Source: Minisyncoccia bacterium
GTDB taxonomy: Bacteria; Patescibacteriota; Minisyncoccia; Phycocordibacterales; UBA918
Direction of reading: 5' to 3'
Assembly (NCBI GenBank): GCA_964229335.1
Contig: CAXRCZ010000008.1
Coordinates: forward strand, 1-60,187
DNA: 60,187 nucleotides
Shown here: positions 1 to 60,187 of the stretch, one piece after another
Layout: each line of letters begins with the position of its first letter
Numbering within the stretch: the first letter of the stretch is position 1
The notes under the pieces: generated by a model
The model's database searches: none
What the model was told of the DNA's origin: nothing
The model's input: only the letters and a program-made list of their open reading frames with translations
Position numbers and translations under genes: made by a program

Positions 1-39
1 TCAAAAATCCGGTCGGTATTTTGCACCTAACCTACTCTC

Positions 40-1956
40 CTACTCTTTATCTTGCTTGTCTTCGCTTTCTTCTACTTCTGCTTCATGAACAGTAGTTTCA
101 TCCTCTTTTTCTGTTGTAGAGGCGTCTTCTGAAGCTGTTTCGGCTGACTGTTCAGCTGCTTTTTGCATAACTTCGCCTATTTTCTGTAGTGAACCAGAAA
201 GATTTTCAATTGCGCTGTCGATAGCAGCTTTGTCTTCCCCAACTTTCGCTTCTTGTAATTCTTTTATTTTTGAATCGATTTCTTCCTTTACATCATCTGG
301 AACTTCTTTCTCATGGTCTTTAATTGCTTTTTCAGCGGTGTAGATCATTTGTTCGGCATGATTACGACTCTCGATTAAGTCTTTTTTCTTTTGGTCTTCA
401 GAAGAATGCTCTTCCGCTTCCTTCTTCATGCGTTCAATATCATCTTCACTTAGGCCTGAGTTTGCTTCGATACGAATTGACTGTTCTTTACCAGTTGATT
501 TGTCCTTGGCTGTTACATTCAATACACCGTTACTGTCGACGTCGAAGGTTACTTCTACTTGTGGTACTCCGCGTGGTGCTGGTGGAATACCATCGAGAAC
601 AAATTTACCGAGCGATTTGTTATCCGCTGCCATTGAGCGCTCACCTTGAACGATATGAATTTCGGTCGAAGTTTGATTGTCGGCGGCGGTAGAAAATACC
701 TGTTGTTTCTTAGTTGGGATATGGGTATTTTTTTCAATCAATTTAGTGTTTACTCCCCCCATGGTTTCAATACCAAGAGAAAGTGGAATAACGTCTACTA
801 GAGTAATGTCTTGCACGTCACCTTGGAATATACCCGCTTGAATAGCCGCTCCAAGAGCTACCACCTCGTCTGGGTTGATAGAGCGATTTGGTTCCTTGTT
901 GAAGAGTTTTTTAGTGGCTTCTTGAATGGCGGGCATTCTGGTCTGTCCCCCCACTAAGATGATTTCATCAATGTCATCTTTACTTACTCCAGCTGCTTCT
1001 AGTGCTCGTTTGGTGATTTCAATTGACTTGTCGACATATTCAGAAGCTATTTCTTCTAGCTTGGCTCGAGTCAATTTGATATCAAGGTGCAGCGGACCAT
1101 CTGAGCCTTGTGAGATAAACGGGATGTTGATATCAGTCTCAGTTGTAGATGAGAGTTCCAATTTTGCTTTTTCAGCCGCTTCATCGAGGCGTTGTAGGGC
1201 CAATTTATCTTTGCCGAGGTCTACTCCATCAGATTTCTTAAATTCGGCAATGAGATGTCGTACGATTCCCTGATCAATATCACGACCACCCATGTGCGCA
1301 TCACCGTCGGTAGCTTGTACTTCAACTACATCGTCCCCAACTTCCAGTACGGTTACGTCAAAAGTACCGCCACCGAAGTCGTAGACAACGATTTTCTCAT
1401 CTTTCTTTTTGTTAAACCCATACGCCAGTGCAGCCGCGGTAGGTTCATTGATAATGCGCTTTACCTCAAGGCCAGCAATCTTCCCTGCATCTTGGGTCGC
1501 TTTTCGTTGTGAGTCGTTAAAATACGCTGGTACAGTAATCACTGCTTCGGTGATTTTTTCACCTAACTTTGCTTCAGCGTCTTGCTTTAGCTTGGTGAGG
1601 ATCATAGCTGAAACTTCCTCCGGTCGGTAGTCTTTACCGTCCATTTCAACCATGGCACCGTCATCACTTCCCTTCTTTACTTCATACGGGACAATTTCCT
1701 TGTCTTTCTGGACAGCCTTATCTTCGTAGTTATGCCCCATAAAGCGTTTAATACCGTAGATGGTATTGGTCGGATTGGTAACAGCTTGACGCTTAGCAAT
1801 TTGCCCCACCAAACGTTCCTTAGTCTTAGAGATAGCTACAATTGAAGGGGTGGTTCTGGTACCCTCTGCATTTTCAATAATAGTTGGTTCACCAGCTTCA
1901 ATCACAGCCATCGCTGAGTTAGTTGTTCCTAAGTCTATACCTAAAATTTTTGCCAT
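40..1956 (-). CDS. dnaK: Molecular chaperone DnaK (Hsp70)
   Basis: [29 protein letters not shown] and DFGGGTFD motifs; 638 aa. Confidence 0.99.
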
Positions 1957-1974
1957 AAATGATATGTGTGTAGA

Positions 1975-2571
1975 TTAATTTTGATAAATTCCAGTAGTTA
2001 CACGAGCTGGTCTAATGACTTCTGTCTTTCCGTCTAGAGTGATTTGATATCCACTTTGGACAATAGACACAACTGTATCTTCTAATTTCTTATCTGCTAC
2101 TTCTTCTGTTCCAACTGCTTCGTGCAGATTTGGATTGAATGCTTCGCCAATAGGGTCAATTTGTTCAACACCATAGCTTCTCATCAGATTTTTGAGTTGA
2201 GAATGAATACCCTCAACCCCCTTTCGCCATGACTTGTCAGCTTTTTCCCAGGCTTCAGTATCGCTCATGGCCATTTGGAAGCTGTCGACTATAGGGAGAA
2301 GCTCTTCTATGTGTTGCTTTTTAGCCCGAACCTTATCTCGCGCCCGTTCTTCTTCAAGGCGCTTACGAGCATTTAAGAAGTCGGCTTTAGCTAATTGCAA
2401 CTCATCTTGTAATTTTTGCTTGTCCTCGACGGCTGTTTTCAGTTGATCACGTAGCTTTTTTATTTTGTCGGCTGCGCGATCTTCTATTTCTTCTAATTCA
2501 GTTTCTTCGTTATCAATTTCTTCGTTGGTGACATCAATTTCAATGTCGGATTCGTTATTTTCGTTCACCAT
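1975..2571 (-). CDS. grpE: Nucleotide exchange factor GrpE
   Basis: Coiled-coil N-terminus, ADFLNARKR, FNPNLHEAV, IRPARV; adjacent to dnaK. Start placed at ATG 2571, 8 nt after TATAAT. Confidence 0.96.
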   Translation of the reverse strand: MVNENNESDIEIDVTNEEIDNEETELEEIEDRAADKIKKLRDQLKTAVEDKQKLQDELQLAKADFLNARKRLEEERARDKVRAKKQHIEELLPIVDSFQMAMSDTEAWEKADKSWRKGVEGIHSQLKNLMRSYGVEQIDPIGEAFNPNLHEAVGTEEVADKKLEDTVVSIVQSGYQITLDGKTEVIRPARVTTGIYQN

Positions 2572-2667
2572 ACGCAAGTATTATAAATCGAAAGTAAGTT
2601 TGAGTCAAAACTGCTCGCAATATTAATTGCTGAGAAAGAACCTTATCTCGATAGAGAACTGCGCCGA

Positions 2668-2784
2668 ATGATCAGGAATTCTTATTGTATTATTGCCGTG
2701 ACAGTAATCGAATTCAGAATGCCTCATGGAGATGAGGCTCCGCTTCCGTGCGAATGGGTAGTTGTCTACGAGATAGACTCGTGA
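2668..2784 (+). other. Possible small ORF (38 aa) or 5'-truncated gene remnant; frame is open from 2587
   Basis: ATG 2668 to TGA 2784 (MIRNSYCIIAVTVIEFRMPHGDEAPLPCEWVVVYEIDS), followed by a hairpin and T-run at 2811-2846; no recognisable homology. Confidence 0.3.
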
Positions 2785-2857
2785 CCAGAAACTATCTGGC
2801 AAGACATCTGAAAAGCCTCGCTAGTATAAACATTGCGCGGTTTTTTGCTTGCTTCAT

Positions 2858-2897
2858 TTAATCCCTGCTTTAATACTAGTATTAAAGCAGGGATTAA
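2858..2897. repeat. Perfect 40-bp palindrome without a loop
   Basis: TTAATCCCTGCTTTAATACTAGTATTAAAGCAGGGATTAA equals its own reverse complement. Confidence 0.95.
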
Positions 2898-2957
2898 TTT
2901 TAATTTTCTTTATTTTATCTAAACGGAAAACATTTAGTGAAGTACGAGGCATACAAG

Positions 2958-3004
2958 AAAAAAAGCTCCAAGTGGGACTAGGTTGTCCAGTACGGAGCTT
3001 TTTT
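2958..3004 (-). terminator. Intrinsic (bidirectional-type) terminator downstream of rpsI
   Basis: AAAAAAAGCTCC...GGAGCTTTTTT inverted repeat 30 nt past the rpsI stop. Confidence 0.7.
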
Positions 3005-3033
3005 CGAAGTGTAACGAAGTAATTCGTAAATAT

Positions 3034-3444
3034 TTACCGTTTAGACCAAGCTGGACGTTTGCGAGCCTTCCGCAATCCAAACTTCTTGCGTTCAACAGAA
3101 CGAGGATCTCGCTTGAGGAAGCCAGCAGATTTGAGTGGACTTCGTCGTTCAGTCTTTTCTTTTACTAACGCACGTGCGATACCGAGTCGAATTGCTTCAA
3201 CTTGTGCTGTCATACCTCCTCCGGTGACATGAGCAGAAATTGCATAGTGCTCAATACCCGCATCTTCTGTCTCTAATACAGACATGAGGTTCTTTTGCTG
3301 TGAGGCGTAAGAAAAGAATTCTTCAAATGGTTTATCGTTAACTATGATTGAAGTCTCTTTGGCTGGAGTCAAACGCACGCGTGCAGTAGCGGTCTTTCGT
3401 CGACCGATTCCTTCGATATAGGTTGTGTTCTTACTTGTAGCCAT
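3034..3444 (-). CDS. rpsI: 30S ribosomal protein S9
   Basis: GRRKTATARV, RDPRSVERKKFGLRKARK..SKR. Confidence 0.99.
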   Translation of the reverse strand: MATSKNTTYIEGIGRRKTATARVRLTPAKETSIIVNDKPFEEFFSYASQQKNLMSVLETEDAGIEHYAISAHVTGGGMTAQVEAIRLGIARALVKEKTERRSPLKSAGFLKRDPRSVERKKFGLRKARKRPAWSKR

Positions 3445-3447
3445 AGA

Positions 3448-3810
3448 CTATTCAGTTACAGTTAATTGTTTTAATAATGGTTTTTTATGTTTGTTGTTAG
3501 GCAGCATTCCAGCTACTGTTCGACGCACTACTTCACTATAACCAAGTCGATTAGCTAAATGATTCAAGGTTTCGGTCTTTCGTCCTCCTGGGTATCCAGA
3601 GTAGCTTTGGTAAATTTCCGATTCCTTTTTTTCCGGAATATCCATTTTGCTCGCATTATCAATCTGCACCTTTACATCTGACTTGATGTGACGAGCGTAA
3701 TCAGCAGTATTTTTACCAAGCAGAACTGAAGCAGCTTCAGTAGCAACTTTCCCCAGTCTCTTTCCGGTAGCGTCGATTGTATATGTTTCTGTGTTTGTTT
3801 TTATTTCCAT
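3448..3810 (-). CDS. rplM: 50S ribosomal protein L13 (short form)
   Basis: IDATGKRLGKVATEAA.VL.GK, SGYPGG, V.GMLP; next to rpsI. Confidence 0.96.
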   Translation of the reverse strand: MEIKTNTETYTIDATGKRLGKVATEAASVLLGKNTADYARHIKSDVKVQIDNASKMDIPEKKESEIYQSYSGYPGGRKTETLNHLANRLGYSEVVRRTVAGMLPNNKHKKPLLKQLTVTE

Positions 3811-3814
3811 ATGT

Positions 3815-4171
3815 CTATTCTACAAAAGAGATAACTGCTTCTTCCCTACCTGGTGAAGTCGCGCCTAGTTTTACTAATCGAGTGTATCCACCATTTCGTT
3901 CGGCAAATTTTGGAGCGATTTCAGTAAACAACTTTTGTAATGTTACAGCTTGTGGTTGACCTAACCGAGAAGCTACTAACCTTCGATTTGCAACAGTATC
4001 ATTCTTTGCTGTAGTCACTAAGCGTTCAACAAATGGTTGTAGTTCTTTTGCTTTTGCCTTGGTAGTTTTGATTTGACCATCTCGGATTAGAGACACTGCT
4101 AGGCCACGCAAAAGAGCTGTGCGTTGGTTGCGCGGTCGTGAAAGTGTTCGGTTTTTACTAGCGTGTCTCAT
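3815..4171 (-). CDS. rplQ: 50S ribosomal protein L17
   Basis: MRH..., IKTTKAKAKEL, RNGGYTR. Confidence 0.98.
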   Translation of the reverse strand: MRHASKNRTLSRPRNQRTALLRGLAVSLIRDGQIKTTKAKAKELQPFVERLVTTAKNDTVANRRLVASRLGQPQAVTLQKLFTEIAPKFAERNGGYTRLVKLGATSPGREEAVISFVE

Positions 4172-4182
4172 AGGTAAAATAA

Positions 4183-5145
4183 TTATTGATCAAGAGATAG
4201 ATCGTATGAAGATAGTATTTCTTCGATTTCTTCTAATGCTTTCGGTCCAACTCCGTCGAGCGCAAGAATATCATCTTTTTTCTTTCGCACAAGACCTCCG
4301 ATAGTTCGGATACTGGCTGTTTCTAGCGCTTCGAGTGTTCGTGGACTAAGGTCAAGAGTTTCGATTCTAGTTTTTAGTACTTCTGGATCTGGTTCAGAGA
4401 CTTCCTCACTCTCTGTTTTTGGCTCATCAACCTCTTTACTTGGTTGTTCTTCTTCTTGAAAACCAATCACTGCCTTTAACTGGTGAATCATTATTTCGAT
4501 AGCTCGTTCAAGTGCTTCTCGTGGTGAGTATGTCCCATCTGTTTCAAGAGTGATTCGAAGACGGTTATAGTCGGTTCGGTCACCAACACGCATGTTTTCT
4601 ACTTCGTAGTTTGCCCGGCGGATTGGAGTAAACACAGCGTCAAGAGCGATGGCTCCAATTTCTGTCTTGTCTTTCTTATGTACTTCACGTGGTACATAAC
4701 CAAGTCCTTTTTCTACCGTAATTTCCATTTCAAGCTTTGTGGTCTTGTTGGTAATTTCTGCAATATGTTGTTCTGGGTTAAGAATTTCGACTTGAGATGG
4801 TGCTTCAATATCAGCAGCTGTGACCATCCCGGTCCCAGATTTCTTGAGAGAGATTGTAATCGGTTCATCGCTATGAGATAGCAAACGAACTCTTCGAAGG
4901 TTCAAAAGGATGACGATAACGTCTTCTTTCACACCAGACATTGTTGAAAACTCATGGTCAACACCATTTATCTTTACTTGTGTTATTGCTGCTCCAGGAA
5001 GAGATGAGAGAATGATTCGACGAAGTGAGTTTCCTAGTGTGTGACCATATCCAGGATAAAGACCATCGATTTCAAAAGTACCTCGATTATCTTCTTCTTG
5101 TACTACTCGTGGTTTTGATGGCAGTGTGACGTTTGTTTCCAACAT
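4183..5145 (-). CDS. rpoA: RNA polymerase alpha subunit
   Basis: GYGHTLGNSLRRIILSSLPG, HEFST, alpha-CTD LDLSPRT. Confidence 0.99.
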   Translation of the reverse strand: MLETNVTLPSKPRVVQEEDNRGTFEIDGLYPGYGHTLGNSLRRIILSSLPGAAITQVKINGVDHEFSTMSGVKEDVIVILLNLRRVRLLSHSDEPITISLKKSGTGMVTAADIEAPSQVEILNPEQHIAEITNKTTKLEMEITVEKGLGYVPREVHKKDKTEIGAIALDAVFTPIRRANYEVENMRVGDRTDYNRLRITLETDGTYSPREALERAIEIMIHQLKAVIGFQEEEQPSKEVDEPKTESEEVSEPDPEVLKTRIETLDLSPRTLEALETASIRTIGGLVRKKKDDILALDGVGPKALEEIEEILSSYDLSLDQ

Positions 5146-5173
5146 AGACGGATATTATTTATATTATTAATTT

Positions 5174-5785
5174 CTATCGGCTATAGAATTCCATTACTTG
5201 CTCGGGATCAAAGAGCGTCTCGGCCGGATTGTAAACTGGCTCCCCTTTCATGGTACCGCTAAGTTGCTTGACATCAAAGCTAAGCCATGTTGGTACTGCA
5301 ACAGCTTCATGTGAGTCAGAAAGATTTACAAACAATCCATTACCCTTACTTCCTTCACGAACTGAAATAATGTCGTTTACTCGTACCTTGTGAGAAGGGA
5401 TAGTAAGCTTTCTTCCATTAACACATATGTGACCATGAGAAACTATTTGTCGAGCTAATCGACGGGTTTTGGCTAGGCCAAGACGATAAACAACATTATC
5501 TAAACGACTTTCTAGACGATTCATCAAGAAACTGACAGTTTGATGTCCTTCTCTTGCAATCGCCTCATCTACATAGCGGCGTAGTTGCTTCTCAGTAATG
5601 CCGTAGGTAAACCGCATTTTTTGCTTCTCAATGAGTTGTCGTTTGTAGTCACTCATTTGTCCTGGACGACGACCTCCTCGACGACCTCCTCTCGCTGCTG
5701 ACAATTCAAACTTTTGAGTTTGTGTCTTTTCGAAGATTGGCGCTCCTAGACGTTTTGCAATTTTAAATTTTGGTCCTATTTTCAT
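5174..5785 (-). CDS. rpsD: 30S ribosomal protein S4
   Basis: QLIEKQKMRFTYG, LESRLDNVVYRLG, ARQIVSHGHI. Confidence 0.99.
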   Translation of the reverse strand: MKIGPKFKIAKRLGAPIFEKTQTQKFELSAARGGRRGGRRPGQMSDYKRQLIEKQKMRFTYGITEKQLRRYVDEAIAREGHQTVSFLMNRLESRLDNVVYRLGLAKTRRLARQIVSHGHICVNGRKLTIPSHKVRVNDIISVREGSKGNGLFVNLSDSHEAVAVPTWLSFDVKQLSGTMKGEPVYNPAETLFDPEQVMEFYSR

Positions 5786-5797
5786 ACAAATATTGTT

Positions 5798-6229
5798 TTA
5801 TACGCGTCTAGCTTTCTTAGCTCGGGGTCCGTTAAATGGAACTGGTGTTTTGTCAGTAATCTTAGTAATAGCAATTCCTTTACCAGCAAATGCACGCAAC
5901 GCTGATTCTCGACCAGCACCGACGCCACGCACTACCACTTCGGCCTCTTTCATACCCATTTGCTGCGCTTTTTCGCCAATTATTTCTCCAACTTTCGCAG
6001 CAGCAAAAGGAGTGCTTTTACGAGACCCTTTAAATCCTAGAGCTCCGGATGAGGCCGCCATAACCGCGTTACCTTTTGGATCACACAGTGTTAGTAGCGT
6101 GTTATTGAAGGTTGCGAGCACATTTAACTTACCAGAAGCCAACTTACGCTTAGGAATGCGATTTAGAGCTCTTGAGGTTCCGGCTACGTCAGAACCTCCA
6201 CTTTTTTTCATTATTCGTTTCTTACCCAT
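5798..6229 (-). CDS. rpsK: 30S ribosomal protein S11
   Basis: ATFNNT, GFKGSRKSTPFAA, DKTPVPFNG. Confidence 0.99.
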   Translation of the reverse strand: MGKKRIMKKSGGSDVAGTSRALNRIPKRKLASGKLNVLATFNNTLLTLCDPKGNAVMAASSGALGFKGSRKSTPFAAAKVGEIIGEKAQQMGMKEAEVVVRGVGAGRESALRAFAGKGIAITKITDKTPVPFNGPRAKKARRV

Positions 6230-6261
6230 ATGTCAGTACGATAGTAATTAATAATTAAATT

Positions 6262-6639
6262 CTAGGTTTTCTCTAGCTTACGTCGACCGCTACCCATAGT
6301 CTTCTTAGCTCCTTTGAGAGTACGAGCATTGGTTTTGGTTCGTTGTCCGCGTGCTGGTAGTCTTTTCGCGTGTCGGCTACCTCGATATGAATCAATGTCT
6401 TTAAGACGCTTGATGTTAGCGGCAACTTCTCGTTTTAGCTCACCTTCAGTGCGAAAAGAGTCAATTTTATCCCTGATGGCGTTTTCTTGTTCAGTTGATA
6501 GATCTGAAGGTTTGGCAGTTGGCTCAATATTCAAATCTTCTAAGATTGTATAGGCACGTGAAAGACCAATACCGTAGATTGCAGTGAGTGCATACGGAAG
6601 CTGTTTGCTATCAGGAAGGTTAATACCAGAAATTCTCAT
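6262..6639 (-). CDS. rpsM: 30S ribosomal protein S13
   Basis: RISGINLP, ALTAIYGIG, YRGSRH..LP.RGQRTKTNART. Confidence 0.99.
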   Translation of the reverse strand: MRISGINLPDSKQLPYALTAIYGIGLSRAYTILEDLNIEPTAKPSDLSTEQENAIRDKIDSFRTEGELKREVAANIKRLKDIDSYRGSRHAKRLPARGQRTKTNARTLKGAKKTMGSGRRKLEKT

Positions 6640-6650
6640 AGTTTTGATTG

Positions 6651-6767
6651 CTATCCTTGGCGTTGCTTATGGCGAGGCTTACGCTTATTAATTACGTACA
6701 CTACCCCGCGTCGTTTGACGATTTTATCATCGGGACTAATTTTTTTTACGGATGAGCGTACTTTCAT
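6651..6767 (-). CDS. rpmJ: 50S ribosomal protein L36 (38 aa; below the ORF-track cutoff)
   Basis: Manual translation [38 protein letters not shown]; canonical position between infA and rpsM. Confidence 0.96.
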
Positions 6768-6779
6768 GAATATAATAAA

Positions 6780-7010
6780 TTAAATGCGTTTAGTGATTCG
6801 AGCCTTACCTCCGTATGGATCGATTACCATACCGACAGTGTCACCTACCAATACCCGAATGCGGAACTTGCGCATTCGTCCTGATAGATATGCAAGGACC
6901 ATATCTTCTTTACCCTCTACATTGACACGAAAAAGAGTATTTGGAAGAGCTTCTTCCACTACTCCATATACGAGGTCGTCCTTGACAGCTGATGAACTCT
7001 CTTGATCCAT
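6780..7010 (-). CDS. infA: Translation initiation factor IF-1
   Basis: GVVEEALPNTLFRV, AYLSGRMRKFRIRVLVGD. Confidence 0.98.
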   Translation of the reverse strand: MDQESSSAVKDDLVYGVVEEALPNTLFRVNVEGKEDMVLAYLSGRMRKFRIRVLVGDTVGMVIDPYGGKARITKRI

Positions 7011-7097
7011 TAAACGAGGGTGAGTCTAGCAAATTGTCTTGCTAGCGTCAATAGCAAATCTGCGATATATCCACATTTCGCTGCTAGCTTAGCAAAA

Positions 7098-8444
7098 CTA
7101 CTCATTACGTAACTCTTCTACAATGAGAATCTCTTCAGGATCTTCAGGAAAACTACGCTTCCAGAATGGTGTGATACTTACGCGAGCTCCTTCGATGCCT
7201 GGGTAGGCTGTAATAGCGTTGTTGATGGCGGTTTTTGGTAGACCAGCCAAATCCTCTCGTAACGTCTCTACATCGTAACCCCAGATTAACAGTGGCCTCC
7301 CCTCTAAAGTAAAGCGGATTTCAGACTCTGTTGGAACGGTTGTGGTGCTGGTGGTAGCGTTCACGTATGAAAACGTTAGCGCTTCAGGATTATCAATCCT
7401 AATTGGTGTGCCTGAAGTATAGGTAGGTACAGTTTCACTTGCAATAAACTCTGCAAAATCATCATTGGCAAAGATAGGAACTCTCAATGTACCCTGCTCT
7501 CGCACAACCACCATATCACCATCAGATTCCACGGTTGGTAGCTGTTCAAAGCTGAAACTGACTGCTTCTGAGAAGACCACAAACCCATTTGGTCGTTCTG
7601 TTTGCAGTCTTGCCTCAAGATCAGTCCTTAGTTCTGCTTGTAAACGCTCTCTTGCGGTAGCTAAATCAGCATCATCGACTTGATATTGTGGACCATCAAA
7701 ACCTCCTGTGAATGCAGTTGGGTTACTGGCCGTAATTGAGTTGTAGAGATCAGTTAAGCCACTTTCTTCAAATCCTGGGATATCAAAGGTAGTGTTAGCA
7801 GCCAAGTTATATTCTTCACCTACTGCATCAGCAAACACTTCAATTTCTATCGTGCCAGGGTTTGTGTCACCACTTTGGCCTTCAGTTGCACCTGGCACTA
7901 CTACCGATTCATCGATTCTGAATATCAACCCATCTGGACTTCGAAATCGAGTGTTTTTAATTAAACGTTCTGAACCGGGAGTGGTTTTGCGTATAACAAT
8001 AGTTCCTTGAGCTTGCTGCTGGACCGTTGTTTGTCCAGTAGCGGCCACTTGGGTTTCTTTAGTGTCTTGTAACGTCAAAATTTCGTAACGCAATGGAGAA
8101 TTCTCATCAGTAGCCGACGCAGTGAATTCGGCGTTTACAGTCGGTTCTCGGTGTTCTGGATAGATAGTTAACTCAGTTTTCCCTAGAATCAGACTGAGCA
8201 ACAGAGCTCCACCAACAATGACTAAAAAGGCGATGATAGAAAATATTAATCGCTTTTTGCCGCTATTAGGCTTTATCCTCTTTCGCTCAGTACTTATTGA
8301 TTCGTTATTAGAAAAATTAATTTCTTCTCGCTGCTCTGCCGGCTGTTTATTTTCGGTAGAGACATCTGCTACTTGGTTTGTTTTTTTGCGCTTGCGAGGT
8401 TCTGGCGGTCGAATATCCTGCAAGTTCCATTTTTGTGAAGACAT
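7098..8444 (-). CDS. Membrane-anchored protein with baseplate-J-like extracellular region (CPR-type hypothetical)
   Basis: Charged N-tail, one TM helix (LIFSIIAFLVIVGGALLLSLIL), then beta-rich segment (LIKNTRF...FR....VVVPG...VFAD..GEEYN...FTGG) resembling baseplate J/gp47-like proteins. Confidence 0.55.
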   Translation of the reverse strand: MSSQKWNLQDIRPPEPRKRKKTNQVADVSTENKQPAEQREEINFSNNESISTERKRIKPNSGKKRLIFSIIAFLVIVGGALLLSLILGKTELTIYPEHREPTVNAEFTASATDENSPLRYEILTLQDTKETQVAATGQTTVQQQAQGTIVIRKTTPGSERLIKNTRFRSPDGLIFRIDESVVVPGATEGQSGDTNPGTIEIEVFADAVGEEYNLAANTTFDIPGFEESGLTDLYNSITASNPTAFTGGFDGPQYQVDDADLATARERLQAELRTDLEARLQTERPNGFVVFSEAVSFSFEQLPTVESDGDMVVVREQGTLRVPIFANDDFAEFIASETVPTYTSGTPIRIDNPEALTFSYVNATTSTTTVPTESEIRFTLEGRPLLIWGYDVETLREDLAGLPKTAINNAITAYPGIEGARVSITPFWKRSFPEDPEEILIVEELRNE

Positions 8445-8466
8445 ATATGATTACAGTATAGCTTTT

Positions 8467-9660
8467 TTACACATAGTCAAAATGCAGACAATGGTTTGGT
8501 TTGTGGAAAAACTGACTCGCAAGCCAAATACGCGAATCAAAATCTGTAGCTATATCATTGGTCCAGCAAATAGTTGGCTCCGTCAGATATACAGTGCTAG
8601 CACTATCTTTTATGAGTTTAGTATAAAGTGCTTTTTCTGATAATTCTGCATTTAATAAAATGGTTTTTGGTAGTGAAAGTGAATTACCTGTAGAAGAAAG
8701 TGTGTCGGATAGTGAGGCAGAGTAATGGCCAAAAATTTTATTTATCTTATTTTGTATAGCTTTGCTTTTCTTGCTAAAAAACTCGAGAGGTTGCTCATGT
8801 GAAAGATATCCATGTACTTCTGCCTCTGAGACACCGAGCACATCAGTTATTTCTTGAACCAAGGTATGACTTCCTAACGGAGCAGAATCAGTGAATTCTA
8901 GAATCCCCTCTCTCACTACGCCAACTTCTGTCGCAGCGGCCGTAACATCAATCAAACAAACATTGTTAGCAAAGGATGGTATGGCAATTGTCATGCAATA
9001 GTAGCTATACATAAACGAATGAATTCTCATAGAAAGGTTGGGAAAAAGCTTGTGCTTAATTTCTTGGAGAGAGTCATACAAGAAATCAGGAACTACGACC
9101 GTGGTTCGGGACATGTCGACCTGTTTCGCTTGTCTTCCGTCAAGACTTACTACCGAATAGCCATTGGCTTTAAGCTTATGAGTTGCTCTAGCTACTACTT
9201 GCAGACCATAGTTTTCTAGTACATCGTCTTCACTTAGTTCATCTTTGATTTTTTTATCAGCTTCAACAACAAGTTTAGAGATAAAACTATCTGTAATTTT
9301 AAATGGTTCTGGTTCAGAATACGAAATATTTCTAGTTACGGTTTGTGCCCATGGTGCAGAAACGGCGACCTCTACTCGCTGCAAGTTAGCAGACGAGTTA
9401 GACTCGTTTAATTTTGAGCGACCAGCCGTGTCGAACTTCATCATGACGTTCATCAAAGCAGCCAAAATTGCCTTGGCTTGTTGCTCTTGATTAGCATCTG
9501 TTTTTACTGCAGTAAGAACCTTTTCAGACCATATTACTACTGGTTCTGCTTTCGATTTATTTGAGCAAACAATGGCAGCGCTAACGCTACCAGAACCAAT
9601 GTCAATTACTAAACCGTAGCATTTCTCACTAGTAACCCGTGATAGTAGTCCCATACCCAT
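8467..9660 (-). CDS. Divergent FtsA/PilM-like actin-fold protein
   Basis: VIDIGSGSV phosphate-1-like and LIDVTAAATEV phosphate-2-like motifs. Start moved to ATG 9660 because the longer ORF overlaps alaS. Confidence 0.6.
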   Translation of the reverse strand: MGMGLLSRVTSEKCYGLVIDIGSGSVSAAIVCSNKSKAEPVVIWSEKVLTAVKTDANQEQQAKAILAALMNVMMKFDTAGRSKLNESNSSANLQRVEVAVSAPWAQTVTRNISYSEPEPFKITDSFISKLVVEADKKIKDELSEDDVLENYGLQVVARATHKLKANGYSVVSLDGRQAKQVDMSRTTVVVPDFLYDSLQEIKHKLFPNLSMRIHSFMYSYYCMTIAIPSFANNVCLIDVTAAATEVGVVREGILEFTDSAPLGSHTLVQEITDVLGVSEAEVHGYLSHEQPLEFFSKKSKAIQNKINKIFGHYSASLSDTLSSTGNSLSLPKTILLNAELSEKALYTKLIKDSASTVYLTEPTICWTNDIATDFDSRIWLASQFFHKPNHCLHFDYV

Positions 9661-9715
9661 AGTATAGATATAGTATACAGCGACCCTAGCGACTAAATAA
9701 GTAAAGTGGGTATTA

Positions 9716-11698
9716 CTACTCGAGCACAGCCTTAATACGACGTACCCCAGCCGAGGATGATTCTTCTTTCTTGATTTTAAAAGTACCTTGTATATCTGAA
9801 AGCTTTTCCACGTGTGGACCGCCACATAGTTCTCGTGAAAAGACTGTACCGTCAGTGCCGGCTATCGTGTACACCTTTACTTCGTCAGGGTACCGTTCCC
9901 AAAAGCTACCTTCGATACTAGTGTCGGACTTAGCAGCTTCCTTACTCATCATTTCGATATTTACTTCCCCACCCGTCTGTAATGCTTCATTCACCCAGGT
10001 TTCAATCTCGTCTAATTTAAATCTCTCAATTTTTTCTCCATGAGTAAAATCAAATCGCAATCGTTCACTGGTGATATTAGAGCCAGCCTGATGTACATGG
10101 TCACCCACTAAGGTTCGTAGTGCCGCCAGTAACAAGTGGGTAGCTGTATGATATTGCAGCACTTTGTCAGAATGATCAGCTAAACCACCTTTGAATTTCT
10201 TTTCTGCTCCCGCGCGTGATTTTTCTTTATGTTCTTCCATTAAACGCTCAAAGCCTTTTCTATCTACTGTCAGATTCTTTTCAGCAGCGATTTCTTCTGT
10301 AAGTTCAATTGGAAAGCCGTAGGTGGTAAACAGATCAAATGCATTTTGGGCAGAAATAGTTTTCTTCGGAGTGACTTTCTGGGTTTTCTTTCCAAAAAAT
10401 TTCTTACCTTTTAGCACAAGTGGAATTGAGAAAGTTTCTGATTGCTTTTTACTAACCTGCAGATTTACTTTTAGTGAAATCTTCTTAAATTGCTTTAGTC
10501 CGTTTTCAAGTGTCTTTCTAAATTGCTCTTCCTCAGCAGCGATAGCTGAAAGAATGGTCTCTGCATTATTTTCAAGTTCAGGATAGTGATTTTTATATAT
10601 ATCAACTACCACCTTAGCTACATTTTGTAACTCACCAGTTGGTACACCAATGGTGTCTGCGTAGCGCACAGCTCGGCGCAATAGTCGGCGCACAAAATAG
10701 CCCTGCTCAGTATTGCTTGGCAATACTCCGTCAGCAATCATGAATACCGCCCCTCTGACATGGTCAGCTATAACACGATAAGCATTCGTCTCATCTGCAT
10801 ATGTTTTGTCTGAAACAACTGAAATCTTCTCAATCAATGAATGTAATAAATCGACCTTGAAGATATCTGGTTCATTGTTGGCTGCAGCTACAATTCGTTC
10901 TAATCCACCGCCAAAATCAACGTTCTTTGACGGCAATTCCTCGAAGGTGCCTTCTGCAACTTTCTTGTATTGCATAAAGACATTGTTACCTATCTCTAAG
11001 AAGCGACCACAGTCGCAGTTAGGGTGGCAATGCTTTCCGAATGATTCATCATGAGGAGTGCCAAAATCGTAAAACATCTCCGTATCAGGGCCTCCAGGCT
11101 CCCCAATTGGCATGTTTTGTGGGACTCCAGCGCGACTCCACCAGTTTTTACTCGCGTCATAGAAGAAGATACGCTCACCCTCTTTCATGCCACGTTCATA
11201 GCCACACGCTTCGCTACCTATCTCTGCCACTTTGGCTTGTAAGCCTTTTTCTTCAAATAGGCGACTCCAGATAACAGGAGAAGTCTCATCGCGCGGTATT
11301 CCTGCTTTCTCGTCTCCTGCAAACGCCGTAATGTAAAGTCTCTTTGGATTGAGACCAACTTCATCAATCAAGAATGAAAAAATCCACTCGATTTGCTCCT
11401 CTTTAAAGTAGTCGCCAAACGACCAGTTCCCTAGCATTTCAAAAAAGGTCGTATGTCGATTGTCCCCTACTTCTTCGATGTCTTCTGCTCGAAAACATTT
11501 TTGACTGTCGGTAATACGAGTACCCTTTGGATGAGCTTCACCTAGAAGATATGGCACCATTGGTTGCATTCCGCTGCCGGTAAATAGTGTGGTGGGGTCA
11601 TTTTCGGGCACGATTGAAGCCGAGGGTACCACCTCGTGTCCATTTTCTCTCATGAAGTCTAAATACTTCTTTCTTATTTCATTTCCTGAAACTGCCAT
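9716..11698 (-). CDS. alaS: Alanine--tRNA ligase, C-terminally truncated (no C-Ala domain)
   Basis: DPTTLFT..GMQP, HTTFFEMLGNWSFGDYFK, editing HTATH and ELCGGPH motifs; ends at GVRRIKAV. Confidence 0.97.
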   Translation of the reverse strand: MAVSGNEIRKKYLDFMRENGHEVVPSASIVPENDPTTLFTGSGMQPMVPYLLGEAHPKGTRITDSQKCFRAEDIEEVGDNRHTTFFEMLGNWSFGDYFKEEQIEWIFSFLIDEVGLNPKRLYITAFAGDEKAGIPRDETSPVIWSRLFEEKGLQAKVAEIGSEACGYERGMKEGERIFFYDASKNWWSRAGVPQNMPIGEPGGPDTEMFYDFGTPHDESFGKHCHPNCDCGRFLEIGNNVFMQYKKVAEGTFEELPSKNVDFGGGLERIVAAANNEPDIFKVDLLHSLIEKISVVSDKTYADETNAYRVIADHVRGAVFMIADGVLPSNTEQGYFVRRLLRRAVRYADTIGVPTGELQNVAKVVVDIYKNHYPELENNAETILSAIAAEEEQFRKTLENGLKQFKKISLKVNLQVSKKQSETFSIPLVLKGKKFFGKKTQKVTPKKTISAQNAFDLFTTYGFPIELTEEIAAEKNLTVDRKGFERLMEEHKEKSRAGAEKKFKGGLADHSDKVLQYHTATHLLLAALRTLVGDHVHQAGSNITSERLRFDFTHGEKIERFKLDEIETWVNEALQTGGEVNIEMMSKEAAKSDTSIEGSFWERYPDEVKVYTIAGTDGTVFSRELCGGPHVEKLSDIQGTFKIKKEESSSAGVRRIKAVLE

Positions 11699-11736
11699 AC
11701 AGCGAACTATACCAGATTATCTTGATAAATATAGAC

Positions 11737-13506
11737 TTATTTAGTTACTACAAGTTTTTTTAAGGTTTTAATATCAGCCTCAAGCAAATCCAAGGCTTCG
11801 TGATAGGTACTTTCTTTACTCATATCAATACCGATATTTTTGAAGATATTTTCTACGGTATCAGAATCTCCAGCGGTCAAAAAAGTATCTACCTCCTTTG
11901 CATACTCAGCATTTGTTTTATATCTATTTCTCATGATGCTGCTACCAATTTCCCCAAATGAGTATGAATACTGGTAGAAGTTTCGTCGGTAATGTGTTTT
12001 CCAAACAATACTTAGCCCATGTTCTGGCTCTATAATTACTGCAGTTCCGCATTGTTTTTTGAATTCATTTGCTAGACCTTTGGCCATTTGCTGGAATGTT
12101 AGTGCTCCCTGCTCTCGAATCTCGTTGTGCATTTGTAGTTCGTACTTGAACCGCGCGATACACATTATCATCGTACTGATTTTTTGATTTATAAAAGAAT
12201 CAAGCAGTGAAATTTTTTCTTGCTTAGTTCTAGCATTCTCTATCAACTTCTCTGCTACTAAAGATTCAAAAAAAGTGCTCGCTGTCTCGGCTGTCAGCGT
12301 TGAATGACCTTGGTAATAGTGTGGTTGAGTTTTTGAACGGTATGCATGTATGGCATGCCCCATCTCGTGCGCTAGAGTCCGGACAGCGTCAACAGAATTA
12401 TTGTGATTTAAAAACACAAACGTAGGCTGATTTACTCCTGAACTACAAAACGCACCGCTACCTCTCCCCTTTTTGGGAAATACATCTATCTGCCCATTTT
12501 GTAACATCTCATCGAATATTCTTCCGTACTCTTTTTCAAAGTCATAAAACACTTCGCGGACAATGCGAACTGCTTCGTCGAATGTATATGCGCTTTTTCT
12601 GCCCAAAGGTTCATTTCTATCAATGTAGTCCAATTTGCCTCCAAGTAACTTTGATTTAAGTGCGTAATATGACTTAGATAGTTTATATCCTCTAGTTTCT
12701 ATAACTGACACTAACTTTTCCAGAGTCATATCTTCACTGTCGTATGATTTTGTAGTGGCTGAATACGGCTTAGAATAACCACGCAGCTCATCACTAATCT
12801 TTTTATCGTGCGCTAAGGCTACTAGTTCATTTTCAGCTACCTCACCAACTGCTTCTAGCACCGGGACAATTTTTTTCCACATTTGATGCCGTTCTTTCTT
12901 TGGTAAATTTTCTACCTGCATGAGAGCTGAGTTAATCGGCATGTCCTCTCCTTTCCACTTGACAATCTTCTTGTTAAGTATTTTTTCAGTGGCAGAAATC
13001 CACATTGATCTAGAGGTCAAGGAACGCAGGCTCAAAATCTTTTCTTCTGGCTCAGACAGAATGTGCTTTTCAGTATCAAAAACTGAAATCAAGAAATAAC
13101 GACAATGCTCTAAATCCTTGCTTGCTAGCAATTGTTTTTTCATCTTCTTGGGCAACCGAGCAAGTGAAACCTCAAAGAAAAGAATTTGATTACCAGCTTT
13201 GATAAGTCTTGATTCTAGTAAATTAATCATTCGCTCTGCCATCTCATCACCAGCATTGAGCTCTCTGCGGTAAAAATAGTAGTACAAAGCCGTTTCCCCT
13301 GGAAGAAGGCCTAATTGTAGGTAGTCATTGATTGCTTTTGTTGTGCCCTTTACACTCCCAGTCCACTTATTATTACTATAGATAGCGTGAAATTTAGCAT
13401 ACCCTTCCTCTGTCTCCGCTACATCCTTTTCTATTTGCTTGTCTTTGTCTGATTTGTAGTAGTGCTTTTTTAAGTCCCATTCAGTTTTAATTTTGCTCTT
13501 TGACAT
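11737..13506 (-). CDS. M3-family oligoendopeptidase (PepF-like)
   Basis: N-terminal WDL, GAFC, TLAHEMGHAIH zinc motif, AETASTFFE. Confidence 0.9.
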   Translation of the reverse strand: MSKSKIKTEWDLKKHYYKSDKDKQIEKDVAETEEGYAKFHAIYSNNKWTGSVKGTTKAINDYLQLGLLPGETALYYYFYRRELNAGDEMAERMINLLESRLIKAGNQILFFEVSLARLPKKMKKQLLASKDLEHCRYFLISVFDTEKHILSEPEEKILSLRSLTSRSMWISATEKILNKKIVKWKGEDMPINSALMQVENLPKKERHQMWKKIVPVLEAVGEVAENELVALAHDKKISDELRGYSKPYSATTKSYDSEDMTLEKLVSVIETRGYKLSKSYYALKSKLLGGKLDYIDRNEPLGRKSAYTFDEAVRIVREVFYDFEKEYGRIFDEMLQNGQIDVFPKKGRGSGAFCSSGVNQPTFVFLNHNNSVDAVRTLAHEMGHAIHAYRSKTQPHYYQGHSTLTAETASTFFESLVAEKLIENARTKQEKISLLDSFINQKISTMIMCIARFKYELQMHNEIREQGALTFQQMAKGLANEFKKQCGTAVIIEPEHGLSIVWKTHYRRNFYQYSYSFGEIGSSIMRNRYKTNAEYAKEVDTFLTAGDSDTVENIFKNIGIDMSKESTYHEALDLLEADIKTLKKLVVTK

Positions 13507-14071
13507 GTGTGAGGAATTTCTTAAATTCAGTAAATGTATGTGTAAACTCGTGTACTATATCATTTTCTAGTTTGGTTTCGATTACGTTAGCGATTAGTTG
13601 ATAGGCTTTGAGGCGTTCGTCGTGGTTTGGGCCAAAATCTTTTGTAAATTGCTGAGGATTATCATAGTACTCTTCTACTAGCGTTCGAAAATTATGCGCT
13701 TTATCGGCAGCGGCCACCATAAGCGCGGCTTGACTACCAGCATTTAACTGGCTAGCGTAGCGTTGCTTTTTTTCTAACCAGGTATATTTTTTGGTTGTGC
13801 TAGTTTTTGGCTCGGTTACTGTCTTTACAATATCGGCCACAGTGTCTCCAAAATCGCTTCTCAGCTCTTTTTCGGTATAAGATGTATCCTCCAGCGTATC
13901 GTGCAATAAAGCCGCAGCTAACACATTTTCGTCGTCTGTATAATCTGACAGAATAAAAGCTACCGCAACCAAATGAGTAATATACGGAAAAGGTATGCTC
14001 CCCATTCTGGTTTGGTCACGGTGCAATATAGCAGCGGCTCGGATAGCTTGTTCGACTTTATATGAGTACAT
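13487..14071 (-). CDS. HD-domain protein, small alarmone hydrolase (RelA/SpoT-hydrolase/Mesh1-like)
   Basis: H.DQ.R....PYITH..AVA, AALLHDTLEDT, ADKAHN. Confidence 0.85.
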   Translation of the reverse strand: MYSYKVEQAIRAAAILHRDQTRMGSIPFPYITHLVAVAFILSDYTDDENVLAAALLHDTLEDTSYTEKELRSDFGDTVADIVKTVTEPKTSTTKKYTWLEKKQRYASQLNAGSQAALMVAAADKAHNFRTLVEEYYDNPQQFTKDFGPNHDERLKAYQLIANVIETKLENDIVHEFTHTFTEFKKFLTHVKEQN

Positions 14072-14073
14072 TG

Positions 14074-14331
14074 TTATGTAATAGCTCCTTCTTGTAAAAG
14101 TATATTTCTTTTAACCACTTCCCCGCCTCGATTGTATCCACCTAGACTACCATCCTTTCTAATTACTCTGTGACATGGTATTTCTACATCAAAGTTTTGC
14201 GCCATGACCCGCGCTACTGCTCTGGCGGCTTGTGGGTTTCCTGCTTTTACTGCCACCTCTTGGTAACTCATAGTTGTACCAACTGGAATTTGCCTCACTA
14301 CCTCTCTTACTCTGTCGCCAAAAGCTGTCAT
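14074..14331 (-). CDS. Minimal O6-methylguanine-DNA methyltransferase (MGMT/Ogt C-terminal domain)
   Basis: IP.G.T.SY..VA...G.P.AARAV and active-site IPCHRV. Confidence 0.9.
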   Translation of the reverse strand: MTAFGDRVREVVRQIPVGTTMSYQEVAVKAGNPQAARAVARVMAQNFDVEIPCHRVIRKDGSLGGYNRGGEVVKRNILLQEGAIT

Positions 14332-14333
14332 GA

Positions 14334-15116
14334 TTATTTTTTAGCAAAGTGCACCGATTGCAATTTCTTTCCAGCCGCTTCTCGGTATGGACAATATTCA
14401 CACGACTCACCTATTTCAGGAAGCGAATCTGCTTCCAAACAATTACGAATATCATTAAGAGCTGTCTCAATCCACTGCACATCAGTTTCAACTGGAACGA
14501 GAGTGGTTTCAAACACTAGTTTGTCATCAAACGCATCTAGGTTTTTGTCGGCATTGGCGTACACGAGATACCCGGTGGGTTGTACCGTAAAACCATTTTG
14601 CTCTAGCAACCACCGATACACACCCAACTGTCTTGCATACTGCTTTTCCCATGGGCTATCACCTAGCTGCTCTATTCTCCCGTCTTTTGATGTGGCTTTG
14701 TAATCAACCACAATTAGGCTCTTATCTGGTTTCTGCCACACATCGTCAATGGCGCCAGAAACCATGAGACCGGTTTTCTCATGTAAGTGAGTAATACCGG
14801 TGAAGTTGTCTCGCCACTCATCTAGCTCACTATGTGCAAATGGCACTGCATCAATTTCGTACTTACTAATAATAGGATGTGGCGTTTGGTTTTGGCGATG
14901 AACATCAAACTCTTTTTTGAACAACTCATCGACTGCTAGGTTGAGATTGAACGCTGGGAAATTTGGTCGCTTAGTACCTAATTTGTTATCAAGATAGAAA
15001 CAACGGGGACACTCCAGATACAAGTCAATTTTTGACCTGGAAAGCTTCCATTTATTTCCTCCGTAGTTCCAATCTTCGCTTCGGTTCGGATTATATTTTC
15101 GTACAAATTCTGCCAT
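14334..15116 (-). CDS. PD-(D/E)XK nuclease, Cas4/RecB-like with Cys cluster
   Basis: SRSKI...ECPRCFY, GAIDD, VVDYKAT, QLGVY, CEYCPY. Confidence 0.85.
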   Translation of the reverse strand: MAEFVRKYNPNRSEDWNYGGNKWKLSRSKIDLYLECPRCFYLDNKLGTKRPNFPAFNLNLAVDELFKKEFDVHRQNQTPHPIISKYEIDAVPFAHSELDEWRDNFTGITHLHEKTGLMVSGAIDDVWQKPDKSLIVVDYKATSKDGRIEQLGDSPWEKQYARQLGVYRWLLEQNGFTVQPTGYLVYANADKNLDAFDDKLVFETTLVPVETDVQWIETALNDIRNCLEADSLPEIGESCEYCPYREAAGKKLQSVHFAKK

Positions 15117-15180
15117 TTGAAGAGTATAGCATTCTTTAATATTTCTTTTAAAAAATTTATTATCTGTTGTAAGGGTAAAT

Positions 15181-15210
15181 TAAAACCACCGCATTAATGC
15201 GGTGATTTTA
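15181..15210. repeat. Near-perfect 30-bp palindrome (core CACCGCATTAATGCGGTG), likely terminator; copy 1
   Basis: TAAAACCACCGCATTAATGCGGTGATTTTA, 20 nt after a minus-strand stop; same core as 57308-57337. Confidence 0.85.
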
Positions 15211-15229
15211 AGCAAAATTTATTGTTTGA

Positions 15230-15751
15230 CTATTCAGCAGTGAATGTGTCGAACACAGTGTTCATTTCTACATCACCAGTGGTTGAGAAGTCAAAGTCGC
15301 CGTCCTCTTCGAAGATAACTACAGCGTATTCGCTACCCGCTGTGGTTGGCGCTACAAGCTGAATAGCTTGGGGCATAAGCCCTTGTGATGAGCTAAAGCG
15401 CACTACACCTAACAATGAGCCGAGTTGTCCATCGTTATATTGACGAACACCAATCCACCCTTCGGCTACTGGGTATTCGGCAGTAGTAAGTGAAATGCTG
15501 CTGCTAGCTGGTTGATCTTCTACTTCGATGTTGGCCTCACCTGACATGTTTGAGTCATTGTCTGACATATCCATATCATCCATAGCTTCATCACTGTTTT
15601 CATCCATCATTTCACGATCGTCGTCGTTCATTGGCATATCATTTGCTGGATCTGCCGGCACCATAAAGGCTGAAACAACTAGTCCACCGATAAGGAGGCC
15701 GACTACGAATGAAATAATGGCTTTTTTAGAATCTTGGTTTTGTTCTGACAT
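15230..15751 (-). CDS. Hypothetical membrane-anchored protein with D/M-rich linker
   Basis: TM helix AIISFVVGLLIGGLVVSAF, acidic linker, beta-rich C-domain; likely start MSEQ at 15751. Confidence 0.7.
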   Translation of the reverse strand: MSEQNQDSKKAIISFVVGLLIGGLVVSAFMVPADPANDMPMNDDDREMMDENSDEAMDDMDMSDNDSNMSGEANIEVEDQPASSSISLTTAEYPVAEGWIGVRQYNDGQLGSLLGVVRFSSSQGLMPQAIQLVAPTTAGSEYAVVIFEEDGDFDFSTTGDVEMNTVFDTFTAE

Positions 15752-15867
15752 ACAAGAATTATGAATTTCTGTAAATAAATAATATCCAGAGTATATCACG
15801 TCAAAAAACGACTGATACTATTGACAATCAATGTTTTATTATCAGCTATGGATTGTGTTTTATGTAA

Positions 15868-16698
15868 TTAACTAAAGATAGACTTTACTTCAGATAGAAT
15901 TTGTTCTTGTTTGCGAGTAGAAAGATGCAGGTGGCGCAATATGTTCGGATTATCTATTAGATCACGGCAAACAATGATATTTCGTGCGATTAGGGTCTGA
16001 AGCTGTGAATTACTGAGCGATTGTAATACTGTAATAGGATAAATTCCGGTACGTGAAATATAGTCATGCAAATTGTTATCTACCGGATAGTCCCAACTCA
16101 ACATTTTTAATCCAACGCATTCCGCATATCGCTCTGCACTAGAGGTGAACTTCGTATTTGTTACTAGCAAAAACTCTTTAATACCACAGTGGTCAGCGAC
16201 ACATATTTTTTTATCCTTTAAATCCAGTAGCCGAGCATAGCAGTACATGGCTACTTGCAAATCAGATTTTCGACCAGCTCGAGAATGAAATTTTGCTTCA
16301 CAAATAAAGCTATGGTCTTCCTTATACGCAGCAATGTCTATTTCATGTTCGGCACAGCGTCCGGCTATCTGCGTACCGACTTCAGCGCTATAGCCTTCAG
16401 CTTGAAACACGCGAGCTATGAACTCCTCAAACGGAAAACCAGTAGGGCCGAGTCCAAACAAAGCCCGCCGTAGAGAATATTTTGTAGCTGCTGGAGGCTG
16501 ATGTTCACGCAATAGTGCAAAGGCTCGCTGGTAGATTTCTCTGGTTGTAATTCCGTCGTATAGCGTACCATCAATTTCATTGACGATAGAACTGACTTCA
16601 TCGTTACTGGCACCAGCTCGGCGAAGAGAGCGGCGTAGTTTTTCAACTTTATAATATTCTGTAGAACCGTCTGCTTTAGTGACTAGCGTTGACATCAA
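15868..16698 (-). CDS. ATP-cone domain fused to Mrr-like restriction endonuclease domain
   Basis: N-terminal VTKADGSTE..KVEKLRRSL (ATP cone); GFPFEEF, EIDI, ICEAKFH, LVTNTKFT (PD-(D/E)XK). Confidence 0.8.
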   Translation of the reverse strand: MMSTLVTKADGSTEYYKVEKLRRSLRRAGASNDEVSSIVNEIDGTLYDGITTREIYQRAFALLREHQPPAATKYSLRRALFGLGPTGFPFEEFIARVFQAEGYSAEVGTQIAGRCAEHEIDIAAYKEDHSFICEAKFHSRAGRKSDLQVAMYCYARLLDLKDKKICVADHCGIKEFLLVTNTKFTSSAERYAECVGLKMLSWDYPVDNNLHDYISRTGIYPITVLQSLSNSQLQTLIARNIIVCRDLIDNPNILRHLHLSTRKQEQILSEVKSIFS

Positions 16699-17744
16699 TC
16701 AATGATACCACCGCCGATACACTCATTTTGGTGATAAATAACAAGCGCCTGGCCAGGGGCTGGTTGCTCTGTACTATCCAGTAACTCGATTTGCACATTT
16801 GTAGCGGAGACTTTAATACTTTTGACAAGTATTGGTTTTTGTCGATACCGTGTTTGTACCTCATATTGCTCGCTAGAATTGATTTCTCTTCTGAAAATAA
16901 AATCCTTTAGGACAATGGTTTCGTTTTCTTCTAAAACTGGAGGGTGGGAAGCGACTGTGATGGTGTTGTCTGAAATGTTTTTATCTACCACATAGTGATG
17001 AGAGCGAGCAGTGTTGGAATCAGTAATAGAAAATCCTTGCCGCTGACCCAAGGTGTAGACCAGCGCACCTTTGTGTACACCAATAGTTTCACCGGTTTCG
17101 TTAAGCACAGCTCCTTCCTTTAGAGTTGTGTAATGAGATAAAAATTCTGGAATATCAACGTGACCTAGAAAGCAAATTCCTTGACTGTCACTTTTTTGTG
17201 CGGTTGGTATGCCGGCTTCCGCTGCTTCCCTGCGTATCTCATCTTTAGTTGAATTACCGACTGGAAAAACAGCTTTCGAAAGCTGTTCTTTGGTCAGGGC
17301 ATAGAGAAAGTACGACTGATCTTTGTTCTCATCTAGACCCCGATATAATGACTCATCTTTTGCCTGTACGTAGTGACCGGTAGCAATATAGTCTGCTCCT
17401 TTAGCCATAGCAAAGTCCAAAAATACACCAAATTTAACGGCCGTGTTGCAAAGAATATCTGGATTAGGGGTGCGACCAGCTTTGTACTCTGCAATGAAGT
17501 AATCGGCGACATTTTTCTTGTAGGCTTCTTTTGCATCACACGTTAAAAATGGAATATCTAAATGAGCTGCTACTCGCATCGCATCTAGTCGTTCAGCTTC
17601 CCAAGAACACACCATGAATTCCGGATGCCATACTTTGATAAATACACCGACCACATTGTAGCCGGCTTTTTTAAGACGATAGGCAGCCACTGAAGAGTCA
17701 ACTCCACCTGAAAGACCTACAAAGACTGTCTTTTGCTTGTTCAT
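16695..17744 (-). CDS. mnmA: tRNA 2-thiouridylase MnmA
   Basis: SGGVDSSV, TPNPDILCN, IATGHY, KDQSYFL, SQGICF. Confidence 0.98.
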   Translation of the reverse strand: MNKQKTVFVGLSGGVDSSVAAYRLKKAGYNVVGVFIKVWHPEFMVCSWEAERLDAMRVAAHLDIPFLTCDAKEAYKKNVADYFIAEYKAGRTPNPDILCNTAVKFGVFLDFAMAKGADYIATGHYVQAKDESLYRGLDENKDQSYFLYALTKEQLSKAVFPVGNSTKDEIRREAAEAGIPTAQKSDSQGICFLGHVDIPEFLSHYTTLKEGAVLNETGETIGVHKGALVYTLGQRQGFSITDSNTARSHHYVVDKNISDNTITVASHPPVLEENETIVLKDFIFRREINSSEQYEVQTRYRQKPILVKSIKVSATNVQIELLDSTEQPAPGQALVIYHQNECIGGGIID

Positions 17745-17769
17745 GAGCCTAAAGTAGCACGGCTATGTT

Positions 17770-18783
17770 CTACCGCAAATACCTTTCAATATTAGCAAGA
17801 TGCTCGTCATAGGTTCTGGCATAGTGAAATTCTCCTTGTTCGTCAGTTAGGTAAAAGTAGTAGTCAGATTTTGTGGGAAACAGCACCGCTTCTATGGCAT
17901 CTTGGCCTGGATTGCCGATTGGTGTCGGAGGCAAACCACGATTGAGATATGTATTGTACGGAGATTCTATTTTTAAATCATCGGGAGTGAGTTCAGAAAG
18001 AGGTTTATCAAGCACATATTCGATTGATGCGTCCGCCTGCAGTGGCATTCCGTCAGCTAAGCGATTTTGCAAAATTCCTGACACCAATCGCAGTGAGTGA
18101 ATTGAGTTAGCTTCGCGTTCTAAGATTGAGGCTAGGACAATTATCTCTTCAAGCGAGTACTGATTTTCTGCGATTAATGACTCCAATGGAGCAATGCTGT
18201 CGTCAAAATGGTTTCTCATTAATACAAACAATTCTTCTTCGCTGTAAGTAGCTGGTATGAAATACGTATCAGGGAACAAGTACCCTTCACTAGTGCTCGC
18301 TAGTCGCATAAACTCTTCTCCATCAAAATCTCCCAGCTGCTCAGCTGCTCTGTCAGCCACTTTTTTAACCGGCTCCCCTTCTATGTGGGTAAATCTAATT
18401 AAATCTGCTGCAAAATCTCCTCTGGTTAATCGTTCTGCCACCTCGTAGGTAGAAAGTGGTTCGCTTAATACGTACGTACTGGCCTTGATATCAGTGGGAT
18501 CGAAAAATAGCACTGTCATAAAGTAGAGCAACGTTTGTGACCGGACGACGCCTTGCTCGGCTAATTTCTCAGTAATGGCTTTTGCTGTCTCCCCTTCTTT
18601 GATAGTCACCACTGTCGGCGCATCAAAATTTGCTGGCGGAGTGTTCAAATACCAAATTGTGACCAAGGTGGCTACACCAACAAGAATTATCGTGATTAAA
18701 AATCCTAAGACTAAATACCGCAAAGCTGGCGCAGCACTGGGTGTTTTTACAGTTTGTTCTGACTCTGGAATAAATTCGTTCAT
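17770..18783 (-). CDS. mltG: Endolytic transglycosylase MltG (YceG family)
   Basis: TM anchor, EGYLFPDTY, LASILERE, MPLQAD, SPYNTY..GLPPTPI.NPG. Confidence 0.95.
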   Translation of the reverse strand: MNEFIPESEQTVKTPSAAPALRYLVLGFLITIILVGVATLVTIWYLNTPPANFDAPTVVTIKEGETAKAITEKLAEQGVVRSQTLLYFMTVLFFDPTDIKASTYVLSEPLSTYEVAERLTRGDFAADLIRFTHIEGEPVKKVADRAAEQLGDFDGEEFMRLASTSEGYLFPDTYFIPATYSEEELFVLMRNHFDDSIAPLESLIAENQYSLEEIIVLASILEREANSIHSLRLVSGILQNRLADGMPLQADASIEYVLDKPLSELTPDDLKIESPYNTYLNRGLPPTPIGNPGQDAIEAVLFPTKSDYYFYLTDEQGEFHYARTYDEHLANIERYLR

Positions 18784-20123
18784 GACCAACGATTACCACT
18801 CGTATCAATCGGCAAGTTTGCCGGTGCATCTTTTCGTACTGATTCAACTCGACCAACATTTGGTGCCAATATTGCCTTCCCAGGAATATACCATAGACTG
18901 GCCAATTCCTCGGCTGAGAAAGCCTTTGGCGCATCTCTTCCGTCACTCACACTAAATGGTAAGTATACTCGACTTTTGTAAAAATCTAACTCACGACGTT
19001 TATAGAATGGTTTACGCTTACCGCTAAAGTCAGAGATGAAATTATAGTCAAAGTCAGTACGCCACAACACACCAACGTCGTTGCGACCAATAATATCGTA
19101 ATTGGAAAATGCTCTAATAAGTGAAGTGATGGTGTCACCTTTAAATTCCTTTGGCGGAGCGGCATAAATTACCCTGATAGCAGTGTCATAAGTGTATTTA
19201 CTAGTATTTCTTTCAATCGCATTAATCATGTCCTTTGAGCTTTCTGAGAGCTGATTAAACGGGACATTTTGATCAGATGGTATGTCGTTTTGTTTTTTAT
19301 GAGCTGCGTATATATCTTTTACAACACTGCCAACTCTGTTTTGCCATAATGTTTTAGGTTTTAGACTTCCTGTCGTAATGTCCTGCTTTGAGTGTGGAGT
19401 AGCTAGTATTTGTATCCAAATTCTTTCGCTTGGTTTAGCACTACTAAGGTACTCCAGTAATGGTGCTAGTGGTTCGATTTTTTCTTCTTCTTTTGGCATC
19501 TTATCAAGGCCAAAATCAATATAGGTTTTTATTGGATAAATCTCGTCTTCTTTCTTTCCAAAGTGAAACGACATCATTTCCCATTTTTCTGGATCCCAGG
19601 TCACCTCAGCAGTATAGTCAAGCGGTTCTTCGACGATTTCAATTCCTGGGTATTGAGCGTACAACTGAGCTTCAATCATATTCTTAGTCTTCTTTCGTGG
19701 TACGTTCACATAAAACCGCACATCTCCACCAATCGATACCAGCTCAAAACTATGTACCAGCGGGTGCTTACCATCGAGATACGCCTGCATCAAGTTTAGC
19801 GCCTTACCATGAAACCAAATTTGAGAAATAACTGTTTCCATGGCTGCGGGAGACTTAAACACTTCAGGAGGCAAAATAATACGTAAGGTCACACGGCCAT
19901 TTTCATCACTAAATTTCAGTCGTACCGATTCTACCCACCTATCAAAAAGTATGTAAAAAAGAGTCAGCGGAATCCAAATAGGAGCCAATAACGCCAAGTA
20001 TGTCAAAACCGGTATTGGGTCGACCTCTGCCACCCGAAAAGTAGCGTACATTACTCCCAGCCCAAGTACCAAAAAAACCGGACCTGCAAATGTAGCAAAA
20101 ATAGTACTAAATACTTTTTTCAT
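18780..20123 (-). CDS. Conserved CPR-type membrane protein of unknown function
   Basis: Two N-terminal TM helices; KSP.AME, SFEL.S.GG.V.FY, IEAQLYAQYP..EI, YPIKTY, EELASLW motifs. Confidence 0.7.
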   Translation of the reverse strand: MKKVFSTIFATFAGPVFLVLGLGVMYATFRVAEVDPIPVLTYLALLAPIWIPLTLFYILFDRWVESVRLKFSDENGRVTLRIILPPEVFKSPAAMETVISQIWFHGKALNLMQAYLDGKHPLVHSFELVSIGGDVRFYVNVPRKKTKNMIEAQLYAQYPGIEIVEEPLDYTAEVTWDPEKWEMMSFHFGKKEDEIYPIKTYIDFGLDKMPKEEEKIEPLAPLLEYLSSAKPSERIWIQILATPHSKQDITTGSLKPKTLWQNRVGSVVKDIYAAHKKQNDIPSDQNVPFNQLSESSKDMINAIERNTSKYTYDTAIRVIYAAPPKEFKGDTITSLIRAFSNYDIIGRNDVGVLWRTDFDYNFISDFSGKRKPFYKRRELDFYKSRVYLPFSVSDGRDAPKAFSAEELASLWYIPGKAILAPNVGRVESVRKDAPANLPIDTSGNRWS

Positions 20124-20148
20124 ACTATAGTGCTAGTATTGTAGCATC

Positions 20149-20192
20149 ACAAAACCACTGACGCCGTGAGTTATCGGCGTCAGTGGTTTTGT
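20149..20192 (-). terminator. Intrinsic terminator
   Basis: ACAAAACCACTGACGCCG-8nt-CGGCGTCAGTGGTTTTGT. Confidence 0.85.
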
Positions 20193-20203
20193 TAATTTTA
20201 TAG

Positions 20204-21232
20204 TTATTGTGAAGCTAGGGTGTAGGTACCGTTTGGCAGTTTTTTGAACAAATTAGTATCTTGGAGATTGACTAAGATAGTATTGTTCTTTACATACCGT
20301 TCCTTGCGAACCTTGTCGATAATCTCTTCACGTGACATCGGACCTTCACTCTTAAGGATTTCTCGTAGAACATCCTTTACCACTCCTGGAGTGTAACCCC
20401 ACTCCGTCAGTGCGTAGAGTCCGCGTCCAACTAGTACAAATCGATCGTCTTTAATTAGTTCGTTGTGAGTAGTGGCTACATGAGCTTTATGATCAAAAAG
20501 CTCTTTAATTGCTTCAGCCACTTCACGGAAGTGCATTGGAGAACCGTGACGCTTTACAGCCAAGTACGCATAGTCTCGAATACCCTTTACACGGATATTA
20601 GGACTCTCTGCTGGTCCCCAATCACCGAGTGGGTTACGGCCAATTTTCTTTGAGATACTGAGCCATCGTCGTAGCGCTTCTTCGTCGTGCTGGTCTGATA
20701 GTTCATCAAGTTGTTCTTTGAAGCGAGCAATGATTTCATTTTCTGATACTAGCTCGTCTTGATCTAGACTCTTGTAGACATTATGGAGTGCTTGTTCAAC
20801 TGTTTCAGCAACCTTTCGTTCAGTGAACCATCGGTGAGCAAATTGAGGATTTTCTTTGCTTTTATAAAACGGGTCGCCTACCACAAGTAAGAAGTACAGG
20901 TGATTTTTTACATCTGCGTCTTGTGACAATTCGTCAAGCAGTACATGCTCAGCCACTACACCTCCACCCATTTGGTCAATGAGTTTTTGCATCTCAATAA
21001 AGAGATCGTAGTTTTCTTTATAGGCTTCAGATTTTTGAATTGACTGAATACCGTAGTTTTCAATCTGTCGAACTCGTTCTCGAGTAATTCCGTAGGTTTG
21101 TCCGATAGCTTCTAGTGTGTGAGTCTCTCCGTCTTTACCCAGACCGTAGCGTTTTTCGAGGATGTCTCGCGCTCGCTCTGGCAGGACTTCAAGAAGTGAT
21201 TTAGTTACTTGTTTTGGTTTAAAAGTGATCAT
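20204..21232 (-). CDS. Sigma-70 region-4 HTH protein with C-terminal winged-HTH (HARE-HTH/RNAP delta-like) domains
   Basis: RYGL...TLEAIGQTYGITRERVRQIE; PMHFREVAE, HNELIKDDRFVLVGRGLYALTEW. Confidence 0.8.
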   Translation of the reverse strand: MITFKPKQVTKSLLEVLPERARDILEKRYGLGKDGETHTLEAIGQTYGITRERVRQIENYGIQSIQKSEAYKENYDLFIEMQKLIDQMGGGVVAEHVLLDELSQDADVKNHLYFLLVVGDPFYKSKENPQFAHRWFTERKVAETVEQALHNVYKSLDQDELVSENEIIARFKEQLDELSDQHDEEALRRWLSISKKIGRNPLGDWGPAESPNIRVKGIRDYAYLAVKRHGSPMHFREVAEAIKELFDHKAHVATTHNELIKDDRFVLVGRGLYALTEWGYTPGVVKDVLREILKSEGPMSREEIIDKVRKERYVKNNTILVNLQDTNLFKKLPNGTYTLASQ

Positions 21233-21305
21233 ACTACATCAAATAAGTTGCTGATAGCTTCAATGCGTTCCTTGTTTATAACATGGGTGTATATTTTGGT
21301 CAACC

Positions 21306-23687
21306 CTAGTTCTCACTGATAATGAGATTGAGAATTTTGCCTGGTACATAGATTTCCTTCACGATTTTTTTATCAGCTAGACGGTTTTGCAAATCATTAT
21401 TGGCATGCACTTTATCCATCGCTTCATCTTGGTCAGCTTCTGGAGAGAGGGTAATCTCTCCTCTTACCTTTCCATTTATCTGTACGCCGATAGTTACTTC
21501 TTGATCTTTGGCTAATTCTGCGTTAAATATCGGGTACGGTGCTATATGGATACTTCCTTCTTGTCCATTTTCTACCCACAATTCTTCTGTAAGATGCGGC
21601 GAAAATGGGGCTAGTAAACGAAGAAAAGTATTATATTCCTTTGTAGTAATACTAGTTTTTTCTACTTGATTGACAAAAATCATCATCGCACTAATAGCAG
21701 TGTTGAATTTGAATTCAGTGATATCTTCTGAGACCTTCTTAATGGTTTTGTGTAACAGTGCAGTAGTTTTTAGATTTCCCTCTCCAATATGCTCCGAGAG
21801 ACCATTTACACGCTCTAAAAAGCGATGTAGCCCAGCGATACCGCCCATATCCCATGGATAGTTAGTGCCTTGATACGGCCCCATGAAAGCCAAGTACATT
21901 TTGACTGTATCTGAGCCGACCAGTTTTACTTGCTCATCCGGGTCAATCACATTCCCCTTACTTTTACTCATTTTGTTGCCGTCTGGTCCAAGAATTAGAC
22001 CTCTGTTCACTCGTTTTATATACGGCTCTCTATGCTCAACTAGGTCTAGTTTGTATAGGGCTTTCTGCCAAAAACGAGAATACAACAAGTGCATAGTGGT
22101 GTGTTCAGCACCTCCAAAGTACGTATCAACCTGCATCCATTGCTGCTGCTTTTCTTTATCAGCAAACGCCTCACTATTATTTGGATCTAAGTAGCGTAAG
22201 AAGTACCAGGAAGAATCTACAAAGGTATCCATCGTTTCTACTTCGGGAGTCCAGCCAGAACCAAAGATTTTTTCTGTCCGTTCCAGTAGTTCTTTAGATT
22301 TAGCGAGTGGTGGTTCACCGGTCGGTGTAAAGTCAACGTCGCTTGGTAGCGTCCACGGTAAATGTTCCGCGGGTACCGTATGAGGAGCACCGTCTGGGTC
22401 ATAAACAATTGGAATCGGAGTTCCCCAGTAGCGTTGGCGCCCCACTGACCAGTCGCGCAATCGATAGGTGCTAGTCATGCGCCCGCCAACTTTTTCTACG
22501 ATGGCAGCTTTGGCTTCTTCTGAGTCCAATCCATTGTATTCACCTGAGTTGATTAACTGACCACTGCTCATCCTTGGTAGCGTTTCTTCCCCCTCAATCA
22601 CCTCCAAAATTTGAATATTGTACTTGCTGGCAAATTCAAAATCCCTCACATCATGTGCTGGCACCGCCATAACAGCTCCAGTTCCATAACCAGCAAGCAC
22701 ATAATCGGCAATATATACTGGGATTTCTTCATTGTTAGCCGGATTGATAGCGGTTACTCCTTCTAGCTTTACACCAGTCTTTTCTTTGGTCAGGTCAAGT
22801 CTATCTTGCTCAGCTTTTTGCTTAGCAGCAGTAACGTATTTTTCAACTTCGCTGTAGTTATCAAGCTGATCTTTATTCACCTGAACTAGTTCGTGTTCAG
22901 GCGCTAATACCAGATAGGTAGCTCCATAGAGTGTGTCTGGTCGTGTAGTGAATACGGTGACCGTTTGACCAGTAGATAATGCAAAATCAATTTCGGCTCC
23001 TTTTGACCGGCCAATCCAGTTCTTTTGCGATTCTTTAATTTGTTGTGGCCAATCTAGTGACCCAAGATCCTCAATCAACTCGTCGGCAAAGTCAGTGATT
23101 TTAATCATCCATTGCGGCATGACTTTCTTTTCTACCACTGCACCAGACCGTTCAGAGGTACCGTCAGGCAATACTTGTTCGTTGGCAATGACGGTGTTGT
23201 CTACCGGATCCCAGTTCACTACCCCTTTACCGCGATAGGCGATTCCGGCTTCAAAGAATTTAGTAAACATCCACTGTGTCCAATGATAGTAATCAGGGTC
23301 TATCGAGCTGGTTGAGTGGTCCCACGAAAATGAGCTGCCCATGCTATCAAGCTGGTGGCGCATGTATTCAATATTGCTTTCTGTCCATTCTCTCGGATTG
23401 ATATCACGTTTTATAGCAGCATTTTCAGCTGGCAAGCCAAACGCATCAAATCCCATTGGAAATAACACCTGCTTACCTTGCATCCGGCAGTAACGAGCAT
23501 AAATATCTGGCACTGCAAAGGCGTACCAGTGGCCAATGTGCAAATTACCTGACGGGTATGGCCATTCCACTAAGATGTATTCTTTTTCTCTATCTTTATC
23601 TCTTTCCCCTACTTCATACAAGCCGGTTTTCTTCCATTCTGCTTGCCATTTTTTATCTATATTTTGGTGGTCAAATTTTTTATGCAT
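21306..23687 (-). CDS. leuS: Leucine--tRNA ligase
   Basis: PYPSGNLHIGH, FTTRPDTLYG, GTGAVMAVPAHD, KMSKS. Confidence 0.98.
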   Translation of the reverse strand: MHKKFDHQNIDKKWQAEWKKTGLYEVGERDKDREKEYILVEWPYPSGNLHIGHWYAFAVPDIYARYCRMQGKQVLFPMGFDAFGLPAENAAIKRDINPREWTESNIEYMRHQLDSMGSSFSWDHSTSSIDPDYYHWTQWMFTKFFEAGIAYRGKGVVNWDPVDNTVIANEQVLPDGTSERSGAVVEKKVMPQWMIKITDFADELIEDLGSLDWPQQIKESQKNWIGRSKGAEIDFALSTGQTVTVFTTRPDTLYGATYLVLAPEHELVQVNKDQLDNYSEVEKYVTAAKQKAEQDRLDLTKEKTGVKLEGVTAINPANNEEIPVYIADYVLAGYGTGAVMAVPAHDVRDFEFASKYNIQILEVIEGEETLPRMSSGQLINSGEYNGLDSEEAKAAIVEKVGGRMTSTYRLRDWSVGRQRYWGTPIPIVYDPDGAPHTVPAEHLPWTLPSDVDFTPTGEPPLAKSKELLERTEKIFGSGWTPEVETMDTFVDSSWYFLRYLDPNNSEAFADKEKQQQWMQVDTYFGGAEHTTMHLLYSRFWQKALYKLDLVEHREPYIKRVNRGLILGPDGNKMSKSKGNVIDPDEQVKLVGSDTVKMYLAFMGPYQGTNYPWDMGGIAGLHRFLERVNGLSEHIGEGNLKTTALLHKTIKKVSEDITEFKFNTAISAMMIFVNQVEKTSITTKEYNTFLRLLAPFSPHLTEELWVENGQEGSIHIAPYPIFNAELAKDQEVTIGVQINGKVRGEITLSPEADQDEAMDKVHANNDLQNRLADKKIVKEIYVPGKILNLIISEN

Positions 23688-23707
23688 ATCTGGCGCTACT
23701 GTAGCAT

Positions 23708-24625
23708 CTAAGAATCTGTGGTTGTCTTAAATTCAGGATTTATAATTCTATCGAAGCAAGTGTCTCCCTCTTCATGACTCCAATCCCATGGATTTACTAG
23801 CAACATATCGGGGCTGGCCGGTCTATCAAAATAGTATCGTTCTTCATCTTGATTGCTTGTTGTGGCAAAGGTTGCACACAAGGAGAAGCCTCTATCTGTC
23901 AGTTGATACTGATACGCTTCTCTATTTTCTGGAGCAGTCGGTACAGTAGGTAAATCTTCGAGTGATTCAGGTAACTGATTGCTAGAGAAGTAGTAATTTT
24001 CGATTTGGTTTTGAATTTGTTGCAAGTCTTGTACTTGCCGTTCATCAATTTTACTTTCCCGTACCTCTGCTGGTGAAGCAATCTGACTAAAGCCGAATCC
24101 AATAGACACAACTACTACCAAGCTAGCTAGAGCAGCTACCAACCATGATTGTTTTTCGTTTTTTAGCCAATACCCACGAATATCGAGTATGTAATAGAAA
24201 AATGCTAAGCCAACCACTACTATCACGGACAGTGCCTTTAGTAAAAATCTAGTAGTCAACTCACCTTCAAGAAACGACATGATGACGGTCACTAAGTCTA
24301 TTAATAGCGTGCCCCCAGCAACAAGTAGTGATAGATACACTATCCACTTGGTAAAGCCTAAATACGCTTCATTAGATTCACTACGTCGTAACTTATTTAC
24401 ACTGCGAGTAAGTAGTAAATAAGTCGGGAAAAATACTACCAGCATCGCTATACCTAGCCGAACGCTACTGTCTTGATCAGCAATCATATAGTATGAGTCA
24501 CTTGAATCTGGAATAACAAGTTCAATGAGACCAAATAACACGACCAATAAAAAGGTGACCGAGAGGTACAAGCTAATCAATGATGCTAGTTGGAGCACAA
24601 AATGCTTGGGGGTAGATGTTTTCAT
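23708..24625 (-). CDS. Multi-pass membrane protein (DUF5671-like) with C-terminal extracellular domain
   Basis: About five TM helices, SP...R..KID..QV.DL..I, FSLCATF. Confidence 0.7.
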   Translation of the reverse strand: MKTSTPKHFVLQLASLISLYLSVTFLLVVLFGLIELVIPDSSDSYYMIADQDSSVRLGIAMLVVFFPTYLLLTRSVNKLRRSESNEAYLGFTKWIVYLSLLVAGGTLLIDLVTVIMSFLEGELTTRFLLKALSVIVVVGLAFFYYILDIRGYWLKNEKQSWLVAALASLVVVVSIGFGFSQIASPAEVRESKIDERQVQDLQQIQNQIENYYFSSNQLPESLEDLPTVPTAPENREAYQYQLTDRGFSLCATFATTSNQDEERYYFDRPASPDMLLVNPWDWSHEEGDTCFDRIINPEFKTTTDS

Positions 24626-24782
24626 ATAAAATAGTATTCCTCAGTCTTCTCTAGATGTAAAGCCAGTAATCAGGTATTACAACCTAAATTACACTATTTA
24701 TAAGACATATTGTCAAAATTATGGCTTTATGGTAAGAATTAGATTAGTAAACCGTCACTACTAGTAGTTAAGGAGATTCGCC

Positions 24783-25001
24783 ATGGATATGAATAATGCA
24801 AAAGCAATGTTGCGTTATCGAAAATTCTGGAGGAAATCTGTGTACATGATCATTGCTGGCATCGTTTTGATGGCAGCTTTGTCCAGCGCAATCTCAGGTG
24901 AACAGTTTCTTCGGATGCTGGCACTCTGGGGCTCGCTTGGTGCAGTCTTCCTAATGTTCGCGGGCATTCATTTGCTCAAAGACATTAAGCCTGCGAAATA
25001 A
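24783..25001 (+). CDS. Small orphan membrane protein (two TM helices)
   Basis: AAGGAG SD 7 nt upstream of ATG; TTGTCA..TAAGAAT promoter-like; hairpin after stop. Confidence 0.7.
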   Translation: MDMNNAKAMLRYRKFWRKSVYMIIAGIVLMAALSSAISGEQFLRMLALWGSLGAVFLMFAGIHLLKDIKPAK

Positions 25002-25009
25002 TTTCGCAC

Positions 25010-25042
25010 AAAGCCGCGCTGGGTCTACCTTGGCGCGGCTTT
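25010..25042. terminator. Bidirectional terminator between convergent genes
   Basis: AAAGCCGCGC...GCGCGGCTTT. Confidence 0.75.
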
Positions 25043-26142
25043 TAACTATGCATGAATTCAATCACGTCGCCGTCTTGGACGATATATTCCTTACCCTCAG
25101 TACGCAATTTACCCTGTTCACGCGCCTGACTACGTGAGCCGCTCTCTACCATATCTTTGTATGCTACTACCTGCGCCCGAATATACTTGTCTTTAAAATC
25201 AGTATGAATAGCCGCACCAGCTTCAGGACCAGTTGAACCAATCGGTACTGTCCAAGCTCTGGTTTCTTTTTCTCCTGTGGTAAAAAAGCTCATTAATCCC
25301 AAGCGTTCGTAACAAGCTCGAATCAACGCCTCTACCCCAGTATCTTGTGCACCGTACTCACGACGAAATTCATTTTTCTCATCAGTCGATAAATCTTTTA
25401 ATTCATGCTCCATACCGGCGTCAACAATGACGTATTCAGCACCAGTGCTAGTAAAGAAGTCTTGTAGTTCTTGCCAACGCTCGTCGTTTTGCTCATCGAG
25501 GTTAAAGGCATCCTGCTTTCGATTACAGACATATAAAAACGGCTTCATAGTCAAGAGATGCAGACCACGCAATAGCTTGGCTTCCTCTTTGCTCATATCT
25601 AGCTGATTAGCCAGATTTCCTCCTTCTAGATGTGGCAACAGTCGTTGAAGTAAGGCTTTTAAAGCAGCCGCCTCCTTATTACCAGCTCTAACATCTTTCT
25701 CGATGGTACCAATTCGCTTACTGACGGTTTCAGCATCAGCCATAATCAGCTCTAGGTTAATTGTTTCGATATCTCCCATTGGGTCTACTGACCCCGAAAC
25801 ATGATGAACATCACTATCTTCAAAAATCCGTACCACTTCAGCAATCATGTCGGTCTCGCGAATATTGGCAAGGAATTTGTTTCCAAGACCCTCTCCAGCT
25901 GAAGCACCTTTTACCAAACCAGCAATATCAACAAACTCCACTACGGCTGGAATGGTTTCTTTAGAATTTGATAGCTTACTCAGAGTAGTCAGACGATTGT
26001 CAGGCACAGCTACAATCCCCACCGCTGGATCAATAGTACAAAAGGGATAGTTCTCAGCGGGGACTGAGTTTTTAGTTAAGGCATTAAAGAGAGTTGACTT
26101 TCCGACGTTGGGCAGACCAACAATACCGACAGATAGTGACAT
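25042..26142 (-). CDS. ychF: Ribosome-binding ATPase YchF
   Basis: [50 protein letters not shown]-terminus. Confidence 0.98.
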
Positions 26143-26180
26143 ATGAGTGAGAGATTAGCAGACTCAATCAAATACGCAAA

Positions 26181-26774
26181 CTAATTTCCTTTCTTACCAA
26201 GCTCAGCTACCTCATCCATCCATTTAGTACGGCATTTATCAGTAACTTTTTCACACGGTCCGTAAATACTGACTTTTGATTTTATTCCTGCAAAATCAAG
26301 GATTCCGTATTGAATTTCATTAGTGTAATCACCGTATTTCCACCAAGCAGCCAGAGGACCATATGTACCAGAGAGAACAAATACACGCGCTGTCTTGCCA
26401 CGAAGATGTTTTTCTACTTTTTTAGTTTGTTTATTAAAATTAAAGGCAAATCCAGGAAGCCAAAACCGATCAAATAAGCCTTTTAGCAACGCTGGCATGG
26501 TGCTCCACCAATTGGGATATCCAATTACTAAATGATCGCATTTTTTGATGGCTTCTTGGAGTGATAAAAGATCTGGTTCAAGCGGTTGTATTTCTTTGTA
26601 CCCTTTGTGAAGAATCGGATCGAACTTCAATTCGCCAAGATTATAGCGAGTGACTCGATGGCCAGCTTCTCTAGCGCTATTTTCATACGTAGTTAGCACA
26701 CTTCCAGTAAAACTATCGCTGTCTGGATTGCCACAAATAATAACGATATCTTTGGATTTCATACTCCCCATCAT
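26181..26774 (-). CDS. Flavodoxin-like fold NAD(P)H-dependent oxidoreductase
   Basis: GNPDSDSF, LEPDL, YPNWWSTMPALLKGLFDR. Confidence 0.88.
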   Translation of the reverse strand: MMGSMKSKDIVIICGNPDSDSFTGSVLTTYENSAREAGHRVTRYNLGELKFDPILHKGYKEIQPLEPDLLSLQEAIKKCDHLVIGYPNWWSTMPALLKGLFDRFWLPGFAFNFNKQTKKVEKHLRGKTARVFVLSGTYGPLAAWWKYGDYTNEIQYGILDFAGIKSKVSIYGPCEKVTDKCRTKWMDEVAELGKKGN

Positions 26775-26829
26775 ACCGTCTTTTAACTGCAGTCATAGGT
26801 AACTGCTGTTAATTACCCTACCCTACTAT

Positions 26830-27144
26830 TTAGCGCCGGATACTGCCGTTCGGGTTGAATTGACCTTGAGCTCCCATTTGCATCTGTACCAATTTCTGCT
26901 TCATTTCTGGACTCATCACAGCCATGATTTCTTTCTGATACTTTGGCAGCACCTTCGAGGCGGCAGCCATTTGGTTGTTTCCGTTGGCTTTTAGCTCAGC
27001 TTGCATTTCTTTGGCAATTTTCTCAAATAATTTTGGATCCTTTTCCAACATTTCTAAGATCATCTTTTTTTGATCATCTGGTGCGTCTTTCATTTGCGTC
27101 TCAATCATTTTTTTGACCGCAAAATTTTTCATTTTTCCTAGCAT
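26830..27144 (-). CDS. Small Met/Gln/Lys-rich helical hypothetical protein
   Basis: 104-aa ORF with promoter-like TACCAT upstream; no recognised motif. Confidence 0.7.
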   Translation of the reverse strand: MLGKMKNFAVKKMIETQMKDAPDDQKKMILEMLEKDPKLFEKIAKEMQAELKANGNNQMAAASKVLPKYQKEIMAVMSPEMKQKLVQMQMGAQGQFNPNGSIRR

Positions 27145-27268
27145 ATGACTGGTATGGTATCACACTTTTTTCTACCTATATAAAAATGAATGGCCAGTTT
27201 TATCTAGATAATTGACAATCATTTTTTATGTGACATTATTCAGATTGGATTGTACACAGGAGACTGTT

Positions 27269-27757
27269 ATGAACGAAGAGTTTCAGATTGAAGAAACCGG
27301 GGTCGACCTTAAGTCCAACGATACGGTCGGGAGAATGATTGAGTTTGGCTGCTATTTTGTTGGAGTTTCTCTATTTGCATACTGGTGCTTCTCCGTCGAA
27401 ATTGCCCCAACCATCTATGAATTTATAATTGATGAGCTTAACCAAGCTCATTCACAAGATATAAGCTTAAGAGTGGCAATTTATGCCTTATTTGGCAGCT
27501 TGTTGATTGTGATATTGTTTTGGCTTGGCATACATTTCTTCAAGCCATTGAAAACATATAAAGAGAAGGGGATGTTGAATTCCAGTTTCAGCTGGGCAAG
27601 CTGGTTCCTCATCTCGGCAACCGTTGGGGGCATTATGTTCTACATTTTCGGTTCCACCCTGTCCAATATGATTTTCTATCTGCTGTACTTGCTACTCTTT
27701 TGTCTAGTCATGGCAATTAGCTTCGGAATTTACCAGGAGTTCAAGCCTTTCAGATAG
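27269..27757 (+). CDS. Orphan four-TM membrane protein
   Basis: CAGGAG SD before ATG 27269; TTGACA at 27212; hairpin-T4 after stop. Confidence 0.7.
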   Translation: MNEEFQIEETGVDLKSNDTVGRMIEFGCYFVGVSLFAYWCFSVEIAPTIYEFIIDELNQAHSQDISLRVAIYALFGSLLIVILFWLGIHFFKPLKTYKEKGMLNSSFSWASWFLISATVGGIMFYIFGSTLSNMIFYLLYLLLFCLVMAISFGIYQEFKPFR

Positions 27758-27782
27758 CAAGACATTCGACGACGATGGTCAG

Positions 27783-27810
27783 GCCGGCTCGCCAACGCGA
27801 GCCGGCTTTT
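27783..27810 (+). terminator. Intrinsic terminator
   Basis: GCCGGCTCGC-CAAC-GCGAGCCGGC-TTTT. Confidence 0.85.
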
Positions 27811-27877
27811 AATATAGGTAGACTATGGACATTTTTAACAAAACATGGTATTGTTTTAGCCTCATTCTGAGAATAAT

Positions 27878-29407
27878 ATGAAACTATCAAATATAAAATC
27901 TTTCGCAAAAAAACCAATTGTACTGTTTTTTAGCGGCTTACTTATTGCCGTATTAGTCGGTTGGAGCATCTTTGGCGGTAGCGGCGATGGTGACACTGTA
28001 GACAACAATACTGCCAAAAGTGTTCAGGTGGCTACACCAGCCACACTTGGTAACGAAGGCACGTTTTCGCTAATTGGTAACGTGCGTGCAGCCTCAGAGG
28101 CAACTATTACTGCCGAAAGTGCCAAGCGCGTCACGTCAGTTAATACAAGTCTTGGAAATAGAGTTAGTGCGGGAGAAATTTTGATTACCCTAGAAAACTC
28201 TAGTGAACGTGCTGCTGTTTTACAGGCAGAAGGGGTCTATGAAGCCGCGGTAGCTAGCGCAGAACAAAGTGGTCTTAGTGTTAGTGAAGCAGAAAACAAT
28301 CTCTCAGCCGCTCGACGGTCCGCCATCAACAGCTTACGTGGTTCATATAACTCAGTATTCACAATAGTAGTAAATGATATTGATGATTTTTTCTCAACCC
28401 CAACCCTTTACCCCGGATTAAAATTGACTGGGTATGGACAAACCGATTTACTAAACAGTACAAGAATCGAGTACCAGACCCTCCTTCCCCAATGGAAAAA
28501 TCGCACTGATACACTAACCACCAATAGCAACTTGCAGGCTGAAACTGAGTACGCTATAGCTCGACTCAACAAGACAGTAAACTTCTTAGAATTATTTATT
28601 CCACTCTTTAGCCGACAAGATAATTCACGATATACCGATACGGAACTGCAGAACTTTACTGCCAACTTTAGTAATCAGCGAGCTAGTTTATTGACGCTTA
28701 TAAATACTTTAGAAAGTAACCTTACCGCCGTAGAGAACGCTGAGGAGGCACTGCAAAAAGCTCGTATTGCCGCTAGCGGAGGAAGAACATCTGCTGCCGA
28801 TGCCCAGATTAAGCAAGCGCTTGGTAGTTTGCGGTCTGCTCAAGCAAATCTAGGAAAGACAATATTACGAGCACCGATTTCAGGTACGGTAAATCAGCTT
28901 GATGTGCGAGTGGGTGATTTTGCCACTGCTTTTGCTACTCTAGCGCTGATTGCTAATAACAATGCGCTCGAAATTATTACATATGTTGGTGAGAATGAAC
29001 GTAACCAAATCGAAATTGGTGATACGGTTTTAATTGACAATCAATATGAGGGAGTAATCACTCAGATTGCTCCGGCAGTAGATGCTATCACCCGAAAAAC
29101 AGAAGTGCGCATCGCTACTGAAAGCACCGAAATAACTGCAGGTGACACAGTCAGAATCAATAAAGAATTTGTAACTGAAGAAGCAGAAGACGGTCCAATT
29201 ATTATTCCGATTACGGCTGTAAAGTTTGAAGCAGAAAATGGCTATATATTCCAGATTGAAAATAATGTTCTAGTAAAGAAAGAAGTGGTATTAGGTTCTG
29301 TTTTTGGCAGTCAAATTGAGATCACTGAAGGTATGCAATCAGATACTGAATTTGTAGTTGACGCTCGCGGCCTAGTGACCGGTCAAACAGTAGAAATAGC
29401 TAATTAA
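27878..29407 (+). CDS. RND efflux membrane-fusion (adaptor) protein with long coiled coil
   Basis: N-terminal TM, lipoyl half-motifs (GNRVSAGEILITL; LRAPISGTV), IIIPITAV. Confidence 0.9.
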   Translation: MKLSNIKSFAKKPIVLFFSGLLIAVLVGWSIFGGSGDGDTVDNNTAKSVQVATPATLGNEGTFSLIGNVRAASEATITAESAKRVTSVNTSLGNRVSAGEILITLENSSERAAVLQAEGVYEAAVASAEQSGLSVSEAENNLSAARRSAINSLRGSYNSVFTIVVNDIDDFFSTPTLYPGLKLTGYGQTDLLNSTRIEYQTLLPQWKNRTDTLTTNSNLQAETEYAIARLNKTVNFLELFIPLFSRQDNSRYTDTELQNFTANFSNQRASLLTLINTLESNLTAVENAEEALQKARIAASGGRTSAADAQIKQALGSLRSAQANLGKTILRAPISGTVNQLDVRVGDFATAFATLALIANNNALEIITYVGENERNQIEIGDTVLIDNQYEGVITQIAPAVDAITRKTEVRIATESTEITAGDTVRINKEFVTEEAEDGPIIIPITAVKFEAENGYIFQIENNVLVKKEVVLGSVFGSQIEITEGMQSDTEFVVDARGLVTGQTVEIAN

Positions 29408-29408
29408 T

Positions 29409-32400
29409 ATGTGGGACTTCTTTCTTAAGAATACGCGCTTTAGTTACTTACTGATTTTTGCGCTAATCGGACTAGGATTATATTCAATCGCGTCTATTCC
29501 ACGTGAGTCAGCACCAGAAGTGCAGGTACCAGTTGGTATCGTAACTACGGTATTACCAGGAGCACCTGCTATCGACATTGAAACCTTGGTGACGAACGAA
29601 ATTGAGCGCGGATTGGCTGGAAATCTAACTGACGTAAAAAAAATCACCTCACGTTCAAGCGAGGGAGTTTCTAGTATTACAGTAGAGTTTGAAGCAGATG
29701 CGGATATTGATGCGTCTATCCAAGATTTGAAAGATCAGGTGGATACCATCACTCCAGAACTACCTACAGATGCTGAAGACCCGAGGGTCACTGAAGTTGA
29801 TTTTGTTGATCAACCAATTCTCACCTTTGCTATCTCTGGCCCACTATCTGATAGTGACTTTACAGCCTTGGCAGACTCCTTGGAGGATGAATTAGAAAGC
29901 ATCCCCGGAGTCTCACAAGCAACAGCGAGTGGGGTTCGAGACCCAGAGGTCAGTGTGCTAGTAGAAGAAACCGCTCTGGCGCGATACGGACTTACCATTA
30001 CAGATATAACTACCGCTATTGCTTCAGCCAATAACACCTTCCCTATCGGTAATATTATCACTGATGATGTAGCGTACAACATTGTGTTTGCTGGAGACAT
30101 TGCCACTCCAGCAGAAGTAGCCGACATCCCTATCACTGCACTTGAGGGTCAACCAGTATATGTGCGAGATGTGGCTACTGTATCAGTTGGTTTGGCCGAG
30201 ACTAGCACCATCTCTCGTCTAAGCGTAGACGGCGCACCGTCAGAGAGAGCAATTACGTTTGATATTTATAAGCAACGTGGAGGAGACATTACCGCCCTTA
30301 CAGCATCTGTCCAAGACCGATTAGACGAATTACAAGCTGACGGGCAGCTATTAGCTGGTTTAACGGTTTATTCAATATTAGATGCAGGAAAAGACATTAA
30401 TGATGATTTGCTACAATTATCTGGATCTGGACTTCAGACAATCATTTTAGTAGTACTAGTACTCATAGTAGCAATTGGTTGGCGTGAAGGGTTGATTGCT
30501 GGTACGGCTATTCCATTGTCTTTTTTGATTGGCTTTATTGGGCTCTACTTATCCGGTAATACTATTAACTTCATAAGTTTGTTTGCCTTGATTCTAGGAA
30601 TCGGTGTATTAGTCGACTCTGGGTTGGTGATGATTGAAGGTATCAATCGCCGCATGAAGGTTGATCCTTCTATTGATAAAGTTGAAGCTGCCAGACTGAC
30701 AGTGAAAGAATTCGCTAGCCCACTGGTGGCCGGTACTCTGACCACCGTATCGATGTTTGTTGGGTTGTTTGTAGTCTCGGGAGTAACTGGACAATTTATC
30801 TCAGCTATTCCATTTACCTTAATCTTTGTACTATTCGCTTCCCTATTGGTAGCGTTAGGTTTTTTACCGTTGATTGCTGCTGGATTCTTACGACGTAGAA
30901 GCCAGACCTGGCTCGAGCAAAAACAAGTTGAATACAGTAATCGTCTCGAGGGTTGGTATCGTGAAAAGTTACTATGGGTACTTACTTCAAAAGCTCGTAA
31001 ACGACGTTTTATTACGCTACTTGTTACTGGTTTGATTACGGCAATTCTACTTATTCCGGCTGGTTTAGTACAAGTTATCTTTTTCGAAGAGACTGATGCA
31101 GGTTTTCTTGTCGTCGAAGCTGAACTACCTGAAAGCTCAATCAAGGAATCGACAGATATTACAATTCGACGCATTGAAGAAGTCTTGTATACCTATCCAG
31201 ATGAAATTGAAGCTTTCTCTAGCACTGTTGGCGCTGGGAACGCGTTCGGTAGTGGTGGACAGGGAGAGAAATTGGGAAATATTTTCATCACACTACGCGA
31301 TGACCGATCTGTCACCAGTTTTGAATTTGCTGAAATTCTTCGACAAGATTTGTCCTCGATTCGTGATGCTGACGTTACTGTGAGTCAGCCTGCAGGTGGA
31401 CCACCTACTGGATCACCGATTGGTATCAAATTAACTGGTTCTGACTTGCAAGAATTAACCACCTATACAAACCAAATCGCTCAGTTACTGAGCACTATTG
31501 AAGGCACTACCAATGTAACAACTAGTGCCAATACTAATAGTACCGAAATTGTACTGACCTTGGACAAAGCAAAGACAGCTGCTGTGGGACTAAATCCACA
31601 AGTAGTATCCCAAACTCTTCGCTCTGCAGTGTTTGGTAGTACTGCCACCTCACTTACTAGCCTAACTGATGACACTGACGTAGTAGTACGGTTGAACTTA
31701 GCTGGTAGTAGTAATAATGAAGCAAGTGAAGCTAACCGAACTACCCTTAACGCTTTAGAGGGTATTCAGCTAAGCACTCCATCAGGTGACACAATACTAC
31801 TTTCTTCATTAGTCACTTCATCTCTTCAAGAATCTAGTAGTGTCATTAATCATGAAGATCAAGAACGAGTGATGACCGTCAGCGCTGATACCACCCCTAG
31901 CGGCAACGTACGAGAAATCAACGCTATAATTCTAGATAAAATCGATTCTGAACTAGATATCCCTGAGTCAATCACTATCAGCTTAGGTGGTGAAACTGAA
32001 GAATCAGACCAAGCGTTTCAAGAACTTTTCCTTGCCCTAATTGTAGGTATCACACTAATGGTGGCGGTATTAGTGCTGCAATTTGATTCCTTTCGACATA
32101 CGCTATACGTATTGTCTATTCTTCCCTTCTCCCTGATTGGTATTTTGTACGGACTGGCGCTAATTGGTAGCGCCTTATCATTCACTTCAATTATGGGTTT
32201 CATTGCCTTGTCTGGAATTGTAGTCAACAACTCTATTCTCCTGATTGACCAAATGAATAATCGGCGAAAAGAATCTCCTGATACTGCTATCTTGACGGTA
32301 GTGGTTGAATCGGCAGTAAGTCGCCTGCGCCCTATTCTACTTACATCTACTACCACTATCATCGGGATGATTCCTCTTTTGTTCACCGATCCGCTATGGG

Positions 32401-32507
32401 TGCCGCTGGCTACCGCTATTATGTTTGGACTAGCCTTCTCTGTCTTAATTACGCTAGTGCTGATTCCGGTAATTTACCTTAAGTACCCTGGTACAGTTCG
32501 ACGCTAG
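29409..32507 (+). CDS. RND efflux permease (AcrB/AcrD/AcrF family)
   Basis: 1032 aa; PGA...IE..VT..IE, IGVLVDSGLVMIE, GIVVNNSILLID, RLRPILLT. Confidence 0.95.
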   Translation: MWDFFLKNTRFSYLLIFALIGLGLYSIASIPRESAPEVQVPVGIVTTVLPGAPAIDIETLVTNEIERGLAGNLTDVKKITSRSSEGVSSITVEFEADADIDASIQDLKDQVDTITPELPTDAEDPRVTEVDFVDQPILTFAISGPLSDSDFTALADSLEDELESIPGVSQATASGVRDPEVSVLVEETALARYGLTITDITTAIASANNTFPIGNIITDDVAYNIVFAGDIATPAEVADIPITALEGQPVYVRDVATVSVGLAETSTISRLSVDGAPSERAITFDIYKQRGGDITALTASVQDRLDELQADGQLLAGLTVYSILDAGKDINDDLLQLSGSGLQTIILVVLVLIVAIGWREGLIAGTAIPLSFLIGFIGLYLSGNTINFISLFALILGIGVLVDSGLVMIEGINRRMKVDPSIDKVEAARLTVKEFASPLVAGTLTTVSMFVGLFVVSGVTGQFISAIPFTLIFVLFASLLVALGFLPLIAAGFLRRRSQTWLEQKQVEYSNRLEGWYREKLLWVLTSKARKRRFITLLVTGLITAILLIPAGLVQVIFFEETDAGFLVVEAELPESSIKESTDITIRRIEEVLYTYPDEIEAFSSTVGAGNAFGSGGQGEKLGNIFITLRDDRSVTSFEFAEILRQDLSSIRDADVTVSQPAGGPPTGSPIGIKLTGSDLQELTTYTNQIAQLLSTIEGTTNVTTSANTNSTEIVLTLDKAKTAAVGLNPQVVSQTLRSAVFGSTATSLTSLTDDTDVVVRLNLAGSSNNEASEANRTTLNALEGIQLSTPSGDTILLSSLVTSSLQESSSVINHEDQERVMTVSADTTPSGNVREINAIILDKIDSELDIPESITISLGGETEESDQAFQELFLALIVGITLMVAVLVLQFDSFRHTLYVLSILPFSLIGILYGLALIGSALSFTSIMGFIALSGIVVNNSILLIDQMNNRRKESPDTAILTVVVESAVSRLRPILLTSTTTIIGMIPLLFTDPLWVPLATAIMFGLAFSVLITLVLIPVIYLKYPGTVRR

Positions 32508-32508
32508 A

Positions 32509-33012
32509 CTAGTTTTTACCTCGGCGTTGGTAGCGCATGATACCGTTCACTAGTAACGTTACTAAAACCAAGAATGTTATATATCCTATCAAGAATGCAG
32601 TGTAACTAAAGGTTGCCAACCCGAGCGCTGTAAGTGGTAGCAGTGCGCCGAAGGTATACCAACTTCCAGCTTGAATAGATGGCCCAAATTTACTCGGCAT
32701 TAGACGAGCTGTCATGAGAATGGCGTTAATAAATAACACAGCCACAATGGTAAATTCGGCTGCAAAAAGCTTTTCTAACGGTAGAGTGTCGCCACTAGCA
32801 ATGTAAGCCAACGCTGCAGTCGATAGCAAAATTAGCACCATAGCAATTCGTAATACTACATACACAATTCCCATCATTTTTCGTTCTGACTCATCAATCT
32901 TTCCGTCAGAAATTGCGACAAAGAAATTAGTTATAGCCAAAGTTGAAGCACCAACCCCTAGTGAAATTGAAAAAGATTGCAGTATAAATGCAGTAATCAA
33001 AAGTGATGTCAT
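32509..33012 (-). CDS. Hypothetical multi-pass membrane protein
   Basis: About five hydrophobic helices; ATG 33012 lies 8 nt after TATACT. Confidence 0.75.
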   Translation of the reverse strand: MTSLLITAFILQSFSISLGVGASTLAITNFFVAISDGKIDESERKMMGIVYVVLRIAMVLILLSTAALAYIASGDTLPLEKLFAAEFTIVAVLFINAILMTARLMPSKFGPSIQAGSWYTFGALLPLTALGLATFSYTAFLIGYITFLVLVTLLVNGIMRYQRRGKN

Positions 33013-33104
33013 ATGAATACAGTATACCAACCTGACATGGATTGATTCGAGGTTTTACAGATTTACCAAGGATAAAATACATGCTAAAATCGCCTCGCTA
33101 ACAT

Positions 33105-33177
33105 GGGCCGTTAGCTCAGCTGGTAGAGCGCTTCCATGGCATGGAAGAGGCCGCAGGTTCAAGTCCTGTACGGTCCA
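33105..33177 (+). tRNA. tRNA-Ala (GGC), CCA not encoded
   Basis: Cloverleaf GGGCCGT..ACGGTCC-A with G3:U70 pair; anticodon arm CTTCC-ATGGCAT-GGAAG; T-loop GTTCAAGTC. Confidence 0.97.
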
Positions 33178-33391
33178 CATATACAATGAGCCGAGAGCGA
33201 AAGCTCTCGGCGATTATGTATATGTAGGGACGTACAGGACTTGAAAGACGGAAGCGGTATACAAGACGAACGTAGTGAGTGCTTGTCGCTGAGTCGGGGT
33301 CGCGAACTCGACTGTAAGGAGAGATTCGTGACCGAGTCCTGATATATATTTAACTAAAATAAGTTGGTGACCGTCAGGACAAGTCCTGTAC
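33158..33391. mobile_element. Structured tRNA-3'-associated element (inverted plus direct T-arm copies); non-autonomous element or ncRNA
   Basis: 33158-33172 is perfectly complementary to 33231-33245; CAAGTCCTGTAC is directly repeated at 33160-33171 and 33380-33391; nested hairpins lie between. Confidence 0.55.
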
Positions 33392-33503
33392 ATTTGCTAC
33401 TACTTAGCAACACCGACCAATCTCCTAAAATCCATCATTGACTAATACTAAATTTAGTTATATTAAATAGATGGATAACAACAAAGTACAAAGGGAGATT
33501 GAC

Positions 33504-33584
33504 ATGTCCGCATGGAAAATTATCGCTATTGCGATTGTCATGTTTGGTTGGAGTTTCTGGTGTGGAGTGTTCAGCACCAGATGA
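33504..33584 (+). CDS. 26-aa hydrophobic peptide MSAWKIIAIAIVMFGWSFWCGVFSTR
   Basis: AAGGGAG SD 6 nt upstream; single TM-like stretch; terminator follows. Confidence 0.5.
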   Translation: MSAWKIIAIAIVMFGWSFWCGVFSTR

Positions 33585-33597
33585 ATCAACATAAAGC

Positions 33598-33638
33598 AAA
33601 ACCCCGCGAGCGAGCAACAGCTCAACCGCGGGGTTTTT
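33598..33638 (+). terminator. Intrinsic terminator after the small peptide ORF
   Basis: AAAACCCCGCG...CGCGGGGTTTTT. Confidence 0.75.
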
Positions 33639-33833
33639 GATTTGTCTTCCCTACTTCTTCCAGTCTTCAATAACTAATGATTGACCTTTTTTCTTTACCA
33701 CCACTTTTTGATTGTCACGCCAGCCGAGTTCTCTAACAAATTCAATTGGCAGAGTGATTTTATAACTAGTTGCTGACTTGCCAATTTTTCGTATATTTCT
33801 CTCCTCTAATGATTTTCGAGCCATAGTACGTAC

Positions 33834-33871
33834 GAATTATATATTTAATTATATAATTAAATATATAATTC
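33834..33871. repeat. Perfect 38-bp AT-rich palindrome without a loop
   Basis: GAATTATATATTTAATTATATAATTAAATATATAATTC equals its own reverse complement. Confidence 0.95.
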
Positions 33872-33902
33872 TTTTTTCAAACTGTTGTATGTCTATCCAC
33901 AA

Positions 33903-33935
33903 ATGTAAAGTCCGCCTTTGTGGCGGACTTTACAT
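33903..33935 (-). terminator. Hairpin downstream of tRNA-Ala(TGC)
   Basis: ATGTAAAGTCCGCC-TTTGT-GGCGGACTTTACAT. Confidence 0.8.
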
Positions 33936-33941
33936 AAACGG

Positions 33942-34015
33942 TGGACCAGAGAGGACTCGAACCCCCGGCCTCCTCAGTGCAAATGAGGCGCTCTAGCCAA
34001 CTGAGCTACTGGCCC
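33942..34015 (-). tRNA. tRNA-Ala (TGC)
   Basis: Reverse complement GGGCCAGTAGCTCAGTTGGCTAGAGCGCCTCATTTGCACTGAGGAGGCCGGGGGTTCGAGTCCTCTCTGGTCCA; G3:U70 pair; anticodon TGC. Confidence 0.97.
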
Positions 34016-34101
34016 AAGCGTATGATAACTGCTTGAATTCTCAAAGAATCTGAATTCTCTAAGTGCGTCGTATGGTACTAAGTTGCCATCATCTAGTCAA
34101 G

Positions 34102-35070
34102 TTATATTCTGGCAGTTTGCACCAAGTGATCTACCAGATCATTGTACTCAATTCCGATTGATTGAGCGGCGGTTGGCAGATGTGAGGCAGTACTCATACC
34201 AGGGAGCGTATTGAGCTCTAGAAAATAGATCTCATCTCCCTTAACAATAAAGTTACTGCGAGAATATTGACGACAATTCAAGACTTTGTGAGCCTGTATC
34301 GCTTGCCGTTCGAGCTCTTTCTTGACCGCCGTAGTGAAACGACTCGGACAATGGCGAGTAGCTTGGTTATTGTATTTATGCTCAAAGGTAAAGTGTGATG
34401 CATCGTCAGGTAATGTCACTTCTACAACCGGCAGTGAGTAGTGACTCTTGTCACGAAAATTTTCTAATACTCCAACTGTTCCTTCTCGTCCAGAAATTTT
34501 TTCTTCTACCAAAACACGACCGTGTCTTTCCAGCACGGTACGCAAAGCAGATTCAATCGCATCGATTGAATCTACCATATAGGTATCAATTGAGGATCCT
34601 CCGTGAGTCGGTTTAATAAACACGTGATTACCTAATGTCTCAACGATAGACTCTGATTTTCCTCGTATGTTACTAAAATCAGCTAACGTCACTAGCATGT
34701 GGCGCGGGGTTTTTATACCTTCTGCCAGCAACATTTCTTTGGCTGAAGGTTTGTTAAAAGCGATTGCGGAAGCCAAGTGGCCACTGCCGGTAAATGGCAA
34801 CTGGTGATGTTGTAGTAGTCGTTGCAAGGTGCCGTCCTCTCCGTACTTTCCATGTAGAGCTATAAAGACAATATCTATACCTTGCAGGGCTTTGTCTGGT
34901 GAATAAGCAATGCCTTGATGCAGCCATTCGCCACCTTTAGTGATTACTATATCCTTTGTTGAGTACCCCAATTCATCAAGTGCCGCTAGCACGTGAAGGC
35001 CAGTTTTGATTGATATATCGTATTCTAAACTTGGCCCGCCCCTGAGGACAGCCACCCGCTTGTGTCTCAT
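34102..35070 (-). CDS. ddl: D-alanine--D-alanine ligase
   Basis: VAVLRGGPS.EY.IS, ALHGKYGEDG, KP..GGSS, LELNTLPG. Confidence 0.92.
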   Translation of the reverse strand: MRHKRVAVLRGGPSLEYDISIKTGLHVLAALDELGYSTKDIVITKGGEWLHQGIAYSPDKALQGIDIVFIALHGKYGEDGTLQRLLQHHQLPFTGSGHLASAIAFNKPSAKEMLLAEGIKTPRHMLVTLADFSNIRGKSESIVETLGNHVFIKPTHGGSSIDTYMVDSIDAIESALRTVLERHGRVLVEEKISGREGTVGVLENFRDKSHYSLPVVEVTLPDDASHFTFEHKYNNQATRHCPSRFTTAVKKELERQAIQAHKVLNCRQYSRSNFIVKGDEIYFLELNTLPGMSTASHLPTAAQSIGIEYNDLVDHLVQTARI

Positions 35071-35095
35071 ACCTATAGTATAGCAGGTGTTGTTT

Positions 35096-36337
35096 CTATG
35101 GTTTTGGTAGTTGTTGCTTGCGTGAACGTTCTCGATGGTAGGCTATGGCGAAGCGATGAGATTCAGCGTTAGCTAGCAATATGGCATGCTTGTGAGTTTC
35201 AATTAGTTGTTTTTGACCAATTATCCTCTCTGCTTTATGTTGCTCGTTTTTAACCACGCCAACTATTGGAATTACCAGCTTGAATTGTTTTAATACTGAT
35301 TCCGCTGCCCTTTTTTGAATCGCATTGCCATCAACTACAATTAGTTGCGGTAGCGGCCACTCTTTATGTTTCAAGCGCCGCTCTAACACCTCTTTTAAGG
35401 AAGCTGGGTCATTGACTCCTTCGACGGTCTTAATCTTAAAGCGTCTATAGTCATTATTCCTGGTTTCACCACCCTCAATCACAGTCATTACACCAACCAT
35501 TTCGCTGCCTGCTAAATGAGCAATGTCATACGCTTCAATACGAATTCTCTTTTCATCACGATAGATACGAGACTCATCTTTAATAAGAGCAATGTCATGA
35601 ATGTGGGTTAAGGCAAATATTTGTTTTTTTACTCGTCCCGCTTCTTCAAAACGCTCCTCTTTAGCGAGAAATTTCATCTTTTTTTCTAGCTCTTTAAGGA
35701 GGGTTTGCTTCTTACCTTCAAAGAACAATCGTATATGGCGAATGGTCTCAAGATACTCTGTTTTTGATTGTTTGTTTGGATACAGATTGATCTGTCGATT
35801 AAAATCAATTTTGCCTTTCGCTAATTTACTTTTCTGTTCCCCTAGGGGTTTATCAGTGTCGTAGTAGCGAAATATTTTTCTAATAATTTTCAGTGCCTCT
35901 CGAAACAATTGCCCGCTCGGAAACGGCCCAAAATGATATAGAATTTCATCCTCATCATATTGTTCCGTTAAGTCCTTTCCTCTCACCACCAACACTCGCG
36001 GAAATTCTTCATTGGTGATGATGAGATGGTTGTAGCTTTTATCGTCTTTACTGCGAGTGTTGAAGAAAGGCTTATGGGTACGAATAAGATTAGTTTCCAG
36101 AATTAGTGCCTCCAAGACACTATCGGTTTCAGTCCAGCTAATCTCTTTAGCTTCATCTATCATTCGTTCTATAAGCTCAGAACGCTTTTCTTTAATATCA
36201 GCCGTGAAATAGCTTCGTATTCGATTGCGCAGTGATGTGGCTTTACCGATATAAAGAATCTGCTTGTTTCGGCCTAGAAAAAAATACACCCCAGAAGTGT
36301 CTGGCAATTTTTGACGACTCAGGTCAGCTTTTTTCAT
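35096..36337 (-). CDS. uvrC: Excinuclease UvrC, short form (GIY-YIG, UVR, RNase H-like; no HhH tail)
   Basis: GVYFF...LYIGKA.SLR.R..SYF, IEAYDIAH, YRRFKI, VDG, ESHRFAI. Confidence 0.9.
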   Translation of the reverse strand: MKKADLSRQKLPDTSGVYFFLGRNKQILYIGKATSLRNRIRSYFTADIKEKRSELIERMIDEAKEISWTETDSVLEALILETNLIRTHKPFFNTRSKDDKSYNHLIITNEEFPRVLVVRGKDLTEQYDEDEILYHFGPFPSGQLFREALKIIRKIFRYYDTDKPLGEQKSKLAKGKIDFNRQINLYPNKQSKTEYLETIRHIRLFFEGKKQTLLKELEKKMKFLAKEERFEEAGRVKKQIFALTHIHDIALIKDESRIYRDEKRIRIEAYDIAHLAGSEMVGVMTVIEGGETRNNDYRRFKIKTVEGVNDPASLKEVLERRLKHKEWPLPQLIVVDGNAIQKRAAESVLKQFKLVIPIVGVVKNEQHKAERIIGQKQLIETHKHAILLANAESHRFAIAYHRERSRKQQLPKP

Positions 36338-36393
36338 ATAATTGTTATGGTATAATAGATTTTTAGAGGTCTCAAATGTACAAGGAGGTGGTC

Positions 36394-36687
36394 ATGGCCA
36401 GATCAGATTGTGAGCCAATTGAATTGACTGAGGATGATTTTGAAGCGTTCTTCATTGCTTTTCCTATGGCTAAAGGGGTACTGACCATATGTCCGAGCGA
36501 TCCGAATGTGTGGGAAAGACTGTTTATTTGTCGCTTTGGCAACCTGCCAGAACCAGGTGAAGATGAAGATAATAGTGTACGTTATGGCTCAACTGATCCG
36601 CGATGGGACATGTTTCTACATACGGAGGGTGCACTTCAAATCATGAATCGACTCAGTGATAACTGGCGCAGAGAGGGTGGTCTTTGA
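36394..36687 (+). CDS. Small acidic orphan protein
   Basis: AAGGAGGT SD before ATG 36394; TGGTATAAT promoter; hairpin overlapping the stop (36672-36696). Confidence 0.65.
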   Translation: MARSDCEPIELTEDDFEAFFIAFPMAKGVLTICPSDPNVWERLFICRFGNLPEPGEDEDNSVRYGSTDPRWDMFLHTEGALQIMNRLSDNWRREGGL

Positions 36688-36698
36688 CCACCCTCTTC

Positions 36699-39344
36699 TC
36701 ATTTAAGAATTCGTTTGAGGTATTTTCCAGTGTGAGATTTTTCACTTTTAGCTACTTCTTCTGGAGTACCTTTAGCCACGATTGTACCTCCTCCCTGCCC
36801 TCCTTCTGGACCAATATCAATTAGATAATCTGCGCTTTTAACTAAATCGAGATTGTGTTCAATTACCATCACTGTGTTTCCTTTATCAACTAGTTGCTGC
36901 AAGATTTCTATTAGTTTGCGAACATCCTCATAATGTAGACCAATGGTAGGTTCATCGAGTAGATAAATAGTTTTTTGGGTATGTTGTCGATATAGCTCAG
37001 AAGCGATTTTGACTCGCTGAGCTTCTCCACCAGATAATGTAGTAGCGCTCTGCCCAAGCTCTAAGTAGCCTAGACCTACCTCTATCAAGGTACGTAATCG
37101 TTCTTCGATGGCTGGGATGTCTTTGAAGAATTCATGCGCATCTTCCACTGTTAAATGAAGGATTTGATGAATATTTTTGTGCTTATAAGTCACCTCTAAA
37201 GTTTCTTTCGTAAAGCGAGTTCCGTCACACACATCACAAGTCACGTAAACCGTTGGCAAAAAGTGCATCTCTACCGCAATTACCCCGTTACCCTGACAGG
37301 CTTCACAGCGGCCACCTTTAACATTAAAACTAAAACGACCGGGTTTCCAACCTCGTGCCTTTGCTTCAGAAGTAGAAGCTAGTAGGTCGCGAATATGAGT
37401 AAAGGCGCCAGTATAGGTGGCTGGGTTACTACGTGGCGTACGTCCAATTGGCGACTGGTCAATCAGGACTGAGCGACCAAGATATTCTGTACCAGCAATA
37501 CTGCTCGCGTTAAATGTCTTAGGACTACGATGCTTTTTATCAAGTCTGGCCTTGAGATTACGATTAATAATTTCGTACATTAAGGTTGATTTTCCTGAAC
37601 CAGACACTCCGGTAACACAAATTAATCGTCCAAGCGGGATATCAATATTTAAGTTTTTAATATTGAAAGCTTTTCCACCTCGAATTTGCAGCGAACCTTT
37701 TTCACTAATGCGGCGTTTTGGGACCTCTATTTGTTTGTCTCCTCTTAAGTAGTCAAGTGTGACAGACCCACTACTATTCTTCTTGGCAGTTAATAGTTCA
37801 TCGAGATAGTCGGCCACAACCACCTCTCCACCATGCACTCCTGCTCCTGGTCCAATATCAACCAAGTAGTCGGCGGCGTGTATGGTGTCTTCATCGTGCT
37901 CAACCACCAAAATGGTATTTCCTAAATCACGCAATTCTTTGAGAGTGTGAATTAGGCGGTCATTATCGCGCTGATGCAGCCCAATGGTTGGTTCATCAAG
38001 TACGTACAAGGCTCCGACCAGTCCTGAGCCTAATTGTGAAGCTAGTCTAATTCGCTGTGCCTCTCCACCAGAAAGGGTGTTGGCACGTCGATCGAGTGTT
38101 AGGTACTCGATACCGACATTCTTCATAAACTCTAGTCGCTCGATTATCTCTCGCAAGGCTGGCCAAGCAATTTCGTGTTGCTTTTCAGTTAAATTGAGGT
38201 CGTCAATGACAGCCGCAGCTTCGGTAACAGTCAGGGCGGTAAAATCAACGATATTGTGGCCGAGATTCTTTTTGCCATCACCACCGAGGTACACTCGAAG
38301 TGCTTCAGGACGCAATCTAGCTCCTTTACACGCAGGACAGGTATCAGAGTTAAAGATACCTACCACACCCAATCCATTACATTCAGAACAAGCGCCATAG
38401 GGCGAGTTAAAAGAGAATAACCGCGGCTCGACTTCAGGAAAAGACGAGCCGTCTGCTGGACAAATAAACTTGGCTGAGAGCGTCCGCAATGAACCGTCTG
38501 GACTTTGAATTTTAACCAGGCCATTTGATTCAGCGAGAGCAAGTTCTACAGCTTCAGATAAGCGTTCGTGAGAACCTTTTTTATCGGAAGTAAATTCACT
38601 AACATAGATTTCATCAATCAATACGTCTATGTCATGCCGCTTGGTTTTGGTAAGAGTGATTTTTTCACGAAGTTGTTTGACTTCTCCATCAATCTTTACG
38701 GTTTCATACCCTTTGTTCAATAAGTCATAGAGCAACTGGTAGTACTCACCCTTTCTACCCACAACCACTGGAGAAAAGATTGAAACCCTACCTTTGCTAA
38801 CTTCAATCCCCATTACATCACTCGATTGAGCTTTGGTAGCTTCTTTGACTTCTTTGTTTTCAATTGACTCTAATACAATCGATAAAATTTCATCTTGAGA
38901 TAGTCTTTGGATAGGAACATCTACGTCAAGACAGTACGGCTGACCGATTCGAGCGTACAAAATACGAAGATAGTCGTAAATTTCAGTTATCGTCGCTACT
39001 GTTGAGCGTGGATTACGGGAAGCAGATTTCTGGTCAATCGATATCGCTGGAGACAGTCCGGCAATCTCATCAACGTCAGGTTTTTGCATTTTATTTAAAA
39101 ATTGCCTGGCATACGGTGACAATGATTCAACGTAGCGTCGTTGACCTTCAGCAAATATGGTGTCAAACGCTAAGGATGATTTTCCTGAACCAGAGGGCCC
39201 AGTAATAGCAATCATTTTTCCACGCGGCATACGAACATCAACATTCTTGAGATTGTGTGTCCTTGCACCACGAACTACTATCTCATCTGCGGCTGAAACA
39301 TTCTTTTCTTTTTCTTTCTTGGAATTATTACTCTGATTTACCAT
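36699..39344 (-). CDS. uvrA: Excinuclease ABC subunit UvrA
   Basis: Two Walker A motifs (GPSGSGKSS, GVSGSGKST), LSGGEAQR twice, zinc finger CEACQG..CDVC. Confidence 0.98.
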   Translation of the reverse strand: MVNQSNNSKKEKEKNVSAADEIVVRGARTHNLKNVDVRMPRGKMIAITGPSGSGKSSLAFDTIFAEGQRRYVESLSPYARQFLNKMQKPDVDEIAGLSPAISIDQKSASRNPRSTVATITEIYDYLRILYARIGQPYCLDVDVPIQRLSQDEILSIVLESIENKEVKEATKAQSSDVMGIEVSKGRVSIFSPVVVGRKGEYYQLLYDLLNKGYETVKIDGEVKQLREKITLTKTKRHDIDVLIDEIYVSEFTSDKKGSHERLSEAVELALAESNGLVKIQSPDGSLRTLSAKFICPADGSSFPEVEPRLFSFNSPYGACSECNGLGVVGIFNSDTCPACKGARLRPEALRVYLGGDGKKNLGHNIVDFTALTVTEAAAVIDDLNLTEKQHEIAWPALREIIERLEFMKNVGIEYLTLDRRANTLSGGEAQRIRLASQLGSGLVGALYVLDEPTIGLHQRDNDRLIHTLKELRDLGNTILVVEHDEDTIHAADYLVDIGPGAGVHGGEVVVADYLDELLTAKKNSSGSVTLDYLRGDKQIEVPKRRISEKGSLQIRGGKAFNIKNLNIDIPLGRLICVTGVSGSGKSTLMYEIINRNLKARLDKKHRSPKTFNASSIAGTEYLGRSVLIDQSPIGRTPRSNPATYTGAFTHIRDLLASTSEAKARGWKPGRFSFNVKGGRCEACQGNGVIAVEMHFLPTVYVTCDVCDGTRFTKETLEVTYKHKNIHQILHLTVEDAHEFFKDIPAIEERLRTLIEVGLGYLELGQSATTLSGGEAQRVKIASELYRQHTQKTIYLLDEPTIGLHYEDVRKLIEILQQLVDKGNTVMVIEHNLDLVKSADYLIDIGPEGGQGGGTIVAKGTPEEVAKSEKSHTGKYLKRILK

Positions 39345-39412
39345 ATAAATCGTCCCTTAGTTGCTGCTAAGGGTGTCAGTTCATTATACCTGCCACAGCA
39401 CGACGCGCAATT

Positions 39413-40723
39413 TTAGGCTCTCGGTAGCGTAACCACCACCGCAGTACCGACATTTTTAATTGATTCTACCTGTATATCTCCGTGCAATTGTAGTACTAGT
39501 TGTTTGGTAATCCACATTCCCAGTCCTGACCCTTCAATCTCAGTCTCTTCAACATCACCCACTCGAGAAAAGGCCTCAAACAATTTCTTTTGGTCCTCAG
39601 CACTAATTCCTCTACCGGTATCTTGGATACGAATCTCTACCTCAGCTCCGTTGATAGAGTAGCTAATTTTAATGTCACCGGCTTCTGTATATTTGACTGA
39701 ATTATTTATCAAGTTAACTAATACCTGTACTAAGCGATCTCTATCGCTAGTAACCAATATTTCTGACGAATTTGTCACATCTGTAACGACGAGACCCTTC
39801 TTTTCAGCTGCGATACCGACCTGCACCAGTGCATCTGCTACAACTGCTTGTACTTTTTGTGGTTTAAATTGCAGCCGCAGTTTACCTGATTGCAGTTTTG
39901 CTACTTCTAGAAAATCATTTACCAAGGTGAGTAGTTTCTTATTAGCTGTTTGTATTCCAGACAGGCTTTCTACGTCACGTGGCCTTAATCGGTTGGATTC
40001 ACTTAGGAAGCCGGCGTAGCCTGATATCGCAGTTAATGGTGTTCTAAATTCATGCGCGATGGTAGCAGTAAATAAATCTCTCTCATTAAGGCTTTTTTGT
40101 AACCGCAAGTACGAGATATGCCAATTGTGTTGCCGTGCCAACCAGTACGCTAGTGCTAGCAAAAGAAGCAGGATAAAGAAAAAGATAAAGTATGTACCAA
40201 GCAAACGGTTCTGCACCAAACTATCAAAATCAGTGAAGTTATGTGTGGTTATTATGTAGGTTGTTGCAGCCGGACTGTCAATTCTGCGCACTGCCTCCCA
40301 ATACCGACCTGAAGTTCCTTGATTAGCAAAAATCAGCGTCTCGTTCGGGAGTAGAGCTGATTCAAAAATAAATTCCCGCTCTTCAACATACTCTAGAGCT
40401 GTGCTTTCAGGATAGACTTGTAAATACCTATCTCCTGTTCGTTCTACCATAATTATTTCTTCTAGACTTTGATCAGTATCATAGAATGATGAAATAGAAT
40501 CAGTATCGTACAGAAACTTGGTCTCTATAGCAGAATGTAGTATCGATATTCGGCTTTTTTGCACCGTCTCGATATTGTCTTCTGCTACTGAATAGACAGA
40601 CTGCGAAAATAGCAACAATAAGAATGGAAACACAAAGGCTAGCGCGCCGACTAAGATGAGTTTGGTATTTTGCCTCATCACTTTTATCCCTTCTTGGAGA
40701 ATATATAAAACTCGAGAAATCAT
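39413..40723 (-). CDS. Membrane sensor histidine kinase
   Basis: Two TM helices, H-box AHEFRTPLTAI, N-box NLINNSVKY, G1 DTGRGI, G2 GSGLG. Confidence 0.95.
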   Translation of the reverse strand: MISRVLYILQEGIKVMRQNTKLILVGALAFVFPFLLLLFSQSVYSVAEDNIETVQKSRISILHSAIETKFLYDTDSISSFYDTDQSLEEIIMVERTGDRYLQVYPESTALEYVEEREFIFESALLPNETLIFANQGTSGRYWEAVRRIDSPAATTYIITTHNFTDFDSLVQNRLLGTYFIFFFILLLLLALAYWLARQHNWHISYLRLQKSLNERDLFTATIAHEFRTPLTAISGYAGFLSESNRLRPRDVESLSGIQTANKKLLTLVNDFLEVAKLQSGKLRLQFKPQKVQAVVADALVQVGIAAEKKGLVVTDVTNSSEILVTSDRDRLVQVLVNLINNSVKYTEAGDIKISYSINGAEVEIRIQDTGRGISAEDQKKLFEAFSRVGDVEETEIEGSGLGMWITKQLVLQLHGDIQVESIKNVGTAVVVTLPRA

Positions 40724-40727
40724 GAGT

Positions 40728-42626
40728 TTAAGTACTGGTCGGCTGTGGCTGCCTAAGACTACTGCCTAATAGTAATAATATTAAGCCCAAACCAAGCAGC
40801 CCAAGACCAGCTGCCAAAGCATATGGATTACCAGAAGCCGCAGTTTGCAACGATGAAGTGTTTCCATTGGCAGCAGCTGTAAACGCTTCCGCCTGTTTTA
40901 CGAACGCAAACGGGTTACTTTGCGCGACGATAGCCCCACTTGCATCAGTGATCGCTACGTAGACCTCATGAGAACCGTCTTCAAGTTCTTCTTCAAAGGT
41001 GTACGAGAATGATCCGTCATCGTTGGTTGCTACAGTAATTACTTTTGGTGTACTAAACATGTATATAGTGGCAAAACTACCCGGCAGAGCTGTTCCTTGG
41101 ACAACCGCTTGCACTCGAGCTTTCGTAGCACCCTCTTCCGACTCTACCTTTGGAGTCACAGTGGCTACAGTCAGGACATCCTCACGTACTAAAGTGATGG
41201 TTTCTCTAGGTGATTCATAGCGAATTCGCGCACCTACGTCGCTGTTAGTAGGATCAGTACCGAGTCGTATCTCAGCGCCATCAGCTACCCCGTCTTCGTC
41301 AGTATCAGCTAATTCTGGGTCGGTAAAATAAAGTTGTGATTCATCAATATCTGAAATTCCATCGCCGTCAGTATCAATTTTGGCAGAGCGATCAGCTTGC
41401 TTGAGGCGAGCTAATACCTCTGCCCTTTCTACAAGATTCTCAAAAGTATCATCAATTTCAGTGGAGATTTCTTCTGCATCTGTAGAAGATTCGTTCCATA
41501 CTGCCGTTCTTCTAATTTCATCTTGCTTTTGACGTAATTCACGTCGAGTTCGCTCAATTTCGTTACTATTATTAGTTTCTTGCGCCCTTGAATAATTAGT
41601 AAGTAATTCTCTGACCTCTGCCTCATTGGTACCTAATAACTCTCTGGCTTCTTGTTCCGGTGCGGCAGTTGGTTGTAGCGGATAGGGGCGAACTTCTTCG
41701 ACCACTCTAATGATTGGTGAGGAGGAAGTTGGTACTCGTTCGCTAACAGAAACTTCAGGTGCCGGTTTTATAATTGTTACATTAAGAGGATCACTTTCGA
41801 GTCGACCCCCTTCTCGCTTGGCAAAAGCAGTAATGATGTAAGGGCCACTGCGCATTTGTGACGGATCTAAGAAAAAACTCCATTTACCAGCTCGATTACT
41901 AGCGATACCGAGAAGCATCTCTGCTCTACCGCCTGGCTGTTTAGCGTACAGTTCGATGTAGTTGGTGTTTTCTGGAGCTGTGATATTGATAGTGGTTGGC
42001 TCCTCGACCACTGTTGAGTTTATGCGGAGTGAAATTCTATCCTCCGATACAGGTAAATTATCTGTTCGAAGATTAGTAGTGGTATCTCTTGATTGATTTG
42101 AAAGTAGCGTATTTGCTACATTAGAAGATTGTAGTGAAGCTAGATACGTTGCACCTTGGTCAGTATTACCAAATGCATACAAACTTCCAAATAGAATAAA
42201 GCAAGCTGCTGGTATATATGCGACTATGCGGACTCGGTGAGCAATATCATCACTGAGCAAGGTCGTAATAGCTCGAGACTTTTCAATCGCTCGCAGACTC
42301 ATGTTAGACGGTAAGTCAACGTCTTTTTCTGCAGAATGGGCAGTTTTCTTAGTAGTTAAAAAGAAATCACTCCATAAAAAAGGTGATTTGGTAGCTGAAG
42401 CTTCAGTTGATTTAGTTTTTTTGGCAGTTACTTTACTAGAGACTTTTGTTGAGGACTTGGAATTTTTTTTAGTGGTTTTGGAAGCATCTTTTTTTGCAGC
42501 TGGAGTTTTACTGTTAATGGTTGGTGTGGCTTTACGTTTTTTCGGAGTGGTTTTTTTAGCTGCCGAAGTCTTCGACTTTGATGGTTTTTTAGAAATTGAT
42601 TTCTTTGTCTCCTTTTTAGCGCTCAT
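40728..42626 (-). CDS. Large surface protein: Lys-rich N-tail, TM, Ig-like domains, Ca-binding DxDxDG repeats, C-terminal TM
   Basis: K/S/T/A low-complexity first ~80 aa; DTDGDGISD..E and DTDEDGVADGAE; DGSFSY...LEDGSHEVYV. Confidence 0.7.
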   Translation of the reverse strand: MSAKKETKKSISKKPSKSKTSAAKKTTPKKRKATPTINSKTPAAKKDASKTTKKNSKSSTKVSSKVTAKKTKSTEASATKSPFLWSDFFLTTKKTAHSAEKDVDLPSNMSLRAIEKSRAITTLLSDDIAHRVRIVAYIPAACFILFGSLYAFGNTDQGATYLASLQSSNVANTLLSNQSRDTTTNLRTDNLPVSEDRISLRINSTVVEEPTTINITAPENTNYIELYAKQPGGRAEMLLGIASNRAGKWSFFLDPSQMRSGPYIITAFAKREGGRLESDPLNVTIIKPAPEVSVSERVPTSSSPIIRVVEEVRPYPLQPTAAPEQEARELLGTNEAEVRELLTNYSRAQETNNSNEIERTRRELRQKQDEIRRTAVWNESSTDAEEISTEIDDTFENLVERAEVLARLKQADRSAKIDTDGDGISDIDESQLYFTDPELADTDEDGVADGAEIRLGTDPTNSDVGARIRYESPRETITLVREDVLTVATVTPKVESEEGATKARVQAVVQGTALPGSFATIYMFSTPKVITVATNDDGSFSYTFEEELEDGSHEVYVAITDASGAIVAQSNPFAFVKQAEAFTAAANGNTSSLQTAASGNPYALAAGLGLLGLGLILLLLGSSLRQPQPTST

Positions 42627-42681
42627 GTAATTGCATTATAGCTTGGAAAGACAATTGTATTTTATTTTTTATTAACAGAAT

Positions 42682-43488
42682 TTAGTTAGCCAGCCGCTCC
42701 ATTTCGTTTACCAGTTCTGAGAGCTCAGTCATTGCTTTGACGTAAAAACCAGCTGCTCCGAGACTCTTGGCTCGCTCCTTATCATCAGCTTCGTCACGAT
42801 TAGTAAAGATAATGACTGGTATGTCTTTTAGTCCGGGGTCTTTTTTTACCATCTCCAAAAGATCCAAACCACTACATTCCGGCAACATGATATCTAGAAT
42901 GATTATGTCTGGTTTAAAGGCGCGTACTCCTTCTATAAAATTACTCCCATTGAGTGAAAACTCACAGGTGAAACCACTGTCTGTGAATTTCGTAGCCAGT
43001 AAATTACGTAGTAAAGAATCGTCTTCTACGATATACACTTTTAATGTGCCATCGGCTTTTTTACTTGGGCTTGGAGTAATATCAATAGTATTGGCTCCAG
43101 CGTTATTGTCAGATTCACCAAATATACTGCGGATTTTTTGATGCCATATTTCATCTGAATCTTTTGGTGAAATATAGTCAGTAACACCGGCCATCAAAAT
43201 ATTCTCTGCCGCCTCGATACTACTCTCTACAACAGCGACAATGGGTAGATTATTGACTGACCGCTCTTCTTGTAACTGAAGTAGATATTGCTGACAAACA
43301 GACTCATCTTCACTACAACCAATGATTAGCAAATCTGTCTGATTTTCCTCAAGTTGGTCTGCCGTTAGGTTAGATAAGATATCATCCTTTAGAAGCGCAC
43401 CTTGGGTATGTAGATACTCTGTAACCTCCTTCAGTAGCGCGGTAGTTTCTCCTGCGACCATCACCTTTTTTCCTTTTAGTAGGGACAT
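42682..43488 (-). CDS. Response regulator with tandem receiver domains (N-terminal one degenerate), no output domain
   Basis: C-terminal REC: IVEDD, PDIIILDIMLP, IPVIIFTN, FYVKA; N-terminal REC-like TDLLIIG. Confidence 0.85.
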   Translation of the reverse strand: MSLLKGKKVMVAGETTALLKEVTEYLHTQGALLKDDILSNLTADQLEENQTDLLIIGCSEDESVCQQYLLQLQEERSVNNLPIVAVVESSIEAAENILMAGVTDYISPKDSDEIWHQKIRSIFGESDNNAGANTIDITPSPSKKADGTLKVYIVEDDSLLRNLLATKFTDSGFTCEFSLNGSNFIEGVRAFKPDIIILDIMLPECSGLDLLEMVKKDPGLKDIPVIIFTNRDEADDKERAKSLGAAGFYVKAMTELSELVNEMERLAN

Positions 43489-43522
43489 CGTGTTTATGAT
43501 ACCACCCTTGTTTCTTGCTAGA

Positions 43523-45553
43523 TTATGATTTCCCCGACTTGTCCAAACCTTCTAGATGACGGATTTCATCTCGAATAATAGCCGCTGTTTCAAAATCTAG
43601 CAGTGCTACCGCTTCTTCCATTTGTCGTCGTTTCTCTTTTAAGACTTTTTTAGGATTTTTCTTAAATAATTCAACATCTACTTTCAACAGAGTGTCGACT
43701 GTCTCATCGTGCTCGGTACGCATCTGGTCAGCTATTGATTTGATTTCTTTGGTAATAGTTTGTGGAGTGATGCCATGTTGCTGGTTATAGGCTAATTGTA
43801 TTTCACGCCGACGAATTGTTTCTTCGATGGCGTAGGTCAGAGCTTTGGTTGATTCTTCGGCATATAAAACCACCCGTCCATTAACATTTCGTGCGGCTCT
43901 ACCAATGGTTTGAATCAAGGCAGTGTCACTACGCAAGAACCCTTCTTTGTCGGCATCAAGAATGGCTACTAATTCGACTTCTGGTAAGTCCAGCCCTTCG
44001 CGCAACAAGTTTACACCAACCAGACAATCGAAGGTACCGCGCCTGAATTCAGTCAGGATATTTATACGTTCAATCGTATCAACATCACTGTGAATATACT
44101 TGGTAGATATATTTCTTTCACTAAGAAAGTCTGACAAATCTTCAGCCATTCGCTTAGTCAGTGTAGTAACTAATACTCGCGCTCCGCCTTTAATAACCTT
44201 TTCTGCTTCGGAAATAAAATCTCTTACTTGACCCGGATAACTATCGGTCTCAGTAATTGGTCTCACGTCTATCTCAGGGTCTAACAAACCGGTCGGTCTA
44301 ATAATTTGCTCTACCGGAGCGATACCAGCCGCTTCGAGTTGTTCATACTCGTATTTTCCAGGTGTGGCTGAGGTGTAGATTTGTTGGTCTACTCGCTGTT
44401 GGAATTCATCAAATTGCAGCGGCCGGTTGTCGACTGCGCTCGGCAAACGAAATCCGTGTTCTACCAACGTCTCCTTTCTAGAGCGGTCGCCAGCATACAT
44501 GCCGCGCAATTGTGGAATAGTGACGTGCGATTCGTCGATAATTGTCAGGAAGTCAGGCGTGCCGTCTTTTTTATGTGGAAAATACGAAAGTAGAGTGTAC
44601 GGTGCTTCGCCTGGCTTTCTGCGGTCAAAGTGTCTAGAATAATTCTCAATACCGTTACAGTATCCCATTTCACTAATCAGAGCGATGTCCTGTTCAGTGC
44701 GCCGCTTAAGTCGCTCTGCCTCTAGTAGTTTCCCTTCCTTTTTAAATTTCTTCAGTTGTTCTGTTAGCTCTATTTTTATGTCTTCTATTGCGACCTTGCG
44801 TTCATCTTCGGGAGTAACAAAGTGCTTAGCAGGAAACAAAAAGAATACTTCTGGCTCTTCAATAATACCTCTGGTGATAGCATCAATCTTGGTGATGGAG
44901 GAAATTGTAGAGCCGGCAAAACCGAGACGATACACAACCCGTTCGTTAGTCGGCATTATTTCAACTGTATTCCCCACCGCGCGAAACTGGCCAGGATTCA
45001 AATCTGCATTGGTTCGCTCAAAGTACAAATCAATTAGCGTGCGCAACATTTCTGTACGGGTCGTTGAAAAGCCGCGCTCAATCTTTTTATGCTTCTTAAG
45101 GTATTCTGCCGGCGCGCCTAAACCATAAATACAAGATACTGAGGCAACGATAATGACGTCATCACGGGTTAACAAAGCCTGGGTTGAAGCATGCCGCAAG
45201 CGGTCAATCTCCTCATTAATCTGGGCTTCTTTTTCAATATAAGTATCACTCGTTGGCACATAGGCTTCCGGTTGATAATAATCGTAGTACGAGACAAAGT
45301 AATGCACTGCATTATTAGGAAAAAAGTCTCGGTACTCTTGAGCCAGTTGTGCCGCTAGTGTTTTGTTGTGCGCAATGACGAGTGTTGGCTTTTGAATCTG
45401 TTGGATGACATTAGCTGCAGTAAAAGTTTTTCCAGAACCAGTCACTCCTAGTAGTGTTTGGTGACGCTGACCAGCTCGTAAACCTTCGACCAACTTCCCA
45501 ATCGCTTGTGGCTGATCTCCGGCTGGAGTTTTGTCAGTAGAAATCTCGAACAT
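43523..45553 (-). CDS. uvrB: Excinuclease ABC subunit UvrB
   Basis: GDQPQAI, LGVTGSGKT, YYDYYQPEAY, DESH, QTIGRAARN. Confidence 0.99.
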   Translation of the reverse strand: MFEISTDKTPAGDQPQAIGKLVEGLRAGQRHQTLLGVTGSGKTFTAANVIQQIQKPTLVIAHNKTLAAQLAQEYRDFFPNNAVHYFVSYYDYYQPEAYVPTSDTYIEKEAQINEEIDRLRHASTQALLTRDDVIIVASVSCIYGLGAPAEYLKKHKKIERGFSTTRTEMLRTLIDLYFERTNADLNPGQFRAVGNTVEIMPTNERVVYRLGFAGSTISSITKIDAITRGIIEEPEVFFLFPAKHFVTPEDERKVAIEDIKIELTEQLKKFKKEGKLLEAERLKRRTEQDIALISEMGYCNGIENYSRHFDRRKPGEAPYTLLSYFPHKKDGTPDFLTIIDESHVTIPQLRGMYAGDRSRKETLVEHGFRLPSAVDNRPLQFDEFQQRVDQQIYTSATPGKYEYEQLEAAGIAPVEQIIRPTGLLDPEIDVRPITETDSYPGQVRDFISEAEKVIKGGARVLVTTLTKRMAEDLSDFLSERNISTKYIHSDVDTIERINILTEFRRGTFDCLVGVNLLREGLDLPEVELVAILDADKEGFLRSDTALIQTIGRAARNVNGRVVLYAEESTKALTYAIEETIRRREIQLAYNQQHGITPQTITKEIKSIADQMRTEHDETVDTLLKVDVELFKKNPKKVLKEKRRQMEEAVALLDFETAAIIRDEIRHLEGLDKSGKS

Positions 45554-45622
45554 TGCGCTACTATAACAAATTTGCTACTTTTGTCGCCAGAAATTTGGTT
45601 TTTATCTGGAGAGGAATGTCAT

Positions 45623-45970
45623 ATGCTTATTCGCGCTGAACAATCAAACTGCGGAAAGATTTATAAAGTCTATTTTCCGTACCGACTCTTTCGCAACGGA
45701 GAGAAAGCCTTCTGGCGGCCGAGTTCTACAGTTGAAACAATTCGACATTGTCTTGTTGCTGAAGACAACGACCCGTTTGGTGTACAGGCGAAATTGCCTT
45801 TGTTTCTAAGCAATATCGCCAAAGCAGAGTATCTCGAAACTCAACTCGAGAGAATTGATATGGGAGACCAGCAATGTGATCAAATCGATATTATCGGTAA
45901 AGAAACCATCAACTGGCCTCTATTGAGTAACGCACTCTATAAAGCGTTTGGTCTTTCAGTACAGTCGTAA
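45623..45970 (+). CDS. Small orphan protein
   Basis: GGAGAGG SD before ATG 45623; GC-rich hairpin 3 nt after stop. Confidence 0.6.
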   Translation: MLIRAEQSNCGKIYKVYFPYRLFRNGEKAFWRPSSTVETIRHCLVAEDNDPFGVQAKLPLFLSNIAKAEYLETQLERIDMGDQQCDQIDIIGKETINWPLLSNALYKAFGLSVQS

Positions 45971-45972
45971 TT

Positions 45973-45999
45973 ACGGCGCGCCCTTTCTGGGCGCGCCGT
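45973..45999. terminator. Hairpin between convergent genes
   Basis: ACGGCGCGCCC-TTTCT-GGGCGCGCCGT. Confidence 0.8.
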
Positions 46000-47199
46000 T
46001 TAACTTTGCAAAATTTTTTCCCGAAGTCGCTTCGTGAAATTGACGATGTAGTACAAATTATGAAGCGACGCTAAGTGGGCGCCAAGCATTTCTTTACTAC
46101 GGAACAAGTGCGCTAAATAAGCTTTTGTATAGTGAGTGCAGACATAACAGTTACACGATTCGTCTGGCTTAGAAAAATCAAGCTGGTACTTGGTATTGAG
46201 TAAGTTAGTCCGCCTATGACCTTCATTGGTCCTTTCGTATATAGTTCCAGTTCTAGCTAATCTAGTCGGGGCCACACAATCAAAAGTGTCGCACCCTTGG
46301 TGAACTCCCGCCACGATATCTTCTGGCTCTCCAATACCGAGCAAGTGCCTTGGTTTATCTTCCGGTAGGATTTCATTTACCACTGTAAGAGCTTCGCCTA
46401 AATCAGCTTTAGAGAAACTTCCCCCTATTCCGAACCCGTCAAAGTCCATTGCGGCCAGCGTGCGTGCACTTTCCTGACGCAGGTCAAGGTATCTTCCGCC
46501 TTGTACAACTCCATAAAGCCCTTGTTTCTTCAGCGCATCATAATTCTGTTTGTGCGCTAGCACACTACGCTTAGCCCAGCGATGGGTACGCTCCATCGCT
46601 TCACGTTGATATTCTTTGTCGGCCGTGGGACTGGTGCATTCATCAAAAGCAACGATGATATCGGCGCCGATTTTGTGTTGAATATCAATCGAACGCTCTG
46701 CTGTAAAGCGATGCATTGAGCCATCAAGGTGCGAGGTAAACGTGACTCCTTCCTCATCAATAACGCATAGTTTTCCGTGTTCCTTAGAAAATTCTTCAGA
46801 ATACAGATTAAGTCCTGATTGTTGATTATTATCAGTGTCAGTTTGCGTAAATTTAGTCACGCCTTTTCCAAAAGCAGCTCCTAGAGAAAACACTTGGAAC
46901 CCACCACTATCGGTCATAGTTGGTAGATTCCAGTTTGAAAATGAGTCTAGCCCTCCCGCTTCTTGTACCACATCTTCACCCGGCTGAAGAAACAGATGGT
47001 ACGTATTAGCCAGGGCTACTTGGGCACCAACATACTCATTTAAGTCTTCTGGCTTAATCCCTTTTACTGTCCCTTTAGTCCCAACCACTACAAACGCAGG
47101 TGTCTCGATATCACCATGTGGGGTTTTTATTACCCCTGCTCGGCCGAGACTACCAGCTTGGCGTTTGGTTATTTCAAAGCGGATTGGAGAAGTGCTCAT
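46000..47199 (-). CDS. tgt: tRNA-guanine transglycosylase
   Basis: TPHG.IETPAF, NTYHL, TDSGGFQVFSL, DECT, QGG, FDCV.PTR, CNCYVC..H. Confidence 0.96.
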   Translation of the reverse strand: MSTSPIRFEITKRQAGSLGRAGVIKTPHGDIETPAFVVVGTKGTVKGIKPEDLNEYVGAQVALANTYHLFLQPGEDVVQEAGGLDSFSNWNLPTMTDSGGFQVFSLGAAFGKGVTKFTQTDTDNNQQSGLNLYSEEFSKEHGKLCVIDEEGVTFTSHLDGSMHRFTAERSIDIQHKIGADIIVAFDECTSPTADKEYQREAMERTHRWAKRSVLAHKQNYDALKKQGLYGVVQGGRYLDLRQESARTLAAMDFDGFGIGGSFSKADLGEALTVVNEILPEDKPRHLLGIGEPEDIVAGVHQGCDTFDCVAPTRLARTGTIYERTNEGHRRTNLLNTKYQLDFSKPDESCNCYVCTHYTKAYLAHLFRSKEMLGAHLASLHNLYYIVNFTKRLREKILQS

Positions 47200-47205
47200 T
47201 GTGCC

Positions 47206-47742
47206 TTACTCAATCTCTATCAACTCAACCGAAAAAATAAGTGTGGCATTAGCTGGAATTGGTCCAAACCCATCCTCGCCGTAGGCTAATGAAGCTGGAA
47301 TTACCAGCACTCGCTCGCCGCCAGCCTTCATCCCGACAACCCCTTGTTCTAGACCTTCAATTGCTCGCCCTGCTCCAACTTCAAAAGAGAAGGCTTCTCC
47401 TTGCTTACGAGAGTTATCAAATTCCTGGCCTGACTGTAATCGACCAACATAGTGAATCGTTACTTCATCACCCACTTCTACTATCTGACCGCTACCAATC
47501 TTCACATCATCAATTATCAGACGATTGATACCACCACGTTCATTAGTGGCTTCGCGCAGAGTAGCAGCGGTTTGCTCAGGATTAGCACTAGCATCTATTA
47601 CTACCGCCGTATTACCGATTCGATTGCTCGTAATGTCATCTGCCCCACCAGCCAATCGTTGTTGTGTCTGGTAGAGGTAAACCGCTGTAACTAGTGTCAC
47701 GATACTGATAGCTGCGGCAAAGAGTTCAATCTTGTTAAACAT
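47206..47742 (-). CDS. FKBP-type peptidyl-prolyl isomerase, membrane-anchored
   Basis: V.IHY.G.L..G..FD.S, G.RVLVIP..LAYG, IPANATLIFSVEL. Confidence 0.95.
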   Translation of the reverse strand: MFNKIELFAAAISIVTLVTAVYLYQTQQRLAGGADDITSNRIGNTAVVIDASANPEQTAATLREATNERGGINRLIIDDVKIGSGQIVEVGDEVTIHYVGRLQSGQEFDNSRKQGEAFSFEVGAGRAIEGLEQGVVGMKAGGERVLVIPASLAYGEDGFGPIPANATLIFSVELIEIE

Positions 47743-47749
47743 AGAAATA

Positions 47750-48838
47750 TTACCGATTCATCATAGCCATTTTGAGCGAAGATGCAACTGGAAGATTGAA
47801 GGATAACTCCCCTCCTCTAATGTTGTTTTGTAACTCGTACGCGCTCCGATACGACATACGAGACAAAAATCTAGTCTGCTCTATAGTTGTCATTGCTTGT
47901 GGTTGCGAGAGTGATCCTATACTACTGACACCAGAAAGCTTTATCGTGGCTTCTTCCCCGGTAAAATCAACCTGGAGTACCAGTCCTTCCTGTACTGCCG
48001 TCGAAAAATACTGATCAAAGACGTAATTGCCTAGAGAGTATACTACTGGCACACCTTCGATAGTCGCTATGTCTTGGACAACATGTGGATGATGGCCAAT
48101 GATTAAATCCGCGCCAGTTTCCACCAATTTGGTAGCAAAATTACGCTGATTTGCACTATGTTTGTTCTGGTACTCATTTCCCCAATGTACATACGCAATC
48201 TGTAAATCGCTATTGCTGTTGGCTTCTGTAAAGACAGTTTGTAATTCACTACTACTCCAATCTTTTACTGTATTGTTTATACCAATCAGTGCCACCGTTC
48301 CAGCTGTTGTTTCTAAATATGTCACGCTAGTGCCATCAAGTAGATATTGGCCGCCAAAACTAGTGATGTTGTTTTCATCTAATACCTTTTTGGTATGCAA
48401 ATGACCTTCAACTCCTTTATCAAAGCTATGATTGTTGGCTAAAGAAAGGTGGGTGAATCCGGCCTCGACAAGGGCTGGAACGTACTCCTCAGCTACTGAA
48501 AATGACATCGTATAGGCTGGAGTACGGGTATGAGTAGGTGGAATACTGGCTTCAAAGTTGCCAATCACGCCAACGTGTCTGCCAGCATCTTTGAGTTCAT
48601 GTTCGGCAAAAGGATAGTTAGAGCCATGTAGTTGCATTAACCGCTCAACATTGCGTGCCATCATTACATCACCAACGAATACAAGCGAGTCGTATGGACG
48701 CTCACCTGACAGCTGTTCAAGTACACCATACTGCGGCAATGCAAGTAGTTCAAAGTACGTCTTTGTTGGGTGGAGATGAGTTAACTGCAATAACAGCACC
48801 GCCGTTGCGATAGGTATAAAAAAATTTTTTAGCTTCAT
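47750..48838 (-). CDS. CapA/PGA_cap family metallophosphatase
   Basis: GDVMMAR, GNFE, LANNH, HWGNEY, GHHPHV, YSLGN..FDQ. Confidence 0.92.
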   Translation of the reverse strand: MKLKNFFIPIATAVLLLQLTHLHPTKTYFELLALPQYGVLEQLSGERPYDSLVFVGDVMMARNVERLMQLHGSNYPFAEHELKDAGRHVGVIGNFEASIPPTHTRTPAYTMSFSVAEEYVPALVEAGFTHLSLANNHSFDKGVEGHLHTKKVLDENNITSFGGQYLLDGTSVTYLETTAGTVALIGINNTVKDWSSSELQTVFTEANSNSDLQIAYVHWGNEYQNKHSANQRNFATKLVETGADLIIGHHPHVVQDIATIEGVPVVYSLGNYVFDQYFSTAVQEGLVLQVDFTGEEATIKLSGVSSIGSLSQPQAMTTIEQTRFLSRMSYRSAYELQNNIRGGELSFNLPVASSLKMAMMNR

Positions 48839-48844
48839 TATGAT

Positions 48845-49267
48845 TTATCCCCAAGAAATACCGCTACTAGCATGAAATAGTCCTACTTGGGCAATATACA
48901 TATACAATACTGCTGCTAAAATTGCCACCACAAAAGAAAGGATTCCGAGCGCGACATGATAGTTCGGGATAACGGCTATGGTTCTGATTTTATCTTTTGG
49001 CAAATCCTCAACCGCCACATCAATACCTAATAAGAAAGTGATTTCCTTTGGTTTGAGAGCTTGATCAGTGCGAAAGACTTTATTAAATGATTGGCCTCTA
49101 TCGTGTATTTCAGAATTACTTGATTGTTTCAAAAGAGTTACCGCTTCACTTATTTCAGCTGACGAATAGTGTGCACACGATAGCACCGCTTTGATTTGCT
49201 GCTCATCACTACTGGCAGTGAGGCCATTAGTAGCTAATATTGATTTAATTCTACTCAAGTCAATCAT
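48845..49267 (-). CDS. Hypothetical protein with C-terminal TM helix
   Basis: 140-aa ORF overlapping the upstream stop (ATGA); co-oriented. Confidence 0.7.
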   Translation of the reverse strand: MIDLSRIKSILATNGLTASSDEQQIKAVLSCAHYSSAEISEAVTLLKQSSNSEIHDRGQSFNKVFRTDQALKPKEITFLLGIDVAVEDLPKDKIRTIAVIPNYHVALGILSFVVAILAAVLYMYIAQVGLFHASSGISWG

Positions 49268-50319
49268 ATATCTATATCAGACTCGGTCAGACGTTGGGCT
49301 TTTACTACATAGTGATTATAAAATTCGAGCAATATAAAGAACAGGGTCACAATCACGGGACCAACAATAAAACCAACCGGTCCAAAGTAAGCAATACCTC
49401 CTAGAACCGAAATAAGGATGATGAATGGATGCATGTTGTTTTGTCGACCAATCAAGTATGGCCCGAGAAGATTGTCTACCAGACCAACTATTAACGCTGA
49501 CCAAACAAGCAACGCTATTCCCCATCCAACATCACCTGTCACAAACAAATAAATTGTAGCGGGAACAGTTACAATACTGGTGCCAACCCCTGGCATTAAA
49601 GCTCCGGCTGACGCGAGTGAACCCCACAAAATTGCGTGTTCAAATCCAACGATAGTAAACCCAATAGCGACCAAGGTTCCTTGAATAACAGCTAAGAGCA
49701 GGGTTCCGGTAGCGACAGAGCGCACAGCTCGACCGGTGCGTTCAATAATAAGTCTATCCTCATCATCTGGTAGTGGACTCGCTTTGACTACCAAATCTAG
49801 CATTTGTCGGCCGTCGCGGAAAAAGTAGAACGAACCAATAATAGCGATAAAGAAAGTGAATATAGTAGAAATAGTACCGGCAAATATAGTGCCGAGATTT
49901 TCAGCAATTAATCGTGCCAGTGATTGCACCTGGGCTACCAAATCAACATTGCTGCCCGGAAATAGATTTTCAATTTGTGCCTCGGCGTTTAGTAGTAGTT
50001 GTTCAGTGTTTACCTGTTCTCCGTTATTTAAATCTTGATAAAACCCAACCACTTCACCAATTAGTAATGAGGTCAAAAGAGTTAGCGGTAACACTAGCAC
50101 CAGCAATACTACTACCGTGGAAAGAAAAGCAGCGATAGTTTTGTTATTTCTTGGAGTAAGCGCCAAAATTCTAGTATGCAATGGATGGCAGATGGTTACG
50201 ATAATTGCAGAGAGAGCCAGCGCACTCAAGAATGGAGCGGCTATTTGCCACACCATATACCCCGCAAAAAGTAACAAGCCAAAGAAGAATACATACTCGA
50301 TTATGCGGTTAATATCCAT
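49264..50319 (-). CDS. AI-2E family transporter
   Basis: Multi-TM, FYFFRDG, VDNLL.P.LIG, HP..IL.SVLGG...FG..G...GP. Confidence 0.93.
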   Translation of the reverse strand: MDINRIIEYVFFFGLLLFAGYMVWQIAAPFLSALALSAIIVTICHPLHTRILALTPRNNKTIAAFLSTVVVLLVLVLPLTLLTSLLIGEVVGFYQDLNNGEQVNTEQLLLNAEAQIENLFPGSNVDLVAQVQSLARLIAENLGTIFAGTISTIFTFFIAIIGSFYFFRDGRQMLDLVVKASPLPDDEDRLIIERTGRAVRSVATGTLLLAVIQGTLVAIGFTIVGFEHAILWGSLASAGALMPGVGTSIVTVPATIYLFVTGDVGWGIALLVWSALIVGLVDNLLGPYLIGRQNNMHPFIILISVLGGIAYFGPVGFIVGPVIVTLFFILLEFYNHYVVKAQRLTESDIDI

Positions 50320-50363
50320 GTTTTTAGTATAGCTTATTGTGCCTTATGCTGCACTCACTGACA

Positions 50364-50414
50364 GTAAATAACAAAAAACTTCCTCGTGGTGGGAGAAAGT
50401 TTTTTGTTATTTAC
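50364..50414 (-). terminator. Intrinsic terminator after the WxL-like gene
   Basis: GTAAATAACAAAAAACTT...AAGTTTTTTGTTATTTAC inverted repeat. Confidence 0.75.
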
Positions 50415-50432
50415 CCAGCGCGTTTTAGTCAT

Positions 50433-51188
50433 TTAGAATACAGGTGTCACTACATAAGTAATGGCAGTTTGGTATTTGTCTGCATTTTCTTGCAGAGACG
50501 AAACTTCCACTTTGTACCCTACTCTCGCCAACCCTTCACCCTGCACTTTACCTGCGATTGGGCCGGTATGGCGCAGCACTTCAATTGGTGAACTAGAAGC
50601 GGCAACAAATCTATCGCCTCCTTCTAGCACATTGAATAAGTCTGTGAGTGATTCTGTCAGTGTAGCGTCGTCTGAGGTGATACCCCAGTGCCCATATTCA
50701 TTTTCTTGACCTGGCGTGGCTGACGGTGAAACCCAAGCGGTTGGATTGGCATCGTAACTTCCGTTACGAAATGAATCTATATCCTCACCGGTTTCAGTTT
50801 CTAATTGGCCGGCAGTCTGGACAGTGACTACAAAACCATTTTTAGCGTTAGTTGCTACTGAAAGGTCTTGAGCAGCAGCTATAGCTTTATTAGGTACGAT
50901 GTCTTCAAACACAACGGCAGCTGGTGTACTGTCATTAGAAGTAATGTCAGCACTATTAAGCAATTGACTGTGTTCGACTCCATCAATCGAAAAGCGTATA
51001 AACGTTTCCTGACTGGCGTCTGCGTCCAAACCGGTATCTGCTGAAGTAGAAAAATCAGCGATGGCAGATTTTTTTGTTTCAGCAAAAGCCGGTACTGCAG
51101 CCTCTAGAGTCCACCCAACCAGACCAAGAAAACTTAAGACTATAATAGAGCGGAGCAATGAGAACGAACGAGACGTTCTTTGCGACAT
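50433..51188 (-). CDS. Secreted beta-rich protein, WxL-domain-like
   Basis: Signal peptide (AFA); LSVATNAKNGFVVTV...L and terminal YQTAITYVVTPVF resemble the WxL-type Y..xIxW/YxL ending. Confidence 0.55.
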   Translation of the reverse strand: MSQRTSRSFSLLRSIIVLSFLGLVGWTLEAAVPAFAETKKSAIADFSTSADTGLDADASQETFIRFSIDGVEHSQLLNSADITSNDSTPAAVVFEDIVPNKAIAAAQDLSVATNAKNGFVVTVQTAGQLETETGEDIDSFRNGSYDANPTAWVSPSATPGQENEYGHWGITSDDATLTESLTDLFNVLEGGDRFVAASSSPIEVLRHTGPIAGKVQGEGLARVGYKVEVSSLQENADKYQTAITYVVTPVF

Positions 51189-51397
51189 ACTCTACATTAT
51201 TACTACTCACTGTTTGCTTTGATTACTGTCTCCACTCATTCATCAAAACACAGTGAGTGCACCGCCAAAGCCGCATTCGGCTGAAATGCGGGTCATACGA
51301 TTATCACCGCATGACTCAGTAATTACCTCCTTTAGTGGTACTACCTTATCTTACGATATCCATCAGAAGATAATGTCTCATTATTAACAATCAAGTA

Positions 51398-52883
51398 CTA
51401 CTTTATTGTTTTAGCCACATCATTCACTTCCTTGTCGATTAATTTTTCAGATACTTCTAAGGCAGTGATAAGACTTTTGACGGCCTCCTCTTCTTTTTTA
51501 GTTAGTTTCTTCCGTTTTGTTATAGAAATGATTTGGTCATGTATTTCTTCTCGTAGAGCAGAGAATATTTTTGCGGTTTGGTCTTTTATTTCTGTAATCT
51601 CCCGTCGTAGTCTTCGTTCTAATTCATCATGGTTATGTCGCTCTTGCATCAAATACAATAGCGTGACCCCGAGTAGTAACAGTAGCGCCAAGAGCAATAA
51701 GTTGCTTGGAGTCACTAGCGACATAAGTGACGTGGATGTGTTAGGTTTAACTGTATTCGCACTTAAGAGCACGCTATTGTCGGCTGAACGACGATTACCA
51801 GCTGCATCTACAGCTATCACCTCAATCATGTACGAACCTATTGTTAGTCCATCTAATGAATACCCTGATTCCACTTCTGACGGTGTAACTGTGGTAAATA
51901 GAGTATCGTCCAAATGTATTTCATAGAATGCCACGCCTGATAATTCGTCTTCAGCAGTAAAATAGAGGCGAGGAAATAATTCATTAGTTTCAGTCGACGC
52001 TGCTGTGACCACAAAAGGTTGGGGTGCGGTGGTGTCAATTTGAATTTTAAAATTACGCGGTTCTCCCCACCCAGTATCATCTCTAAAATTAACACTCAAA
52101 TAATTAACCCCATCCCCGAGTTCATCGGAATCCAATTGGTATCGCTGTAATGGTGGAGTGAATATAGTACCAGCAGTGGTTTGTGGTTGATTGTCTGAAT
52201 CTGGTGTTACTTCAATTGCTACTGCTTCGACATTTGCTGGTAATGACCAACCAAATACCCCCTTTTCTACTGAGTACCATTTTGTTTCATCAGTAAAGGT
52301 TGGTGATACTAGTACCGGTGGAGCTGGCTCTCCAGGAGAAGCAGGAATTGATGAAGAGATGATTGAATATACTCCTGTTGTGATGGTGGTAAACGGCTGA
52401 CTTTCCGTGTCTGCCACCAGTAGTGCAGCACCATCAATGAGATTGATTTCAGCTGTCCCATTCCCAACTGGCGTTAAGGTAACAGTGAAGAGTACTGAAC
52501 GCTCAGTAATTGGTTCGTCACTATTGCCAGCAAACTCTATGGTTCCTATATTATTAGTATCTATGTATCTCGGTTCGACTGTCCAAGCATCGATGGTATC
52601 GGTACTTTGAATATTGCTGACAATCAAATGGTTTGAGTCAAAGGTGATTTTTCCTCTCACACCCTCAATAGCTTCACTTAACTCACTCGGTGCCACAATG
52701 AGCTGTACAGTGAATTCCTCACCATTAAAATAAACGTTTGTTGCTGGTGCCACCTCTAATTCAGCTGCTTCTGTTGGTGCAGGCAAAGAAAAAAGCGTCA
52801 AAAATAAGACACTTATAATGATAACTAACAGTAGCGCAGGATGTTTTGCCAGTAAGAACATGTGGTACAAAAATCTTTCCATC
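51398..52883 (-). CDS. Surface protein: cohesin-like domain, Ig-like domains, TM, cytoplasmic coiled coil
   Basis: GEEFTVQLIV...I.FD...L.V...GTIEF.G...LFTVTL (cohesin-like); IDTTAP, DELSGVAFYEI, AVDAAGN (Ig-like). Start uncertain. Confidence 0.7.
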
Positions 52884-52889
52884 ATAATA

Positions 52890-53336
52890 TCATGACTCAT
52901 TAGCAACTTTGCTGTTGCTAGCAGAAATATAAGGTAGTGAGAGAATTAGAACTCCGTTTGAAACTTTGGCTTCAGCAGCATCAATATCGATTGCTACTGG
53001 CAGCAGAATTCGTCGATAAAAATTATCCCACGCACCCTCTCGAGCCACAAACTTGCCTGGCGGCATAGCTTCAACAAAACTATCCACTGGTAGTTTGCGT
53101 GTGCCTTCAATCAGAATTATCTTTCCCTCCCCCTCTAAAGAGATACTGATATCTCCTAGGGATGCTCCAGCCACTTGCGCAAATAGCACGATTAAATTTT
53201 TTGTTTGGTAGATATCTACTGGCAACTGTGCAACCGTGTCTTCTACTACATCACTAGGAGTAGTCGGTGAACCTTCGAGTTCTTCGGCGGCCGCTATCTC
53301 TACATCTCTTTTTTTAAGTTTCTGGAGAAAGGACAT
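52890..53336 (-). CDS. Hsp20/alpha-crystallin family protein
   Basis: LPVDIYQT, AQVAG, I.G.R, FYRRILLP, AKVSNGVLILSLP. Confidence 0.9.
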   Translation of the reverse strand: MSFLQKLKKRDVEIAAAEELEGSPTTPSDVVEDTVAQLPVDIYQTKNLIVLFAQVAGASLGDISISLEGEGKIILIEGTRKLPVDSFVEAMPPGKFVAREGAWDNFYRRILLPVAIDIDAAEAKVSNGVLILSLPYISASNSKVANES

Positions 53337-53426
53337 ACAACATAATTATATAATGTCTAGATATATGACTGTACCGCTTACCCACATGTTACCAGCAAAC
53401 TAGACATCGCTACGTAAGAAAATTGT

Positions 53427-53753
53427 TTATTTATGAGACGACTCTGTTTGAGTTATTCGGTGTGAGAAGGCGTAGTTTAAAACGAGCAAGCTAAGAAGCA
53501 CGAACAGAAAACTAGCTAGTGCATATGTTACCCACTGAGGGTCGAGGGTAGAAGCGTTAGATACAGTAGCAGTTGCTTCAGAAGAATTGACTTTGGTTGT
53601 TAGAGAGTTAAAAACAGCGGCAGTAAACTGCTGCGTGTCAGAGAGTGCTGTACCACTTTGAAACACCAACAACAGTGCGGTGACTACCGCACCAATTCTT
53701 AGTGACCGGTGGTACAAGTGGTCTTTCATTAAATAAACTATACCGTGATTCAT
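53427..53753 (-). CDS. Small two-TM hypothetical protein
   Basis: Two hydrophobic segments; directly follows the upstream gene; start uncertain. Confidence 0.6.
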   Translation of the reverse strand: MNHGIVYLMKDHLYHRSLRIGAVVTALLLVFQSGTALSDTQQFTAAVFNSLTTKVNSSEATATVSNASTLDPQWVTYALASFLFVLLSLLVLNYAFSHRITQTESSHK

Positions 53754-53755
53754 TA

Positions 53756-54811
53756 TCACGCCACAAGGTAAATCATGAGGATTACAAAAGCCGTCAACAT
53801 AAAGAACAGTACCCGTTTACGGTGTTTTCGTTTGCGACGCAAACTGTCCGTATAAATACGCGGTCGCAGATAATGACTAAAGAAGAACCAACCAATCAGA
53901 CTAATTGTCGAAACTAATATCAGTCCGCCAACAACCATGGTCGCAATAGTGGGTAATCTCCAATAGACAATTTCGTCACTAAGCAGCTGCGTCTCCTCGT
54001 TGTTGTAGCTGAGCTGTAGTTCAATTGTATATGGACCATAGGCTAATCTGGACGGCTCCCAAGTAGCGGTAAAGTTACGTTGACTCTTGGGAAAAATAGA
54101 GTGTTTGGCTGGATTGATTGTTTGGCTAAACACTTCTCTTCCCCACCAATTTTTTATCACCACTGATCCAGTAGGTTGGAACAAGATTGGACTTTGATTA
54201 TCGAGTTGGATAGTGATGGGTAGCAATCTACCTTCTTCATCACCCGTCTCAGGCTTAACTTCAAAATCAGATAGACGTAAAGAACCACTCACATCTCCTG
54301 ACACACGCACGTTAACGATACTGACGACCTGATAGCCCACAGCAGCACCTGAAGTTTCTATTTTGGGTGCTGGCGCTTCTACAATTATGCCTGCAAAATA
54401 ACTTCCTGGTACAACCTCATCTGACACACGCAGCAAATATGGCACTTTTGCAACTTCTTGGGGATTTAGAACAATCTCAGATTTTGAAAGCTGTATAAAT
54501 GAACTGGCACCAAACGGAGCTAACTCATCTGGCGTAGCCAGTACCGGGACCCCGCCCTCTCTGACTCCAACTATATCTGTTACTTCTAAAAAGTACGTGC
54601 TGGTGGTAGCCGTTAAATTACGAATGGTTAAAAAGTACTCCTTCTCAGCTCCTGCGTTTATTTCCTCCTCAATTATCGCCGGCAAGACACTCACCCCTTG
54701 AGATGCAGCTTCAGCACTTTCAGCAGCAGAAACCATCCCGGTCAAAAATACTCCGACTAGAAAAATCCGGGTTATTGAGAGCGCTGATAAATTTTTTTTA
54801 AATAATTTCAT
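53756..54811 (-). CDS. DUF916/DUF3324-like (WxL-interacting-type) surface protein with C-terminal TM helices
   Basis: Signal peptide; V.V.PAI.E....G....LTIRN, L.P.E...VPY...V.....PG.Y.AG, N.S.I...P.G.V.I.N.WG; TM helices flanking a basic stretch. Confidence 0.6.
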   Translation of the reverse strand: MKLFKKNLSALSITRIFLVGVFLTGMVSAAESAEAASQGVSVLPAIIEEEINAGAEKEYFLTIRNLTATTSTYFLEVTDIVGVREGGVPVLATPDELAPFGASSFIQLSKSEIVLNPQEVAKVPYLLRVSDEVVPGSYFAGIIVEAPAPKIETSGAAVGYQVVSIVNVRVSGDVSGSLRLSDFEVKPETGDEEGRLLPITIQLDNQSPILFQPTGSVVIKNWWGREVFSQTINPAKHSIFPKSQRNFTATWEPSRLAYGPYTIELQLSYNNEETQLLSDEIVYWRLPTIATMVVGGLILVSTISLIGWFFFSHYLRPRIYTDSLRRKRKHRKRVLFFMLTAFVILMIYLVA

Positions 54812-54838
54812 TAAGTAATGAGGTTTCTAAAACGGAAA

Positions 54839-54924
54839 CTCCCAGTCAAAGACTGGGAGATAACACCGTAAGACCATTGGCGTGGTCGGTTTGCACACAT
54901 TGGTGGAGATGCCAGTCCGTCTTT
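54839..54924 (-). promoter_or_regulatory. Candidate attenuator (terminator with an alternative pairing partner) in the leader of the surface cluster
   Basis: Minus strand CTCCCAGTC-TTT-GACTGGGAG-TTTCCGTTTT, 28 nt before the ATG; upstream GACTGG (54912-54917) can pair with the 5' arm. Confidence 0.4.
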
Positions 54925-55153
54925 ACTAAAAAACTCAGCCTAAACGCACGGGAAGCAATGTGCTGCGAACCATTCTCATTGTACGAGTTCATTAGAGCTA
55001 TTGTCCTTTATCAGCTGTTGATAACTTGTAGTAGCTGACCTTTGTTTGTAGCAAATACTTAATGATTTCATAGAATTTTTTCACCATGAGCGACATGACT
55101 AATATTTTTAATTAAGTACAAATGTCGTTTAAAAGAATTTTTTTAAAGATAAT

Positions 55154-56404
55154 CTAGGCTTTTACCTCAGCAATACTCTCCCACCGGGTTGTGTAATCAG
55201 GTGACAGGAGATTCTGCCGAGCTTGCCATTTGGCACTATGTTTTTTACCACCCAGTGTCAGTAATGGTCGTTTGTTTTGATCGGTAATACTATCGAGAAT
55301 TGCTAATAAACCAGCTTCCTTATCTTCCTTCTCTTCTTCAAAAAGAACTTTGGTCTGGATTTCTTCAGACTGTAAACCAGAGGCAATGGCACCGGCTTTT
55401 TTATATGGCACGCCCGCTTTCCACATTGCTCTCACAGCTGCCATGGCTTCACGCACCAGCAAGAAAGAATTATTACTTGGGACAGCTAGTACAATCTCTT
55501 TACTCGCACCATGTAATACAAAGTCCCCGTGGCGGCTAGGTGCAATAAACACTCTTATTTCTCTAGCAGCAAGCTTTTTTGTACGCAGTTCTCTGGCAAT
55601 ATTTTCAACGTGATATTTTACTGCTTCTTCAAGTGGAGCTAATTCTGTGATGGAAGCCGGGAAAGATCTAGTGCTCATAATCGTCTTTTGCTCATTGGTT
55701 CTTAATTTTCCAGAAGAATTGCCATGTAGCTCACGCCATAGTCGCCAACCAACTATGCCGAACCTTTCTCTCACTAACTGCTCGCTCAAATCCATATATT
55801 CCGCCACCGTTGAGACACCGAACGATTGATACTGTTTCGCTAGTCTGTATCCTACGCCCCAGATACTAGATAATTTCATATCTCGACTTCTGTTCATCCA
55901 ATCATCAGTTCGTAGGTGATAGACTCCCGTATTTTTCTTAGCGATATCATTAGCTACCTTTGCTTGTGTCTTTGACAATCCCAATCCCAGTGAGACTGGA
56001 ACCCCTACTTGCTTCTCGACTTTGTCTTTTATCTCTTTCAATACCGTCTCTGGCTCTTCAGTCTCTGATGAAATAGTAAAAAATGCTTCGTCTATTGAGT
56101 ACTCTTCTATTTCATCTAGTACTTCACGCATGGTAGAAAAGACTCGGCGTGAAATATCACGATACAACGCAAAGTGAGATGAAAATATTTCCACCTTATG
56201 CTCCTGAATAATGTCCTTTATCTTGAAGTAAGGGACACCCATAGGGACGCCGATGTCCTTTACTTCTTGACTTCGGGCTACCACACACCCATCATTCGAA
56301 GACAAAACTACTACTGGCTTACCCAGCAAATCTGGTCGGAATAACCGCTCACACGAGACAAAAAAGTTATTGCAATCTAAGAGACCAACGTAGTAGTGCT
56401 TCAT
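55154..56404 (-). CDS. umuC: Y-family DNA polymerase V catalytic subunit UmuC-like
   Basis: DCNNFFVSCER.FRPDL...PVVVLSSNDGCVVARS, YSIDEAF, C-terminal W..RQ..LSP.YTTRW. Confidence 0.95.
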   Translation of the reverse strand: MKHYYVGLLDCNNFFVSCERLFRPDLLGKPVVVLSSNDGCVVARSQEVKDIGVPMGVPYFKIKDIIQEHKVEIFSSHFALYRDISRRVFSTMREVLDEIEEYSIDEAFFTISSETEEPETVLKEIKDKVEKQVGVPVSLGLGLSKTQAKVANDIAKKNTGVYHLRTDDWMNRSRDMKLSSIWGVGYRLAKQYQSFGVSTVAEYMDLSEQLVRERFGIVGWRLWRELHGNSSGKLRTNEQKTIMSTRSFPASITELAPLEEAVKYHVENIARELRTKKLAAREIRVFIAPSRHGDFVLHGASKEIVLAVPSNNSFLLVREAMAAVRAMWKAGVPYKKAGAIASGLQSEEIQTKVLFEEEKEDKEAGLLAILDSITDQNKRPLLTLGGKKHSAKWQARQNLLSPDYTTRWESIAEVKA

Positions 56405-56425
56405 TACTAAATTATAACAAAAATA

Positions 56426-56452
56426 ACCCTCGGCAGTGTAAGTGCCGAGGGT
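56426..56452 (-). terminator. Hairpin 30 nt downstream of the GC-rich hypothetical gene
   Basis: ACCCTCGGCA-7nt-TGCCGAGGGT followed on the minus strand by TATTTTT. Confidence 0.8.
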
Positions 56453-56482
56453 CTAGAGGCGGGTGCAAATCAACTGGTTTGC

Positions 56483-57097
56483 TTATCCGCGAACGAACAC
56501 CCAGCTGTCTCTTTCCCACCGTTCCATAGGGTTGTGATCCCGGTCAGCGTAGAGCTTACGGCCATCTGCAGCGCACTCTAAGCTCAATACGTACCAACAG
56601 CAGTTCGAGCTCTTCATAGTTTCCATTGCCACCCGCAAGCATTCGCCACAGGGCAGCAGGCTGGGGTATGTGAGCCATAGCTGCGGAGCAACTTCGGCGG
56701 GGCAGAGCGAGAGACCGTGGCGTTCGGCGGCAGCGTAAATCTCCTCCGTGCGCCAACAGTTTTCCAACCCCAGCTCCTTAGCTGATACTCGAACCAGGTC
56801 GAGTATGACTTCGGTGTCGTTGAACGTCATCGTTTCGAGAATGAAGCTGGCGTCTCTACAGAGCTCTATGCCGCTATCTTTGAGCCGTTGGCGAGCCGTC
56901 TTGACGTCGCCGAGGTTGCCGATTGTGACCGTCTTCCAGATTGGGAATTCGGGCAGTTCAACCTTTGCCACCAGCCATTCGCCAGCGTTGATGCGACGGA
57001 TGACTTCGACAGGGTCATTGATGTCCATCTGAGCCATTAGGTTTTTGACCAGGGCGTTGAGTTGGCCGACGGGTACGTCTTTGATTGCAAAGTTCAT
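56483..57097 (-). CDS. CPR-family hypothetical protein (ELG..IY..A...GL.LCPAEV.PQL...W....VFVR); possible CLec-fold DGR-type target
   Basis: AAGGAG SD before ATG 57097; visibly GC-richer than flanks; terminal W..VFVR motif. Confidence 0.65.
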   Translation of the reverse strand: MNFAIKDVPVGQLNALVKNLMAQMDINDPVEVIRRINAGEWLVAKVELPEFPIWKTVTIGNLGDVKTARQRLKDSGIELCRDASFILETMTFNDTEVILDLVRVSAKELGLENCWRTEEIYAAAERHGLSLCPAEVAPQLWLTYPSLLPCGECLRVAMETMKSSNCCWYVLSLECAADGRKLYADRDHNPMERWERDSWVFVRG

Positions 57098-57232
57098 GAT
57101 TCTCTCCTTGGCTACGTTGCCAAACGTTTGTCTCTCACCCGAGACAAGGGCTGCAACAGAGGTCAATCACAGCCAGCACACAACATAAATGCAGTTTGCT
57201 GGCTGCGATTGAGAGGAGAAATATCTGACTAA

Positions 57233-57260
57233 ACTATATCATAAAATATTGAATTTGCAA
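57233..57260 (-). promoter_or_regulatory. Sigma-70-type promoter for 56483-57097
   Basis: Minus strand TTGCAA-16nt-TATAGT with extended TG. Confidence 0.6.
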
Positions 57261-57307
57261 GGTCTGTGACTTATTCCTTTTCATATCTGACGGTGTTTGT
57301 ACAACAA

Positions 57308-57337
57308 AAAAATCACCGCATTAATGCGGTGATTTTT
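57308..57337. repeat. Perfect 30-bp palindrome, likely terminator; copy 2
   Basis: AAAAATCACCGCATTAATGCGGTGATTTTT, 21 nt after the GH18 stop. Confidence 0.9.
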
Positions 57338-57358
57338 ATTGTGATAGCTTTTGTTTAG

Positions 57359-58579
57359 TTAGAAGAGGTTCCAAATCTTTTTATCTTCTTCACCGTCAAT
57401 CTTGAATACTGCCACGCCACGCAAATTGTATTTATCAGCTAGTTCAAGCTTATCGTCGACCGCCAGAGCGTCGCTCCAGTTCACAAATCTAACTGGGAGC
57501 TCGATGTCAGCCACAGTGGCTACCAAGAGCGCTTTGGCTGCTGCCTCATAGCCAGCTGGAGTACCCTTTGGGGTTGGTAGTTGATCAAATATCTTCCAGA
57601 TTGAATCTTCTGGGAAATAACTAATCACTGCTTCACCTCCGGCACTGCGTCCGATACCGCTATTGTATTTATCAGCTAGTTCTAGGATGCGGGGTTGGTT
57701 AAGGGTAGCGACACGTTTATAGTCTTTATACCAATCTGGCGCTACGGTAATGTCCCACGCCCGGCCATACGTAGCTACGCCAAGCACTACCTTATCTTCA
57801 TCAAAGTCTTCGAGAGCTAGGTCGATAACCTTTTCTACCCATTCCTTGTCCGCTACTGGTGCGTATGGAAGACCTTGTCGCTTTTTATTGAGTTTTAAGT
57901 CTGCGCGCTGTTGGTCATACGCCATGATTTCGATTCGATCACAATGTTTGTTGATTTCTTTGTAATCATTGGCGTAATTGATTGTTTTTGGCACCTGGTG
58001 GTAGAGGGAGTCTGGCGGAGTGCGAGCTTCTACTGTACAAGCTAAAATTTGTTTGCGACCAAGCTCGTCTTTCAGTTCTTCTAAAAATTCTGAGAAGTCG
58101 TCTATGGTTTCGCTATTTTTTCCTTCATAATCAATGTCGACACCGGCAAAATCGTATTCATCTACCATATCTACAATGTCTTCGATATGTTGTTCTCGTG
58201 TTTTTTTGTTACTCAATACCTTATGGATTTGATCGCCTTCAAACCACGCAATAGTTGGGATAATTTCTACCCCCTCATCTCGAGCTTCATCAAACAAATC
58301 TTCCCAATGCTCATCGTCAAAATCAGTTTTATTTACCAACTGACCGTTACTAGTGACCTCAAATACGAAAGGGTAAATGGTGTCCAATTCATCAAGGTTT
58401 TTAAGAGCACTCTCAGCTCCTTCCTCGGCTGCCCACCACGGAATCCAGCCGGCTACTTCACCTGAAAAAGCTGCTGCCTTAACCGGGGTGACTAAAATAG
58501 CCAGTAAAACAAGGCTGATAAGTATTGAGATTGAAAAATCAGCTCTGATAGCAATAGATGTAGTTTGATTTGTATTCAT
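57359..58579 (-). CDS. Secreted glycoside hydrolase family 18
   Basis: Signal/TM segment; catalytic GVDIDYE (DxDxE); MAYD; LGVATYG. Confidence 0.9.
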   Translation of the reverse strand: MNTNQTTSIAIRADFSISILISLVLLAILVTPVKAAAFSGEVAGWIPWWAAEEGAESALKNLDELDTIYPFVFEVTSNGQLVNKTDFDDEHWEDLFDEARDEGVEIIPTIAWFEGDQIHKVLSNKKTREQHIEDIVDMVDEYDFAGVDIDYEGKNSETIDDFSEFLEELKDELGRKQILACTVEARTPPDSLYHQVPKTINYANDYKEINKHCDRIEIMAYDQQRADLKLNKKRQGLPYAPVADKEWVEKVIDLALEDFDEDKVVLGVATYGRAWDITVAPDWYKDYKRVATLNQPRILELADKYNSGIGRSAGGEAVISYFPEDSIWKIFDQLPTPKGTPAGYEAAAKALLVATVADIELPVRFVNWSDALAVDDKLELADKYNLRGVAVFKIDGEEDKKIWNLF

Positions 58580-58612
58580 AGTATTGTTGATGACGAACTT
58601 CTAACACCCCTC

Positions 58613-59047
58613 TTACGCAAATTCTCGCGCGCTGCCTATCACCACTCCCCATACATGACATTCATCGGTGTGATTGAGTATTATCGAAGGGTAGGCGTCA
58701 TTGGCAGATTCTAAGTACCAACCAGAAGTAGTTTGTTTGAGCTTTTTAACCACTAATTCACCGTTTACCGCAGCTACCACAATTGAACCTGAGCGATACT
58801 GGCGTGAGCGATCTACTACCAAAACATCACCGTCAAAAATCTTGGCATCTTCCATAGAATCACCATTGACCCTCACAAAGAAGGTGGCCGTGGGATTTTT
58901 TACCAGCAAGTTTTGCAAATTGAGCGCCTCTTCCACCACGTCGTCGCCTGGCGCTGGGAAGCCAGCACTTGGTTGATTCAAATAGCTTGCTACCGCTGGA
59001 GAATCTATGTCCTGGCACGCTGCTACTATTTTTGCCGTAGTTTTCAT
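58613..59047 (-). CDS. umuD: UmuD-like S24 autoprotease
   Basis: SAGFPAP cleavage site, TFFVRVNGDSM (Ser), LVVKKL (Lys), VWGVV; ATG 59047 overlaps the upstream TGA. Confidence 0.93.
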   Translation of the reverse strand: MKTTAKIVAACQDIDSPAVASYLNQPSAGFPAPGDDVVEEALNLQNLLVKNPTATFFVRVNGDSMEDAKIFDGDVLVVDRSRQYRSGSIVVAAVNGELVVKKLKQTTSGWYLESANDAYPSIILNHTDECHVWGVVIGSAREFA

Positions 59048-60117
59048 CAGACTATAATAGCACCGGCAGTCAAAATAGTATGTACCCAACCCAACACACC
59101 AAGTAGTCCCAGTAATCCAATACTATAGGCGACTTGCATTTTATGAGCTTGCTTGGCTTCATTAACTAATGATAGTAAAAGTAGTACGCACACAACAGCG
59201 GCAACTACGATATACATGAATTGCATAACTTTGCTTGGTGACGTAGCAATTCCAAGTACTGAACCACTGGTGTTGTCGTTATTTTCTACACTTGCCGCGG
59301 CTGGTAGACCGGAGGAAGTGGCAATCGTACTCTCTACCACATATTCTGGAGGTGTATATGGATTTTCAGTCTCTTCGACGCTATTTATAGCCAATTCTTC
59401 AGTATTAGAGACTTCTACATCAACTGAATCGGCTTCTGCCTCTGCAGCAAGGGTAATTGGTGGTGGAGTGGCTTCGGTGACAGACTCGACTGGTTCTTCT
59501 GCTGTTTCTTCAGTATTGATAGTAACTTCTGCTGGTATTGGCTCAGGTGGTGTTGAAGTAGTCGGAGTAGGTGCAGGAGTCGCTGGTGTACCAAAGAGCT
59601 GCACTACATACACCGTCGGATAACCTTCATACTCTCCTTTCGCAGTACCAACACCAATTTCTGTATATGTTCCGTTTACAATGTTGGCACGGTGAGTTGG
59701 TGAATTCATCCAAGCTTCGACCACTTCACTGGAATCAGTGAAGTGCACCGCCAGGTTTTCTCCAGCGTGTGCGTAGCTATAACCAGCTTGTTTGAACCAG
59801 TGCCACGGAGAGGTTCCGTCCGGGGCATAGTGTGAGAAGTACTCATTTTGCGCCATATGCTTGGCTTTGAGAGTAGCTGCTTGATCAAGAATCGGATTAT
59901 GATTTAAATCACCTAGTGACACCCCTTCTCTTTCCTCATTGGTTAAATCTACGACCACCGCTGGCAACACGGTAGAAACCAGCCAATCTGATGATTGCCA
60001 TAGGAGAGCCTGTAAGTTGGCCAACAAGAAAGTTAACAAGGTCATCCCCAGCATTAAAAACAAGGAAATTTTTTGCAGTCGGTCAAATCCCGCGTATTCC
60101 TTAGTCTCTTCTTCCAT
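59047..60117 (-). CDS. CAP (SCP-like) domain protein with N- and C-terminal TM helices
   Basis: LTN.ER, AA..KA.HM....YFSH, AGENLA, AWMNSPTHRANI, EIGVG; P/T/E-rich linker. Confidence 0.92.
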   Translation of the reverse strand: MEEETKEYAGFDRLQKISLFLMLGMTLLTFLLANLQALLWQSSDWLVSTVLPAVVVDLTNEEREGVSLGDLNHNPILDQAATLKAKHMAQNEYFSHYAPDGTSPWHWFKQAGYSYAHAGENLAVHFTDSSEVVEAWMNSPTHRANIVNGTYTEIGVGTAKGEYEGYPTVYVVQLFGTPATPAPTPTTSTPPEPIPAEVTINTEETAEEPVESVTEATPPPITLAAEAEADSVDVEVSNTEELAINSVEETENPYTPPEYVVESTIATSSGLPAAASVENNDNTSGSVLGIATSPSKVMQFMYIVVAAVVCVLLLLSLVNEAKQAHKMQVAYSIGLLGLLGVLGWVHTILTAGAIIV

Positions 60118-60187
60118 TATTCTAAGAGTACCAGCCCAGAACCCTTTTTCAAACCCTCTGTAGTGCGAAAAATCGGCCCTAGGGCCG
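60117..60187 (-). CDS. 3' end of an upstream CDS cut by the window edge
   Basis: Open frame ...ALGPIFRTTEGLKKGSGLVLLE* whose TAA overlaps the CAP gene ATG (TAATG). Confidence 0.45.
   Translation of the reverse strand, partial: ALGPIFRTTEGLKKGSGLVLLE

What the first reader, a model, noticed from the sequence alone, without database searches (positions are those of the whole stretch)
33158..33391. Structured element on the tRNA-Ala(GGC) 3' end carrying an antisense copy and a direct copy of the T-arm
Seen: tRNA T-arm/acceptor sequence TTCAAGTCCTGTACG (33158-33172) pairs perfectly with 33231-33245. Inside are ACATATACA/TGTATATGT and a GCCGAGAGC-GAAA-GCTCTCGGC stem, giving an ~88-nt hairpin that would compete with the tRNA cloverleaf in a read-through transcript. 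A second module (33235-33341) is bounded by CAGGACT...AGTCCTG and holds nested stems (ACAAG..CTTGT, GGTCGCGAA..TTCGTGACC). A direct repeat CAAGTCCTGTAC (33380-33391) closes the unit like an attR site. No integrase or nuclease is nearby. Inference: a non-autonomous element that targets tRNA T-arms, or a cis RNA switch controlling tRNA maturation. I do not recognise it as a named family.
Basis: partly seen in the sequence, partly recalled or inferred. Interest (0 to 1): 0.8.

Follow-up and report, generated by a model that had tools for sequence, protein, structure and literature searches.

The report
Retargetable mini-element behind tRNA genes
Behind this alanine tRNA gene of an ultra-small bacterium sits one copy of a widespread, uncatalogued family of about 170-base folded elements that carry a mirror-image and a direct copy of their own tRNA's tail; they are likely tiny mobile DNAs moved by an enzyme that is still unidentified.

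Summary
The repeats are real and belong to a family; this scan noted the same family before on other DNA. One core sits behind at least five tRNAs of this genome and at 116 GTDB stretches; every title that names a group names Patescibacteria. The antisense arm tracks each copy's own tRNA (4.6 of 6 unconstrained bases pair, against 2.0 shuffled, n=97; replicate 4.8, n=50). The direct repeat is a sharp 19-base duplication, tRNA positions C56-C74. The closest tRNA-Ala(GGC) orthologues are mostly empty. Hairpin tips are GNA mini-hairpins on one strand only (129 of 192, against 4 on the other strand), pointing to single-stranded DNA. Perfect arms go with broken duplications (rho -0.35 and -0.40). 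Corrections: this element's own duplication is 33333-33341, and 33380-33391 ends a second, deleted element. Best reading: a non-autonomous mobile element whose arm pairs with its target; an RNA switch is unlikely. No enzyme was shown. A 79-aa GIY-YIG cassette at tRNA/tmRNA ends is a weak candidate. No Rfam match, and no paper in five searches.

The parts
33105..33178 (+). tRNA-Ala(GGC), intact; T55=33159, C56=33160, C74=33178
33160..33178 (+). Sense arm: the 19 bases C56-C74 that the family duplicates
   Evidence: identity 0.78-1.0 inside, 0.00-0.06 at -1/-2, 0.52-0.60 at +19
33177..33225 (+). Hairpin H1 (outer 9-bp stem, inner 9-bp stem with GAAA loop at 33190-33211), continuous with the sense/antisense stem
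33226..33245 (+). Antisense arm; perfect over 33231-33245; G33243 pairs with C56 and the last two A pair with T55/T54; C56-to-core distance 84 nt, the family's modal value
33247..33295 (+). Hairpin P2, the conserved class-A core, tipped by a 2-bp stem with a GTA triloop (33270-33276)
   Evidence: five base pairs kept in 183-192 of 192 copies, four with compensatory changes
33298..33333 (+). Hairpin P3 (GTA triloop at 33312-33318) ending in the right junction motif at 33328-33332
33333..33341 (+). This element's own target duplication, truncated at 9 of 19 bases, one mismatch
   Evidence: inference from family anatomy
33342..33379 (+). Remnant of an older sister element (class D), mostly deleted; right-end motif 33365-33379
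   Evidence: L208, L216, L222 end in the same motif at tRNA-Ala(GGC), L208 with a full 19-base duplication
33380..33391 (+). Target duplication of the sister element, truncated at 12 of 19 bases

Best explanation
This is one copy of a non-coding element family that sits behind tRNA and tmRNA genes of Patescibacteria between two copies of the gene's last 19 bases, and it is likely a non-autonomous mobile element that moves as folded single-stranded DNA with an enzyme supplied in trans. Shown: the unit runs from C56 of the T-loop through a long hairpin of about 84 nt (tRNA tail, H1, antisense arm), then two conserved hairpins (P2, P3), to a fixed junction followed by the tail again. The same core occurs at different tRNAs with arms that match each host. 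Sites are empty, filled or stacked in sister species. Inferred: the top strand folds when single-stranded, and a nicking enzyme cuts target and element at T55^C56 and at the P3 junction. The antisense arm pairs with the target tail and so sets the site. Only products that leave the host tRNA tail intact survive, so a copy can land on a new tRNA with a partly matching arm, and the arm is later matched by template switching. Copies with a perfect arm and an intact duplication would excise cleanly and be lost. The window's copy, with a near-perfect arm and a truncated duplication, would be a stranded one.
For: Arm covariation: 4.6 of 6 WC pairs against 2.0+-0.12 shuffled, 97 copies, 66 distinct tails; 4.8 against 2.04+-0.19 in 50 new metagenome copies. 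Fixed length: 80-90 nt in 92 of 97. Sharp 19-base duplication in 50 of 76 and 27 of 50 copies. All 5 closest core pairs (score >=0.8, among 76 copies) lie at different tRNA tails. Of 28 tRNA-Ala(GGC) orthologues, 16 have no element, 6 a T-loop sister element and 6 an element cutting at the tRNA end; none has this core (classed by eye). Tandem and stacked copies exist. GNA triloop tips in 129 of 192 copies, 4 on the opposite strand, 15.8+-3.6 shuffled, GNRA tetraloops only 12. Such mini-hairpins are described as extraordinarily stable in DNA, with the RNA counterparts considerably less stable (PMC13037366, passages). Arm perfection is anticorrelated with duplication integrity: rho -0.35 (n=91), -0.40 (n=50), pooled -0.31 (n=121). 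Template switching homogenises inverted-repeat arms (PMC8604942, passages).
Against: No enzyme is linked. No mobile-element gene recurs among the 22 largest ORF clusters from 110 flanks. Y1 genes were not found in 25 of 61 genomes, among them element-rich G010, G037 and G041. The candidate GIY-YIG clade was not found in this genome at E<=1e-20. No excised circle or empty allele was seen, but only contigs were available. The 19-base boundary could reflect selection on the tRNA, not the cut geometry. Cores of copies with truncated duplications are no more decayed than the rest (p=0.23), which does not support 'older copies have perfected arms'. The 2x2 test in the replicate was not significant (p=0.25). 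G-T wobbles exceed A-C only 52 to 30. Copies are related, so p-values overstate.
Confidence: 0.7

Rival explanations
1. Passive relics: remains of integrase-type islands or products of replication slippage at tRNA ends, with arms made by template switching and no dedicated mobiliser.
For: Islands split tRNA genes and leave a displaced 3' fragment (PMC4383910, passages). Larger islands do insert at these loci. No partner enzyme was found.
Against: A conserved core with compensatory pairs, fixed geometry, the same junction at many kinds of tRNA and at tmRNA, and near-identical cores at different tRNAs need a repeated, specific process. The junction lies inside the T-loop (T55^C56).
Confidence: 0.12
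2. Cis RNA switch or processing signal: in the read-through transcript the arm sequesters the T-arm and controls tRNA maturation.
For: As RNA, the long hairpin beats the cloverleaf in 33105-33250 (-79.2 against -61.1 kcal/mol). The folded strand is the tRNA's sense strand.
Against: The cloverleaf stays the best fold in prefixes up to 122 nt, before the arm is made. A terminator-like hairpin precedes the arm (weak T-tail). Most close orthologues lack any element and others carry different classes. A switch does not explain the 19-base duplication or the stacking. The tips are DNA-type triloops.
Confidence: 0.08
3. RNA-intermediate element: the arm is a primer-binding site for the tRNA's 3' end, as in LTR retroelements (recalled), and a reverse transcriptase in trans copies the transcript back next to the gene.
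For: The arm covers positions 54-74, about the span of a primer-binding site (sequence). The element lies on the transcribed strand.
Against: No reverse transcriptase among the largest flank clusters (genomes were not searched for one). Copies always sit at the cognate gene in fixed register. DNA-type tips.
Confidence: 0.08

Closest known systems
IS200/IS605 elements (IS608) and their ORF-less derivatives; REPs of RAYT Y1 transposases
   Same: Strand-specific hairpins, likely single-strand movement, target set by base pairing with an element-internal guide. In IS608 the guide AAAG lies 5' of the left-end hairpin foot (PMC5027513, passages), and an AAAG precedes P2 here.
   Different: The pairing is 11-19 bases, lies mainly 3' of the cut and differs from copy to copy. 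A 19-base duplication is present. No TnpA/RAYT link: the Y1 genes seen have their own unrelated palindromes and do not track element number across families (rho 0.13).
Tyrosine-integrase genomic islands at tRNA/tmRNA genes (Islander; T-loop/junction sites)
   Same: Restored tRNA plus displaced 3' fragment; tandem arrays at one site (PMC4383910, passages).
   Different: About 170 bases, no integrase gene, an antisense arm, and one core used at many tRNAs. The junction is inside the T-loop, not at its edge as a 7-bp overlap would need (overlap rule recalled).
Folded single-strand recombination sites (integron attC, CTX-phage attP; recalled, lead from e1-7055155)
   Same: A long imperfect hairpin with bulges rebuilds a duplex copy of the target on one strand.
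   Different: No XerC/D or IntI binding sites were tested or seen. The target is a variable tRNA tail. No dedicated recombinase nearby.
IS110 bridge RNA (PMC11208160, search listing only)
   Same: The idea of an element-encoded, reprogrammable sequence that base-pairs with the target.
   Different: No IS110 recombinase was looked for or seen in the flanks. The evidence points to DNA, and the guide stays next to its target.

Membership tests
IS200/IS605 or PATE/REP (Y1 HUH) | Strand-specific subterminal hairpins | tested here: met
   GNA tips 129 against 4 of 192; top strand folds better as DNA (-51.4 against -44.7 kcal/mol)
IS200/IS605 or PATE/REP (Y1 HUH) | Ends shared with a TnpA/RAYT-encoding element | tested here: not met
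   four Y1 loci printed have unrelated or no palindromes; no co-occurrence across families
IS200/IS605 or PATE/REP (Y1 HUH) | Insertion 3' of a fixed 4-5-base target without duplication (partly recalled) | tested here: not met
   19-base duplication (it could be element-borne, so 'works like' is not excluded)
IS200/IS605 or PATE/REP (Y1 HUH) | Active strand on the lagging-strand template | tested here: inconclusive
   folded strand G-rich in 39 and C-rich in 19 of 76 copies, confounded by tRNA gene orientation; no control
Tyrosine-integrase island at tDNA | Restored tRNA plus displaced 3' fragment | tested here: met
Tyrosine-integrase island at tDNA | Integrase gene within the island | tested here: not met
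   the genome's one PF00589 gene lies on another contig
Rfam structured RNA family | Match at the gathering score | tested here: not met
   only tRNA, tmRNA and one group I intron reach it
Cis-regulatory tRNA trailer / switch | Conserved at the orthologous gene | tested here: not met
   0 of 28 orthologues carry this core, 16 carry no element
Cis-regulatory tRNA trailer / switch | Read-through transcript and effect on maturation | not testable with these tools
   no RNA holder listed
tRNA-primed retroelement | Associated reverse transcriptase | not tested
   none among the largest flank clusters; genomes not searched for PF00078

The most novel reading that the evidence does not exclude
A self-reprogramming, DNA-guided mobile system. 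A minimal (about 80 aa) GIY-YIG nickase, or another small enzyme, takes its specificity from a 17-19-base antisense arm in folded single-stranded DNA. The arm is rewritten to match each new host gene after insertion, so one core can colonise almost any tRNA or tmRNA gene. L446 and L437 would be gene-bearing members.
Probability: 0.25. Interest if true: 0.9.

Novelty: new variant of a known kind. Interest (0 to 1): 0.68.

Why it matters
About a third of the tRNA genes of this streamlined genome carry such duplications (12 of 35), and the generic signature occurs in 56 of 61 relatives. It is a major, apparently undescribed class of non-coding DNA in Patescibacteria. If the arm is a working guide, it is a natural, very compact programmable insertion system that leaves essential genes intact. 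The junctions mapped here (T55^C56, T70^C71, P3 end) make it testable with oligonucleotides and one small protein. It also explains false tRNA introns and duplicated tRNA ends in annotations of these genomes.

Tried and rejected
Rfam: no family. Viral contigs: 0 matches for two patterns. Plasmids and phages: no match. Reads: no RNA holder listed; three DNA runs of one study, contigs only, no joints, so no evidence either way. Flank clustering: 833 ORFs from 110 loci, the 22 largest clusters being housekeeping genes or frames over the element. A LAGLIDADG-like frame (motif recalled) breaking P2 in L196 is a single case. Serine recombinases are in 4 of 5 genomes, and the one read, beside tRNA-His, shows no element structure. 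Y1/RAYT: rejected as a demonstrated partner. GIY-YIG cassette: 10 of 34 loci are followed by a family right end (by eye), about the base rate of 12 of 35, so no enrichment; gene count tracks element count across 24 families (rho 0.55, p 0.005) but not within the genus (0.17). The same pollution and double-strand counting affect to a lesser degree. GC-skew test inconclusive. The first P2 pair count used a faulty expression and was replaced. Literature searches for the family gave 0 papers or unrelated listings; subscription journals are largely missing, and no supplements were read.

Full report
Observation. Rfam gives nothing but tRNA at its gathering scores. The neighbours are ordinary: an AcrB-family transporter and a D-Ala-D-Ala ligase, and UvrC- and UvrA-like genes (names recalled).

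It is a family. BLAST of the region finds the same core behind tRNA-Asp, -Ser and two -Arg genes of this genome. Of 35 distinct tRNA loci (the mirrored half of contig C7, one spurious call and one contig-end tRNA left out), 8 have an antisense copy and 12 a direct copy that fit their own tail best. The core was found in 14 of 61 genomes, this one included, at 116 stretches of GTDB genomes whose titles, where they name a group, name Patescibacteria, and at 119 metagenome stretches. It was not found in viral contigs, phages or plasmids. A looser signature that also catches sister classes is in 56 of 61 relatives, with 1 control hit (it can match tandem tRNAs). Earlier notes of this scan describe the same family on other DNA. 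I had written my reading before seeing them and count them as leads only.

Anatomy. Of 146 copies, 103 unique ones had a T-loop 35-110 nt upstream, and 97 of these paired at 7 or more of 12 positions. At positions my search pattern did not constrain, the arm pairs with its own tRNA at 4.6 of 6 bases against 2.0 after shuffling hosts. Fifty usable new metagenome copies (of 82 new; 23 without an adjacent matching T-loop, 9 too short) give 4.8 against 2.0. The distance from C56 to the end of the arm is 80-90 nt in 92 of 97. Where the direct copy is well kept (50 of 76; 27 of 50), identity to the tRNA is high over exactly 19 bases, C56 to C74, and falls to near zero just before C56. Five base pairs of hairpin P2 hold in 183-192 of 192 copies, four of them with compensatory changes; the 3' strand was not in the search pattern (22 of 214 copies lacked the closing strand). 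Most copies without an adjacent tRNA are stacked behind newer elements or islands. Sister classes cut at T70^C71 with a 4-base duplication.

This locus. The class-A copy ends at the junction 33332/33333, and its duplication (33333-33341) is cut short. What follows is the right end of an older sister element, recognisable from L208, L216 and L222, with its own truncated duplication at 33380-33391. Among 28 tRNA-Ala(GGC) orthologues from the genus, 16 carry no element, including the seven closest in sequence, 12 carry sister classes, and none carries this core (by eye). That is insertion polymorphism, not a conserved regulator.

DNA or RNA. P2 tips are 2-bp stems closed by GAA, GGA, GTA or GCA in 129 of 192 copies, against 4 on the other strand and 15.8 in shuffles; GNRA tetraloops occur in 12. 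GCGNAGC mini-hairpins are described as extraordinarily stable in DNA, and the RNA counterparts as considerably less stable (PMC13037366, abstract start and passages). I infer that the working form is the top strand as single-stranded DNA. As RNA, the long hairpin would outcompete the cloverleaf only once the arm is made.

How retargeting may work. Young-looking copies with a perfect duplication often have an imperfect arm, and copies with a perfect arm often have an abruptly truncated duplication (rho -0.35, n=91; -0.40, n=50). Arms of 15 or more of 17 occur in 20 of 34 truncated against 20 of 64 intact copies. Two readings fit. The arm may be inherited from another tRNA and matched later by template switching, a known route to arm homogenisation (PMC8604942, passages). 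Or perfect copies with intact ends excise and vanish. Core decay does not differ between the groups, which favours survivorship. Both imply that arm pairing matters for movement. The closest cores sit at different tRNAs, so retargeting happens. These steps are inferred; no intermediate was seen (contigs only).

The enzyme is not identified. Flanks hold no recurrent mobile gene. Y1 genes have their own repeats and do not track the elements. A clade of 79-aa GIY-YIG genes, nearest in PDB to a UPF0213 protein and SLX1, sits directly behind tRNA/tmRNA 3' ends (ARAGORN-called in 25 of 34 loci). It has a left arm that closes at the same CCAC as the end-cutting class and has GNA-tipped hairpins. In L446 it lies inside a complete T-loop element with an exact 19-base duplication, and in L437 its stop codon abuts a family right end. 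But only 10 of 34 are followed by a family right end, near the base rate, and the clade was not found in this genome. GIY-YIG number tracks element number across 24 families (rho 0.55) but not within the genus. I give it about 25%.

Comparison. It works most like IS200/IS605 single-strand transposition, where an internal guide pairs with the target (PMC5027513, passages), and it looks like a miniature tDNA island (PMC4383910, passages). It fails membership of both: no shared ends with a Y1 element, a long variable arm, a duplication, no integrase. Five literature searches found no description.

Verdict. Real, widespread, probably mobile, apparently undescribed; mechanism partly inferred, enzyme open. 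New variant of a known kind (non-autonomous structured mobile DNA), categorically new if the arm proves to be a rewritable guide. Interest 0.68.

Noticed in passing
G000:C7 (whole contig, 126,716 bases): The contig is identical to its own reverse complement, an assembly mirror that doubles its genes.
   Followed up: yes
L018:245-513 (G000:C6, about 42944-43212): Group I intron (RF00028, 67.6 bits) inside a tRNA-Met(CAT) gene, followed by an element of the same superfamily.
   Followed up: partly
L426-L447, L449-L460: A cassette with a 79-aa GIY-YIG gene and a covarying folded left arm directly behind tmRNA and tRNA 3' ends, with no fixed right end; not found described. It merits its own study.
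   Followed up: partly
L372, L406, L407, L174; L172 (G000:C4, about 21100): Other small GIY-YIG genes with a short palindrome sit between duplicated first 15-25 bases of tRNA genes, or of a gapA-like gene start.
   Followed up: partly
L199:496-5967 (G037:C2): A methylase-bearing cassette (restriction-modification-like, recalled motifs) lies between two copies of the element at tRNA-Glu and is bounded by a perfect 245-base inverted repeat.
   Followed up: partly
window 33651-33824, minus strand: A 57-aa frame resembling AbrB-type regulators (likeness recalled) between the two tRNA-Ala genes, below the ORF cut-off.
   Followed up: no
L196:1586-2029 and about 2323-2605: A LAGLIDADG-like frame (motif recalled) interrupts P2 of one copy, and a nearby tRNA appears to hold an intron.
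   Followed up: no
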